From Mustelus asterias (taxonomy: Eukaryota), in the NCBI RefSeq assembly GCF_964213995.1, contig NC_135809.1, forward strand, positions 86,552,001 to 86,616,000: a stretch of DNA of 64,000 bases, in the 5' to 3' direction. The position numbers were made by a program, and so were the translations under genes. The notes under the pieces are model-generated. The model ran no database searches, was not told the DNA's origin, and saw only the letters and a program-made list of their open reading frames with translations. The number at the start of each line of letters is the position of its first letter. Within the stretch, counting starts at the first letter, position 1. Shown piece after piece: positions 1 to 64,000 of the stretch.

Positions 1-92
1 AATTTTATTTTCATGAGCAAAATGAAATAATTGAAACACAAACATCAAGAATATTTGGAGATACAATTATTGTACAGATTTATTGCTGTCAA

Positions 93-432
93 GGGGTGGC
101 ATGATGGCACAGTGGTTTGCACTGATGCCTCACAGGGACCCGAGTTTGATTCCAGCCTTGGGTGACTGCGTGGGTTTTGCACACACTCCCCATGTCTAAG
201 TGAGTTTCCTCCAGATGCTCTGGTTAACACCCAGAGTCCAAAGATGTGCAGGTTAGGTGGGTTGGTCATGCTGAATGGCCCCTTAGTGTCCCAAGATGTG
301 TAGATTGGGGGGAGTAGCAGGATAAGTATGCGGTGATAGGGGATGGGATCGGGGGGTGTGCTTGGGTAAGATGCTCTGTCAGACTCGATGGGCTGAATGG
401 CCTCCTTCTGCACTGTAGGGATTCTATGATTC
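93..432 (+). mobile_element. HE1-like tRNA-derived V-SINE, diverged
   Basis: tRNA-like head (TGGCACAGTGG...GTTTGATTCC), V-domain-like GAGTTTCCTCCAGATGCTC, CR1-type tail CTGTAGGGATTCTATGATTC; similar to copies at 10080, 27689 and 45617. Confidence 0.85.
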
Positions 433-1259
433 AAATATATAATTAGATACATGGGACGAGTAAATATAGAAAACATTTAACTGACCTTTGCTGAAGTGTC
501 AATCTTGTGTCTTACTCAAAGGTTCATTTTGTCAGGTGTGAAAAGTGTAGGACCATTACACGTGGAGAAGCTGAACAAGAAAGAACTTATTATATGGTGC
601 CTTATCACCTCTCTCAGAAAGTTGCCAAAGCATTTTCGCAAACCCTTCCAGCTCTTATTCAATTATTTACCTGATTATAAAACATGATTTTATGAAACAT
701 GATTATCAATAGTTCTTGCATATGTTTTTGTTCGTCTAGCACTCTATGAGGAAGGACTTTTCAATTGTCAAGGCTCCAGTGAGAAACACTTGAACAATTT
801 GTCAATCATTGACTGATTCTTGTTTGCAAAATCCAAGATCATCATCAAAACATCTCACAAACAGCACCCTATTTTTTTAATGAAAAATATCAATCGTACT
901 CAGTACCACAAGAAGATAATCCTAAATATCGTTCATGGAGAAATTGTAATATAATTGGCTTACATTATTAAAATACAGAAAAAATAATTCTCTTTTACCT
1001 TCGGTTATTTTTTCTGTTGCTGGGGTGCTGTTTGTTGAAGCAAAATCTGTCTTAATTTTCACTGTAAATTCAGGGTAATGGTCTCTTCCAATTATTCCCA
1101 ACAGCTCATGGCCAAAATTGCACATTTAATTCCAAGCTTCACACTCGAGCATAGGAAAATCTCGGAGAAACATCTTTCAGGCATTTCCAAAATTAAGAGA
1201 TCATTTTGTAGGTAAGGAATTTTATTTTTGTTATTTCATAACTAAACAGGTGCCACTGG

Positions 1260-1550
1260 CAAAAGTGTTAGTGACCAGAGGATATAAGATGATTGGCAAC
1301 AGAACCATTGAGGAGGTGAGGTAAATTACACAGTGATTTGTCACAATCTGGGGTGCACTGCTTGAAAAATTGGTGGAAATGCATTCAATATGTACTTTCA
1401 AAAGGCAATTGGAGATGTAGTTGAAAAGGTAATATGGGGCGGGCGGGGGAGTGGGGCAAATTCAATACCTCTTTCAAATAGCCAGCAGAGGCATGAGGAG
1501 CCAAATGGCCTTTCTTTGTTGTAAGAATCAAATTGTTTGATCTACCTGAA
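1260..1550 (+). mobile_element. old CR1 LINE 3' end fragment
   Basis: degenerate match to the 3' ends of the CR1 copies in this window (GTGACCAGAGGATATAAG...CCAAATGGCCTTTCTTTG). Confidence 0.55.
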
Positions 1551-1839
1551 TGAAGAAATAAAATAGTCACTGGATTTGCTTGGTTGGTTTTGAGTTATTT
1601 GCTAGTTAGGATTAATTGATTTTTAAACAAAATGATATCAATTTTTTTTTACACCGGCTCATCGTTCCTGAAGGACTTCCTTTTTTAACAGTGATAACCT
1701 TTTATGCTACTTTTGATTTTAGCTAAGGCCTTGTAGCCTTTACAGTTGGCTATTTGAGTCAGTCGTTATATATACATATATATTTCCCGCTCTGACAGTG
1801 TCTGATGCTTTGAACTTCAAGGGGGAAATGTGTTTTTGT

Positions 1840-2350
1840 CACAGGTGTGGGGAAGCAAACACCTGCCGCAATCAGCCACTCCCGGGCCAGCTCGCATCTG
1901 CTGTGGGCAGCGCACGAGGGGTCTGGAGCTGGGACCCCGGCGCGGGATCTGGAGACAACCCTGCACTGTGTGACCACAGGCTTGCGCATCAGGGCAATTC
2001 ACTTCCAGGACTTCTGCAGACAAAAGGCTGTGAGATGGGAAGGTAAGGCGGGGCTTTACTATTAACTGCTGGTATCATTTAAAAAATATATATCCTGCAA
2101 CACAACCTCCGCCTTCCCCTGTGTAGATTCCTTCATTTGTTTGCCGGGAGGGGAGTGGTTAATGCGGAGCGGACAAAAATTGTTCTCTGACTTCAATCAG
2201 CATCGTCATCTGGCTCCTCAATTGGGCGGGTTGCAGCCCTATCGCCCCGCACCCCCCTCCGGATAAATTGTGAGGAGGTGGGTAACACGTTGGGAAACAG
2301 GCACACTGTTCGTCTGGTGTAAATTTGCAGGCCCAATCCGCCATTAAAGC
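1840..2350. promoter_or_regulatory. CpG/GC-rich promoter-like region with candidate exon 1845-2042 (+)
   Basis: local CpG enrichment not explained by a recognisable repeat; ATTGG/CCAAT and GGGCGG motifs near 2221-2230 and 2332-2337; acceptor TTTTTGTCACAG before 1845 and donor AAG|GTAAGG at 2042. Confidence 0.4.
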
Positions 2351-2459
2351 CATCTGTCCCTAATGGCATCCTATTCGGTGTTATGCGTGATGTAATGTGC
2401 ATAAGATTTTGATGCAGACTGTTGTTGGAAACAAGGTCATGTCCTCAGCCATAGTAAAT

Positions 2460-2945
2460 GGGACGAAGCGTTCCAGCCAGTAAAGAATGTGCTATGCAGA
2501 AATTGGAGGGATTAAATATTCGTGAGAGCCCTGGACCAAATGGGATACATCCTAGAATCTGCAAGGAATTTAAGCAGGAAATTAGTCATGCTTTGGTTGA
2601 TATTTTTCAGACCTTCATAAATGCTGGAGAAGTACCCGCAAACTGAAGTATGGCAAATGTCGTTTCAATATTCAAAGGAGGAATAAAGCATGCACCTAGT
2701 AATTACAGGCCAATTAGCCTCCCATAGCGGCACAAAGAATGCTTGAGGGCATATTGCAGAATGCTATAAATGAGCTTCTAAAGCTTATGAGTATCACAGG
2801 GAGCAATCAGTATGGTTTTAGCAGTGATCAGTCATGCTGACGTACCGACTGTAATTCTTTGAGGAGGCAACAAGATGTATTTACCAGCGTTTTCAAAAGG
2901 CGTGCAGCTGATCAAGCTTAGTGCTCTTGGACTAGTTTACTGGCT
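2460..2945 (+). mobile_element. ancient CR1 RT fragment (pseudogenised)
   Basis: ESPGPNGIHPRICKE...GEVPAN*, NYRPISL and NQYGF motifs correspond to CR1 ORF2 KSPGPDGIYPR/NYRPVSL/SQHGF. Confidence 0.8.
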
Positions 2946-2957
2946 AGGGTGAACTCA

Positions 2958-3023
2958 TATATGCTTATGGTATTTGCTACCAAATAAACCTGTTGGACTT
3001 TAACCTGGTGTTGTGAGACTTCT
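2958..3023 (+). mobile_element. 66-bp Penelope-like 3' terminal insertion with 13-bp TSD
   Basis: GCTACCAAATAAACCTGTTGGACTTTAACCTGGTG also at 62391-62425; TAGGGTGAACTCA at 2945-2957 and 3024-3036. Confidence 0.85.
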
Positions 3024-3140
3024 TAGGGTGAACTCAGCCAGTAAGAATGGGTGGGTTGACGTTTCATGGGATGCTCAGATTTTAATCTCAAAGCGGGCCC
3101 CCAACTCATCTCCAGTCTGAAAAGTCACTGTAACACCTTA

Positions 3141-3246
3141 CCTGACGGTGGCTTTTGCTACCAAATAAACCTGTTGGACTTTAACCTGGTGTTGTGAGAC
3201 TTCTTACTGTGTTTATCCCAGTCCAACGTCGGCATCTCACATCATG
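3141..3246 (+). mobile_element. 106-bp Penelope-like 3' terminal insertion with 8-bp TSD
   Basis: matches ~62382-62479 including the tail extension; ACACCTTA at 3133-3140 and 3247-3254. Confidence 0.85.
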
Positions 3247-3399
3247 ACACCTTAAATCAACAGCAGAACATTGTGGAATGAATTATGGATAGCTATTGCT
3301 GTCAGTTAATTTTTGACTCCTGCTTTTTACTTTATGATTTCATTCCTGATGGATACAGTGCTTACTAATTTAATTTTCTCTTTGTCAGTCAGAGCTTCT

Positions 3400-4550
3400 T
3401 GGTATCACTCTTCCCTCTGATTCAGAAGGTTGTGGGTTCACATTGTATACCAGACACTTGGCCATGTGAGTCAGACCAGTGGTTCCCAATCAATATACTG
3501 TGAAGACCCCCCAAGTGTGCTGCAAAAAAAGATTCAAAATGACTCAAACTGATCTTTGTTTTCAGCTCCTTGGTCAGCCTCTCCAAGGCCAACAAACCTC
3601 AGGCCTCTTGCACGTGCACGGCTGGGAAAGAGCCACATAATGTGGTTTAGATTTTTAAAATGTTGGTTTAGGGCCATTGCATGACCAACGGGACTTGTGC
3701 CCAAACAAAAAATGAAACTCAAAAAGGACGTAAAAACCCTAGGAGAAGAGAGAGAGGTTTTAAAAAAGGATACGCTGTTCTGAAAATCACAATATTGAAA
3801 CTATGCCAATTACTTGATGTCTATAGTTATGTTTAGCTAATGTCTAGATATGCGATTCTGCAGTACCTTTCTTAATTGTGTTATCACCTTTTTTAATACT
3901 TTCATTTTCTACTTGAGGTAATAGTACTCAAAATATTAATACAAAAGTAAAATAATGCAGATGCTGGGAATCTGAAAAAATGCAGGAAAAACTCAGTTAA
4001 TCAGACAACATCTGTGGTTCAAACAGTCAACATTCATGTTGATGACCGTTTCAAAATATTAAAACTTGTGTGAATTGAATAAATTATTTATGAACTGTCT
4101 ATTTAAGGAAATCAAGATTCCCTTTGTACAGTTTAGATTTATATTGTTGTTTACATTTTTCCAAGTCAATGGTGATGGCTCGAACTGAAGCTCCCAGTGT
4201 TCTGCGTTTATATGGTGGCAATCAGATTGTTGGCATCCACACAGTGAAACATGGAAACCCGCGGTTCTGGATTTTCTGTGCATGTCACCGTTCTCTTTGA
4301 CGGCTAACGCAGGCTGAAAGTTGTCCCACTGAGCTGCTAAAGCTTATGAGTATCACAGGGAGCAATCAGTTTGGTTTTTTGCTATAGGGCAGTTCAGAGA
4401 AAATAGGAGGTGTTTCTCAAAATTATTTTATAATAGAGGTATGCCGTGACATATAAAAGTTCGGGAACCATTGAGCTAGACTGACAGCTCAGTGCAGTAG
4501 TGAGTATTTCGCTGTCAAAGGTGCTACCTTTTGGATGAAATGGAAGCCCC
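3400..4550 (+). mobile_element. Deu-domain (SacSINE1-like) SINE split by a hAT element
   Basis: CTCTGATTCAGAAGGTTGTGGGTTCA head before 3477; the SINE resumes after 4481 with TGACAGCTCAGTGCAGTAG...CTTTTGGATGA. Confidence 0.65.
3477..4473. mobile_element. non-autonomous hAT (Charlie-like) DNA transposon
   Basis: TIRs CAGTGGTTCCC / GGGAACCATTG; degenerate 8-bp TSD AGTCAGAC / AGCTAGAC; interrupts a SINE. Confidence 0.7.
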
Positions 4551-5519
4551 ATATAAATGTAGCTCCTTTAATTTCCTGCTTTTAAAAAATAAAATGGCTG
4601 ACCCTATCAATTTTTAAAATGGCACAAGAAGAGATGTAATTGATATTCTGGGTATGTGAAGCTCTGAGGAATCCAGCGATTTAGCAGTATGCAGCAGGAA
4701 GGTTCTGGATTTTGGCATCACTAAGGAGGTTGGCCTTGGAGATTGGGATAACTGGAATTGGGAACAGTTGGGATTTGGCAGTGCGCCTGTGGAAGTGCAG
4801 CACAGGGGAGGATGTCTGGAAAAACTGGATATTATTGCGGGAGCATAAGTGTTAAAAAGTTAGTCTGCGGAGAAGCTTGTCATCAAAGGAATGAAATGTA
4901 GCTTGGGTCTGTAGATGATGGGCGATTTGCTCTACTAATTTGCCACAAAAGACAAGGAAGATGAAACTCTATACAGAATGCTGAGAGGCAGCAAACAGAT
5001 TGAGGGTGGAGCAGTGTAATGGGCAAGGCTGGATGTGACAATGGGTTAAGTGGCAGATTGGATCCAAACTCTTTGGCATCATGGGTGAGGATCCGTTAAA
5101 TCAAGTGGATTAGGAGGGAGTTGAATTGCTAAAGTATCCATTGACACACAATTCATTTGCATAGAACTTGTGTTATCAGCACTTCGGGTGCCATTTCAAT
5201 ACCAATGTAGCATCTGTGTCACGTGCACACCTGGTGCCATTAGAGCAGGTTGATATTGCAGCTATGTTTTCAGCAGCTATTGGGTTTCCTCGCCTGTGTT
5301 TGGCAAACTTTTATTGGTGAGTTTTCCTGGCTAGTGTTCAGTTTTGTTTTTTCCACAATTCTAACTTCCTCAATTTTATTTGATTACTTTTTACTTCCAT
5401 TCTGATATTCTGAGGCTGCTTGAGCCAATAACGAATAAAGCTAAACTATGATGGGCAGGCGGCAAGACAGATATAGCAATTTTTTAGCGCAATTTTTAAA
5501 AATGTAACTTGGATTGAAA

Positions 5520-5760
5520 TTAAAAACAGAAATACTCAGCGGACCAGACAGCATCTGTGGAGAGAGAAAGTGTTAACATTTCAGATAGGCGACCCTTTAT
5601 CAGAACTAAAGCATGATAAAAGCGAGGGACAGGAAGGAGGAAGAAATGAAAAATCTGCGATTGGGCGTAGAACAAAAGAGACTAAATGACTGAAGACTTC
5701 ATGGTATAAAAGTTAAAGGACATGGTGACGGGTATAGTAAGGAAACATAAGATAAGGTCT
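5520..5760 (-). mobile_element. old Penelope-like 3' end with decayed hammerhead (~5570-5607)
   Basis: minus strand AGTTCTGATAAAGGGTCGCCTATCTGAAATGTTAAC, followed by TCTCTCCACAGATGCTG as at 13115-13145. Confidence 0.6.
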
Positions 5761-6394
5761 TTTGTGTTTAATAATTAATGCAAGTCCATCATTCATCGCC
5801 CATCATGCTTTAAAGTGTCAAAATTATTTTTGTTACACCCGTTGTTTCCTTCAAGCTTTTTTTTGATCTTGTTAAGCTGGATTTTCTCTGAAGGAAGCAG
5901 CCAGAGATTTATAAGCAATTGCCAAACTTCAGACGCTTCCTGCAACGATCGACGACTAATTGACCTTGTGATGTGGATTGTTTGACCACTTCCCCACAGG
6001 TGATGCTTGAACAGCGGCCTTAAAGGGACAGACCTAATTCAGTGAATCTTATCTCTGAACCCAGACTGCCTGCTAACAGTCCAATGTGAGATCAGTTAGC
6101 ACTAAATAACTGAAATGGATAATGTAGGTACTGATGTCAAGTAGTGATTGATGAGAATCAGGAACTCTGGTGTCCATCAGGTAGCTTTGAAATTAACATT
6201 GACGTTAAAATGCCTTTGATATGCAAACAGGTTCATTCAAGCACTTACTGATTAGAGTGAAATTTCAGCAAAATACTCCCTATTAATTTGCATCCTTGCA
6301 CATTAACCTACTTACTTAAATAATTTGCCGATCTGTTTGCATGTTCATTTTCTTTCACTTTTCCAGAATGTTTTTCCCTATCAGCACTTTACAA

Positions 6395-8893
6395 TAGTGG
6401 AGGAACGGATATGCCAGGAGATTCTGGATATGTGCAGAAAAAATAGCGTTGTTGTAGCGGGAGACTTCAATTTCCCTGGAAAGTGCTTAGGGCTGGGGGT
6501 CTGGACTGGGAGGAATTTGTAAAATGCGTACTGGAAGGTTCTTTGGAACAGTATGTAGATAGCCCAACTAGAGATGGGGCTATACTGGATCTAGTTCTGG
6601 GAAATGAGCCCGGTCAGGTCGTCAAAAGTTTTGGTAGGGGAACATGTGGCAAATAGTGACCACAACTCTGTTAACTTTAGGATAGTAATGAACAAGGATG
6701 AGTGTTGTCCTAAGGGTAGGGTGCTAAATTGGGGGAAGGCTAACTATAGCCGGATTAGGCAGGAATTGGCAGCCGTTGATTGGGAGAGGCTGTTCGGAGG
6801 TAAGTCCACGTCTGTCATGTGGGAGTCTTTTAAGGAACAGTTGATAAGGTTGCAGGACAGGCATGTGCCTGTAAATAGGAAGGATAGGAAAGGTAGGATT
6901 CAAAAGTCGTGGAAATCCAGGGAAATTGAGGATCTGATCAAAAAGAAAAGAGAGGCGTATGTTAGGTCCAGGCAACTGAAAACAGATGGAGCTCTGGAGG
7001 AATACAGAGAGAGTAGGAAAGAACTCAAACGGGGAGTTAGAAGGGCAAAAAGAGGTCACGAAATGTTCTTGGCAGATATGAATAAAATGCCTTAGGATTC
7101 TCCTCAATCCTATGTTAGGAACAAAAGAGTTGTCAGGGAAAAAGTCGGACCTCTCAGGGACAAAGGAGGGGAATTATGCTTAGAACCCAAGGGAATAGGG
7201 GAGATCCTAAATGAATACTTTGCATTGGTATTCACAAAGGAGAGGGACTTGTTGACTGGGAGTGTCTCAGAGGGAGGTGTTGACCCGCTAGAGAGAATCT
7301 CCATTACAAGGGAGGAAGTGTTAGGTTTTTTAGGTAACATTAAAACTGACAAATCCCCAGGGCCTGATGGCATCTATCCTAGACTGCTCAGGGAGACAAG
7401 AGATGTAATTGCTGGGCCTCTGACGGAAATCTTTGTCTCTTTGTTGGACACAGGTGAGGTCCCTGAGGATTGGAGGATAGCGAATGTAGTACTGTTATTT
7501 AAGAAGGGTAGCAGGGATAACCTGGGTAATTATAAGCCAGTGAGCTTGATGTCCGTGGTAGGGAAGTTGTTGGAGTGGATTCTTAGAGACAGGATGTATG
7601 CGCATTTAGAACGGAACAATCTCATTAGTGACAGACAGCATGGTTTTGTAAGAGGGAGGTCGTGTCTTACAAATTTGGTGGAGTTTATTGAGGAAGTGAC
7701 AAAAACGGTTGATGAAGGAAGGGCCGTGGATGTAGTCTATATGGATTTCAGTAAGGCATTTGATAAAGTCCCTCATGGCAGGTTGGTTAAGAAGGTTAAG
7801 GCTCATGGGATACAAGGAGAGGTGGTAGAAAACTGGCTTGGCCACAGGAGACAGAGGGTAACAGTTGAAGGGTCTTTTTCTGGCTGGAGGTCTGTGACCA
7901 GTGGTGTTCCGCAGGGCTCTGTACTGAGACCCCTGCTATTTGTGATATGTATAAATGATTTTGAAGAAGGTGTAACTGGTGTTATCAGCAAGTTTGCGGA
8001 TGACACGAAGATGGCTGGACTTGCGGATAGCGATGAACTTTGTTGGACAATACAGCAGGATATAGATAGGCTGGAAAATTGGGCGGAGAAATGGCAGATG
8101 GAATTTAATCCAGATAAATGCGAAGTGATGCATTTTGGAAGAACTAATGTAGGGGGAAGTTATACAATAAATGGCAGAGCCATCAAGAGTATAGAAACAC
8201 AGAGGGACCTAGGTGTGCAAGTCCTCAAATCCTTGAAGGTGGCAGCACAGGTGGAGAAGGTGGTGAAGAAGGCATATGGTATGCTTGCCTTTATAGGACG
8301 GGGTATAGAGTATAAAAGCTGGAGTCTGATGATGCAGCTGTATAGAACGCTGGTTAGGCCACATTTGGAGTACTGGGTCCAGTTCTGGTTGCCGCACTAC
8401 CAGAGGATGTGGAGGCTTTAGAGAGAGTGCAGAGAAGGTTTACCAGGATGTTGCCTGGTATAGAGGGTCTTAGCTATGAGGAGAGATTGGGTAAATTGGG
8501 CTTGTTCTCCCTGGAAAGACGGAGAATGAGGGGAGACCTAATAGAGGTGTACAAAATTATGAAGGGTATAGATAGGGTGAACAGTGGGAAGCTTTTTCCC
8601 AGGTCGGAGGTGACGATCACAAGGGGTCACGGGTTCAACTTGAGAGGGGCGAGGTATAACTCAGATATCAGAGGGACGCTTTTTACACAGTGGTGGGGGC
8701 CTGGAATGCGCTGCCAAGTAGGGTGGTGGAGGCAGACACGCTGGCATAGTTTAAGACTTGCCTGGATAGTCAGATGAGCAGTCTGGGAATGAAGGGATAC
8801 AAACGAATGGTCTCGTTGGACCAATGAGCAGCACAGGCTTGGAGGGCCGAAGGGCCTGTTTCCTGTGCTGTACTGTTCTTTGTTCTTTGTTCT
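6395..8893 (+). mobile_element. 5'-truncated CR1 LINE with disrupted ORF2 (APE endonuclease C-terminus + RT)
   Basis: VVAGDFNFP and NSDHN (endonuclease); KSPGPDGIYPR, VYMDFSKAFDKV, GVPQGSVL and KFADDTK (RT) across ORFs 6604-7095, 7225-8421 and 8409-8777; (TGTTCTT)n tail. Confidence 0.97.
7225..8421 (+). pseudogene. CR1 reverse transcriptase fragment (398 aa between lesions)
   Basis: RT motifs QHGF, DFSKAFD, PQGSVL and FADD; stop upstream, frameshift downstream. Confidence 0.9.
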
Positions 8894-9429
8894 TAATACT
8901 TGTAGTATTCAGAAGCAATGGGGAATTCCTCTCAATCCAACATGTCTTTCCCAAAGAATAATTTGTGAAATACAGTCTTTCCAATGGTTGTGTTAAATAA
9001 ATTCCCAGTTGAAGTGTATAGTTTCAAAGTCAAAATCCATTACTCTTCTTTAAAAGAATATTATTTTTGGGGAGATAAGTTATTATCTTTGAATATTCTC
9101 CAGTTTTCTTTCCGCGGATTCCTAAAATGTATGGGACCTCCGAAGAATTATCCCTGTTATGGTTGTATCTGTACTGTTGAACGATTGAATCTGTAATGTC
9201 TATGGAAATGTGCGCTACCAGCAAGCAAGAATAAGATCACAGCAGATTGCACCATATAAGTCACTCAATTTTTTTAACCAAGTTTGCTTCCCTTCATCTC
9301 CTGAAGGTGCTAGTATGTGGTTCATGGGTTTTGGCAGCTTTTTGGTTTCCTCCCCATAAGGTAGAATGGTCTGCTAAGCCTCACGCATGAAGGGTGACAT
9401 TCAGATGGGGAACCAAGAAGAAAGAAAGA

Positions 9430-9770
9430 CACGCATTTTATTGGTACCTTTTGCAATCCAAGTGCAATGCGATTTATAACCACCAAAGTATTTTCAAAGT
9501 GTAAATGCCGTTGTAATGTAGGAAGGGCAGCAGCTGATTTGCGCTCAGCAAGATCCCGCAACAGCAATAAGATAATGAGCAGATTTTTAATTTATTTATG
9601 ATGATAAATACGACACTGATGAGATCCACTGCTTTTCTTCAAAATAGTACTGTGGGGTTTCTTTTTACAATGTCTGAAAAGGCATATAGCAGTGCCAGCC
9701 CAGGTTTTTTTGATCGAGTATCTGGAGTGGTACTTCAACCCAACCCATTCTGACTCAGCCTCCCAGAACC
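9430..9770 (-). mobile_element. Deu-domain SINE (SacSINE1-like)
   Basis: TGTAATGTAGGAAGGGCAGCAGCTGATTTGCGCTCAGCAAGATCCC (reverse Deu domain); reversed head TCTGGAGTGGTACTTCAACCC...TTCTGACTCAG. Confidence 0.7.
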
Positions 9771-10079
9771 TACTGTCACGTTTGCAGAAAGCACTGATTT
9801 ATATGGGATGGTGCATAGAATGTTGAAAATCCTAAAATAAGACCAGAATATCCAAAAATCCTGTGTAATTCAGGAAATGTGAATCTGAATTGATCAAACA
9901 GTCAATTGGGCTGGTGAAATGTTAACATTTTGTAATGTAATCTATTATTCTGGATATCAAGAAATTATTTTATATAAATAAGCAAAAATGAAATTTACAT
10001 AAACCTTATTACACTTCCCAACTTTTCATCTGACAGGCAACAAATTATCATATAGGCAAAAATAGCAGTCATTTAAATA

Positions 10080-10412
10080 GGCGGCACGGTAGCACAGTGG
10101 TTAGCACTGCTGCTTCACAGCTCGATTCCCGGCTTGGGTCACTGTCTTTGTGGAGTTTGCACATTCTCCTCGTGTCTGCGTGGGTTTCCTCCGGGTGCTC
10201 TGGTTTCCTCCCGCAGTCCAAAGATGTGCGGGTTAGGTCGATTGGCCATGCTTAAATTGCCCCTTAGTGTTCTGGGATGCATAGATTAGAGGGATTAGTG
10301 GGTAAAATATGTAGGGATATGGGGGTAGGGCCTGGGTGGGATTGTGGTCGGTGCAGACTCGATGGGCCGAATGGCCTCTTTCTGTACTGTAGGGTTTCTA
10401 TGATTTCTATGA
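10080..10412 (+). mobile_element. HE1-like V-SINE, young
   Basis: GGCGGCACGGTAGCACAGTGGTTAGCACTGCTGC head, V domain, tail CTGTAGGGTTTCTATGATTTCTATG; small deletion in the head. Confidence 0.92.
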
Positions 10413-12261
10413 AATGTTGAATCACAGGCATATTTAAAATTGTCAGCTAGTCTGAACATATGCTACATCAGCATTGATTGAAAGAAGCAAGTCACCCAAA
10501 ATAGCATGGGCATAAAATAACTATCTGCCCATAGCTAGTCATATATCCTCCACTGCAGTCTCTGAACTGTCTCAACCTTGGTCCCAAAATTTCTATGGGT
10601 GAGAAAGCTGCCTGAACAATCTCTTTCCATGCTGCCTGGCAATTGTGCTTTGACAGGGAAAAACATATAATTGGCCCAAAACACATCATATCAAGACAGC
10701 TGCTTTTGAAAATTTTCCAATGCCTGTTATATGATGAACAGAAACATTTTTATGAGCTGATTAATATTTTAAGGTAATCCTCAAAAAAAATAGAAAAGAA
10801 GGCACAAAACACAGTAAGTGAGGCACTCACTCATATATTAGGGACATAATAGTTTGATTCTGGGGGATACCATGGGTTAAATTGGGTAACCTCAAAAACA
10901 GAGATGAGGTTTGTGGTATATGATTATCTCTCTCAACTATTCATTACACTGCAGGCAACAAATTAAATTGCAGTGCACCAAGATTTTCTGATACTGCACT
11001 GGAGACCTTGAACAGGAAGATAAACATCAGGAGGGCCTGCATTTGCTCAGGAGGCAGTGGGGAGAAATAGCAGTGAAGTTCATTGCCAGATATGTCATCC
11101 CAAGAACATGGATGTACAACTGAAAAGAGATTTAATGATCTCATATGAATAGTCAATTCAATCTTCAAACAGCATATCCAACTAATAACGCCAGTAGCCT
11201 CATTCAATGACTATCCATCACTCACCGACCAACGGCCTCTATCAATCAATACTTCACTCTTCAATTCATATGTTGTACCACACCTTCACACATTGCAAGC
11301 CTTGCACCCAAAACTCACAGCATGTAAACATGGGCAGCTGTTCAAACAGGAGACCCACATGACAAACATATTGCACGAAACTTACTGACACGCTTCCCTC
11401 TTTTCTTGCAAGAGCAGGTGACAAATAACAGGAGGCAGCAACACCAAACAGGAAGAGGTTAAATGTAGCAACATGTATTAACCCGCAGGTGGAGGCAGTG
11501 TGGGCCTTCATTAGAAGGGACAATGCAGGGGTTGTGGCCATTGATGATGAGGGTATAATGCTCCTCTCTTCCCATTTCTCCATCATCCCACAATCTCAGC
11601 TGACTTACAAGCTGCAGGTGGTGAAAGCACACAGGTCTTATTTTCTCCTCTTCCATAACCATTACCCAACCCTTGTCCTTTATTCATTTCAAATATTCAG
11701 ATCTGGAACATTTCTAGTCAAAGAAGGCCGGGGAAAAAGACAGTGAAGAAGGAAAAACAGCATCACCCAATTATACACTTGAAGGAACAGTTCGGCAACT
11801 GATACTGCAGGTATTTTAGACTAGGGCCGGAATTTTACTGGCACAGTGACTCGCCACCAGGAGTAAATATCGATTCTGAGCTCACGTAGCTGACAGGTGG
11901 GACCACAGAAGTGATTTTGCTGGTGACAACTTATTAGGAAGCACTGCCTGGGACCATTGACCCATTAAGGCAGCACCATGGATTGAGATGGCACTGCTGA
12001 AGCTGCATAGGAGGAAATGGTGCCTTCATCTTGAGGTGCCCTTGAAGGGAGGAATTTTAAAAAGTGTGTCAGGGCCACACAGGCAACTTTGGTGATCAGA
12101 GAAATGGACCATCCAGCGGCGATCTTGGAGCTACTGCCCAGGTAACCACTCTGTGGGCCATTCGGCATCAGGAAAGGAAGGAGCCACTGCCCCCCCTTCT
12201 CCTCCCCCCCCCCCCCCCCCCCCTGTCCTGCCTTCTCCCCAGTAGGCTACTTTGAGGCGCT

Positions 12262-13160
12262 GGCTACACTTGAAAAGAGTGTTTAGACCCTTGGATGGTG
12301 AGCAGAGAGAAGATAAAGAGCAGGTGTTGCACCTTCTATGATTGCATGGGAAGGTGGCATTGGGGGAGATGGAGGAATGGACCAAGGTATCCTGGAGGGA
12401 ATGGTCCCTATGGAATGCTGACAGGAGGAGTGAGGGAAAGCTGTATTTGGTGATGGCATTCATGCTGGAGTTGGCGAAAAACCTTCTTGTCACTTGCCAT
12501 TTCAACATATCAGCCTGCTCTCCTGTTCACATGTCCATCCTTGGCCTGCTGCAATGTTCCAGTGAAGCCCAATACAAACTGGAGGAACAGCACTTCATGT
12601 TCCAATTAGGAACATTACAACCTTCTGGACTTAACAGTGTGTTCAACAACTTCAGACTATGAACTCTCTCCTCCATCTTTACCCTATTTTTATTTCTATC
12701 AATTTGTTTTCATTTCTTCCATTGATTCATCTTTCCATCCTTTTTTGTCCCACTTTCCATCTTTTCCCCCCCTTACCACTGTTTCTCTCCCCCCCCCCCC
12801 CCCCCTCCCCACCCCACTAGGGCCATCCGTTACCTGAACCAGGTTGTGCTTTGTCACTCTGCTTTGCTCTGATTTTGACACATTATGATCTCTTAATGTG
12901 CCACTATCTACACCCCTCTTGGCCATGATCACCACCATTTGCATCCCCTTTGCTCTTTTGTCCATTCAGCTTTGTCAATTTCTCCCCAGCCTTCAGTTAT
13001 CCAGTCCCTACTGCTCCCACCCTTCGCCACTGCAACAGTATGAATTTCATCCTATTTCCAGTTCTCTTTAGCTCTAATGAAGAGTCGTCATCCAGACTTG
13101 AATTGTTAGCTCTTCTCTCTCCACAGACGCAGTCAGACCTGCTGAGATTTTCCAGCATTT
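12262..13160 (+). mobile_element. Penelope-like element (second family) with inverted 5' part
   Basis: 12262-12478 on minus encodes the linker (AFHRDHSLQDTLVHSS...PCNHRRCNTC); 12480-12662 on plus encodes the GIY-YIG C-terminus (KLEEQHFMFQLGTLQPSGLN); 3' end carries a decayed hammerhead. Confidence 0.8.
13070..13111 (+). ncRNA. decayed minimal type I hammerhead ribozyme
   Basis: AGCT-CTAATGA-AGAGTC...GACTT-GAAT-TGTT-AGCT; core mutated from CTGATGA/GAAA. Confidence 0.5.
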
Positions 13161-13214
13161 TCTGTTTTTTGTTTTTGTGACAAAAATGTGGCAGTTGGGT
13201 TAAAAAAAATCTTT

Positions 13215-13920
13215 ATACTAGAGGACTAGAATAAAAAGAAGAAATTTTGCTACAGCTATTCAAAGTCTTGTTGGTTAAACCACATTTGGAGTATGTACAA
13301 TACTGGGCAATGCACTTTAGAAAGGATATTTTGGTCTGGGATGGAATGCTGCACATGTTCACCAGAATATTACCAGGCTTCCAAGGATGAGATTCTGAGG
13401 AGAGATTACAAAAACTGGGCTTGCACTTTCTTGAATATGAAAGGTTAAGGTGATTTGCTTGAGGTTTTTAGGATTTTGAAAGGAATTTATAGGTTAGATT
13501 TCTTTCCATTGGCAGGAGAGTTTAGGACAACGGCACATAAACTGAGCCAGGCCAATCTAGAGCGAAGTTAGGAAATATTTCTTCATGCAAAGCATGGTAG
13601 AAATATGGAACACTCTCCTACAAAAGGCAGTCAGTTTTAGCTCTAATCATTTTAAATGTGAGATTGCTAGATGTTGGACAACAATAGAAAAAGAAAAGCA
13701 AAATACTACAGATGTTGCAAATCTGAAATAACACAGAAAATGCTCAACAAGTCTTAACAGCAGCTGTGGAGAGAGAAAAACAAAATGTTATTTCCAAAAT
13801 GTTTTTGTTTTTATTTAAATGCATAAACACTTTTGGAATCAAGATTATGGAGTTAAGATATAAATCGGCTATGATCTTTTTGAATGGTAGGACAGGCTCT
13901 AGGGGCTGATTGACTTGATA
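13215..13920 (+). mobile_element. old CR1 3' fragment with a Penelope 3' end inserted at ~13690-13790 (-)
   Basis: LVKPHLEY- and FTRILPG-like degenerate CR1 C-terminus followed by a 3' UTR. Confidence 0.7.
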
Positions 13921-14429
13921 GTCGACATTTTGTCAGGAAGAGGAAAACAAGATGGGAAATGAGTGAGAACTGGGGAAACTGATGGTGAATTAGTGGTATT
14001 ATTGACGAATAGTCGGATCATGTTGCCTCTGAGTAAACAAGGTTGTCTACATTGTAACCTTCCTCTTCCTCCCCGTCATGGTCCTCTTCTGAATCTTTGT
14101 GACCCTGCTCCCAAGCGGTTTCCCCGATAGATATTGGCAAGACCTGTTCCCACATAATAACCAAATTGTAGACTAACTTGCATCATCATTTTGCTGTTCT
14201 GCACAATGCCAATGATTGTTAAGCACATGCTCACTTAAATGCCTTTACCAAGAAGGCATCACACAATTGCACCACAGGTCACATTTTTGAGTCTGATTTG
14301 GCCAAGTAGCACTACGTGGCTCAATTTAGTGCACATATTTTGTACCTCCTCGCTTGGTCAGTTTCAATTTGCTAATTCCTATCCAATAGTGCATTGCTGG
14401 ACTGCTTTTAATACACCTTTTTTTAAATG

Positions 14430-15150
14430 GTTACTTTTGGATGAGGCATTCAACCAAGGACCAGTGCCGGATTTAGACTTGGTGAGGCCCTAAGCTATAT
14501 AAAGCTTGGAGGCCCCTTGTTAAAAAGTTACACCAAAAGGTCTCACAAAGGTGCATACCAAAACAGGACCTTTGATCGCCACAAAAAAATTGAAAACATA
14601 ATAATGCCTTTTAATTATTTAATAGCAAGGTATTTAAAATGAAAAATACAAATTATTTTCAAATGAATGCATTTACTGATTACATATTTATCATTTGGCT
14701 GGCTTGATTTCTCTCATAGATTTTGGTAATTTTTTGAGTTGCTCTTCAAGCTGATGCTTTCTTTTTCTTTTCTGGTATCCGCTCTTAAATGTTCTCTTCT
14801 TTGTAAACCTTCTGAAATTTTGAGAGGCCCCTGCGGATTCTGAGGCCCTAAGCTGTCGCTTGTTTAGCTTGTGCCTAAATCCAGCACTGCCAAGGACCCA
14901 TCTGCCCCCTCAGGTAGACGTAAAAGATTCAATAGTATAGTGGGTGTCATAGCCAATATTTAACCTCGATCAACACAACTAAAAACAAACTATCTATTTA
15001 CTTTCACATTTCTGATTATGGCATCTTGTTCTGCGCAAAATGTCTGTGGTATTTCCTAAATTACAACAATGACTACACTTCAGAAGTACTTAATTTGTTG
15101 CAAAACACTTTACAATGCCCTTAGGATCTGAAAGTGCAAAATAAATACAA
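14430..15150 (+). mobile_element. Deu-domain SINE interrupted by a hAT MITE
   Basis: TTTGGATGAGGCATTCAACCAAGGAC | CCATCTGCCCCCTCAGGTAGACGTAAAAGAT...CTGCGCAAAATG...ATTACAACAATGACTACACTTCA. Confidence 0.7.
14462..14889 (-). mobile_element. 428-bp hAT MITE, copy 1
   Basis: 15-bp TIRs CAGTGCCGGATTTAG / CTAAATCCAGCACTG; perfect 8-bp TSD CCAAGGAC (14454-14461, 14890-14897); highly similar inverted copy at 34835-35260. Confidence 0.93.
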
Positions 15151-16359
15151 GACTGTACTTAATTCACTGTTAAACACTTTGGAATGCCCTGAGGACATGG
15201 AAGGTGCTAAGTAAGTCTTTCTGTTTTTTAACTACAGAACCCTTCTTGCAACAGAAGTAAATACAGGCAAATATACTAAACCCAAGTAACATGTCACAGT
15301 TTTATGTTCATTACAGTTAACAGCCTTGTGAAATAAAAGATTGTACTATGACCAATGTAATGAACTAAGGAGGAGTGCTCATCCAGTAGGCATCATATAA
15401 AGGCTATTCCTATTTGCATTTAACTGTTAGCAATTTTCATCTTTTGGCCCAAATATTAAAATACTCACCAAACTATGTAGATACAAAATTGAATTTTTTT
15501 TAGTTGCAGTGAGCTTCTCTTTGCAACCCACTGACCTGCCTTGCATCAGCACGCATTGACCCTTGTGCCTGTATGACACGCCTCAATGTCACTCTAAAGG
15601 TAGCTTGGTGCTTTGGTATCACTGAACCCTGTACAACACAGGAGTTTAAAAGTCGATTGTGTAATTTTGGCAAACACGAGAGTCATGCTGCCGTGTGCAA
15701 TTCATAAAGACTGTTGTGTGACATTTGTAGCATTTGACGTGAAACCAGTTGGCATTTATGACGATGATTGCTCTTGGCTGCAATGATCAGCCCACACAAA
15801 GGCAGTCATTTTTGGTTTATTTAATTTTGACCGTCCAATATTTGTAATATAAGTTTGGAAATTCCAGCTGGCAAAAGAGCTTTCCTGGCAGAAACTGTTC
15901 GTGTGGGTTGGGAAGTCATCAATTCAGGAACTTGTTCCCTTTCCACTTGTTCAGGGCTTTGGATGAATTTCCTTATCTAGTTGTGTGCCAGCAGTACATT
16001 CCTGCACAGTATGTGCAAGAGCTTCATTTTACATTAAAGAGCAATGACAAAAGTCTCTGAAACTCCTGACATCTCATTCAGAAGATATCAAGCTTTTCTT
16101 TAAGGAAGGCCATCCTTTCTGAGTCCTGTTGTCCACATGTCAGAAGTTACCACTAATGCCTCCAGTGCCTTTATACTCATTTTTGGAAATGGCTCATTTC
16201 TACAATGTTATTGTTGTCACATAACTATAACTATGACAAGGGATATTGCAACTCAGAAAGAAGTGCAAAGATTTCTATATGTCGCAATTGATTTGTTCTT
16301 AGTCCACATGTAGTAACAGTTTAATATAGACTTAAAACCACATCACTCTGTCCTTGAGA

Positions 16360-16830
16360 AAATGGTAATGAGCCACTGCCACCGTTTTTTTGACCACTGC
16401 AATCCATGTGATGAAGGCACTGTCACAGTGCTGTTAAGTAAGGAGCTCCAGGAATTTGACCAAGCAATGTTAAAGGGAAAGTGATATACTTCTAGTTAGT
16501 TTGGTGTGTGATTTGAGGGCAGCTTCAAGGTGGTAGTGTTCCCAATTGCTTATATTCACAGGTTTGGAAGGTACTGACAATAAAATCTTGGTGAGTTATT
16601 GCAGTGCATTTTAGATGCTGTACACTGTTGCCACTGTTTTTCAGTAGTAGAGTGAATGTTTAAGGTCATGGGTGGGGTGCCAATCAAGTGGGCTGCTTTG
16701 TCCTGGATGGTGTCAAGCTTCTTGAGTGCTGTTGGAGCTGCACTCATCCAGGTGAGTGGAGAGTATTCCATCGCATTCCTGACCTGTGCCTTGTAGATGG
16801 CGGTACACTCAAGCTGGGGTTTGTAGGTCT
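16360..16830 (-). mobile_element. CR1-group LINE 3' fragment
   Basis: AIYKAQVRNAMEYSPLTWMSAAPTALKKLDTIQDKAAHLIG, a typical CR1/L2-group ORF2 C-terminus. Confidence 0.75.
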
Positions 16831-17319
16831 GTGGCTGATTGAGCTTATACTGCAAAGCCAACAGCAGTCTCCTAAACTGAAAGTGAGCATCTTCCACCAA
16901 TCATGCTGCAGCTACAGTAATGGGTTAGCATTTGGGAAGCCCAGGCAAAGGCACGTGGAAAATACCCACAGAGGGACTGCACGAGAGGATTACTTGATGT
17001 TTGCCAACTAATGCAATACAGCATGTTTTGATTTCTAAATTTTGTTTAGACTTTTATTTTTCCATTATGGTCAAGAAACAGAGAGAAGGTGAAATGTGAG
17101 ATTGTTGTTGAATGGAAAATTGGTATTCAGGTTACTCGTATTGCAGTCGGGTGAGATGTTCATGGACAGCCTGGTCAGAAAGAGGCAATGTTGGTTGTCT
17201 CCTCCCTTCTTCTTCCTCCTGCTCCTTAGCTGCTCAGCATGAAGCTGGTGGTGAAGCTGTGCCCTCATGCTGACATGGTTGTGTAACATACAGCAGTACA
17301 CCCACTCAGTACTGCAACA

Positions 17320-19267
17320 ACAACAACTTATATTTACATGCTACCTTTATTGTAATGAAATATTCCAAGGTTCTTCACCGGAGCAATACAAGTATGACAC
17401 CAGGCATCTCTTGACAGGACAAAGTCACCAACTCAGAGGTCCTGGAGCTTGCTGATTCCATCAACCGACACTAATTGCTAAGCGAATGTCCTCTGTGTCA
17501 CCTCCGTCCATTTATAAATAATGACTGAGTACCCAAAGATATTCAATATCATAAGCTGGCCACTGGGTCGTGACCTCCTGAACATTGTACATCTATAAGG
17601 ACACCAGCAAGTGAGATAGTGATGGCAGATATTATCACTGACAATTGGGACACAGTCATTGATGGCTGTGACCATTGGAGGCTGTCTTTTGACAGGCTAA
17701 TGGAAGAAGCAAGCAGAAACAAAAAGCTAAGCTATCTGAGAAGAGGGTGCAGAGAAAACCAAAAGAGGCAAATCATCCCCTTCCCCAGCTCACTGTCTTC
17801 CTTTGTAGCAAATGTGGCGGAGATCCACCAGGCAAAGCATAGCTGTGTTAACCACCACAATACAAACCATCACTTTCTGCGATAGAAGGCTGCCACCCGA
17901 AAGACACCAAGCCACATAGGAGAACTCAGGTCAGATGATCGAAAGCTTGGTCAATGAGACTTAAAGATGGAAAGAAAGGTGGCAAGGTGTTGGAGGGAGT
18001 CCCAGAGCTTGGGGCCTAAGTGCTGAAGGCACCAGTGGTGGAGTAATTAAAATTGGGAATGCACAAGAAGCCAGGATTAGGGAAGAACAGATATCATGGA
18101 TGGTTGCACGAGATTTCATAAGTAGAAGTGAGATGATGAAGAGATTTGAAAACAGGGATGAGAATTTGAGTCAAAATATTGCTTGTCCGGGAGCCAATGT
18201 GGGTCATCAAGTACAAGGCTGAAAGAGGATCAGGACTTGCTATTAACACATGGACAGTTGTGTTTGGATGACCTTGAGTTCACAGAGGGCAGAGTATGGG
18301 CATGCAGTGAAGAGTGCATTGGAATAGTCAAGTCTAGAGGTAATGAAGGTATGAAAGGGTTTCAACAGCAGATGAGCTCAGCCAGGCAAAATCAGTTGTC
18401 ATTAAACAGATGTAAATAGACAGCCTTAGTGATAGCACAAATATGAGGTTTGAAAGCTCATCTTAGCATCAAGTATAACACACACGGATTGGTTTCACCT
18501 TCAAATATTGCCTTGCAGGGATGGTGTTATTAGCTCAGGAACAGAGTTTGGAGCAGGGACTGAAAACAATGACTTCAGCCTTCACAATATTTAACTGGAG
18601 GAAATTTTTACTCATCCAGCACTGTGTTGGATAAGCAGTTTGATAGTTTAGCAACAGTGGAGAAGTCGAGAAGGGTGGTGGTGAGGCAGAGCTGTGTGTT
18701 GTCAGTGTACATGTGAAACTAATGATGCACCTTTGGATGATGTCACCTAAGGGGCACCATATAGATGAGAAGGATAAATACTTGGGGGACACCAGAGGTA
18801 ACAGTGTAAGAGCAGGAAGAGAATCTGTATCTCAAGTGATTCTGTGGCTATGATTAGATAGATAAGAATGGAACCACATGAGAACAGTCCCACTTAGCTA
18901 GAGAGGCATTGGTGGAGGATGGTGTGGTCAATCATGTCAAAGACTGTAGACAGGTCAAGAAGGATGAGGAGGAAAAGTTTATCTTTGTCACAGTCTTGGG
19001 GAAGTTGAATGATCAGTTTAATGGGAATGGAATTGAGAGAATAAGAAATGGGTCTAAGGGATGAGCTCTGAGGGTATGAGAAGAGATTAGGAGAGAAACT
19101 AGAGAAGGATGTGGGTTTAGAATTAGGGTAGGTGGGAGTATTAAGGGGCCATTGACCTGGTGGGCTAGTGAAAGTGAAGGATATAGTAGAGAAAGCTGAT
19201 CAAATTGTCTCAATCTTAGTAACAAAAAAGTCCTTGAGTTCCTTGCACTTGCTGTTAGAAGTGAGGC
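17320..19267 (-). mobile_element. old L2 LINE, with an RTE fragment nested at ~17400-17900 (+)
   Basis: L2-type 3' end (CAACAACAACTTATATTTACAT); WMSKNFLQLNIVKAEVIVF, PLGDIIQRCIISF and SKCKELKDFFVTKIETI motifs on the minus strand. Confidence 0.75.
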
Positions 19268-19359
19268 GCCATGACCAGGTGCTAGACTTGGAAGTTGGTG
19301 TGCATTTTGGTGATAGTGACCACAATTCGGTTACGTTCACCTTAGTGATGGAAAGGGAT

Positions 19360-19717
19360 GAACGGCTTAGATAGGATGGACGTAGGGAAGTTGTTTCCAT
19401 TAACAGGGGAGACTAGGACGCGGGGGCACAGCCTTAGAATAAAAGGGAGTCACTTTAGAACAGAGATGAGGAGAAATTTCTTCAGCCAGAGAGTGGTGGG
19501 TCTGTGGAATTCATTGCCACAGAGGGCTGTGGAGGCCGAGACGTTGAGCGTCTTCAAGACAGAAATTGATAAATTCTTGATTTCTCGAGGAATTAAGGGC
19601 TATGGGGAGAGAGCGGGTAAATGGAGTTGAAATCAACCATGATTGAATGGTGGAGTGGACTCGATGGGCCGAATGGCCTTACTTCCGCTCCTATGTCTTA
19701 TGGTCTTATGGTCTTAT
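19360..19717 (+). mobile_element. 3' end of a second CR1 subfamily nested in the first
   Basis: GLDRMDVGKLFP...TRGHSLRI...FFSQRVVGLWNSLP; tail (GGTCTTAT)n; GGAT duplicated at 19356-19359 and 19718-19721; host frame MERD|RHEP rejoins. Confidence 0.93.
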
Positions 19718-21830
19718 GGATAGGCATGAACCTCGGGCCAGTGGTTTTAGCTGGGGGAAGGGTAATTATGAGGCTATTAGGAGAGAATTAGGAAACATAG
19801 GTTGGACTAGGAGATTACAGGGACTGGGAACGTCCGACATGTGGAGTTTTTTCAAGGAGCAGCTACTGCGAGTCTGTGATAGGTATGTCCCTGTCAGGCA
19901 AGGAGGAATTGGTAGGGCTAGGGAACCGTGGTGCACCAAAAAAGTTTCTTTGTTGGTTAAAAAGAAAAAGGAGGCTTATGTTCGGATGAGACGTGAGCAC
20001 TCGGGTAGTGCACTAGAAAGCTTTAGATTGGCTAAGAGGGAGTTGAAGAGCGAGCTTAGAAGGGCTAAAAGGGGACATGAGAAGACTTTGGCGGATAGGG
20101 TTAAAGAGAATCCTAAGGCGTTCTATAGGTATGTCAAGAACAGAAGGTTGGTTAGGGCAAGTTTAGGGCCAGTTATAGATGGCAGAGGGAAGTTATGTGT
20201 GGAACCGGAGGAGATTGGTGAAGCATTGAACCAATATTTCTCTTCGGTGTTCACGCAAGGGGACATGAATATAGCTGAGGAGGACACTGGGTTGCAGGGG
20301 AGTAGAATAGACAGTATTACAGTTGATAAGGAGGATGTGCAGGATATTCTGGAGGGTCTGAAAATAGATAAATCCCCTGGTCCGGATGGGATTTATCCAA
20401 GGATTCTCTGGGAGGCAAGAGAAGTGATTGCAGAGCCTCTGGCTCTGATCTTCAGGTCGTCGTTGGCCTCTGGTATAGTACCAGAAGATTGGAGGTTAGC
20501 GAATGTTGTCCCATTGTTTAAGAAGGGGAACAGAGACTTCCCCGGGAATTATAGACCGGTGAGTCTCACTTCTGTTGTCGGCAAGATGTTGGAAAAAATT
20601 ATAAGGGATAGGATTTATAGTTATTTGGAGAGTAATGAATTGATAGGTGATAGTCAGCATGGTTTTGTGGCAGGTAGGTCGTGCCTTACTAACCTTATTG
20701 AGTTTTTTGAGAAAGTGACCAAGGAGGTGGATGGGGGCAAGGCAGTGGACGTGGTATATATGGATTTTAGTAAGGCGTTTGATAAGGTTCACCATGGTAG
20801 GCTTCTGCAGAAAATGCAGATGTATGGGATTGGGGGTGATCTAGGAAATTGGATCAGGAATTGGCTAGCGGATAGGAAACAGAGGGTGGTGGTTGATAGT
20901 AAATATTCATCATGGAGTGCGGTTACAAGTGGTGTACCTCAGGGATCTGTTTTGGGGCCACTGCTGTTTGTAATATTTATTAATGATCTGGATGAGGGTA
21001 TAGTTGGGTGGATTAGCAAATTTGCTGATGACACCAAAGTCGGTGGTGTGGTAGACAGTGAGGAAGGGTGTCGTAGTTTGCAGGAAGACTTAGACAGGTT
21101 GCAAAGTTGGGCCGAGAGGTGGCGGATGGAGTTTAATGCGGAGAAGTGTGAGGTAATTCACTTTAGTAGGAATAACAGATGTGTTGAGTATAGGGCTAAC
21201 GGGAGGACTTTGAATAGTGTGGAGGAGCAGAGGGATCTAGGTGTATGTGTGCATAGATCCCTGAAAGTTGGGAATCAAGTAGATAAGGTCGTTAAGAAGG
21301 CATATGGTGTCTTGGCGTTTATTGGTAGGGGGATTGAATTTAGGAGTCGTAGCGTTATGTTGCAACTGTACACAACTCTGGTGCGGCCGCACTTGGAGTA
21401 CTGTGTGCAGTTCTGGTCCCCACATTACAGGAAGGATGTGGAGGCTTTGGAGAGGGTGCAGAGGAGGTTTACCAGGATGTTGCCTGGTATGGAGGGGAGA
21501 TCCTATGAGGAGAGGCTGAGGGATTTGGGATTGTTTTCGCTGGAAAGGCGGCGGCTAAGAGGGGATCTTATTGAAACATATAAGATGATTAGAGGTTTAG
21601 ATAGGGTGGATAGTGATAGCCTTTTTCCTCTGATGGAGAAATCCAGCACGAGGGGGCATGGCTTTAAATTGAGGGGGGGTAGTTATAGAACCGATGTCAG
21701 GGGTAGGTTCTTTACCCAGAGGGTGGTGAGGGATTGGAATGCCCTGCCAGCATCAGTAGTAAATGCGCCTAGTTTGGGGGCGTTTAAGAGATCCGTAGAT
21801 AGGTTCATGGACGAAAAGAAATTGGTTTAG
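19647..21830 (+). CDS. CR1 ORF2-derived reverse transcriptase ORF, endonuclease-less, uninterrupted (transposon ORF, not a host gene)
   Basis: 727-aa ORF with KSPGPDGIYPR, SQHGF, VYMDFSKAFDKV, GVPQGSVLGP, KFADDTK and FNAEKC; the first ~24 codons come from the nested insert's 3' UTR. Confidence 0.8.
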   Translation: MVEWTRWAEWPYFRSYVLWSYGLMDRHEPRASGFSWGKGNYEAIRRELGNIGWTRRLQGLGTSDMWSFFKEQLLRVCDRYVPVRQGGIGRAREPWCTKKVSLLVKKKKEAYVRMRREHSGSALESFRLAKRELKSELRRAKRGHEKTLADRVKENPKAFYRYVKNRRLVRASLGPVIDGRGKLCVEPEEIGEALNQYFSSVFTQGDMNIAEEDTGLQGSRIDSITVDKEDVQDILEGLKIDKSPGPDGIYPRILWEAREVIAEPLALIFRSSLASGIVPEDWRLANVVPLFKKGNRDFPGNYRPVSLTSVVGKMLEKIIRDRIYSYLESNELIGDSQHGFVAGRSCLTNLIEFFEKVTKEVDGGKAVDVVYMDFSKAFDKVHHGRLLQKMQMYGIGGDLGNWIRNWLADRKQRVVVDSKYSSWSAVTSGVPQGSVLGPLLFVIFINDLDEGIVGWISKFADDTKVGGVVDSEEGCRSLQEDLDRLQSWAERWRMEFNAEKCEVIHFSRNNRCVEYRANGRTLNSVEEQRDLGVCVHRSLKVGNQVDKVVKKAYGVLAFIGRGIEFRSRSVMLQLYTTLVRPHLEYCVQFWSPHYRKDVEALERVQRRFTRMLPGMEGRSYEERLRDLGLFSLERRRLRGDLIETYKMIRGLDRVDSDSLFPLMEKSSTRGHGFKLRGGSYRTDVRGRFFTQRVVRDWNALPASVVNAPSLGAFKRSVDRFMDEKKLV

Positions 21831-21927
21831 GTTGGAGGGTCACAGTTTTTTTTTTAACTGGTCGGTGCAACATCGTGGGCCGAAGGGCCTGTTCTGCGCT
21901 GTAATGTTCTATGTTCTATGTTCTATG

Positions 21928-22900
21928 ACTGCTGCCAAGATATTGGGCATTGACTTGTATGATTCACTGCATAAGGTTATGCACCAGATGGATATCACGG
22001 AAGCGAAATCTATTTCAGTAGAGGTACACCTTGAGTTGAGGCATGCCACCCACAAAATGATGTACCTGCAGTGAATGATGCCCTGTACCATGTGGAAACC
22101 TGAAATCCTTGTGAAACTCTGTGCTCGCTCTACCTGCTCCTCACTGACAAGATGTATTGAAGTGTTATCAACACACTTTGAATATGGAGTGCAAATTGTT
22201 GTGATATGATGGCTGGTATTTTACGACCTCGCTTGGGCGAGGCTCACAAAATCCTGCCTGAAACCAACGGAGAATTCTGTTCTGCGAGCCTCACCGCCCC
22301 AATTCCGGGGTGAGTGTGCCGGTAAAATTCCGGCCGATGGATATGTACCGATTTAAGAAGGTAGATCTTAAAACTGCTGTCAGTTACTACTACCTTGATA
22401 TATTAGTTCTATGACTTGCAGCAGCAGGTGGCAGGGGTCAGAGATGTAAACTGAACATCCTAGTTATCATTATTTGTATCTAGTTCTATCTTTAAATAAA
22501 GAAACCACACTATTATTTCGCCAAACTTTGTTGTGTGATTGTTGCATTCTTTGCCATTTGATGCAAGTGTAACAGCAGCTTGCCCTTGCACGGCAGTTGA
22601 TGGAAAACTGGGAAATGTCACTAATATTTTCTGCTCGAGCCTGGAAGGAGCCTAATGTATAAAAGTTCATGGCCACAATCACCTCCATAGCCACGGTCAG
22701 TGCCATTCTCACGCTGCTTTGTCGTTATGACTGCAGCCGGTGGCAGATTGCATTGAGAACCTCCATAGTGAGGTGTAGTCACCTCACAACGTTCCTCACT
22801 GAGGTTCAGGTAAGATAATTTTCTCCTCAGCACATTGATATGGCTTTCTGCAAAGAACGCTTCTGGCTCTCCACCTCCCTTTGCTCTCAACTTGTCCTGT
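21928..22900 (-). mobile_element. PIF/Harbinger transposase (HARBI1-like DDE nuclease) fossil
   Basis: LSYLNLSEERC, ALTVAMEVIVAMNFYTLGSFQ...DISQ, ERAQSFTRISGFHMVQGIIHC and VNAQYLGSS resemble Harbinger nuclease motifs. Confidence 0.8.
22211..22335. mobile_element. ~125-bp MITE (probable Harbinger group)
   Basis: TIRs GGCTGGTATTTTAC / GTAAAATTCCGGCC; GAT on both sides; inverted relative of 48930-49054. Confidence 0.75.
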
Positions 22901-23272
22901 TCTGTGTTGTCTCTACTCATTTTCCTAGTCATACTTTATTTCAAGGGGATGGCTGCTAGTGCCTCCATGCCTAAGAGCAATTACTGTGTGCAGAAGCCTT
23001 AATGTCAGGACCTGCCACACCACTCCATGTAACTTTATTGAATTCTAGAAAGCATCAAACACTTGTACAAACATAGCAATAGCCATAGAAATCATTCAGT
23101 AATGTATAAAAAGTTCATGGCCACAATCGCCTCCATTGAGAGAGTCATTGATGATTGCTATAAATAGCACGGTTGCAGGTTTCCTCTTGCTGTTAAACTC
23201 GTTTAGAGTTGTGTGTGATGGGTATTAACTGGAATGTTGGCCTTCAAAATGGCATTACTGGCACTGCGTGTC

Positions 23273-23847
23273 AGTAAGGAGTTTAACAACACCAGGTTAA
23301 AGTCCAACAGGTTTATTTGGTAGCAAATGCCATTAGCTTTCGGAGCGCTGCCCCTTTGTCAGGTGGAGTGGAGAAATGCTCTCAAACAGGGCATACAGAG
23401 ACACAAACTCAATTTACAGAATAATGATTGGAATGCAGTCTTTACAGATAATCAAGTCTTGAAGGTACAAACAATGTGAATGGAGGGAGTATTAAGCACA
23501 GGTTAAAGAGATGTGTATTGTCTCCAGACAGGACAGCCAGTGAGATTCTGCAAGTCCAAACAAGCCATGGGGGTTACAGATACTGTGACATGAACCCAAG
23601 ATCCCGGTTGAGGCCGTCCTCATGTGTGCAGAACTTGGCTATCAGTTTCTGCTCAGCGACTCTGCGCTGTCGTGTGTTGTGAAGGCTGTGTTGGAGAATG
23701 CTTACCCGAAGATCAGAGGCCGAATGCCCGAGACCGCTGAAGTGCTCCCCAACAGGAAGAGAACAGTCTTGCCTGGTGATTGTCGAGCGGTGTTCATTCA
23801 TCTGTTGTCGTAGCGTCTGCATGGTTTCCCCAATGTACCATGCCTCT
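23273..23847 (-). mobile_element. Penelope-like element, 5' truncated (GIY-YIG)
   Basis: AWYIGETMQTLRQQMNEHR...VAEQKLIAKF...GLNRD; same family as 60791-62479. Confidence 0.92.
23330..23366 (-). ncRNA. minimal type I hammerhead ribozyme (core slightly mutated)
   Basis: CCAC-CTGACAA-AGGGGC-AGC-GCTCC-GAAA-GC-TA-ATGG. Confidence 0.65.
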
Positions 23848-24462
23848 ACTTTCAGTGGATGTACATTGTGTGAACGCTAGCATCCTTAACAAAGTAGCTT
23901 CCAGCGTAACTCCTACCAGAAGTGTACCAGGGATGGTATTTTGAACCTCTGAGGCCACCCATAGCACCCAAAAAGCAGGTGCTATACATTCGAGTTTTAC
24001 ACCTATGGTGTCCAGAGCAGTTTATCACCAAAGTCTTCATTCTCAAAGTCCAGTGAGCTGTTGCATTGTGAATACTGGAATATCTAAAAGGGAGTGAGTG
24101 GCTGTTGGTGATGCGGGGGTGGGGAGTGCGGGGTGGTGGTCATCAATTGTATCAAGTTATAAATCGACAGGAAATCCTGAAGCCCTTGGCAGAATAAATA
24201 TACTGACAGCAGAAAAAGATAGGACTTAAACCAAGGAGAAAGGACTTTGAATTGTGCCACAGTGATATGCATGAGGGTGAAAAACTGCTCTGGAAACTCT
24301 AGGTGCAAAACTCGGATGTGTAGCTCCTGCTTTTTGGATGCTATGGATGGCCTTGGAGGTTCAAAGTACAGGTACACTTCTGATGTCAATTGCACTGGAA
24401 GCTACTTTGTTAAGAACACTAGCACAAACACAATGTGCATCCGCTGAAGATATGCAAAGTAG
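23845..24462. repeat. old foldback/MITE with ~180-bp degenerate inverted arms
   Basis: ~23850-24030 is the reverse complement of ~24275-24450 (e.g. TTAACAAAGTAGCTTCCAG / CTGGAAGCTACTTTGTTAA). Confidence 0.8.
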
Positions 24463-24883
24463 ACAGATCATGACAACATTCAGCATTATTCCATAGCAGC
24501 TCCCCCACAAGTTCATGAATTCCTGGAGCAGTTTTATGGTCCCAAGATAAGGGAAAACTGAGAGGACATATTTGTTATTGAGGGATGTAGCATAATTTTA
24601 GAGAAATTAATCAATAAAAATGGAAGGAATAGTGATTACAGGGATTCCTAATGGGAGGATCATTGCCTCCTCTGTGGAATGTTAAGGGATGGAGGTAAGG
24701 ATTGGAAGCCTTAAGGAAAAAGACAGTGTACTTTGACACAGAATTCTTGAAGAAGAAAAAGAAACAAAAAATCACTTGTAACTTTTGTAATCACATTAAG
24801 TTTCAACTTTTCAGTTAAGTAACTTTACAAAGTTACTCCTGGCTATCAGGGGTAGCATTGGTGAATGTAATGTTTGAAGTTGA

Positions 24884-25458
24884 GGGCGGCACAATGGTTA
24901 GCATTGCTGCCTCAGTGCCGGGGACACAGGTTCAATTCCGGCCTTGGTCACTGTCTGTGCGGGGTTTGCACTTCTTCCCTGTATTTGGGTGGGTTTACTG
25001 CAGTTTCTTCCCACAGTCCAAAGACATGCGGGTTAGGTTGATTGGATATGCTAAAATTGACCCTGATGTCAGGGGAAAATGGATTGTGAGAATAGAGCCT
25101 GGATGGAACAGACCCGATGGGCCAAATGGCCTCTTTCTGTACTGTAGGGATTCTATGGGATGGCACATGGTTAGCACTCTGCCTCACAGTGCCAGGGACC
25201 CGGGTTCAATTTCAATCTTTGGTGACTGTTTGCATGCTCTCCCCATGTCTGTGTGGGTTTCCTCCGGGTGCTCCAGTTTCCTCCCACAGGCCAAAGATGT
25301 GTGGGTTAGGTGGATTAGCCATTCTAAATTGACCCTTAGCATTAGGGAGATTAGCAGCGTAAATACGTGGGATTGCAGGGATAGGGTCTGGGTAGGATTG
25401 TTGTTCGTGCAGTCTCGATGGGCTGAATGGCCTCTTTCTGCACTGTAGGGATTCTATG
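24884..25458 (+). mobile_element. two HE1-like SINEs head-to-tail (24884-25157, 25158-25458)
   Basis: two tRNA heads, two V domains and two CTGTAGGGATTCTATG tails. Confidence 0.88.
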
Positions 25459-25864
25459 TTATTAAACATAATTTGAACACTGCCACCTGTATCTAGGCTG
25501 ATAACACCACTTGGATACCACTATTTGATTATCACTGTTTCTTCCAGAATAATACCAGAATGACCATTCTTATGTGCAGGAACACAGCATTGAGTTTGTC
25601 CAAATTTGTTTCCCCCACCAAGTACAATTTGCCTGCAATCAGGCTGAAGAGGACCCGAAAATCAACAATCAAACCAAACTGAGCTTGTGTTGCATGGTGG
25701 CTGGGAGTTTTGCCAATGCTTCATAGCTTTGTCCATTTTTTCTGTAAGAGTGGTAAATACATACTGCTTTGTATATGTGATCCTTTAACTCTCTATTTAA
25801 TTTTTATTCTTTACCACTTTTGAAACTGAGCACAGATAATAAGGTTGTACACAAGGTACCAGCG

Positions 25865-26045
25865 GTAGAAATTTGCCTCAGGCCTGGTGTTAAACAGGTG
25901 AAACCGATTGACCTCCCGATATACACTGCCAGTGATATTCAGTTCCATTGCAGACAATGGAATTAAATATCAAGCAGTGTGTGTAATAGCTGGCCGATCT
26001 AATACTGCACATTGGCACCAGTGCCCCAAGACAGATTTCTAGCCC
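25865..26045. mobile_element. MITE (relative at ~55840-56036)
   Basis: GGTAGAAATTTG...AGATTTCTAGCCC ends; shared centre GTTCCATTGCAG(A/T)CAATGGAATT. Confidence 0.6.
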
Positions 26046-27688
26046 CTCATGTTTAACAGTAGTTGTAGGGCTGAAGGGTCTCTATCACATTTGAAATGGT
26101 GGACAAAAAAAATATTTTAAGTGATTTGATTACCTTTTTGACTTTTGGTTGTCCTCGCCAGCTATTTAGCAATGATTGTTTCACACAGCATTAGCAGCCT
26201 CAGACTGGCAGCTTTACAACTATTTTCATGCTTTTGATTCACATGGTTCCCCCCTCTTCATTACTGATTGGCTCAAACTGATGTTCAAAAGTGTGATGGA
26301 ATAAGTCAGACATAAGAAGTAAGTCTGACAGATAAGCAATGTGTGCCATAGATAACTGTTTGTAAGTTACCAGTTGATTCTCCCATAGCATTATTTACAA
26401 TCCACGATGTCATAACAATAGGGGTGTTTATACTAATTAAAAGTTGCATCAAGGCCATTAATTTGAAGTGACTGATGCCATTTGGGCCACCCAAGTTCTA
26501 TTACAAGTCCCCAGGAGATTGGCATTTCAATAGCCAATAGATGCCCTACAGGGGTTCTCACCAACGAGGAAGTGGTGGAATGTGAGAGGGCTCTTTGCCA
26601 CACCATGCAGGAATCAACAGACTAAAGAATTGAAGCTCTTTCAATCTCTTTAGTGAGGCTCCATTGATAATAGGAAATTGTAGTTTGCTTTGGGGCTTTG
26701 GCGGCACTGCTTTTGGGGTTTGGCAGAATTGCAGTTGGGTTTCTAGAACTTGGCAGTGTGGGGAATCCCCTGGCATCACGATAGATCTGTCTCTCTGATT
26801 TTGTCCCTCTGTGCCTGCCACTGATTCTTTTTCTTGTTTGCACCTGACATATCCAGATACTAGACGAATTTGTAGCTCTTCAGCCAGAATCCCATCAAAG
26901 TTACAGTCAGAATGGGAAAGGCTGCAGATTTTCGGGCACTAAAATGCTTCTTTTCTAACTGTCATCATAACAGAAATGGCAATTAGGAGATAATTTGAGA
27001 CCTTTAATATTCAACAAAGTTGTTTTGTTTTAGTGAATTCATAAGGATGACTAAAAATATTTGGGCCCTCCCTCAATCTAATAAACTTTTCTAGAATTTT
27101 TTAGAACACAACACAAAAGCTATAACAGGTCTGTTAGCAGTTTTTTTTTGTTTCGCTTTTTCTCTGTGTCTCGCTTACTCTCTTTCAATCTCTTTCTTTC
27201 TCGCACATAAAACAGCTTGAGCATTGCAGGTTGGTGATCATGTCAGTGTTGGAAGATCCATCCATAAACATCACATTACAGATAAAGTGGAGCAACTGCA
27301 CATGAATATTTTCACATGAAAATCTCCATAAGAATGTTTATATAGGACTTGTCAATAGAACAAGTGATATATGTACCAATTTTAGTAGAATAGATACCTG
27401 GATAAGTTCCCATGATACACATTTACATCTTACAAAACACAAACCATCAGAGTTTCCTCCTGCCGGAGGAACAGTGTCAAGTTTTCAAGTTGTGGCATTT
27501 TACTTCTCAGGCAGATGGTCATGGATCTAATTAAGTAAAAATCTAGTGCCGAATTTGGAAAGCTCCATTGTCTGAGATCCAGTCCTTCAGAAAAGCCATT
27601 AAAACAAGGTCCTGATTGAGATGGAGACCCAAGATCCCATAGCAAGGAATTCTCCTGATGGCCTGGACAGTATACTTGCTTCAAATTA

Positions 27689-28028
27689 GGGCGGCATGGT
27701 AGCACAGTGGTTAGCACTGCTGCTTCACAGCTCCAGGGTCCCGGGTTTGATTCCCGGCTCGGGTCACTGTCTGTGTGGAGTTTGCACATTCTCCTCGTGT
27801 CTGCGTGGGTTTCCTCCGGGTGCTCCGGTTTCCTCCCACAGTCCAAAGATGTGCGGGTTAGGTTGATTGGCCAGGTTAAAAATTGCCCCTTAGAGTCCTC
27901 AGATGCGTAGGTTAGAGGGATTAGCGGGTAAATTATGTGGGGGTAGGGCCTGGGTGGGATTGTGGTCGGTGCAGACTCGATGGGCCGAATGGCCTCCTTC
28001 TGCACTGTAGGGATTCTATGATTCTATG
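27689..28028 (+). mobile_element. HE1-like V-SINE, young, full length
   Basis: A/B boxes, V domain, tail GATTCTATGATTCTATG. Confidence 0.93.
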
Positions 28029-28884
28029 TCATTTGCTTTTGGAAAACTTAAGATGATGAATAAAGTAAACCATTTTTTAATTGATGGTGTGTAACTTGAA
28101 CAAACTCAGTTGACTAAGACATAAGGATGGCGCAGAGTTTGAATTACAAATTAGAAATCTTAAACGTGAACTGTCAAAAGAGTGAGAATGGAGAAGAGAA
28201 AGGGAGAGGCGCATTGAGCAGAATATTGCCTACTTAGTTCCTCCTGGAACTGATTTGCACGTCTTGTGGTTGCTCTTTTCCAGAGCAATCTAATTATCAT
28301 TTTGTCTCCGGATTCTTTTACCAATCTGGGAGGATTGGCAAGATGACATGTCCACTATGTTAAAGGAAATGTTTAGAATTAAAGGGTCAGAGTCTAGGTT
28401 AGGATAGCATGCAAAGAACCACACGAATGGGGAGGAGAGCTGGGAAGGCTACTCTTGCCTGGAGATCCTGCTGCACTATCTGATGAGCTGCAGTGAGGTG
28501 AGCTCTCCCAATGGTGGGAGGAAGAAGACAACCTCTCCAACAAAACGGATAAATGAAAGTCAGCAACAGATATGTGGTCCTTCCAAGCTTAAGATGTTGC
28601 AACAAGGAGATCAAAGACTTCAGGAGGGCAGGAAAGATGAATAACAAAATACTTTCAGGTGCCAATTCGCACACTCTGACTTCCCCAATATCCTTCTGCA
28701 CAGCACTTCCTAGAACACACCTTGCAACTGCACTCATTGCTTCCCCTCAAGGCAGCTCGTCATACCCATCCAACACTCACTGTCACCCTCATCCTATTGC
28801 CCTCTCACATTCATATCTCTCAGTGACCCTCCACAACTGTTGTCCTTCCCCTTACAAAAGCCATATTCCCATCACTCTGTTTTG

Positions 28885-29168
28885 TTTAAAGTTTATTTAT
28901 TAGTCACAAGTAAGGCTTACATTAACACTGCAATGAAGTTACTGTGAAATTCCCCTAGTCGCCACAGTCCGGTGCCTGTTCAGGTCAATGCACCTAACCA
29001 GCATGTCTTTCAGAAGGTGAGACGAAACCAGAGCACCCGGAAGAAACCCACACAGACACGGGGAGAATGTGCAAACTCTACCCAAACAGTGACCTAAGCT
29101 GGGAATCGAACCTAGGTCCCTGGTGCTGTGAAGCAGCAGAGCTAACCGTTGTGCTACCGTGCCGCCCC
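28885..29168 (-). mobile_element. V-SINE with alternative (non-CR1) tail
   Basis: HE1-like head and V domain, but tail ...TGTAAGCCTTACTTGTGACTAATAAATAAACTTTAAA. Confidence 0.85.
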
Positions 29169-31499
29169 GTGTACCATGTTTTTGTCTCCTTGCAGGAGAA
29201 GAGAACACAGTACTAGGGGAGAGGCAGAGACCAAACTCACCAGCATTTGACCTGGGGTGGGATTGGGCCTCAGTGACAGACATCTTACTGGCTATTGACA
29301 ATTTGTGTCCATCTGCTCCACTGGGAAGGAGACCTTGTGTCGCTGGTGTCACCTCCTTCCAACTGGATCACAATGTTTATGCCCTAGCTCTGTCCTTTTG
29401 GAGGGGCATGCATCTGAAGGCAGCTAATATTGCTTCTAGCATGGCTCCTGCTACTGGTGGTACTTTTTGGTGTTGGTGCTGGTCTTGCTTTTGCACTTTC
29501 TTCTCAGCAGAGATGCAGGATAGAACTGCATAGGCTTCTGCTCGTGTGATGAATGCTGGCAGCTGGAAAATCTAGCTGAAGTTGAGTGAAGTGTTGGGCA
29601 GGTGATGTGCCTTCCCAAAAGTTGAAAATCTGTCAACATAGATTGACTCTCTGGAAGAAGGCTTTGAACAGCATCCTCTCAATGGCCTGGCTAGACTTTC
29701 CAGTGGAACTGAGCAAAACCTTCCTAGCTTGGCCTTTTCCGTGAGGAAGCACTCCCTGCTGTTCGCGCACCTTGATGATCCTGGCGAAGTGCAGATACAG
29801 TGTGGAAGCCATGCGCTTTGGGGAAAGAAGGACTTCATTGCCTTTTTCATCACCTCCATTACTTTCCTGTCAGACCCCAGAGGGTTCTTTGCAGTATTTA
29901 AAACGTATTGCAGGAAAAGCAGAACGAGGATGGGATGACATCGGAATCCCGACCTGACATCATTTTCCACTTGCCCCCCTAGCTGAGAAATTTCTACCCA
30001 ATATTATGTCAATGATTTGTAACAATGCACACATTGTTACCCAGCCCTTTAAAAAACATGCTCAAATAGGCACAATGCATGTTTTTAAACAGCAGAAGTC
30101 AAAATTGAGTGCCTGCAAAAATAATGTAATGTATGAAGTATTTTGGTTTGAAGTAGTTTGAAGTCACTGCTCCCACTCTCCCAGTAGCAACACTGTACCT
30201 CCTACCAACATTTGACTTCAAGTACAGTTCAGTGCTCAGTCTGCAGGATTAGTGAGTTCATCCTTTTACTTGCTTTCTCTTTTAAATGTGAGGCGCCTTT
30301 GTGCTTTTGGTATTTTCTGTTCTTATTCAGCACAGGGATTTCTTTTTCATTTTTATTCAAGTTTGCGTATCTTTTATTTATCATTGAAAATAAATCAGGT
30401 ACTCTTTCTTTCTAGTTTAACAGAACCAAAATGATTTGAAACAGAATAGTATGATCAGAAAATCTCACATAACTAACTCCCCAGACTGATTCCTGTACAC
30501 CAAGGATCAGAGAGGCACTGCCCTTTCCTGCTTCTCTCCACACCCTCTACACCCCCCCCCCGCTCCTCCTCCTCTCCCCCCCCCCCCCCCCCCTCCCGCC
30601 ATGAATCATAATCTCATTAACCAGCGTCAAGATGTCACAAAAGCATGAGCTATGGAAGGGAAAGAAAAATATGTTTATAAACTGTTTAATTGTTTAAATT
30701 ATTTCTTTGCTTCTGGTGACAGTAAGCCTAAAACAATCAAGTTGAAGGACTTGTTATCCATCATCCAAGGGCAAAGTCAACTCTCCCAGTCACTTCTCCT
30801 TAATGAGATCATTGGATACAGCTGTTATAGTGGCAGGAAGAACTCCAGAAGGGAACTTTATACACCAGTGATGCTGTGTGTTCTGTATCAGTATGAAGTA
30901 ATCGTACCTTCAAAAGCAAACATTTCTGTCCAGCTCAACTCTTATCTTGGGCAGCTGGTGATGTGCGGTAACTCTGTTTTCCTCCTTTCAGGATGGTGGG
31001 TTGTTGCATTTTGCCAGCAGCTTCTTTCTAATTTTCAAACACGTTTTGATTTCAAAACAGATCCCTGGGGTTTCCATCACTCCTATGTTCTCACCTTTCC
31101 ATTAGGGTTTCCTTTGTCTCAGCAATAGATCAGTTCCCTATTTATTTCTTTAACGTTTCCTTCTAATACTTGAATGTGATTATCTACTAATTTAAACCAC
31201 TATACCTGTTGCTGGTTGTTTATCTCTTTCTTCCTGCCCAGCTCCATTTCTCTGATTCGATTAGACCTGCTTATTTTTCAGTTTTGAAGGAAAATATAAG
31301 CCCCCACATGTCAGTCACTTGTTCTCTCCACAGAAGCTGATTGACCTGCTCTGTGTTTCTAGCGTTTTCTGTTGGTAGTTCAGATTGCCAGATGTTTGCC
31401 CTTAAGCCTACTCTGCTCCTAACAGACAGAGTTTATGTTTAGTGTACTGTTTAAAACCCATTAATATTCCCCTGTCACTAACTATATCTGAAATACCCT

Positions 31500-32680
31500 G
31501 TGTTGATAATAGAGCTGAACACACTGTAATTCTGACACATTCATACAATACTTACCCCACCCCCCCCAGTCCCCACAGATGTTGCCCCACCCCCACAACA
31601 TAACTGACCCCCTTATTCCCCCCCACCCGCTACCCAGACCAATCACGGTCCCCTGCCACCCTTTCCCCCCCCCCCCATGATCGCATGCAGATGGCAGTGG
31701 CCACCCCCTGCTTCCCGCCCCCACCAGAGAATGATCTGACCCGCCTCCCTCCCACTCCATACCAGAGAGCCACCTGACCCGCCTCCCTCCCCTCACCCCA
31801 CCAGAGAGCCATCTGACCCACCTCCCTCCCTCCCTCTTCCCCCCCCCCCCCCCCCCCCCCACCATCCCCCACCACCGATCTGAGTCAGAGAGCCACCAGA
31901 AGCTCGGAACTTACCTCCTCAGAAGCTGGAGCACCAGAATCGGATCTTTGTGAACCATGTCTGTTTTGCACCGAATCCAGACAGGCGAACGCACTGGTAA
32001 AGGGGGAAGTGCAGGTAAGTTTGGGCATGCAGCCCATTAAGTCAATTTAAACACGTGCAAATGCATTTAAATTGACGTTGCGCCTGTTTTGGGCACGGTC
32101 CAGACGGTGGCCATTTTTGGCAATTGGTAAAGGGGGAACAGGCGCGGATCGCTCTACACTCTTCACACCCGACTTTACCAAGTTTTCGCTCCCGAAAACA
32201 GACGCAACATGATGGTGAGATTATTGGGCCCAAAGTGTGGGATTTGTGTAAAAACTTTTTTTTCAGTGTGGGTTGCAAAATGAATCTCCCACACTCGATG
32301 CACTGCAGAGTGGGCATTGGCATTTTGCCTCTTGGACACTGCCAGGGGGCCCAGACTGACACTGCCAAGGTGGCAATGCCTAGGGAGCACACACTCCTGG
32401 TGCCTGTCCCCCTGGGGGGCCTTGATTGCCCCCCCCCCCTTCACTCCAGCAGGGTCGGGCCGCCAGCTCCCCGCAAAGTGGAAATTTCAGTTCCGGGCAC
32501 GCTAATTGGATTTAAATTAGGTTCAAATTAGGGGCTGCATGCATTGACGGTGCCGAAAATCGATGCTGGGAGAGACACAGAGGCCCAGATGCCTCGCACG
32601 AATTGCACGAATCAGCCACCGCTCGAGTCTCCAGGCCTGCTGCACTAAAAAGCAGCGCAATGGGATGGGAGAATTGCTCT
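31500..32680. repeat. GC-rich non-autonomous repeat cluster with C-rich tandem units (31723-31836)
   Basis: three or four CCAGAGAGCCA(C/T)CTGACCC(G/A)CCTCCCTCCC-like units, poly-C tracts, CpG-rich flanks. Confidence 0.55.
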
Positions 32681-33514
32681 CATTGTGCATAGGTCTAGTT
32701 GAAGAGCTAGCACATGCACAGAGTGTTGAATAGGTATACTTTCTGTAATTTCTATAATCGAGAGGTTTTGTTAAATTGCTATGTAGGAATAACAGGTGAG
32801 TGGGAAATCAGTGTCTATAATAGCTTGAAGACTCCTGTCAAAAGAAAGTGGCAATCAGGACCAACAGCATTTAAACAAGAGGATCTCAGATTTCAAGCTG
32901 GCTTCCATGTAGTAAGGTTGGCGGTTTGAAGCAGCTTGGTTAAACACATTCACTGCATTGGATACAAGGGACTTAATGGCCTCCTGTGTGATAAATTTTC
33001 TAATTACCAAATGAGGGTTATGCCTATCACAAACACTGGAATCTTGATTAGGTCATCTAAATAGGCCAGACAGAAACAAAAAATTCACAGGGTCACTGCA
33101 GGTCAACAAAGAGGATGTGTGGTTATCGTCAAGAAAGTGAACCTAACTGTTTTTATTTTCACAGCTGAAACTATTTGTTTTGAAAGTGGATTAAGCCCAA
33201 AATTGATCACTGGTTGCAAATATTGACCTCCAGGACAAAGTGAGAAGACCTATGGTGAGTCACTTTAAGCACAAATAACAAGTGCAACCAAAATGTATCT
33301 GCAACTGATTCAGGACTATTTTTAATCTGAGCATTGCCTTGCACTTTGCTAGTTCAATGACACCCTGTCAAATTACACACTACATGTGTCCTGCCCAAGA
33401 AGTTGGAACTGCGAATATGAATGGTCCATGCAAACTATAGAGTGTAATTAAAACACCATCTGTTTTACTTGGTTTATAAAACAGCCCACATCCAATAGTG
33501 TCCATCAGTTGTTT

Positions 33515-34822
33515 TTGATTTGATCTGATATGTTATTGTCCGGTTTATTAGTATACAGTGAAAAGTATTGTTTCTTGCGTGCTATACAGACAAAGCAGAC
33601 CATACATAGAGAAGGAAAGGAGAGAGTGCAGAATGTAGTGTTACAGTCATAACTAGGGTCATAGCTAGCCAGAGAAAGATCAACTTAGTGCGAGGTAGGT
33701 CCATTCAAAAGTCTGATGGCAGCAGGGCAGAAGCTGTTCTTGAATCAATTGGTACATGTCCTCAGACTTTTGTATCTTTTTCCCGACGGAAGGAGGTGGA
33801 AGAGAGTATGTCCGGGGTGCGTGGGGTCCTTGATTACGCTGGCTGCTTTTCCAAGGGAAGTGTAGACAGAGTCAACGGATGGGAGGCTGGTTTGTGTGAT
33901 GGACTGGTCTTCATTCACGACCCTTTGTAGTTTTTTGCGGTCTTGGACAGAGCAGGAGCCATATCAAGCTCTGTTACAACTGGAAAAGTTGGTGAGAGTC
34001 GTAGCAGACATGCCAGATTTCCTTAGCTTCCTGAGAAATTAGAGGCGGTGGGCTTTCTTAATGATAGCATTGGCATGGGGGGACCAGGACAGGTTGTTGG
34101 TGATCTGGACACCTAGAAACTTGAAACTCTCAACCATTTCCACTTCGGCCCCATTGATGTAGACATGGGCATGCCCTCCACAACATTCCTGAAGTCGATG
34201 ACTATCTCTTTCATTTTGTTGGCATTGAGGGAGAAGTTATTGTAGTTGCACCAGTTCACCAGATTCTCTGTCTCTTTTCTGTACTCCGTCTTGTCATTGT
34301 TTGACAACCCACTATGGTTCTGTCATCAGCAAATTTGCAAATCAAGTTGGAGGGGAATTTGGCCACACAGTCATAAGGAGTATAGTAGGTGCTGAGGACA
34401 CAGCCTTGTGGGGCACCGGTGTTGAAGATGCTCATGGAGGAGGTGTTGTTGCCTATCCTTATTGATTGCGGTCTGTGGGTTAGGAAGTCTAGGATCCAGT
34501 TGCAGAAGGAGGAGCTGAGCCCTAGGCCACGGAGTTTGGAGATGGATTTTGTAGGAATAATGGTGCTGAAGGCTGAGCTGTAGTTAATAAATAGGAGTCT
34601 GACATAGGTGTCTTTGTTATCTAGGTGTTCCAGGGTTGAATGTAGGGCCAGGGAGATGACGCCTGCTGTGGACCTGTTGCGGCGATAGGCAAACTGTAGT
34701 GGATCCAGGCAATCCGGGAGTCTGGAATGGATTTGTGCCATGACTAACCTTTCGAAGCACTTCATAAAATGATGGATGTCAGAGCCACCGGATGATAGCC
34801 ATTAACGCATTCTGCCTGGCTT
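33515..34822 (-). mobile_element. Rex1/Babar-like LINE, 5' truncated
   Basis: MKCFERLV...[14 protein letters not shown]...[13 protein letters not shown]...GAPQGCVLS...KFADD; (TCAAA)n tail. Confidence 0.92.
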
Positions 34823-34834
34823 TTCACATGGAAA

Positions 34835-35260
34835 CAGTGCCGGATTTAGGCATAAGCTAAACAAACTACAGCTTAGGGCCTCACAATCTGCAGGGGCCTC
34901 AAAATTTCAGAAGGTTTGCAATGAAGAGAACATTTAAGAGCGGATACCAGAAAAGAAAAAGAAAGCACCAGCTTGAAGAGCAACTCAAAAAATTACCAAA
35001 ATCTATGAGAGAAATCAAGCCAGCCAAATGATAAATATGTAATCAGTAAATGCATTCATTTGAAAATAATTTGTATTTTTCATTTTAAATACCTTGCTAT
35101 TAAATAATTAAAAGGCATAATTATGTTTTCAATTTTTTTGTGGCGACCCAAGGTCCTGTTTTGGTACGCACCTTTGTGACACTTTTTGGTGTAACTTTTT
35201 AACAAGGGGCCTCCAAGCTTTATATAGCTTAGGGCCTCACCAAGTCTAAATCTGACACTG
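34835..35260 (+). mobile_element. 426-bp hAT MITE, copy 2
   Basis: TIRs CAGTGCCGGATTTAG / CTAAATCTGACACTG; TSD CATGGAAA / CGTGGAAA. Confidence 0.92.
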
Positions 35261-35859
35261 CGTGGAAAGCTTTACCCATGAAAACATATAGACCCGTAAC
35301 TCCCTGGTTCCCCAGTGTCGCATTTGAGAGGTACCTCAATGATGTGTTGGGGAATCCCTCTAGGAAGTTCCTGTGTCAGGGTTAACCCAGAAGAGCTAAC
35401 TTCCTCTGGACAATTGCATTGGGCTGGGAACCATCTGACAGAAACGATTAAAATCGCTAACTTCGGATGGTTCTGCTAGTTTTACTCTGAAAGGGTTAGA
35501 AGGAAAAAATAAACACTTCTAACTCAAGAGTAACTATCTAGACAACCCCCCCCCCCCACCACCACCCCATAAACCACTTACCTTTGAAACTTACCTGCTC
35601 CCTTGTCCCTTTAGACATTTCCTTTATGACAGCTACTGCTGTAAAAAGGGGGCTATCCTTGCCCTTCTATGCTCCGGTTACTCCATACCATTGCTGCTGG
35701 GGGTGCACTACACTGCTCCTGTCTCACCCAGCCTGAGTGTGAAAGGTTGCGCAAGACAGGAACTTCGGAATCCCAGCGTGGATAAGTCTGTCAAGAATGG
35801 CAGAGATTGCCAATCTGCGGCTGTTATGACCCATAATCTCTTTCTAACTCCCATGCATC

Positions 35860-36160
35860 CATGTACAGTGCAGAAGGAGACCATTTGGCCCATCAAGTCT
35901 GCACTGACCACAGTCCCATCCAGACCCTATTCCTGTAACCCCAACTTCGAGTCCCTCTGACACTAAGGGGCAATATTCCATAGCCAATCAACCTAACCCG
36001 CACATCTTTGGAGAGTGGGAGGACACCAGAGCACCCAGAGGAACCCTATGCAGACACGGGGAGAAGGTGCAAACTCCACACAGACAGTAACCCAAAGCCA
36101 GAATTGAACCCAGGTCCCTGATGTTGTAAGGCAGCAGTGCTAACCACTGTGCCACCATGC
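35860..36160 (-). mobile_element. HE1-like V-SINE
   Basis: reverse-complement head, V domain and CR1-type tail. Confidence 0.85.
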
Positions 36161-36449
36161 TTTGTAGTCACAGAAGGGTGTGAACGAACACCTGAAGATG
36201 TGTGGAGCAATTGAAACAAGATTGTTTTGAAATGCTCGAATACCGAGACTTGACACAGCACAATATCACCAATACAAATTATACAGTGCAAATGTCCTCC
36301 TCAAGAGTAGAGCACCACTCATACGAATAATTCATTCAAACTAAAACAATATCTGGTGTTCCTGGTCAGCAAAACAAACTGCATGTCCTCTGGTGTACAT
36401 TTATCACACTTGTATCACACATTACGGTGAACATCACATGACCTCTTTC

Positions 36450-36870
36450 TGCTGTAGCAATAACTTGTATTTATGTAGAGCCTTTCGCGAAATGTTTTGG
36501 GATGTTTTAGTGTGTTTAGAGTGCCATTGAGCAAAATGTGACACCAAACCACACCAAAAGATATTGGGATAGATGACCAAACATTGATCAAAATGTAGGC
36601 TTTAAGGAGCGGCTTAAGGGAGAAGAGAGAAGTATAGGGATGGTGTGATTCAAGAGGGAATTCCAGAGTTTAGGGCCTACACAGCTGAAGGCACCATCGC
36701 CTGTGCTGGGCTGATGAAAATGGGGATATGCTAGAGGCTGGAATTGGATGAGTGAAGAAATCTCAGGACATTGTGCGGCCAAAGGAGATTACAGAGCTTG
36801 GAGGGGCAAGGTCTTGGAGAGATTTGAAAACAAGGATAAGAATTTCAAAATTGAGGTCTAGCCACACAGC
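36450..36870 (-). mobile_element. L2 3' end fragment (similar pieces at ~40075-40285 and ~45990-46330)
   Basis: GDGAFSCVGPKLWNSL and FEILILVFKSLQDLAP motifs. Confidence 0.75.
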
Positions 36871-37264
36871 CTTGAAGCAGTAGCAAGCAACTGTCCCCAA
36901 AGATCTTGAACATCCTGGTCCTGTAAAAGACACCAAAACTAGTGCCACTGGGTCATATCTGTATAGCAACAGCAATACAGGTGTCTTCCTCAGAAGGGGA
37001 GATATATTTTATTCAGATTGAGACATATGCAAAAATGTAGAACTACTAAATCATCATTTGATTTCTCTCATTGATTATGCTGTAAACACCCTGCATATTC
37101 AAAGAAATAGGAGCTGTTCTTGCTAAACTGTAGATCGTTCCAATGGAATAGAGGGTAGCCAAGATTTAAAAGGGCCAGAAGCTAGAATCAGGAAATCACA
37201 GGCCCATCAGCTGGACAGAGCATTATACAAGTCAGCAGAACATTAGGGATGCACTCTCCAACTA

Positions 37265-38572
37265 CCTTGATTTGATTTGATTTATTATTGTCACATGTAT
37301 TAACATACAGTGAAAAGTATTGTTTCTTGCACGCTATACAGACAAAACATACTGTTCATTGAGAAGGAAACAAGAGAGTGCAGAATGTAATGTTACAGTC
37401 ATAGCTAGGGTGTAGAGAAATATCAACTTAATGCAAGGTAAGTCCATTCAAAAGTCTGACAGCAGCAGGGAAGAAGCTGTTCTTGAGTCGGTTGTATGTG
37501 ACCTCAGACTTTTGTATCTTTTTCCTGATGGAAGAAGTTGGAAGAGAGATGTCCGGGGTGCATGGGGTACTTAATAATGCTGGCTGCTTTGCCGAGGCAG
37601 CAGGAAGTGTAGACAGAGTCAATGGATGGGAGGCTGGTTTGCGTGATGGATTGGGCTACATTCACAACCTTTTGTAGTTCCTTGCGGTCTTGGGCAGAGC
37701 AGGAGCCATACCAAGCTGTGATGCAACCAGAAAGAATGCTTTCTATGGTGCATCTGTAAACGTTGGTGAGAGTCATAGATGACATGCCAGATTTCATTAG
37801 TCTTCTGAGAAAGTAGAGGCGTTGGTGAGCTTTCTTAACTATAGTGTCGGCATGGGGGGACCAGGACAGGTTGTTGGTGATCTGGACATCTAAAAACTTG
37901 AAGCTCTCAACCCTTTCTACTTCATCCCTGTTGATGTCGACAGGGGAATGTTCTCCTTTACGCTTCCTGAAGTCGATAATCTCCTTCGTTTTGTTGACAT
38001 TGAGGGAAAGATTATTGTTGCCGCACCAGTTCACCAGATTCTCCATCTCATTCCTGTATTCTGTCTCGTCATTGTTTGAGATCTGACCCACTGTTATCGT
38101 CAGCAAACTTGAAAATTGCATTGGAGGGGAATTTGGCCACACAGTCATAGGTGTATAAGGAGTATAGTAGGGGGCTGAGAACACAACCTTGTGGGGCACT
38201 AGTGTTGAGGATGATCGTGGAGGAGGTGTTGTTGCCTATCCTTACTGATTGTGGTCTGTGGGTTAGGAAGTTCAGGATCCAGTCGCAAAGGGAGGCGGCG
38301 AGGCCCAGGCCATGGAGTTTGGAGATGAGTTTCGTGGGAATAATAGTGTTGAAGGCTGAGCTGCAGTCAATGAATAGGAGTCTGACATATGTGTCCTTGT
38401 TATCTAGGTGTTCCAGAGTTGAGTGCAGGGCCAGGGAGATGGCGTCTGCTGTGGACCTGTTGTGGCGGTAGGCAAACTGTAGTGGATCCAGGTAGTCTGG
38501 GAGCCTGGAATTGATTTGTGCCATGACTAGCCTTTTGAAGCACTTCATAATGATGGATGTCAGAGCCACTGG
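37265..38572 (-). mobile_element. Rex1/Babar-like LINE, 5' truncated, frameshifted
   Basis: ORFs 38069-38569 and 37504-38199 with [30 protein letters not shown] and KKAHQRLYFLRRL; (TCAAA)n tail. Confidence 0.95.
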
Positions 38573-38574
38573 CC

Positions 38575-39490
38575 AACAGAGGGGGAGTTATTAGAGAGTC
38601 TCAATATAGATTCTGGAAGAGAAGGTCCTATCACCAACTTCGTTAAATTTTTTTATTAGGTTGGTAGACAGTTCAGTTGACATTTTGTGCCATGATTTTT
38701 AAAAGGAATTTGACAAGGTGACACAGAAAATGACTACTTAGTAAGACATGGGATTAGCTAGCAGAAGATTATTAATAGTAGTAATTCTGCATTGGGACCA
38801 GTTAACAGTAGAGTCCAGCAAGGTTGGATGTTGGGGTTCATTTTTTTTATCATACTCATTAATATTCTGAATAAAGGCATATAAGAAATTATCTGCAAGT
38901 TTATGGATAATAAGATTTGTACGAGTGTTAGGACCATAGCTGAAAAATCTAGATTCAAAGTATTATGTACAGCTCTGGATGCTACACTATAAGAAGGATG
39001 TGAATGCATTGGAGAGAGTGCAGAAGAGGTTTACAATGATAGTTTCAGGGATGGGAAACTTTAGTAATGAGAATAGACTGGAGAGGTTGGGATTGTTCTC
39101 TTTGGAGAGAAGAAGGCTGAGAGGAGATTTGATAGAGATGTTCAAAATCATGAGGGGGCTGGACAGAGTTGATAGGGAGAAACTGTTCCTGCTTTTAAAA
39201 GGATCAAGAACAAGAGGGCACACACTTAAGGTGATTTGCAAAAGTTGCAAATATGGTATGAGAAAAATCTTTTTCATACAACGAGTGATTCGGGTCTGGA
39301 ATGTGTGTGGTGGAGGCAGGTTCAATTGAAGCATTTAAGAAGAAATTAAATAACTATTTGGATAGGAATAACGTGCAGGGGTATGGGGAAAAAGCAGGGG
39401 AATGGCATTAAGCCATAATGCTCATTTGGAGAGTCGGTGCAGACATGATGGGCCAAATGGCCACCTTCTGCGCTGTAACGATTCTGTGAA
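38575..39490 (+). mobile_element. CR1 fragments (old RT piece plus a younger 3' end from ~38970)
   Basis: HYKKDVNALERVQKRFT...LFSLERRRLRGDLIE...TRGH. Confidence 0.85.
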
Positions 39491-40658
39491 AGTATTTACG
39501 AAGAAGAAAATGAGTCAATTTCTAGAAGATGGAATTCAGTATAGTTAAATGTAATGTTATACATGAGGATAGCACCAAACATACATTTGTCCAATATGTA
39601 GGGCTGCAAACCTAATGCTGTTGAATAAGAAATTGTACCTGAATTCACAAGTCCCACAAAATTAATACATATGTGTTCAGATGATTAATTACAAACCAAA
39701 AATTACAATTCCATCCTTTCATAAATCCTTGGTTAGGCTTCATTGAGAACACTGTCTGATTTAGGTCCTTTTGCATGAAAGATTGATGCCCCAGAAAAGG
39801 TTTATGGGAAAATCATTAAATTGATACCTGGTTTAAAGTAGTTATTACAATTGATTTAAAAATAGTTATTTTTGTGGTTATATTCTGCTTCTCCAAGGAG
39901 CTATACAGTTGGCTGGAGGGTGGGAAGAAAAGGAAATAGCAAGTCATGGAGTGTATAGGTTGCACATGACATTATGGAGCAGGTTTGACAGACCAACTGG
40001 AATTTTCCCCTCATTTAATTCAGCAATTCCCTTTCACAATGATGGATACCAGGGACTTGCTGTAAATTGCTAACAGAAGCAACAGCTTGTATTTATATAG
40101 CATCTTTAATGTAAAAAAATATTCCAAGGCCTTCCACAGAAGTGTCATCAAGTTGAAACCTAACACCAAGCCATACAGAGACAGGTGACCAAATGAGAGG
40201 TCAAAGAGATACGTTTTACAGAGTGTTTTAAACATGTAGGAACTGGAAAGATTTAAGGAGGGAATTCCAATGCATTTCAAGATAGTCTAGATACTGGACG
40301 GAGGAACAATCATAGACAGAAAGAATGCGGATGAAAGCACTTCTGGCATACCTGGGTATACATACCAGGTGACTGGATTGTAGTAGTAATAGTAGGCAAA
40401 TGAATTCCACAAATGCTTAGGGAACAGTTAACAGGTGCTTCAGGTGTACCTCAAAATATTATGCAATGAACTGCCCAAAGCAGAAAAACAGAATTTTCAC
40501 AGTGACACAGGACAGATAATTTGGAGGCTGTTAATAATGAAGGAATTTTATTGGCAACAAGAAACTTTAGTCTGGTAATGAGAGTATTAGTTGTGGATTC
40601 AATTAACAATGGCATTAAACAGTGGTTGCATCTCAACAGTGGAACCCTGGATTGTTAT

Positions 40659-40962
40659 TTTAAACTTTATTTATTGGTGTCACAAGTAGGCTTACATTAT
40701 CACTGCTATGAAGTTACTGTGAAAATCCCCTAGTCGCCACACTCTGGCCCTATTCAGGTACACTGAAGGAGAATTTAGCATGGCCAGTGCACCTAACCAG
40801 CACGTCTTTCGGACTGTTGGGGGAAACTGGAGCACCCAAAGGGAACCCACGCAAACACGGGGAGAACATGCAGACTCCGCACAGACAGTGACCCAAGCTG
40901 GGAATCGAACCCGGGTCCCTGACATTGTGAGGCAGCAGTGCTAACCACTCTGCCACCATGCC
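40659..40962 (-). mobile_element. V-SINE with alternative tail, inserted in the Copia protease region
   Basis: same tail type as 28885-29168. Confidence 0.85.
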
Positions 40963-41594
40963 ACTTCAATGGATCATCTAAAATGTTACATAGATTCCCT
41001 CCGTAGTGAGGATCAATTCTGTTCAATCTGATCAATATAAGTTCAGGGAGTTTGATGGTTGAACTTGTTTCAGGTTCAGTATGATGACACATTGGGTCAC
41101 TAAAAAGAATGATGATTTCATGCAAAATAGCTGGAGTGAGCCATTTTATTAGTATTGATGTGGTCTCTAGTGAAATACTTTTGAGGTTAAATAAGCTTTC
41201 CATGAAAAAGACATAAATGAAACAACATGAAGCTTGATAAAGTGATTGTTTTTGGAAAGTCATTGGATTAACAGTTTACTCATTCAGGGCATTATTTTGC
41301 CCCCTTAACAAATGTTTCTAATCAGAATGTTAGAGAAACCTTAGTGGCAGGTGATAAGACTCAGAGAAAAAAAGAAAATTGCCTTCAAGTGACACAGACA
41401 ATTTGTTTATCGTCCTTGTCGAAGATTAAAAACCCTGCTAAAAGATGCAGTTGTGGTTGACAAAAAATATACAAGGCTCATCAAAGAGATTAATGCAAGA
41501 TGTGAAATCTGTTAATAGTATGGAATGCCACTGCCACACCCAATTGTAAGCCTTCCATTTGTATGTGAATTCAATGAGGTAGTTGCCACGGGTC

Positions 41595-41853
41595 TAAAGT
41601 TTATTTATTAGTCACAAGTAGGCTTACATTCAGACTGCAATGGAGCTACACTCTGCTCAGGTACCTTGTTCAGGTACACTGAGGGAGAATTTAGCATAGC
41701 CAATTCACCTAACCTGCACATCTTTGGATTGTGGGAGGGCACCGGAAGAAACCCCCACAGACACGGGGAGAATGTGCAGACAGTGACCCAAGCCGGGAAT
41801 CGAATCCAGGTCCCTGGCGCTGTGAGGCAGCAGTGCTAACCACTGTGCCACCC
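41595..41853 (-). mobile_element. V-SINE with alternative tail, inserted in the Copia integrase region
   Basis: AAAGTTTATTTATTAGTCACAAGTAGGCTTACATT...GCAGTGCTAACCACTGTGCCACC. Confidence 0.85.
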
Positions 41854-44800
41854 TAGGTATAGGACAAAGATAGGAATATTTTCATATTACACTTTATATA
41901 CATGACAACCAGATTTTTGTCTTTTTACAGTTACACATGACAAGGGAAAAGGGGCAATTGTAGATCAAGTCCTGGAGAAATGGATAATGACCAGACTTGG
42001 GGCAGCAGTTAAGTTTCTAACTGGAGGAGAATTTCCTCATGATACATTTAGAGACATATGTGAAAACACAAACATTGTTATTATGAATGCCACAACTAAA
42101 AGATCTTTCAGCAATGTAGTCTGTGGTACAAAGAAATGGCAGGTTGATAGGATTTCCTGAAGCATTTCATCTATCAGATAAACCAAACTGCAAGTTGATA
42201 ACTGGACTGACCCGAGAGATTCATGCTAAGGTATTTGTTTCAGATGGATGAAGGTATAGTCTATATCAATTGGAAGATGGGAGGAATCCCAAATTACTTT
42301 GTGCTCGGTGATAATCGTTCTACCCAAGAGGGGGCTACAATTAACTCAATTTCAGCAGATTTGAATGCTTTATATGCAGAGATGGACTTCCATCAAGCTT
42401 GAGGTCTCAGAGAAAATTCAGATAGCTCTAAGGCATCGTATAAGACTGTCTGAGATAGGTTTGCAATTTGGAGATGTTGCACTACAAAAGAGAGGACCAT
42501 AGGAATTGAAAAGCCCTGGTAAGGGTGAGCTGATAAGACAGTGGTTATCCAACATGGAAATTAATTTGGACTATTAAGGGACATTCCTCATGGTTCATTA
42601 GAATTGGCTACAAACTGTCATAGTCTGAGCAGCTGATAGAAGACACTCTGTACCTCACATTCTCATGTGTTTCGTGATGATAGTCTTGAGGAGCAGAATA
42701 CAATAGATCAGAGGCTGGATGGTGGCTGGCTGAGTGATCATGATGCACTGGACAGGTTTATCATACCCAGTGCCTAATTTTATAAAGTAGAGACCTGGAT
42801 GACAAATGTTGTGAAAGGATCAGGTGAATGGAGGAGTGTGACTATTGAGATGTGCAAGAGAATCTACTGGCAGGTTTAATATCAGTTTATTGTTCAAGAT
42901 GATGGCCAAGAAGTGAGGTCTGTGGACTGGCAGGATTATGTAAAAGAACAGAAAGTAAGAAAGCACAAAGCAAATTCTAATAAACGATCTGAGAGTGATT
43001 CTCGTGTTGGAAAATGATCAAGTACAGGAGAGAGAATTCTGATCATGTGAAGGAAGTCATATAGTAGCGGTCCCAAAATGCATCAAAATGCCAGTAGAGG
43101 CTGCATATTTTATATATTATGCAATGTAAAGAGGGCTTCTAGTCCTGTCTTATGACAGGACTAGAAGCAGAAGTCCTCATGACCATGAAGGTTTGGTAGC
43201 TGCCAATAAATTAGAGAGGGGAAAAAAATGAAAGCATTTAGACAGATGAAAGGAATTTGGAGTTTGTTGTGAAGTACCAGGTAAGGGCCAGCCAATCTTG
43301 TTGCATAGATGGATTTGTACTGAAAAGTTTTTTGCAGATGAGACTTACGAGGCTAAAGCGAGGCTAGTTCTCAGGGTTTTGAAGAGTGACTGGGCAATGC
43401 AGAAGTTAGTGTGGGACACTCCCCCCACCCACAAAAGCCATGCTTCCGTTGGGTGAAAACCTTCAAAGTGAAGTGTTTCTGAAATCACTGAAAGATGCAA
43501 GTGATGAAAAAGGGAAAAAATTGAAAATAAATAAATGTACTTCTGGCTTGAATGATGCCTCAAAGGTGTTTTTAATCAAAATTGACTGTATTTAACTAAA
43601 AGCAAATCCTGAAATGTTTTATTGATATCAGAAAAGGAAACTTTCAGGCATCTTTATGATGCTTGTTGATATTTTCTTATGGGTGGTACTATGGAATCTC
43701 AGAAATGCATTATTAATAAGATTAAAGTGGAATTTAAGATTTGAAATCGGGCATCGGGGCTTTTAAATATATTGGCTTAGACATTAAGCAGAATAGGTCT
43801 AGAGTAACTTAGAATCAGTGATCTTATAGACTCATCGAGTTTTTCAGCACAGAAAGAAGAGGTCCTTTGGCCCATAATATCTGCGCCGACCATCAAGCAC
43901 CGATCTATAGTAATCCCGTTTTACAGCACTTGGTCCATAACGTTAGGAAATATTATTCCTATCATTATTAACCGTGCTAGGTCATCACAGAAAAGTGATG
44001 TTACTTCTAAAGAAAAAACAGAGCAGTTGCAAAGCTTGATTGGTCAGTTGAATTGGTTATGTGCTCAGACAAGACCGATTACTAATTTTGATGGAATGGG
44101 ACTAAATACTACGATTAAGCACCGTAAAGTCGAGGATGTTTTCAGGGCAAATAAATATGGACATTGTGTACTTCCATTTCTAACCTTGGGTGACCAGAGA
44201 ACATGAAATTAGTTATTTTTATTAATGTCGCATGCCAATCTTCCTAATGAGTATTCAGAATATTTTTGGTGGGTGAAAATGGGAAATGTTGCCTTTTAGC
44301 CTGGGAGCTAATGAACTAAATACTTTCGATGTAGAAACACTGGCTCTTGTGGAAGCAGAGGATATGGAGTTCTATTTTAGGGGAAATTCTATGTCAGAGG
44401 TGCTGAAAATAGTTTTTTCATTGAATTTATTCTGGGATAACATTCACTCAACAAAAAATGTAAGTGAAAAATTCTTAAGAATGACCTTACTGGCATGAAA
44501 CAAATGTTGGGGAAAAAAAGGAAACCTCTGAGATCAAATCGGTTGATGCAAGTTATCAATCCTCTGACTGTTTAGCGAGAAGGAATGCTTGTGCCAAGAC
44601 ATTGTTGGGCATTCTAGTGGAGCGTTGTCTTGTAATGTAATACTTTATATAAAGAATATGGAAAAAACATTTTTCTTCAATTTACTTTGAACAAGAACAC
44701 AAAATTAGGAACGGAGAGATCATATGATCCGTACAGCCTGATATACCATTCAATAAGATTGTGACTGATCTTGCATTTTTGATTCCATTTTGCAACACTA

Positions 44801-45616
44801 CTACGGGACTGATCGAATAGAAAGCAAATCCCTTTATTCCCTGAGAGACCAAATATCTGCATATCCCAGCCTCATATTTATTCAAAGATGGAGCACCCGC
44901 AAGCCTCTGGGCTAGAGGATTTGAGTGAAGTAATTTTTCCTCATCTCATTCCTAAATCATTGGCATGTATCCTGAGAATGCTCCCTTGTGTTTTAGAAAA
45001 ACTGTTGTGAACTTTTGATTATTAAAGTTTAACTTAAAGGAAAGAAGATAACTTGTTATTTGTACAAATTAAGGATAAGCAAGTAGAGGACGTTTATTAT
45101 TTGAGAACATAGAAAGAGACATATCCACAGCTAGTGGGTACCATGGAGACTGGGGTGCATCATTGCCCCCTGCTAAAGTCATTTTGGTTTAATTAGTTAA
45201 GTTTTCTTTAAAGTTTTGTGTTGTTACAGTACCCCATCAGGGGCGGTCACACCCTTTCATTTTTGATTTATTGATTTTTATTTTCTCGAGTATAAAGACT
45301 GGAGGGCAAGCGATCTGGCCGTGGGGGAGGAGGCGGTCGCACGGGGATCGCAGGGCTGGCCAGCGATTGAACTGGCTAGCAATCGGGAGGCCAGCAGTGC
45401 AGGGCCACTGTGCATGTGCCGATCTCAGCGCTGCCAGATCGGTGCATGCGCAATGGCCCACTCAGTACTACGCTGCCGGCATCTCCAGCGGGAAAACGCC
45501 CCGCCTCTGAATTTCAATGTATTTCATGCTGAGGCACTCTGAAGTGCAGAGTGAATTTGACACTGAGGCGGCGATTCTCCCAAAAAGAAATGATGTGTTT
45601 CACTATGTGAATACAT

Positions 45617-45950
45617 GCGGCACGGTAGCACAGTGGTTAGCACTGCTGCTTCACAGCACCAGGGACCTGGGTTCGATTCCCGGCTTGGGTCACTGTCTGT
45701 ATGGAGTTTGCACGTTCTCCTTGTGTCTGCGTGGGTTTCCTCCGGGTGCTCCGGTTTCCTCCCACAGTCCAAAGATGTGCGGGCTAGGTTGATTGGCCAT
45801 GCTAAAATTGCCCCTTAGTGTCCTGAGATGCGTAGGTTAGAGGGATTAGCGGGTAAATATGTAGGGATATGGGGGTAGGGCCTGGGTGGGATTGTGTTCT
45901 GTGCAGACTCGATGGGCCGAATGGCCTCTTTCTGCACTGTAGGGTTTCTA
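45617..45950 (+). mobile_element. HE1-like V-SINE, young
   Basis: highly similar to the 10080 and 27689 copies. Confidence 0.92.
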
Positions 45951-48099
45951 GAATCTGAACTGAGTCAAGATTGGCTTCTGGTCTTCTCCTTCAAATGGCA
46001 ACAATTATGACCGAAGATAACAAAGCATGGAAGCCAATGGTGGAGCATTGAACATCACGGCTGCAAAGAGGCCAGAAATGGACGTTTACCGAAATTGTTA
46101 GATTGTAGGGTTAGTGGAGGCTGCAAAGCAGGGAGGAGTGAGGCCATGAAGAAATTTGAGAATAAGAATGGGAGTTTTAAATTGAGGCATTAATGGAACC
46201 GGAGCCAATGTAGGGCAGCAAGCAAAGGAATGGTGGTGATTGGGGCTTGGTATGAGCGAGCAGGGTTTTGGATGAACTCAAGTTTACAGACGGTGTTAGA
46301 TGGAAGGTGGGTCAAGCGGAACTGACTTTTCTGAACTTTAGTGCAACTATCTTGACCTGGCTTTATAATCAAACAACATTCAGATGAAATATGTTGACCT
46401 TGATATGTTGCGTTTTGGTAAACGAGTTTGCCAGTCCAAATTACATTGTGTTTATTTTTAAATTATATTTTTTTAAAAGTCAGGATTTTTCATCTTTTTG
46501 TCCTTTACTGGTTTTTATCCTGTTTTCTTTCCCTCTGGTGGTGCCTTTTCCATGTTTCCTCTGAGTCTCAAGGTGTCTCTTACCCCAATGTCCATGTGAT
46601 ACAAAATAAGTATTAACTGTATCTTAAGCTGTACAAGGAATCTGGGACAAACACAGTAATAACAATACGTGAGGGTAGGAGTATTCTGGTCGCTGAAACA
46701 ATTTGCAACACCACTCTGATCCAATAGAAAGAAGCTTCAACTCATGATGCTGTTACAATGTATGTGAAAGTGCGTGATAGTTGCTTAGAGCAATGTCTTT
46801 GCATCATTGCTTATCATGAACTCATGAAGAGACCTGTATTGATCAGATCCCATACTTTTAGTTAAATTTTAATGGAGCAGTGGAATAGTTGGCTTTTTAT
46901 AAAAGGTTCAAAAGTGAAATTTAAATGATCTGCTTCAATCTCCCCTCTAGCCTTGAGAGCTCAAATGACGTTGTTAATTGGCCATTTCTTGTGCCTTCTG
47001 GCCATCAATTGGTCAATCCCACCATTGATTTTGATGGGTAACTGCTGCCAATATAGTGTGGGGTCGGGACCCACATTTGACCCCATCATCAACGTCCCGA
47101 CCCACAATGGAAAATCCTGCCCCAAAGGTTGCCAGGTTTCATTACTATCCTGTGGTGAGTTGGCTCATCTCAACCAAGTTGGGGTTGTTACCACTGTCAA
47201 TTATGGAAAGCAAAATCACCAAAAGGTGACCACAGTAATGTTGGCTATGGGAGTGTGCATATGTGTGTATATGTAATTTGGACAACGACAGGGTTAGACT
47301 ATGATGAACCTTCCCTGCCACCCCACTCAAGTCCTTCGCCCTTATCAATTATCAGATACCCTAACATAGTGTAAGCTTAAAATTTAAAGTCCGTGCTATC
47401 TAGGCTTTCCTGTCTTGGCTCTCACACAAATAATGACTACTTGAGGAAGGGAGTTGTTGCCTGGGAAATGTATACCAGTGTGAGTCATTTGTCTGAGGAT
47501 ATGGGGCACACTAGTTAGAGAATTGGAAAATAGTGCAAAGTTAGCCTCACATTTGTTGCAGTTATACTGGTGTGAAACACAAATGGTGTGAAATTATGAT
47601 CTCGTGGTGATCACACAGTATTTATCTTAAATCAATCTAAATTAAATCTCACATTTTGCAGTGCTGTAAAGTAAGCTGCTTCACACTGATGTAAATTGAG
47701 TGGCATTTCTGGCTTGCTGATTGCTCTCCATTTCCATCAGCATGAAAATAACTTAAGATAAACTATGTGCAAAGTGGGCAACCAAACGACAATCAACGTG
47801 AAGCAAATCATGTCCGTTCATTCTGCTTGATCATTTGTAATAAGAAAATTCATCTCACAGAGTAAATTCAAAGCAGCAGGAAGATTTCAACTCAAACTGA
47901 ACAGAATCCACAGACACCATAGTTATGGGCTGATGCAAAATAGTAAGATAATCTGTCCAGTGATCTCTTGCGTGAAGAAAATCTGTTTCATAAAAAGAAC
48001 TGGAGCTGGATCTTTGCCACAAATGTGGGAAACCGGAACTGACTGAAATTCAGATTTTCATAGGGGTGAGCCCGTAGTCGACATGGCATAGGTTTCCTG

Positions 48100-48925
48100 T
48101 CTAATTAAAGCTAGTGGGGGCAGGAATTGAGGCAGGTGTCAGACACCCAAGGCAGCCACCACTGAGGCCATTGGTTCTTGCTGCTGGTTGTCCTGAGGAA
48201 GAGAGTTGGTGCCAAAGCCTGCCCCTGCAGCACAGGGATGTGAGATGCCACAGGAGAGCTGAAGGCCTGGCACCCATGAGGGAGAAGGAGGTGGCAGGAG
48301 GAAGCCATCTCTCTGTTCATCATCATATCCTTTTGCCTCTCATTCTTCCTCTTCTTCTACCACCTTCTGCTCCTGGTCCTCTCCGATCATCTGTCTCCTT
48401 CCAGAGACTCACCATCGCAAAGGGCCACATCTCTCTGGAGGACCAGGTTATGGAGTGCTGCAAACCACCACAATGATGAACATAGCCTTCCTTGCAGGAG
48501 GATAATGTACGGCACTATCCAGTCCAGGCACTGGGCCTAGTGTCCTCTCAACCTGCAAAGACCGAGTAGTTGTGAATTTTATTTGTAGTCCAGTATTGGT
48601 GAAGAGGTGCTCTGTCACCCGGAAGATGCACCAACATGCAGCCACCTGTGAAATGACACAGGTATTGCACTGATGAGGGCACAAATGTGAGTGGCCATCT
48701 GCCTCGAGTGTTGCAGTCTCCCTCGGCACTGGTTTAGCTATCTTTGCCTTTGTCTGTAATCCTGTGCTCGGGGTGGTATCTCATCCTTGCTCCTCGTCCC
48801 TCTCCTTTTGCATCCTCATACCTTGGTCCTCTGCCTTTCCTGTGCAGGGTATTGTTCCTTATCTTCCATGTCTTGATTTCTGAGGGTACAGCACCCATTT
48901 CTAACTGCAATCTTCCAGGTGCACA
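48100..48925 (-). mobile_element. heavily deleted Harbinger nuclease fossil
   Basis: CVISQVAACWCIFRVTEHLF...QVER and AVHYPPARKAMFIIVVVC resemble HARBI1-type motifs. Confidence 0.55.
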
Positions 48926-48929
48926 CATG

Positions 48930-49054
48930 GGCCAGAATTTTACTGCCTCGCCCACCCCAGAATCAGGGCAGATGAGGCTCGCAGAACGGCATTCTCCATT
49001 GGCCTCGGATGGGATCTTACGAGCCTCGGGTGGGCGAGGCAGTAAAATTCTGGC
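48930..49054. mobile_element. 125-bp MITE with 27-bp perfect TIRs
   Basis: GCCAGAATTTTACTGCCTCGCCCACCC (48931-48957) / GGGTGGGCGAGGCAGTAAAATTCTGGC (49028-49054). Confidence 0.85.
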
Positions 49055-50539
49055 AATGGAGTCCAAACAGACTCACCCACTGCTCTGATTTCCATGGGAT
49101 GCAGAAGTGCGATGATCCCCTGAACTGGCAAAGTTCTTAACGCTGGCTCCTCATCTGACCCGTGATGAGCAGCTACAACTTTTATTTAAAAGGGAAAAAC
49201 CCTTTAACCTGTGATATGAATGACTAATAGCTTTTGAAACTTTTCCAGCCTCTGTGACTGCCCTATCGATATGGTCCCCGTCTACCTTCACCTTGTCCAA
49301 GGCAGACGTCCTCAAAACCCAGTAAATGCAAGAAGTTTCTGGAGACGGTCTTTTATCAAGCCCTTAACACGATTAATTGGCCTGTTTAGGAGCCTGATGA
49401 GTTTGGAGACCTGTGTTCTGCCCGCTCTCATATCGCTGATGCCAGAAACAGGTGAGACATCCAGCCACACAATATCGCTGTTGTTTATTCCTGCTGACCA
49501 CCTCTATTCTGACCAAAATCGCTCCAAGAATAACTGGCCCTGATGCATAGAATTAAAAGTTTTTCTCGGATAAAGTACTATGGATTCCATACAATTGGAT
49601 GGAATTAATAATTGTATTGCTAATTTTCAGTGAACAGCTAAAATATTAATGAATTTGAAAACCGTCTATCAAATCTTTGATAATATCTCTTAACTGACAT
49701 CAGTAACGTGACACCAGTCTCATTTTCATTTGCCAGGAAAGGGAAAAGGACATGTGCAGATTAGACCTAGTACTCCCAACCTATGAGCAGTTCAGGCTAT
49801 TATCTAGTCATTAGAACAACGCTATTTGTGGAATCTTGTGGTGTGCAAAAATGGCTGCCACATTGCAGGAGACATATATTTCAAAAGTATTCCTTTGCTG
49901 TAAAATGTTTTTCAACGTTTGGGGGAAATGCAAGCTGCTATATTTATCCAAGTTCTTGCTTGCTTCTATCTCCATCCTGTGCCACTAAGCATGCTTTTAT
50001 AAAGGCACTCTGAATTTCTAATGGAAATTGTCATCAAGCTATCCACAAGTTTTATGAACAAACAGTCGGACTCTTGTGCTAGGGATGTGTCATCACTTCT
50101 TATCTGATACCATTCTTTGTAAGGTGTGTATATGGTATGAAGGCCCAGGGCAGACTCCAACTGTGAATGTGTTCAAAGAACATTTGGCATGAGGATGAGT
50201 GTTCTAGGCTCTTGAATGTTCACTGCAAAAATGAAAATTTAAAAGCACAGCTTGTTCCTTCTGTCATAATCCATTACACAGCAGGAATGTCTTGTACACA
50301 TGGCACGTAGCTACACGGGGAGGGGGGAGGGTGAACATTTTTCAGTTTATATCACCATCCCTGCTCTTAGTGACTAACCTTTCATCCTCAAGATATATTT
50401 TTTTCTGTCTCAAGATGGAATGTTCCCCCACCTGGAGCTATTTTGCTTATTAATTGTTGAGATTAGTTATGATGAATAATAATGTGAAACTCCATAGCGT
50501 GCATGCACTCATTTTGCCTTCATTATTTTGTCATTCCAC

Positions 50540-51125
50540 ACATACCGTACCCAACCAGACCATGCTTGCAAAACAGGCCGGAATACTCCAGCCGTTCAGG
50601 CCCTGCTGCTGGCGTGAATAGTTTGAGAATCCTGCCCACAGTGTCCAACATTAGATGCGATTCCACAATTGGACAACACTTGCCTCAGTGTGCTAAGAAT
50701 TATGTTGAAAACCAATTTAGAATTGTCAGTTGGGCTTGTAGTGTGGCGCATTTGTGTATACTGGAAGCTCCATGTATTAATACACAGGACCCTGTTCTTT
50801 GCAAACAGATTGAACACGTACACATATTGTATTTATTTCAAATAAACAAAATAAGTGACAGCCATTCGCTGATTCATTCCCTGGGGCAATGATCAGTCAG
50901 GGTCAAGCTGCCCGGTTTAAATTTCAAACAATGCCTGGCAGTTAGCATCAACTTGTCAGTCACCCATCAACTGGTGCATTCTCCATGGCAGTGCTTCCTC
51001 CCAACCAATCAGCATTCTCTTCCCATACAGTATAAATTGTTATTTTTCCCCTTACACTGGTATTCTTGTGAAGTGTCCTGATGAGTGCAAATGAAAGACT
51101 GTAATATGTCTTTTTTTCAGCAATA
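50540..51125 (+). mobile_element. Penelope-like element (third family), 3' fragment
   Basis: DSTIGQHL...NQFRIVS...LCILEAPCINTQDPVLCKQ (GIY-YIG C-terminus); CTGATGA...GAAA hammerhead remnant at 51078-51096. Confidence 0.7.
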
Positions 51126-51329
51126 CGTGGACTACCAAATAACTATATTTTATCCTAATGTAATCTATTGACTAACATCAGTAATAGGCGTGGCTGTTCT
51201 CTTGATGGTCATTGGCTAAATTCACTAGCTCGGAGAGAGTGCGCATACTATTCCATCTGAAATACTCCAAAAATCCATGCTGGGTGTGGAAGTGAGAAGT
51301 TAATTTCAACTGGTTCTCTAAAGGAGCAA

Positions 51330-51745
51330 TTCACCCAGTGCCACAGCCCTGCATTCTCCTTGTAACCCTGCACATTCTTCTTTTTCAGATAATAATCCAA
51401 TTCTTTTTGAATGCCTTGATTAAACCTGCCTCCACCACACTCTTGGGCAGTGTATTCTAGATCCTAACCACCTGATAAATGAAAAGAATTTCCTCATGTC
51501 GCCATTGCTTCCTTAAATCTGTGCCCTCTGGTTCTCAATCCCTCCAGCAATGGGAACACTTTCTTCTTCTTCACTCTGCCCTGATCCCTTGTGATTTTAA
51601 ATACTGGTATCAAATCTCCTTTTAGTCTTCGCCTCCAAGACGAGCAGCCCCAACTTTTCTAATCTATCTACGTAACTGAAGTTCATCATCCCTGGAACCT
51701 TCCTCATGAATCTTTTCTGCACCATCTCTAATGTTTTTTCATCCG
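51330..51745 (-). mobile_element. CR1 3' fragment
   Basis: reverse complement of the FMRKVPGM...LEKLGLL...GDLI...TRGHRF region. Confidence 0.75.
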
Positions 51746-51911
51746 TTGAGAGTTAAGAGGACAGGACCTGGTGGGGAGATGGTTTTCAGCCATCTGGACA
51801 CAGTGTCCAGGCCATCAAAGATGATTTTGCAGTTTTACCTGAATACCCGTGGAGTTGGCTTGAAAAAGAACACGAGTGTTTGTTCAATGGTTCTCCATTG
51901 AATCGAGAGGA

Positions 51912-52087
51912 TCATAGAATCATAGAAACCCTACAGTACAGAAAGAGCCATTCGGCCCATCGAGTCTGCACCGATCACAATCCCACCCAGGCCCTATCCC
52001 CATATCCCTACATTTTGTACCCACTAATCCCTCTAATCTACGCATCCCAGGACACTAAGGGTCAATTTTAGCATGGCCAATCAACCA
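51912..52087 (-). mobile_element. 5'-truncated HE1-like SINE
   Basis: TCATAGAATCATAGAAACCCTACAG...GCATGGCCAATCAACC. Confidence 0.85.
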
Positions 52088-52089
52088 GG

Positions 52090-53260
52090 AATGTGCAATG
52101 CAGCGGAGGCATTGCTGGTAGAATTTCTCTGGCACTCTGATGTGTCGCTGATGCACAGTCCAAGTCTCACTGTAGTAAGGAACATGGTGACGCCGACTGC
52201 ACTAAAAAGTTTGTTGATTTCTTTGTTGTCAAACATTGACTACCTTAATTTGTAGAAGGCTGAACTGGTGCAGCTGGTTGGGTGTTGGATCACTTTGTCA
52301 GTGGTGGTGTTTTGAGAAAGGTGACTGCCAAGATATGACGCATGCTCAACATATTCCAGATTTTTTCCTTTAACATATATGAGAGGTGGAATATTTGGCT
52401 GACCAGGTGTGGGTTGATATGAGTTTTGCTTTGACAATAAAGACAGATTGAGTTTCTTGTATGCAGAATTGAAAAGATTTTGAGTGATTTGCAAATCTGT
52501 TTGAGTGGGCAACCACACTGCAGTCATCCACAAATTGTGGACCATGCATATCTATGTTGGTCAGTTCAGTTTTGGCATGGAGGCATCAAAGTTAAGTTTT
52601 CTTAGACAACAAAGACCATGTTGGAGGTCCGTCCGGAAGGCCTAAAGTCACCCTGTATCTCGGGGAGGATTTCCTTAGCCGCAGGAAGTAGGTGACTCAG
52701 GAGAGTTCATATCAGGATTATTCCTGCTAAGACAGAAGGGAAATAAATCGATAGTTCCCTCCTAAAGAGAGTTACAATTATTGCATTCCTGAAATTAATA
52801 GGGTGTTATTTTCCTTCCCAAATCTGCAGGATTAATCATAGAATCCTTACAGTGCAGAAGGAGGTCATTCAGACCATTGATCCAGTATGGAGTCTTGATG
52901 TAAGCTAAAGCCCATCACCTTTGAAGACCTCGGCTAGAGTACCATCAGGACTGCAGGCTTTGATGCTTTTCAACCGTTTGATTGCTTGTTGCAACTTTCC
53001 CATCGATAGTTGTTCACCCGTGGATTGTACTGCAGTGTACTGGGGAAAAGCCTGAAGAGTATCAACTGCCACTGTGGATTCACAGTTGAGGAGTTGTTTA
53101 AGATGTCCTTTTCAGCATTGGCAGATGGAATTGTCACCTTTTGAAAAGTGGAAAACAATCCTGAGAACAAACTAGATGATGTCCATTTGACCACAGTCGA
53201 TAAAAAATTTGACCAATTTGTTTAGGCCAGAAGTCCTGGGGTTGGTTTTTACACAGGTAA
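52090..53260 (-). mobile_element. RTE-like LINE fragments
   Basis: LEYVEHASYLGSHLSQ...SSAFYKLR and LNLSLLSKQ...QPTP motifs typical of RTE ORF2. Confidence 0.65.
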
Positions 53261-53264
53261 TGCT

Positions 53265-54058
53265 TTGATTTGATTTGATTTATTATTGTCACATGTATTA
53301 ACATAGTGAAAAGTATTATTTCTTGCACGCTATACAGACAAAGCATACCATTCATAGAGAAGGCAACAAGAGAGTGCAGAATGTAGTGTTACAGTCATAG
53401 CTAGGGTGTAGAGAAAGATCAATTTAATGCAAGGTAAGTCCATTCAAAAGTCTGACAGCAGCAGGGAAGAAGCTGTTCTTGAGTCGGTTGTACGTGACCT
53501 CAGACTTTTGTATCTTTTTCCCGACGGAAGAAGGTGGAAGAGAGAATGTCCAGGGTGGAGGGGGTCCTTAATTATGCTGGCTGCTTTGCCGAGGCAGTGA
53601 GAAGTGTAGATAGAGTTAATGGATGGGAGGTTGGATTACGTGATGGATTGGGCTACATTCACGACCTTTTGTAGTTCCTTGCTGTCTTGGGCAGAGCAGG
53701 AGCCATACTAAGCTGTGATACAACCAGAAAGAATGCTTTCTATGGTGCATCTGTAAAAGTTGGTGAGAGTCGTAGCTGACATGCCAAATTTCCTTAGTCT
53801 TCTGAGAAAGTAGAGGCATTGGTGAGCTTTCTTAACTATAGCGTTGGCATGGGGGGACCAGGACAGGTTGTTGGTGATCTGGACACCTAAAAACCTGAAG
53901 CTCTCGACCCTTTCTACTTCGTCCCCATTGGTGTAGGAAGGGCATGTTCCCCTTTACGCTTCCTGAAGTCGATGACAATCTCCTTTATTTTGTTGACATT
54001 GAGGGAGAGATTATTGTTGCCGCACCAGTTCACCAAATTCTCTATCTCATTCCTGTAC
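53265..54058 (-). mobile_element. Rex1/Babar-like LINE 3' part
   Basis: highly similar to 37265-38060; (TCAAA)n tail. Confidence 0.93.
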
Positions 54059-54059
54059 T

Positions 54060-55292
54060 GTGTTTTTGAGGGGTTGACATATATGCTTGATTTGGGCCCA
54101 AGTGAAATCCAAAAATAACAATTGTAATGAAATAAAATAGCCAACACAAAATGATTATCTAATATTTATTTGTTTTATAATGTTGCATATATTTTCCTGT
54201 AGTGAATGCTTTTCTGTCTTCCAACATCTAATTGTTGCACATCTTTTGGATACTGCCCTTGAGTTTATTTATACATAGATGCAAGAGTTAAACAACATTT
54301 GTAAGACAACCAAGAACAACCGCCACACCAATGTTGGTTGATCTCACATCATGGACTGTAGCATTGACAAGGTGGGATTTGAACATTTCCCAGATGAACA
54401 AACCTTTTCATTTGTGTTGTCATCCTGGTTTTAAATTTCAAACTTCTTTGATCCATCTCTTGCATCCTCCTTCATCCATCCAGCCTTTCTCCTGAAGATA
54501 GATGAAAACACCTTTCTAAAAGTTATTTTTGGGGAGAGTTTTTCACTTTAAGATCATCGTTGGTTTTAATTTTGTGTTACTTACTATTCAAGATGGAACC
54601 ACCCTGAACTGCATCTTCCTTTGCAAGGAAGGTCTTTAATCAGTCTTGTTAATGGCCTTGTTCGCTGGCAGATAAGTCCATTGGTGTTTCATCCATATTT
54701 GCAGTGCAGTCCAATTTGTACGGATTCCTCACCCCATTTCTGAGGGCAAATCGGTAGAATTTGATGAGTTAATTGTTGAGTTCAAGTCAGAGGCTGTGAA
54801 ATTTTCATTTCCCGACAAGGGTACTAAGTCATGCTTTTTCATGAATCTTGTGCATCACCTGCCATTGGCCTTGAATTCCAAAATGCCATTTTGCTTCGTT
54901 CCTCTGAGGGCGTAGAGTCAGATGGTCCCACGGGTGATAATGTGACCATTTTGCTGATGCTCATTAGCCCGTTTTTCCACTTTTTCTCCTGCGTAAGTTG
55001 AGCTAAATACTTGTTATTCTTTTTCAAAGGTATTGTGATAGATCATGTGATACACTTTACCATATCGATTGGCTGAAATTGGTGAAGAGAAAATCTAAAG
55101 GTGCCTGCTCGTGCTTTTAAATTAATGAATCATAGTAATTACCCGTAAGTACCTAATACTCACAATGTGTTTTAATCCCGGAAAAACTAGGGTTGACTTT
55201 TATAACGAGGTATATGAAAATTGTTTTTTTAGGCCAAATATCATGAGGTCAACCTTTGTGCGAGATTGACTTTTACATAAGGATATGCAGTA
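54060..55292 (-). mobile_element. pogo/Tc2-like DDD transposon fossil
   Basis: NEHQQNGHIITRG...EFKA (CENP-B-type HTH), ANMDETPM, QEKGWMDE and FIWEMFKSHL; terminal TACTGCATATCC...AAAAGTCAA repeats at 55190-55292. Confidence 0.8.
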
Positions 55293-57059
55293 ATTATTTT
55301 ATCAATGAAAAAATCTAGCTTGTGTGCCAGCATTGTGAAGGATGCTAATGAGCTTAGCAAGTTTCAGGCAATAATTGAACCTCTGAGTTCTGACTTTTAA
55401 ACATGGCCAAGTTTCCTTACTGTTTATGAAATCCCCAGATCTGCCATGGTTCTGCGCCTTTCTGGTCTGTGAAGTTTTCGTGGTCGTCAGTGGAAGGAGT
55501 GGAGAATGGAACTTTCCATTTCAGCCATCCACCGTTGGCACGCACGCTTATGGCCAGGTGTTGCATGCTAAACCTAGAGAAAACTCCCTCTGCTTTGCTC
55601 CAGTCTCCATAGAGAATGCCATTGCTGCACCAGAAGGGCATATTATAACTTCCCATACATGCTATCGCTGGCCAAATTGTGAATTTAGTATCAGACGAGG
55701 GCCAGTTTTGCCCTGTCGGGGTATTTATTAGATCTACACTGAAACGGCCCCATTTCATTTTGCATACAGCTGTCCAACAGGGGAGATTGCTGTTCATTGA
55801 ACCTAGAGTCAAACCCAAATACTGGAGATGAAAATTCAGGAATAGAAATTTGTCTCTGATGGCACAAAATGACTGATATTCAGAGTGGATAGACGCCTGT
55901 TATACACAACGCCTGATGATTCGTTCCATTGCAGTCAATGGAATTGCAATGGACTTAAATATAAGGCGCTGAGCATAACAGGCAGCAAAATTGATAGCAC
56001 CCATTTTGCAACACAGCCTGAGCCAAATTTCTATCCCTCAGTGTATAATGTATGAGCCTACCCTGTCTTCCAGATCATCCTCAAATTCAGTTGCTACCAT
56101 ATACTGTTAGTGCCAGGCATCTATTATATCATACAAAATAAATTGTTTCAGGAGGGAAGAATGGGAGAGTGGGAGAAAGGTCCCTGGGCTATACTTGTTT
56201 TTCTCTAGCTTTGGGAGATGATGTCACAATGAAATCTCTGTCTGTCTACTTTCAGTTGAAACAGCTGTTACTAAGCCAGATGACGTTCCGATGGCTGATA
56301 GAGTCAGCTATACTGACCTAACCACACACAAACAGACACAGACATAGCAACCCAGAAAAGATCATTATGCACCTCCAAATGTGTACAGTACCCTTTATAC
56401 AGACCAGAATAAACAGCAAGGATACCATTGTTACATCTTTCCTTTTAGTAGCCCTGATTATTAATACTTCTATCAATAAATATACAGAAAACAACACATG
56501 CTATTTTCCTTCATTTTGCTAAGATGCGTGTTGATGTTAAAATATCATTGTGATATATGTAAATGCACAGAGTAAGAATGAAGTGGTAATGCAAAAGATA
56601 GTCTTTGAGCCTGAACATCCAGCATAGTGGCTGCAACTCTCTGATCTCACCCATACCTGGGATTCCCTGGTCCCGTTGAAGTGAATGGAGATTTGGCTGA
56701 GTGCCAAATTTTTCATCCTCACTGGCAGCGGTACCGAGACTTATGACACCGGAGAATTCGGACCAATGTCTTAAAGCTGATGCTAAGGGTTGGAAAATCC
56801 AGGCCCCAACCTATTCTGCTGGATTCCTGTTTCTGACTTTTCAGCAACTCGTTTGGACAGTGAAATGAAGCCATGCTCTTAGTAAGCATGGGCCTCATTT
56901 AAATATTAACATTATTTAACACCGCTTCTATCCTAGATTTCGTGACAAGGCTGCTCCCATAGCGTGTACTTTACTCATCTATATTGTACACATGGGAGTT
57001 CTGCTGTGCTCAGGCAGCCATCTTAGAGCGATCTGGCAGCTTTAGTCCCTAGTGAAAGG

Positions 57060-57560
57060 ATTTTATTTTCACTTCTAATTACGATTTGCTCCAGGCACCA
57101 GTTGGTTTTATGAGTCATTATAATTTTTTTCATTCTTGGTGGGGTTTTCTTAAATCTTTCTTCATTGCTGCTGGAATTGTCGTCAAATTCAACAAAACAG
57201 GGAGGAGGGTTCCTTTTGAGGTTACAAATATGCTCGATGACTTCTTGACTGAAGAAGATGAGTTCGTGAAGGGGCAATCAAGGTGAGGTGCAATGATATC
57301 TGAGGCAACTGCCCTAAAAACTGCTCACTGTCCCAGCACTTGCATTTGTCAAGTCTTCCATACCCATCTGGATATGTCAGCAGAGACCTGTCTTGTCTGC
57401 TTCCACTTCATGAAAGTAGTTCCCACAGGATTGTGGCAGAAAAACCAGTCAACACCATCTCGATCAGGGATGCCCCTTCCATGGAAAGAAGAGTTACCTC
57501 AATTTGAAACTTCAATGTCACTCACCTGTTTTTAATCCACCACAAGTGACACCTCCTTAT
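57060..57560 (-). mobile_element. very old Harbinger nuclease-like remnant
   Basis: frameshifted LRKP...YNDS-HKTNWCLEQIVI resembles PLRNP...YNxAHxxTRxxIEQ. Confidence 0.35.
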
Positions 57561-58574
57561 ATGAGACAGTCAATCACCTCACGCCTATATCTAATTAGTG
57601 TTAAATGTTATGTTTTCAAGGAGGTGACATCATCATCATAATTTTCCCTATGGAAGGAATGAATAATTCTAATAGAGCACGCAGCTCTCACTGGGTGACA
57701 GAGTTCACTGAAGAGTAATCAGTTGTCAAAACACTCGTGAGCCTCAAGGTTGTTCATAGCAACCCTTTGGCCTGGATGAACAAAACACATTTTCACTGAA
57801 TTATTGTATTGGTCAACTCTGATTACAGAAAAGTCATTCTGCACACCTATAGCTTTTACTCAAGAAGCAATCTTGATCTGTACTGTGCCTGGAATGTCCG
57901 AAGAAGGAAACTGAATTGATGGCTCTTTGGAGGACAGGATGCTCAGTAGCATCCTTGGTTACTGATGCTACTGAGAAACCTCCTAATAGCAGAATAACTT
58001 TTCAGCTTGGATGCTTCAGTATCTCTTTGCTTTTTCTCAGCTCTCATCACCATCTCCAAGAATGTGTGAAATGTAACTCTGACTCCATGAAAGAGTACAT
58101 GTTAAAGGGCAACAATAGACTACCCAGGGGATACAATAATCCATATTCAGGGTTGTGCCATGGTTGATAGGCTGAACAAGTATTGAGAACAAAATTCCGA
58201 AAGATAGCTTCATGTTCCCCTGGATGGCCGCCTACTGTTTCATCATTTGGAAACCTTTTTGTATGGAGTCTAGATGACTGTGCTCTTAGTTGACAACCTC
58301 CCTCCATGTAGCCTTCACTTGTGCTTTTTGTTGAGGTTGGCATTGAGTTCCAATAAGGGCCAACATTCTTTATTGCATCATCTGTAGGACCTCCAACCAT
58401 TCAACATCGAAGGGAGCCATGCTACTTAGATTTCTCCACAATATTATTAATAATACTCAATTTTTAAAATCACCTCCACCGTTGTTTCTTAGGTAGTGGT
58501 TTTCTATATTTGCTATTCTCGAGCTAAGCATGCCACTGGCCTAGTTCTCTGGACCAACATTTTAAAAGCAATAA

Positions 58575-58770
58575 TGAAAGCAGAAAGTGCTGGAAAAGTT
58601 CAGCAAGTCTGGCAGCATTTGTGGAGAGAGAAACAGTGTTAACATATGACTCTTCAGAGCTAAAGAGAGGAGGAAATCTGATGGATTTCATAAAATCAGA
58701 TGCTGTCAGGCTTGCTGGGTTTTCCCAGCATTTTCTGTTATTTCAGATTTCGAGCATCCGCAGTGTTTCA
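58575..58770. repeat. inverted pair of old Penelope-type 3' ends
   Basis: GCAGAAAGTGCTGGAAAAGTTCAGCAAGTCTGGCAGCATTTG versus CAGATGCTGTCAGGCTTGCTGGGTTTTCCCAGCATTTTCTG. Confidence 0.7.
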
Positions 58771-59949
58771 CCTTTATTTTAAAAACAAGTATTGTATTAA
58801 AGGGTGGGGCTCCAATTGGAAAAATCACTGTGGTCCTCCATTAGAATTGAAGTCTGATGGAGGACCTTGCCGGACTGCATTTTTCTCCTTCTCCAAAAAT
58901 GGGAGTTTAAGAACAGTAATCTTCCAAGATATCAATTGAATGTTGACTATTATCTCAAGTGATTAGATACCCTAAAGTGGGGAAATTATGCTTCAGTTGT
59001 ATAGAGTCTTGGTCAGAAGCCCTCTTGAAAGTTGTGACCAGTTTTAAGACCTAGGTCTCAGTTTCAATCCTTACCCCGAGACTTTCCAGCCCCGCTGCAG
59101 TGAGTTTTCCTGTAGCAGATGAGGCGATCCATTTAATTCCCCGTTAACTTCAGCAGGATTGGAAGATCCCACCAGTTGGAGGTACCAGAAAATTACACGT
59201 AGTCAATGTTGCTTGCCGCCAGGTTTTGGAAGAGATACTACCCATTGGTTTCAGCACCTGTAGGTTAAGAAAGGGAAAATCAGCCAGAGTTCCCACTTTG
59301 GATTGCAATAACTCTTGGCCAGGACACAAACCAAAATTTTCAGCCTGGCCCATTTGACATCCTCCATTATGTCAAGACTATGACTAAGAAAAAAAGAGGA
59401 GGCAAGAGGTGGGCCAAAATCCAGAGCATGGTGGGGGTGGGAGTCTGTACTGGGCTGGCTGTTCTGGATGCACAGGGCTCTGTGTTCGAGTGAGAACCCA
59501 GTTGTGGATTGCCATAGCAACATCTTGGGACCTTATACTCAGTTTAAGAGATTCCATGCTCGGTCTTTTGAACACAGGATTAGTGATATTTAAAATTGTA
59601 AGTGAGGGATGATTTACTGTTGGGAATATGGCTACACTCATCCCCACAATGTTGCATCAAACTGAAACTTGAATGTGTTTATTCCTGGCTGCAGCATTTA
59701 ATTATAAATGCTGAATTTTATTCATACTAATGCACAATCTTCATTTTCAAAAATTAATTGTGGGAGTGGATGTGACACAAGGCTTGACAGTTACCTAATA
59801 TTCTGTCAGGACTAATGCAAGTGTGCGAGGTGAGCATTTGTTCTAGTTAGTCTATAGCTCTTAATGAAAGCCTGTGCCTCTTAAAGGGAGGCTGCACTGA
59901 ATGAAAGGAAGCTGCTGTTGAGTGTCAATGCCTGCAATTGGAGAAAATG

Positions 59950-60175
59950 GAAATGGAACACCAGAGCAGAGCTTGCGCTCCACAGTTCAAAGATGCACAG
60001 CTGGAAGTAAACAAAGAGAAATGCCATGTTTCCACGGGGAGCCAGATGGCCCTCAAGGACCACCTTCCAAAGTGAATCGAAGCAGATGACCAAAGAGAGA
60101 AACTCGCAGAATGAAGCCCTGAGAACCTGGCGTCAATGTTGGAAGATGTTTAATGATCTCACGTAGTCAAGATTA
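59950..60175 (+). mobile_element. Harbinger Myb/SANT-like ORF remnant
   Basis: RTWRQCWKMFNDLT motif. Confidence 0.55.
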
Positions 60176-60345
60176 GTGAATGTATCTAGTGAATTCATTA
60201 GTGAATAGAATATCTCATACCCCCACACCACCAATCTCTCATGCAGCTCAATGAACCATCAGCAATCACTAGCACCGAGGACTCATGCCTAACATTCACG
60301 TACATCATCTCAGGTACAGGTACATCACCCAAACAAAGCGTGTGC

Positions 60346-60453
60346 ATACTTACCTGGCAGGGGTGAAACCATAATCAAGCAGGTGCTGCACCCAGGACCT
60401 GGCAGGGGACAAGGCTAGCCCGTTGCACTTGGGGTGTGCTGACACCTGCGATT
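60346..60453 (+). pseudogene. U1 snRNA-derived segment (3' truncated)
   Basis: ATACTTACCTGGCAGGGG...ACCAT(A)ATCA...CCCAGG...TTGCACT...TGTGCTGAC(A)CCTGCGATT is collinear with roughly the first 100 nt of U1; no Sm site or stem-loop IV. Confidence 0.9.
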
Positions 60454-60536
60454 GTGGTTTGCTGAAGCCAGGGTAAAGTAAAGGATCAGGGTAGCCAATG
60501 AGGTAAGACGGAGGGTTTACCTGATGCAATGTTTTA

Positions 60537-60708
60537 AAGCCACCTTGGCCTTTTGGCTAAGATGAAGCATTAGTTCAAGTTTGGGAGGGGGTGCAATGCC
60601 TCATCTTGTCAGCTGGGATCTTGTTTGATCGAGCCCAAGATAGGATGCAAAGTCTTGTCAGCTTGGATCTTGTTTGTCCCTCGTGGGGACGATGATTGGC
60701 TTTTTTGG
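60537..60708 (+). pseudogene. U2 snRNA-derived segment with internal duplication
   Basis: GGCCTTTTGGCTAAGAT (60547-60563); TCTTGTCAGC(TG/TT)GGATCTTGTTTG twice (60604-60627, 60653-60676); GTCCC...GGGAC stem IIb-like; CTTTTTTGG Sm-like site. Confidence 0.75.
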
Positions 60709-60790
60709 TTATAAATAAAATACCGAGAGGTAAAAATAAAAAATACAGTGCATGCTACACAATCACTGACAATTCTGTCCTCTCTCTCCA

Positions 60791-61433
60791 AGTAAGAAGT
60801 TTAACAACACCAGGTTAAAGTCCAACAGGTTTATTTGGTAGCAAAAGCCACACAAGCTTTCGGAGCTGCAAGCCCCTTCTTCAGGTGAGTGGGAATTCTG
60901 TTCACAAACCGAGCATATAAAGACACAGACTTAATTTACATGAATAATGGTTGGAATGCGAATACTTACAACTAATCAAGTCTTTAAGAAACAAAACAAT
61001 GTGAGTGGAGAGAGCATCAAGACAGGCTAAAAAGATGTGTATTGTCTCCAGACAAGACAGCCAGTGAAACTCTGTGGGGGTTACAAATAGTGTGCCATGA
61101 ACCCAATATCCCGGTTGAGGCCGTCCTCGTGTGTGCGGAACTTGGCTATCAGTTTCTGCTCAGCGACTCTGCGCCGTCGTGTGTCGCGAAGGCCGCCTTG
61201 GAGAACGCTTACCCGAATATCAGAGGCCGAATGCCCGTGACCGCTGAAGTGCTCCCCAACAGGAAGAGAACAGTCTTGCCTGGTGATTGTCGAGCGGTGT
61301 TCATTCATCCGTTGTCGCAGCGTCTGCATAGTTTCCCCAATGTACCATGCCTCGGGACATCCTTTCTTGCAGTGTATCAGGTAGACAACGTTGGCCGAGT
61401 TGCAAGAGTATGTACCGTGTACCTGGTGGATGG
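60791..61433 (-). mobile_element. Penelope-like element, left arm of the inverted pair
   Basis: YSCNSANVVYLIHCKKGCPEAWYIGET...R...E...GLN (GIY-YIG endonuclease), 3' UTR and hammerhead. Confidence 0.95.
60848..60892 (-). ncRNA. minimal type I hammerhead ribozyme
   Basis: CCACTCAC-CTGAAGA-AGGGGC-TTGCA-GCTCC-GAAA-GC-TT-GTGTGG; intact core and palindromic AAGCTT stem III. Confidence 0.75.
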
Positions 61434-61448
61434 GATCCATCCAATGGA

Positions 61449-61772
61449 CCATACAAAGGTCCATTGACCTGGGGCGGGATTTTCCAGACTTGGGGCGAGC
61501 GTGGCCAGAAAATCCCACCCAGAATGTTTTTATTCCAATTGAGTTTCTTGCAACCCAACTCACCCAATCCCTGCCCACCAATCATCCAGCTTTCCAAAAA
61601 ACAATTATTGCAAAAGTATGCTGAGTTGGGTTAAGAAATGATTTTTTTCCACCTAAAACTGTTTATTTAACTCTATATTTACCTGAATAGAGTTAAAGGA
61701 GCCATTCCTCAGTTCGGCAAAAAAATTCTTATTTTGGATACACACACTTAATTATTGTGGAAGTCTGAAGGC
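61449..61772 (-). repeat. 324-bp perfect inverted copy of 63449-63772
   Basis: block-by-block comparison found no mismatch or indel. Confidence 0.97.
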
Positions 61773-61801
61773 ATTTGTATGGTCCATGGTGTTAAATGGA
61801 G

Positions 61802-62479
61802 CCATCCACCAGGTACACGGTACATACTCTTGCAACTCGGCCAACGTTGTCAACCTGATACGCTGCAAGAAAGGATGTCCCGAGGCATGGTACATTGGGG
61901 AAACTATGCAGACGCTGCGACAACGGATGAATGAACACCGCTCGACAATCACCAGGCAAGACTGTTCTCTTCCTGTTGGGGAGCACTTCAGCGGTCACGG
62001 GCATTCGGCCTCTGATATTCGGGTTAGCGTTCTCCAAGGCGGCCTTCGCGACACATGACGGCGCAGAGTCGCTGAGCAGAAATTGATAGCCAAGTTCCGC
62101 ACACACGAGGACGGCCTCAACCGGGATATTGGGTTCATGGCACACTATTTGTAACCCCCACAGTTTCACTGGCTGTCTTGTCTGGAGACAATACACATCT
62201 TTTTAGCCTGTCTTGATGCTCTCTCCACTCGCATTGTTTTGTTTCTTAAAGACTTGATTAGTTGTAAGTATTCGCATTCCAACCATTATTCATGTAAATT
62301 GAGTTTGTGTCTTTATATGCTCTGTTTGTGAACAGAATCCCCACTCACCTGAAGAAGGGGCTTGCAGCTCCGAAAGCTTGTGTGGCTTTTGCTACCAAAT
62401 AAACCTGTTGGACTTTAACCTGGTGGTGTTAAACTTCTTACTGTGTTTACCCCAGTCCAATGCCGGCATCTCCACATCA
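61802..62479 (+). mobile_element. Penelope-like element, right arm (with ~37-nt tail extension)
   Basis: ~98% identical to the left arm; CGA>TGA stop near 62056; 14-bp TSD CCTCTCTCTCCAAG around the whole pair. Confidence 0.95.
62341..62385 (+). ncRNA. minimal type I hammerhead ribozyme
   Basis: same sequence as 60848-60892 on the opposite strand. Confidence 0.75.
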
Positions 62480-63229
62480 GGCCTCTCTCTCCAAGACATA
62501 GCAAAAACAAATATAAGAGAACAGCAGAGACAGCAAGGAGCCAGACACCTCTTCACTCCCTGATCCAGATAGAAGAAGTGGGGCTCCACCATGTGGGATA
62601 GGCTGTGATAGAGCCCTTAGCTGAGGCCAATCAAGGTGCCTTATGCTTTTTCTCAACTCCCACCTCACCCTTTATCCTATTATGAAATGCAATCTACAGC
62701 TGGTGGCATTTCTCTTCCCCACTCCAACTCCCCCCAATCTTCCCCTTCTGATTTTTTTGCCTTCACATACCCAAAAATTGTTGCCAGGCCTGCCACAGTA
62801 GCCTCAGGACGGAGAGAGAGCTGCACCAGATCTCTGAGAAAAAAACATCACATGGTCTGATACTTCGAGTCAGCAGCTTGGATTCAAGCACTTTGCCGAC
62901 TTTAAATGCTGGTGTAGAATTGGGATCTGCTGACTCTATGTTTGGCTATGATATGTCCTCTAAATAACCTGTCAATATTCACAGCCCAACTCATGCATGA
63001 AGAATGATAGAAAATCAGAATGGAAGTGCAGAAGATTGGGGAAGAAACAATGTTTGTAGATAACTAGAAGCACTTTATATTGCCATTACTAACATTAAAT
63101 CCATTTACTTCTCTTCCCAACTGCATTTTGTTAGTGAAAATTTAAGTTACTAATAAAGAGGATGTTATAGGGAGTTTGAGTTGCTCTGGCAACATGCAAT
63201 TTTTACATGTATGATGAAGTCTAGAGTTA

Positions 63230-63452
63230 TGGATAGTAATTGCATAGACTCCAATGTTATTTCCATCACATGGCTGACCAGAAATATCTCCCACTCTTAC
63301 CATCTGCTGTTGGTGTGTGTTGAAAGGATTTGCAGATTAATACTCAACTTATTTGGTCACATTATGAACACACCATCCATAGCCATCAGGTCCTCGGGTG
63401 GACTGAACTCAGAGCTTCTAGCTCAAAGGTAGAGACACTACCCATTGCGCCT
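63230..63452 (-). mobile_element. old tRNA-headed SINE
   Basis: minus strand GGCGCAATGGGTAG...GAGTTCAGTCC resembles pol III A/B boxes. Confidence 0.5.
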
Positions 63453-63700
63453 TCAGACTTCCACAATAATTAAGTGTGTGTATCCAAAATAAGAATTTTT
63501 TTGCCGAACTGAGGAATGGCTCCTTTAACTCTATTCAGGTAAATATAGAGTTAAATAAACAGTTTTAGGTGGAAAAAAATCATTTCTTAACCCAACTCAG
63601 CATACTTTTGCAATAATTGTTTTTTGGAAAGCTGGATGATTGGTGGGCAGGGATTGGGTGAGTTGGGTTGCAAGAAACTCAATTGGAATAAAAACATTCT

Positions 63701-63825
63701 GGGTGGGATTTTCTGGCCACGCTCGCCCCAAGTCTGGAAAATCCCGCCCCAGGTCAATGGACCTTTGTATGGGCCATGTCCCGCCCGCTACATTTCCCGT
63801 GACGGGCGGGACTAAAGTTCTGCCC
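63701..63825. mobile_element. ~125-bp MITE related to 22211 and 48930
   Basis: GGGTGGGATTTT...AAAGTTCTGCCC ends; internal GAAAATCCCGCCC..GGTCAATGGA. Confidence 0.6.
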
Positions 63826-63939
63826 TTTGTCATTTGGCAAAATATTTGTTTGATTGACAGTTCTTTCAGTTTAACAGGCAATAATTTGTATTCTGCTTGA
63901 TCACCAATAGCATTCTAAATGTATTTATCATCCAATGGA

Positions 63940-64000
63940 CATAGTGGTTTGTCACTGAAATAGTAATCCAGAGGCCTAGGGTAATGCTCTGGGGATCCAG
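63940..64000 (+). mobile_element. start of a tRNA-derived SINE cut by the window edge
   Basis: ATAGTGGTTTGTCACTGAAATAGTAATCCAGAGGCCTAGG...GCTCTGGGGA. Confidence 0.5.

What the first reader, a model, noticed from the sequence alone, without database searches (positions are those of the whole stretch)
60346..60745. U1-U2 snRNA chimeric element with an A-rich tail (SINEU-like) in a probable shark
Seen: the element starts exactly at U1 nt 1, keeps the 5' splice-site-pairing ATACTTACCTG and runs ~108 nt with ACCTGGCAGGGG duplicated (60352-60363, 60397-60408). After an ~85-nt spacer comes a U2-derived part: stem I, an altered branch-point-pairing region, a duplicated 24-nt stem IIa-like block, a stem IIb whose sequence differs from U2 but still pairs (GTCCC/GGGAC), and an Sm-like T run. 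It ends in an A-rich tail with AATAAA. Established: snRNA-headed SINEs (SINEU) were described in crocodilians, and Tx1-clade LINEs target snRNA genes. Inference: two same-strand snRNA pieces this close are unlikely to be independent pseudogenes, so this is probably one copy of a U1/U2 fusion retroposon family. Its transcripts could pair with 5' splice sites. I see no clear TSD and cannot tell whether the family is already catalogued.
Basis: partly seen in the sequence, partly recalled or inferred. Interest (0 to 1): 0.75.

Follow-up and report, generated by a model that had tools for sequence, protein, structure and literature searches.

The report
Mobile element stitched from three snRNAs
This is one decayed copy of a dispersed family of short mobile elements stitched together from pieces of three splicing RNAs (U1, U4 and U2), likely copied around the genome by a U2-targeting retrotransposon; in the papers searched, such elements were described only from crocodilians and never with a U4 piece.

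Summary
The element is real and belongs to a family. It is one decayed copy (about 7% from consensus) of a roughly 400-nt, A-tailed retroposon scattered over many contigs, and runs labelled as four organisms hold it too. The element therefore reads U1-U1-U1-U4-U2. Two corrections: the 12-nt U1 duplication is private to this copy, and stem IIb simply matches the host's U2. Relatives sharing the body include a U2-only monomer, an older variant-U1 subfamily and a younger U2-headed family (970 exact head matches, clear TSDs) that sits beside Keno/Tx1 LINE copies. Head breakpoints (U2 nt 39, U1 nt 37) coincide with the Keno insertion position. This suggests new masters arose by inserting into snRNA genes and borrowing their promoters, but no such master was found. 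It is SINEU-like and probably arose independently of crocodilian SINEU. Repbase and Dfam could not be checked. There is no evidence that it acts in splicing.

The parts
60346..60396 (+). Copy-specific added head: U1 snRNA nt 1-51 (5' splice-site arm and stem-loop I)
   Evidence: 46/52 identity to host U1 gene; junction has 1 exact match genome-wide
60397..60452 (+). Family head: U1 nt 7-17 joined to U1 nt 50-95 (stem-loop II, U1A loop decayed in this copy)
   Evidence: alignment to host U1; family alignment
60454..60467 (+). Remnant of an older U1 head (U1 nt 38-51)
   Evidence: consensus 13/14 identical to a host U1 paralog; homologous to the A0 head arm. Short: 20 of 1000 shuffles of the spacer reached its score against U1
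60470..60490 (+). Repeat of the variant-U1 stem-loop I 5' arm and loop
   Evidence: 20/21 identical to the A0 head in the A0 consensus
60491..60515 (+). U4 snRNA nt 23-47 (5' stem-loop, kink-turn geometry; broken in this copy)
   Evidence: consensus 23/25, 0 of 1000 shuffles; this copy 3 of 1000 shuffles, 19/25 counted by eye; A0 consensus 25/26
60516..60542 (+). Linker with a short U4-like T-run (U4 Sm-site region or U4 nt 63-73; not resolved)
   Evidence: 20 of 2000 shuffles reached the score; alternative register; weak
60543..60567 (+). U2 snRNA nt 7-31 (stem I); continues into sequence resembling the 5' head of the host Keno LINE
   Evidence: A0 vs Keno head 38/44, 12/15 beyond the U2 anchor
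60573..60675 (+). Two tandem units of about 54 nt with altered U2 branch-point-pairing and stem IIa sequence
   Evidence: unit-to-unit alignment; U2 39-102 similarity; single unit in subfamily A0
60676..60707 (+). U2 stem IIb and a degenerate Sm-site T-run
   Evidence: arms identical to host U2; no canonical Sm motif
60708..60743 (+). 3' tail: AATAAA, decayed tetraloop hairpin, A-rich tail
   Evidence: consensus hairpin fold; 36 exact tail matches, 30 of 30 fetched are family copies

Best explanation
The element is one decayed copy of a dispersed, A-tailed short retroposon family built from fragments of U1, U4 and U2 snRNA, likely copied by the reverse transcriptase of a Keno-type (Tx1 clade) LINE, and likely gaining each new head when a copy landed in, or was joined to, an snRNA 5' end. 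Shown: the snRNA pieces, many copies with shared junctions, 5' truncations, A tails, some TSDs, and relatives sharing the body (U2 monomer C; variant-U1 subfamily A0; U2-headed family B). Inferred order: a U2-derived monomer, resembling an internally deleted Keno insertion plus its U2 flank, took on a U4 5' piece, then U1 heads (A0, A) or a U2 head (B). Inferred transcription: the family has no usable internal promoter, so masters probably lay inside snRNA genes at about +38, the Keno site, and were transcribed from the gene's upstream promoter. That would give daughters that begin at snRNA nt 1. One-off extra heads, like this copy's U1 1-51, likely come from template switching. This copy is probably inert.
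For: Family:
- 40 of 40 scored hits lie at 78-88% identity on many contigs.
- 30 of 30 fetched tail hits are family copies, many 5'-truncated.
- TSD score >=8 in 5 of 53 copies vs 0.5% of 600 mismatched pairs.
- Contigs from runs labelled as four organisms bridge U1-U4-U2.
U4: 0 of 1000 shuffles; 25/26 in A0.
Keno:
- An EN-RT LINE has its A tail followed by U2 nt 38/39, the Keno/Utopia site (PMC4640811 section 6).
- Its head matches the SINE body at 38/44, 12/15 past the U2 anchor (p about 3e-5).
- Family B shares the body, has TSDs in 16 of 29 copies vs 3.75% null, and sits beside Keno 3' ends (L241/L242, L236, L083, L189), once with the same TSD; no Keno hit in 400 kb of random DNA.
Promoter capture:
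- The B consensus head is U2 1-39, 39/39. The search pattern fixed this junction, but it has 970 exact matches.
- About 36 of 44 A heads break after U1 nt 37.
- A Keno-type 3' end abuts U1 nt 35-37 (L193) and a B-type 3' end abuts U5 nt 38 (L057).
- Near-full copies share no 5' extension (46 copies, 1035 pairs, like null).
- B pieces: 6 in 400 kb around snRNA clusters vs 0 in 400 kb random.
Against: - No master was found: no family-A head in 400 kb around U1 and U4 clusters, no U1-promoter-like flank in 46 A/A0 copies or 5 more, and 0 B heads with the U2 gene's own upstream bases.
- The break at U1 nt 37 is equally explained by a simple deletion of nt 38-49.
- Other head junctions (U1 51-53, 95) are not at +38.
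- The U1 and U5 junctions are single cases.
- For family A itself the Keno link is indirect: only 1 of its 60 fetched loci (58 distinct) has Keno nearby. Tail likeness to Keno is not significant (137 of 2000 shuffles). No LINE carries the A tail 21-mer (0 of 30 seen, of 36). A target motif seen in 6 of 53 copies did not replicate (0 of 15, 2 of 27).
- A GWTCRANNC B-box-like motif occurs in both tandem units.
Confidence: 0.68

Rival explanations
1. Same family and same LINE partner, but every head was added by template switching during reverse transcription, and masters were transcribed by read-through from unrelated flanking promoters (the model proposed for crocodilian SINEU).
For: Copy-specific U1 additions with variable junctions exist (L001, L002, L072). 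No snRNA-gene-embedded master was found. Kojima 2015 (PMC4494074) shows such 5' extensions in SINEU-2.
Against: Read-through predicts shared 5' extensions. None were seen among 46 copies, and loose ends before the head agree at only 0.36-0.41 in four DNA runs. It does not explain why the B head stops at the Keno site.
Confidence: 0.3
2. Family A was mobilised by a different LINE (another Tx1/L1 family, or the abundant CR1/L2), which recognised its 3' hairpin and A tail.
For: Family A has its own tetraloop hairpin tail, absent from Keno and from B. Only 1 of its loci has Keno nearby, and TSDs are a minority.
Against: No LINE carries the tail 21-mer among 30 of 36 exact hits. The body is shared with B, whose Keno link is direct. 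Poly-A tails and TSDs fit L1/Tx1 rather than CR1 (established knowledge, recalled).
Confidence: 0.2
3. The body evolved an internal RNA polymerase III promoter from U2 stem I (A-box-like) and the B-box-like motif, making it a conventional SINE.
For: A GWTCRANNC match sits at consensus 205 and 259.
Against: No A box matched the pattern used. T5 at 162 and T4 at 183 would stop Pol III. Copies start about 170 nt upstream of the U2 part. The two motifs are one duplicated unit, partly U2-derived.
Confidence: 0.07
4. A functional chimeric snRNA, or a transcript that pairs with 5' splice sites and alters splicing.
For: The U1 5' arm is kept. The consensus keeps the U1 stem-loop II fold and the U4 kink-turn pairing, intact in 22 of 41 copies.
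Against: Rfam score is far below the cut-off. There is no Sm site. Stem-loop I is broken in most copies. Divergence is 5-10% in every segment, with CpG decay at 27%, as expected for neutral copies. No promoter-bearing locus was found.
Confidence: 0.04
5. A collection of independent snRNA retropseudogenes or chimeras, not a transposing unit.
For: True U1 retrocopies with the same variant head exist (L142, L160).
Against: The same multi-part junctions and internal duplication are shared by dozens of dispersed copies and across runs of four organism labels.
Confidence: 0.01

Closest known systems
SINEU-2 and SINEU-1 of crocodilians (Kojima 2015, PMC4494074; main text read, supplement not available)
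   Same: Short (<500 nt), A-tailed, U1 5' plus U2 3' layout. Recurrent addition of U1 or U2 heads, partial duplications inside the heads, internal oligo-T, mixed TSD/no-TSD, Tx1-clade partner.
   Different: Host lineage: the paper found none outside crocodilians. This family has a U4 segment, so three snRNAs in one unit. Its apparent partner is U2-targeting Keno rather than Tx1-Mar, and no shared transposon flank was seen. Sequence homology beyond the snRNA parts could not be tested.
SINEU-3 (same paper)
   Same: Family C here is likewise a U2-derived monomer, colinear with U2 to about nt 154.
   Different: C carries an insertion resembling the Keno head rather than a simple internal deletion; only 2 copies were examined.
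Keno (Tx1 clade LINE targeting U2; described in PMC4640811 section 6 and PMC4494074)
   Same: The host LINE has APE-type endonuclease and RT domains and ends at U2 nt 38/39. Its head matches the SINE body.
   Different: The SINE is non-coding and dispersed. Keno-type 3' ends here also abut U1 (about nt 36), and a B copy abuts U5 nt 38 (one case each).
U6-L1 and other snRNA chimeric retrocopies (as summarised in PMC4494074)
   Same: An snRNA 5' piece is joined to another retro-sequence; this fits the one-off added head of this copy.
   Different: Those are independent one-off events; here the junctions are inherited by many copies.

Membership tests
SINEU class | 5' head derived from U1 or U2 snRNA | tested here: met
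   U1; family B, U2 1-39
SINEU class | Short (<500 nt), non-coding, 3' poly-A tail | tested here: met
   398-nt consensus with A tail; no ORF of 150 aa or more over the element
SINEU class | Multi-copy unit with shared junctions, not independent chimeras | tested here: met
SINEU class | Retrotransposition marks (5' truncation, TSDs) | tested here: met
   truncations; TSDs in 5 of 53 A copies vs 0.5% null and 16 of 29 B copies vs 3.75%; none in this copy
SINEU class | Recurrent 5' addition of snRNA pieces | tested here: met
   several head types
SINEU class | No internal Pol III promoter; internal oligo-T | tested here: inconclusive
   T5, T4 and T6 runs and no A-box match, but a B-box-like motif occurs twice; motif scan only
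SINEU class | Mobilised by a Tx1-clade LINE | tested here: inconclusive
   direct co-insertion for B; indirect for A (for; not supporting)
Crocodilian SINEU-1/-2/-3 families | Sequence homology beyond the snRNA parts | not testable with these tools
   supplement unavailable; no Repbase or Dfam
Crocodilian SINEU-1/-2/-3 families | Preferred insertion into one transposon (Mariner-N4) | tested here: not met
   no shared 5' flank among 46 near-full copies; Mariner-N4 itself was not available as a query
Functional U1/U2/U4 snRNA gene | Rfam gathering score, Sm site, upstream promoter element | tested here: not met
   29.9 vs 69.5 bits; no Sm motif; no U1-like upstream flank
Keno (for the candidate partner, L065/L066) | APE endonuclease plus RT; 3' flank is U2 from nt 39 | tested here: met
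   PMC4640811 section 6
Keno (for the candidate partner, L065/L066) | RT phylogeny within the Tx1 clade | not tested
   no tree built; assignment rests on domains and target site

The most novel reading that the evidence does not exclude
An independently evolved clade of snRNA-built SINEs renews itself by promoter capture. Keno machinery drops copies at about +38 of U2, U1 and U5 genes, by position rather than by sequence. Each hit creates a new master driven by the host snRNA promoter, so the element has serially collected U2, U4 and U1 5' ends. This would answer how promoterless SINEU elements are transcribed, and would be the first SINE with a U4 kink-turn module, with a young U2-headed branch that may still be active.
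Probability: 0.33. Interest if true: 0.75.

Novelty: new variant of a known kind. Interest (0 to 1): 0.55.

Why it matters
SINEU is a rare SINE class whose transcription is an open question (PMC4494074). This family appears to be a second vertebrate origin with a new component (U4). It has a readable history of head swaps and a young sister family (copies up to 98.8% identical to consensus) next to Keno copies, including one uninterrupted ORF2 stretch of 1025 aa (L066). That makes the promoter question directly testable. Practically, these elements will inflate U1, U2 and U4 pseudogene counts in such genomes. In antisense, each full-length copy carries a perfect 5' splice donor, so insertions in introns should show orientation bias or exonisation.

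Tried and rejected
- Rfam scan: no U2 or U4 call on this copy; one weak U2 call (E 0.85) among 8 other loci. Pairwise tests against host genes were needed.
- U5 and U6 origin for the spacer, middle or tail: not supported for the consensus. The lowest count was 91 of 1000 shuffles; the window spacer vs U5 gave 39 of 1000 among 12 tests.
- Partner LINE by shared tail: none among 30 of 36 exact hits. Tail vs Keno: 137 of 2000 shuffles.
- Target motif: 6 of 53, borderline after 1024 tests, and not replicated.
- Master in an snRNA gene: none found; a negative in one assembly.
- Random sampling: 0 core hits and 1 edge U1-head hit in 40 x 10 kb, which gives only an upper bound of about 27,600 copies.
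- Expression: no RNA holder listed. Four runs guessed to be RNA, with shares of 0.06-0.09, gave contigs on both strands, often inside longer sequence; no listed piece spans the stretch. This says nothing for or against transcription.
- Compensatory change in stem IIb: rejected, as the arms equal host U2.
- Special conservation of any module: none.
- No tRNA gene in the window.

Full report
Observation. The sequence is as described at 60346-60745. Rfam finds only a weak U1 match (29.9 bits, cut-off 69.5), so I fetched the genome's own U1, U2, U4, U5 and U6 genes and compared against those. The first 52 nt are 46/52 identical to host U1. U2 nt 8-31 lie at 60543-60567, and a U2 39-102-like part follows: 0 of 1000 shuffles reached the score for the consensus and 12 of 1000 for this copy.

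It is a family. A DNA search gave 3361 first-look candidates; the 40 scored are 78-88% identical and lie on many contigs. Twenty-nine fetched copies give a 398-nt consensus, family A. An exact 21-nt tail motif occurs 36 times; all 30 fetched are family copies, many 5'-truncated. Of 58 distinct loci, 53 had a locatable tail; 5 of these have a TSD scoring 8 or more against 0.5% of 600 mismatched pairs. One further copy (L086) shows a long flank duplication by eye. Non-CpG divergence is 2.8-11.7%, mean 7.0%, in 41 near-full copies (loci interrupted by other elements were left out); this copy is at 7.2%. From the tail count, the branch with this tail has roughly 200-400 copies. Forty random 10-kb stretches held no core copy. 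Runs labelled organisms A-D hold 40-51% of one copy's words, and contigs of all four bridge U1-U4-U2; one of them may be the source of the assembly.

The spacer is snRNA. Consensus 123-147 matches host U4 nt 23-47 at 23/25. Against U1, U2, two U4 copies, U5 and U6 on both strands (12 tests), only the U4 sense strand beat all 1000 shuffles; for this copy 3 of 1000 reached the score. A pattern for a variant U1 head gave 31 hits; 30 were fetched. Twenty-eight continue into the SINE body, most as an older subfamily A0 with a single U2 unit. Two (L142, L160) continue as U1, so the variant head came from a real U1 paralog. In the A0 consensus (19 copies) the U4 piece is 25/26 identical to host U4, and it is preceded by a 20/21 repeat of the variant U1 loop. 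The piece before that matches a host U1 paralog at 13/14. The pairing of the U4 kink-turn (geometry recalled) is intact in the consensus and in 22 of 41 copies, but broken here. The window's own 12-nt duplication has one exact match in the genome: U1 1-51 was added to this copy alone, as with other one-off heads in L002 and L072.

Relatives. Family C (2 copies seen, L089 and L023) is a monomer colinear with U2 to about nt 154. Its 3' part beat 1000 shuffles, and it is 114/135 identical to the A0 body. Family B has the same body, including a degenerate U4-like stretch, under a head identical to U2 1-39. Its head junction has 970 exact matches, the 30 fetched copies (all from contig C1) are 92.6-98.8% identical to their consensus, and 16 of 29 have TSDs against 3.75% null.

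Partner. The 8,035-bp U2 array holds a LINE with a U2-derived head, an ORF1 and an endonuclease-RT ORF2 (Pfam on the L066 copy). Its A tail is followed by U2 nt 38/39, the site given for Keno and Utopia in PMC4640811. Its head matches the SINE body at 38/44, 12/15 beyond the U2 anchor. B copies adjoin Keno 3' ends at L241/L242 (same TSD), L236, L083 and L189, with no Keno hit in the random 400 kb. For family A the link is indirect, and three tests did not support it: neighbours (1 locus), tail likeness (137 of 2000 shuffles) and target motif (not replicated).

Transcription (inferred). The consensus has T5 and T4 runs mid-element and no A-box match, though a B-box-like motif appears in both tandem units. 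Near-full copies start at or near snRNA nt 1 and share no upstream extension. The B head ends at the Keno site. Thirty-eight of 44 A heads were classed by rule as U1 1-37 joined to 50-95; two of these (L001, L080) are really another form, leaving about 36. A Keno-type 3' end abuts U1 nt 35-37 and a B-type 3' end abuts U5 nt 38. B pieces number 6 in 400 kb around snRNA clusters against 0 in 400 kb random. These fit masters formed by insertion into snRNA genes and driven by their promoters. Against this: no such master was found, a plain deletion explains the U1 break equally well, and other head junctions lie elsewhere. I put promoter capture at about 45%, Keno-type mobilisation of family A at about 70%, and the family claim above 95%.

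Function. No consensus has a canonical Sm site, most A copies lack stem-loop I, and all segments decay at 5-10%. Nothing supports a role in splicing. The antisense strand of the head is a perfect splice donor, an untested route to exonisation.

Literature. Nine full-text searches showed no report of an snRNA-headed SINE in sharks or of a U4-containing SINE among the listed results. Not all holders were listed: 30 of 45, 21 of 23, 25 of 59, 4 of 5 and 25 of 1,070. What I saw: PMC4494074, parts 1-4 of 5 (all main text; its supplement, which holds the SINEU alignments and bears on homology, was not available); PMC4640811, passages and section 6; passages only of PMC5786205, PMC7245038, PMC5381603, PMC5753468, PMC4455052, PMC5499810 and bioRxiv 10.1101/2025.02.02.635956; all others as search listings. 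Subscription papers, Repbase Reports and Dfam were not searchable, so the family may already be catalogued. Unchecked notes of this scan describe U2-derived SINE-like copies and U1- or U4-headed LINEs in other genomes. If right, snRNA capture is commoner than print suggests, which lowers the surprise somewhat.

Verdict. It works like a SINEU and meets the class features that could be tested. It is not filed in the crocodilian families. New variant of a known kind, interest 0.55.

Noticed in passing
L065:977-6622 (G000:C24, about 44.81-44.94 Mb): A tandem array with 8,035-bp period; the units examined hold an intact U2 gene plus a Keno-type LINE inserted in a second, split U2 copy. One of the two units fetched (L065) appears to carry another small element inside ORF2.
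   Followed up: partly
L193:650-2712 (G000:C8 U1 array): A 5'-truncated Keno-type copy (88% to L065) whose A tail abuts U1 nt 35-37; Keno 3' ends also recur in each unit of the other U1 array (L172-L175).
   Followed up: partly
L057:1107-1380: A family-B-type copy whose 3' end abuts U5 nt 38, with about 170 bp of U5 and flank present on both sides.
   Followed up: partly
L215-L244: Young U2-headed sister family B: 970 exact head matches, up to 98.8% identity to consensus, frequent tandem insertions; it deserves its own description.
   Followed up: partly
L142 and L160, around 1475-1620: Two retrocopies of a variant U1 with a compensated stem-loop I that seem to share an internal deletion near the 3' end; possibly another small U1-derived family.
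   Followed up: no
L192:6309-6472: A full-length U1 paralog with a different stem-loop I loop and a diverged upstream flank.
   Followed up: partly
window 61081-61581 (-): A GIY-YIG endonuclease frame (Pfam E 4e-4, just below cut-off), Penelope-like by my recall, starting about 340 bp downstream of the element.
   Followed up: partly
window 19647-21830 (+): An uninterrupted 727-aa reverse transcriptase frame (Pfam RVT_1), CR1-like by my recall; further broken LINE RT frames lie at 6595-8421, 34256-34801 and 37504-38587.
   Followed up: partly
L008, L013, L069, L085, L088: Family-A copies interrupted by other repeats, mostly an abundant short element (HE1-like by recall), so family A predates those insertions.
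   Followed up: no
L067:1-1930 (-): A decayed Tx1-like LINE with its own U2-derived head near the U5 cluster.
   Followed up: no

Follow-up and report, generated by a model that had tools for sequence, protein, structure and literature searches.

In vitro, the anole Penelope-like element Poseidon cuts and extends both DNA strands, its reverse transcriptase (RT) starts at two sites bounding the tail, and a dimer is predicted (PMC11167929, text available in part). Priming on both ends would therefore yield a head-to-head pair in which one arm carries the tail and the other is tail-less. In the available portions of PMC11167929 and PMC8557442, the formation of inverted Penelope-like insertions and the closure of their joint are stated to be open questions, and palindromes have been attributed to self-priming in the accessible sections of PMC3846280. 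The same sections describe host DNA in Pen1_Av as 0.9-1.5-kb spacers before the 3' pLTR and between solo pLTRs, there without a local donor. Copying of nearby genomic DNA at integration is on record for L1, with 22 templated instances among 3,598 solo L1 insertions and three in a cell model (excerpts of bioRxiv 10.1101/2024.08.27.596794 and PMC11702581).

The locus described here lies in a 64,000-nucleotide stretch (the window) of a 3.68-Gb genome and consists of two head-to-head Penelope arms with a templated patch between them (Table 1). As far as the available text of PMC3846280, PMC8557442 and PMC11167929 goes, it shares with inverted Penelope-like insertions an inverted 5'-truncated copy, a 30-40-bp tail at one end, a duplication round the whole unit and a putative GIY-YIG end; unlike the inverted insertions described there, its apex was copied from the flank of the insertion site itself, and its arms belong to different sub-lineages. 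Both arms and the patch are enclosed by one 14-bp target-site duplication, which the initial annotation had missed together with the tail of ~39 nt on the right arm only. The arms are 97-99% like a longer Penelope copy elsewhere in the genome, and are too short to contain the RT domain. In L079, a relative of that longer copy and 98% similar to the arms, a single frame of 813 aa matches Pfam RVT_1 above the cut-off (E 8e-10). The arm translation matched PF01541 (GIY-YIG) at E 2.3e-4 with 21.9 bits against a cut-off of 22.6, and the 813-aa frame gave no GIY-YIG match at E<=0.01. An Rfam search for hammerhead ribozymes, which may miss minimal forms, was negative in four loci (E<=1) and in the window (gathering score). 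Elsewhere in the window there is an older Penelope copy on the minus strand (23272-23846, ~85% like the young family), and at 2973-3249 two short Penelope 3' ends stand in direct orientation ~120 bp apart, with a tail on the second.

Table 1. Features of the patched Penelope insertion and its donor DNA (window positions).
Feature	Position	Strand	Remark
Target-site duplication, left copy, 14 bp	60779..60792	+	exact repeat at 62482-62495
Left arm, Penelope, 5'-truncated, tail-less; predicted GIY-YIG domain end and 3' region	60791..61433	-	
Left-arm sub-lineage 62301A/62305C/62339T (right-arm numbering)	arm 60791..61433		
3-nt loop and 7-nt snap-back at left-arm end	61434..61443	+	accounts for the CCATCCA "direct repeat"
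Piece A, 12-bp direct copy of 63929-63940	61438..61449	+	
Long templated copy, 329 bp, inverted, of 63449-63777	61444..61772	-	older base kept at the 63773 site
Piece B, 15-bp direct copy of 63764-63778	61774..61788	+	older base here too
Piece C (the "filler"), copy of 63516-63529, one extra base	61789..61805	-	
Right arm, Penelope, 5'-truncated at same base as left arm	61802..62443	+	sub-lineage 62301G/62305T/62339C
Penelope tail, ~39 nt, right arm only	62444..62481	+	
Target-site duplication, right copy, 14 bp	62482..62495	+	
Donor zone, 0.95-1.28 kb from target site	63449..63778	+	
MITE, 125 bp, high-copy family, whole only in donor	63701..63825	+	
Piece A donor, 1.44 kb from target site	63929..63940	+	

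The reported identity of 61449-61772 with the reverse complement of 63449-63772 was reproduced over its 324 bp (E 1.8e-168, far above chance), and the CCATCCA repeats, the 14-bp inverted ends and the MITE were all found in place. The figure of 0/324 differences holds for this exact core; the full copy, however, is 329 bp long and has one mismatch. At that position (63773) the donor has G and the insert T, and since 22/24 other MITE copies carry the T of the insert, the donor probably changed from T to G after copying; the shorter match had thus been trimmed at a real later mutation. The 14-nt filler does lie where it had been placed, but it is not mere filler: the bottom strand of 61805-61791 aligns with the donor at 63516-63529 with one extra base, and such a match was seen in 0/109 background windows of equal size. 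This piece C has 4 nt (ATGG) in common with the right-arm end, on which its copying would have been primed. An origin of the filler from Penelope sequence was ruled out, all copies reading differently upstream. Piece A is an exact match whose length of 12 bp was likewise reached in 0/109 background windows, and it overlaps the snap-back and the long copy by 6 nt each. With the filler and the left joint also templated, four pieces in all derive from one zone of 500 bp that lies 0.95-1.45 kb off the target site, and this bears out the multi-step template switching that had been proposed. The assignment of the downstream copy as donor is upheld as well, the MITE being whole only there. The insert is neither a high-copy repeat nor Penelope sequence: outside the ~85-bp MITE end, it matched the insert and donor sites alone among the 40 candidates scored of 3229.

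In another organism, a contig of sequencing run X1 matched the left flank up to 60792 and then continued for 793 more bases without an arm; we read this contig, from its sequence, as a probable empty site. The donor in the same contig differed at 8/284 bases. Further out in the left flank, a U1 snRNA-like stretch at 60346-60490 matched Rfam U1 with 29.9 bits, below the gathering score, and is followed near 60540-60680 by what we take to be a U2-head-like motif with a 24-bp repeat. The U1/U2-like stretch is probably an snRNA-derived repeat or pseudogene, because many contigs cover it.

The family survey comprised 177 Penelope loci, 111 of which (111/177) held an adjacent head-to-head pair of one tail arm and one tail-less arm; the main C3 palindrome, displaced in the count by an older one nearby, was added back to give 112 pairs. 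Duplications at the other palindromes were mostly 12-14 bp, and most apices had either a 1-18-nt overlap or short pieces in reiteration. Thirty-one copies were initially classed as solo; a duplication at most 12 nt from the element was present in 11 of them, and all 11 were tail-less, while tail-bearing ends in this set were in palindromes or without a clear duplication. The 11/11 tail-less solos suggest that the tail-less site is primed before the tail site. Minor alleles common to both arms were found oftener in near-symmetric than in asymmetric pairs (168:35 vs 328:142, p=0.0004), a pattern that may reflect a fold-back or single-RNA origin in some members of the family. Fold-back as the sole route was rejected, the longer arm being the tail arm in 17, the tail-less arm in 15 and near-equal in 7 (n=39). 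Nor were tail arms more mutated, with 84 vs 77 private changes. At 25/38 palindromes the arms differed at one or more family-polymorphic non-CpG sites, and 77 non-majority alleles were still common to the arms; the 38 palindromes thus combine pairs whose arms share a source with pairs whose arms do not, or else conversion has acted. An identical or near-identical 13-14-bp target duplication was seen at unrelated loci (L040, L062, L072, L099, L114), which suggests a preferred target inside another repeat.

Spacers of nearby-DNA origin were sought at the other Penelope palindromes, as the initial annotation had envisaged, and an apex copied from 0.8-1.9 kb away was found in 4/112 head-to-head pairs, window locus included. 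This rate (~3-4%) is a lower bound, and the maximum donor distance is limited too, because the visible flanks span 0.4-2.5 kb at most loci; one of the four is the case by which the phenomenon was ascertained. The palindrome at G000:C3:81.23 Mb has a 256-bp apex copy from 1.6-1.9 kb downstream (2/256 differences vs 1/570 between its arms), which is preceded by a 9-bp snap-back and lies between arms already unequal by 685 bp. This patch is repeat sequence, of which the neighbouring copy was the best of 40 scored. The L176 apex holds 27 bp from 0.84 kb upstream (0/27 vs arms 0/153), and that of L185, a palindrome that is exactly symmetric, 42 bp from 1.75 kb upstream (2/42 vs arms 7/252). No other result is as strong as L051. 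Here a solo tail-less element has, within its 14-bp duplication, 349 bp copied in direct orientation from DNA 1.55-1.9 kb upstream. Its patch has a 4-nt microhomology at the cDNA end and differs from the donor by 7 substitutions and 1 indel, the next-best genomic match being <=91%. Four patched loci built in the same way thus exist beyond the window, spread over three other contigs, and the feature is real and recurrent. Because four more insertions are patched, one of them without a palindrome, the copying most likely took place during insertion rather than in later repair. We consider it probable, on this evidence, that the cDNA ends copy flanking DNA while the element integrates and are joined afterwards.

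Other candidates did not hold. The 243-nt non-Penelope spacer of L074 (L074:3232-3474), a complex palindrome, had no donor within the surrounding 25 kb. A 450-bp stretch in L087 looks like a subsequent insertion within an arm, and the flank matches at L193 and L207 were other Penelope copies. As for further spacers tried as flank copies, 7/13 tested and one duplicate family insert were sub-family sequence, and three were reiterated short motifs. At the apices of L198, L205 and L215 the spacer is a short motif in at least 3 copies in a row, like reiterated abortive priming. The palindrome at G000:C3:81.23 Mb (L096/L097) is also the nearest relative of the right arm at the window locus (5/567), a link that may reflect ascertainment because it was found via a right-arm allele. 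A short Penelope palindrome at L172 is flanked, outside the element, by a 162-bp exact direct repeat (956-1117, 1654-1815) and by a 171-bp inverted repeat, one more case of local duplication. The L176 palindrome lies between what look, by eye, like exons of a seven-transmembrane receptor, and L051 sits in an older Penelope fragment, 77% alike and of opposite sense, outside its duplication, which counts somewhat against capture at integration.

The initial annotation had dated the patch by using the arms as a clock, and its 11 substitutions and one 2-bp indel between them were confirmed by recounting. The arms are nevertheless unfit as a clock. Of the 11 substitutions, 3 distinguish two Penelope sub-lineages, and both arms have closer relatives elsewhere than each other: the left arm differs at 3/641 from four arms elsewhere and the right arm at 5/567 from its nearest relative, as against 11/641 between the two. 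The left-arm haplotype at the three linked sites (62301, 62305, 62339) was found in 27/105 and the right-arm haplotype in 31/105 other aligned arms, group sizes that are biased by gathering with the two arms as queries. At a fourth difference, 62426, the right arm shares its base with one arm of the right-arm group. Since the three diagnostic sites fall within 39 bp, a gene-conversion tract between arms identical at birth is an alternative to two templates. The apparent age gap has p=0.02 on the initial figures (0/324 vs 11/641), p=0.07 with the full copy (1/329 vs 11/641) and p=0.29 once the three lineage-diagnostic sites are removed as well (1/329 vs 8/641). The insert is still nominally less diverged, with 3.6-4.1 differences expected and 1 seen (P(<=1)=0.08-0.13). 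Pooled over the four patched palindromes, patch-donor divergence was 5/654 vs 19/1616 between arms (p=0.50, at low power). An explanation of the arm differences by two pLTRs of one source, confined to the 3' part, was rejected for want of a positional trend (p=0.12-0.70). Arm-to-arm divergence, which is used for LTRs, is unsafe for dating such Penelope insertions.

Centre-break rearrangement of long palindromes yields a changed apex with a spacer, and needs a prior perfect palindrome. Penelope patches are unlike it in that they are not younger than the arms (at low power) and also occur on a solo copy. The reading first proposed for the window locus was of this kind: a perfect palindrome, its loop just 3 nt long, would have come first; a cut at the tip, staggered by 7 nt, would have followed, and repair by template switching would have added a spacer that lowers hairpin formation. 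Truncation of both arms at the same base and the 7-bp repeat do fit a staggered cut, and these arm ends, with the 7-bp hairpin and 3-nt loop at the left joint, are as a former perfect tip would leave them. Same-base truncation is common, however, because the arm ends lie within 15 nt of each other in 42 pairs and within 2 nt in 16/111. L185 is likewise exactly symmetric and patched, while the C3 palindrome already had a 685-bp loop, and L051 speaks against palindrome breakage because no partner arm existed to break. The nominally younger insert (1/329 vs 8-11/641) would agree with a later event, but the gap is not significant after correction and there is none at the three other loci. Neither the window locus (p=0.29) nor the pooled data (p=0.50) nor the same patch on solo L051 therefore supports a patch made after insertion at a broken tip. 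Palindromes with short or no spacer are described as more fragile (PMC7999016, available in part); yet pairs with arms of 1294, 1621 and 1881 bp, near-perfect and with an asymmetry of 6-13 nt, persist with no spacer. A spacer is therefore dispensable for persistence, and the view of the patch as a stabilising spacer is not borne out. Altogether we regard later repair of a broken tip as unlikely.

Much less probable still is an old or undated patch whose likeness to the donor was kept by gene conversion between inverted copies 1.7 kb apart. Arms identical over 99-768 bp in four palindromes, from conversion or from youth, would be in keeping with it, but the derived base of the donor at 63773 was not passed to the insert, and no extra youth is left to explain. 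Least credible of all is an assembly or chimeric-read artefact at the palindrome: although 61433-61444 and 61772-61802 were crossed by none of the 32 contigs listed of ~129,655 (Logan, four runs), and the sole contig entering the left arm goes 23 letters in (threshold 31), both copied pieces carry the older T against the G of the assembled donor, the 14-bp duplication is perfect, the four pieces come from one zone with microhomologies, and the same build recurs at four more loci on three other contigs. In X19 the depth over the insert was 28.7 vs 19.7 and 22.1 for flank contigs, which leans to an extra copy, but depth is not copy number; X21 and X22 gave little or no cover over the insert.

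Capture of flanking DNA during integration remains the reading that we prefer. Taking two-strand cutting and extension and the two start sites from the literature, and the anatomy, donors, arm sub-lineages, recurrence and equal divergence from the loci themselves, we infer the following sequence of events. The Penelope protein would cut both strands 14 bp apart, and a cDNA would be primed on each 3' end, one starting at the tail-less site and the other at the tail site; here the two cDNAs may have been copied from RNAs of two sub-lineages. Being of the same sense, the two cDNA ends cannot pair and would need end-joining. Before closure, the ends would prime at 4-6-nt microhomologies in the zone 0.95-1.45 kb downstream, in several rounds of copying (~10, 15, 329 and 6 new nt, plus the 7-nt snap-back), until the nascent ends share enough sequence for annealing. 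In a few per cent of apices an end would first prime on flanking DNA. The template would be flank bared by 1-2 kb of 5' resection, and the polymerase a host enzyme, Pol theta-like or BIR-like, or the RT itself.

The orientation of the copies bears on this model. At 5/5 loci the long copy is compatible with templating by the strand whose 3' end is kept. The copy is direct at the four other loci, as would result if a cDNA paired with the 3'-ended strand on the opposite flank, and inverted at the window locus, as would result if the right cDNA folded back onto the strand of its own flank; both geometries point to a single-stranded flank from 1-2 kb of resection. Piece B requires the other strand and has no simple fit to resection. 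A wider claim, which we put forward tentatively and would not yet bet on, is that Penelope integration here routinely makes two cDNAs, often from two RNAs, that are left unjoined while 1-2 kb of flank is resected, the ends then copying its far part.

Among described systems, L1 templated insertions resemble these patches: copying of nearby genomic DNA accompanies integration, the copy lies within the duplication where the cDNA has its 3' end, and such events are rare (bioRxiv 10.1101/2024.08.27.596794; PMC11702581, both in their available parts). L1 templates are typically <250 bp and <=15 bp from the site (available text of bioRxiv 10.1101/2024.08.27.596794), whereas the Penelope patches measure 27-349 bp and come from 0.8-1.9 kb away. 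The copy at the window locus is 329 bp long and has its donor at 0.95 kb, with the others at 0.8-1.9 kb; unlike those of L1, the patches are germline and lie in 4/5 cases between two cDNA ends. Polymerase theta insertions share reiterated priming at tiny homologies, overlapping pieces, snap-back and copying errors in short pieces; in the worm, though, ~85% of inserts were primed within 10 bp of the break, with a mean of ~10 bp, as against a Penelope donor ~1 kb off (PMC5068794, available portion). Templates within tens of bp and short tracts, as left by Pol theta, do not describe the long copy at the window locus. SDSA or microhomology-mediated BIR is the nearer parallel for a 329-bp tract with its donor 1 kb off. 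We found no report of Penelope joints copied from flank 1-2 kb away in the literature searched, most subscription papers lying outside it.

The joint patches resemble L1 templated insertions, except that their donors lie much farther away. The loci lend genomic support to both-strand priming in Penelope, and indicate that one pair can combine arms with different source copies and that a few hundred bases of host DNA, lying 1-2 kb off, can be duplicated at the joint. If the wider claim is true, the donor distance (0.8-1.9 kb in 5/5 cases) would be a fossil ruler of germ-line resection length, and thousands of such palindromes would preserve in the genome a trace of how the Penelope cycle ends. 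The patches bear on the step of that cycle in which inverted structures form and their joint is closed.
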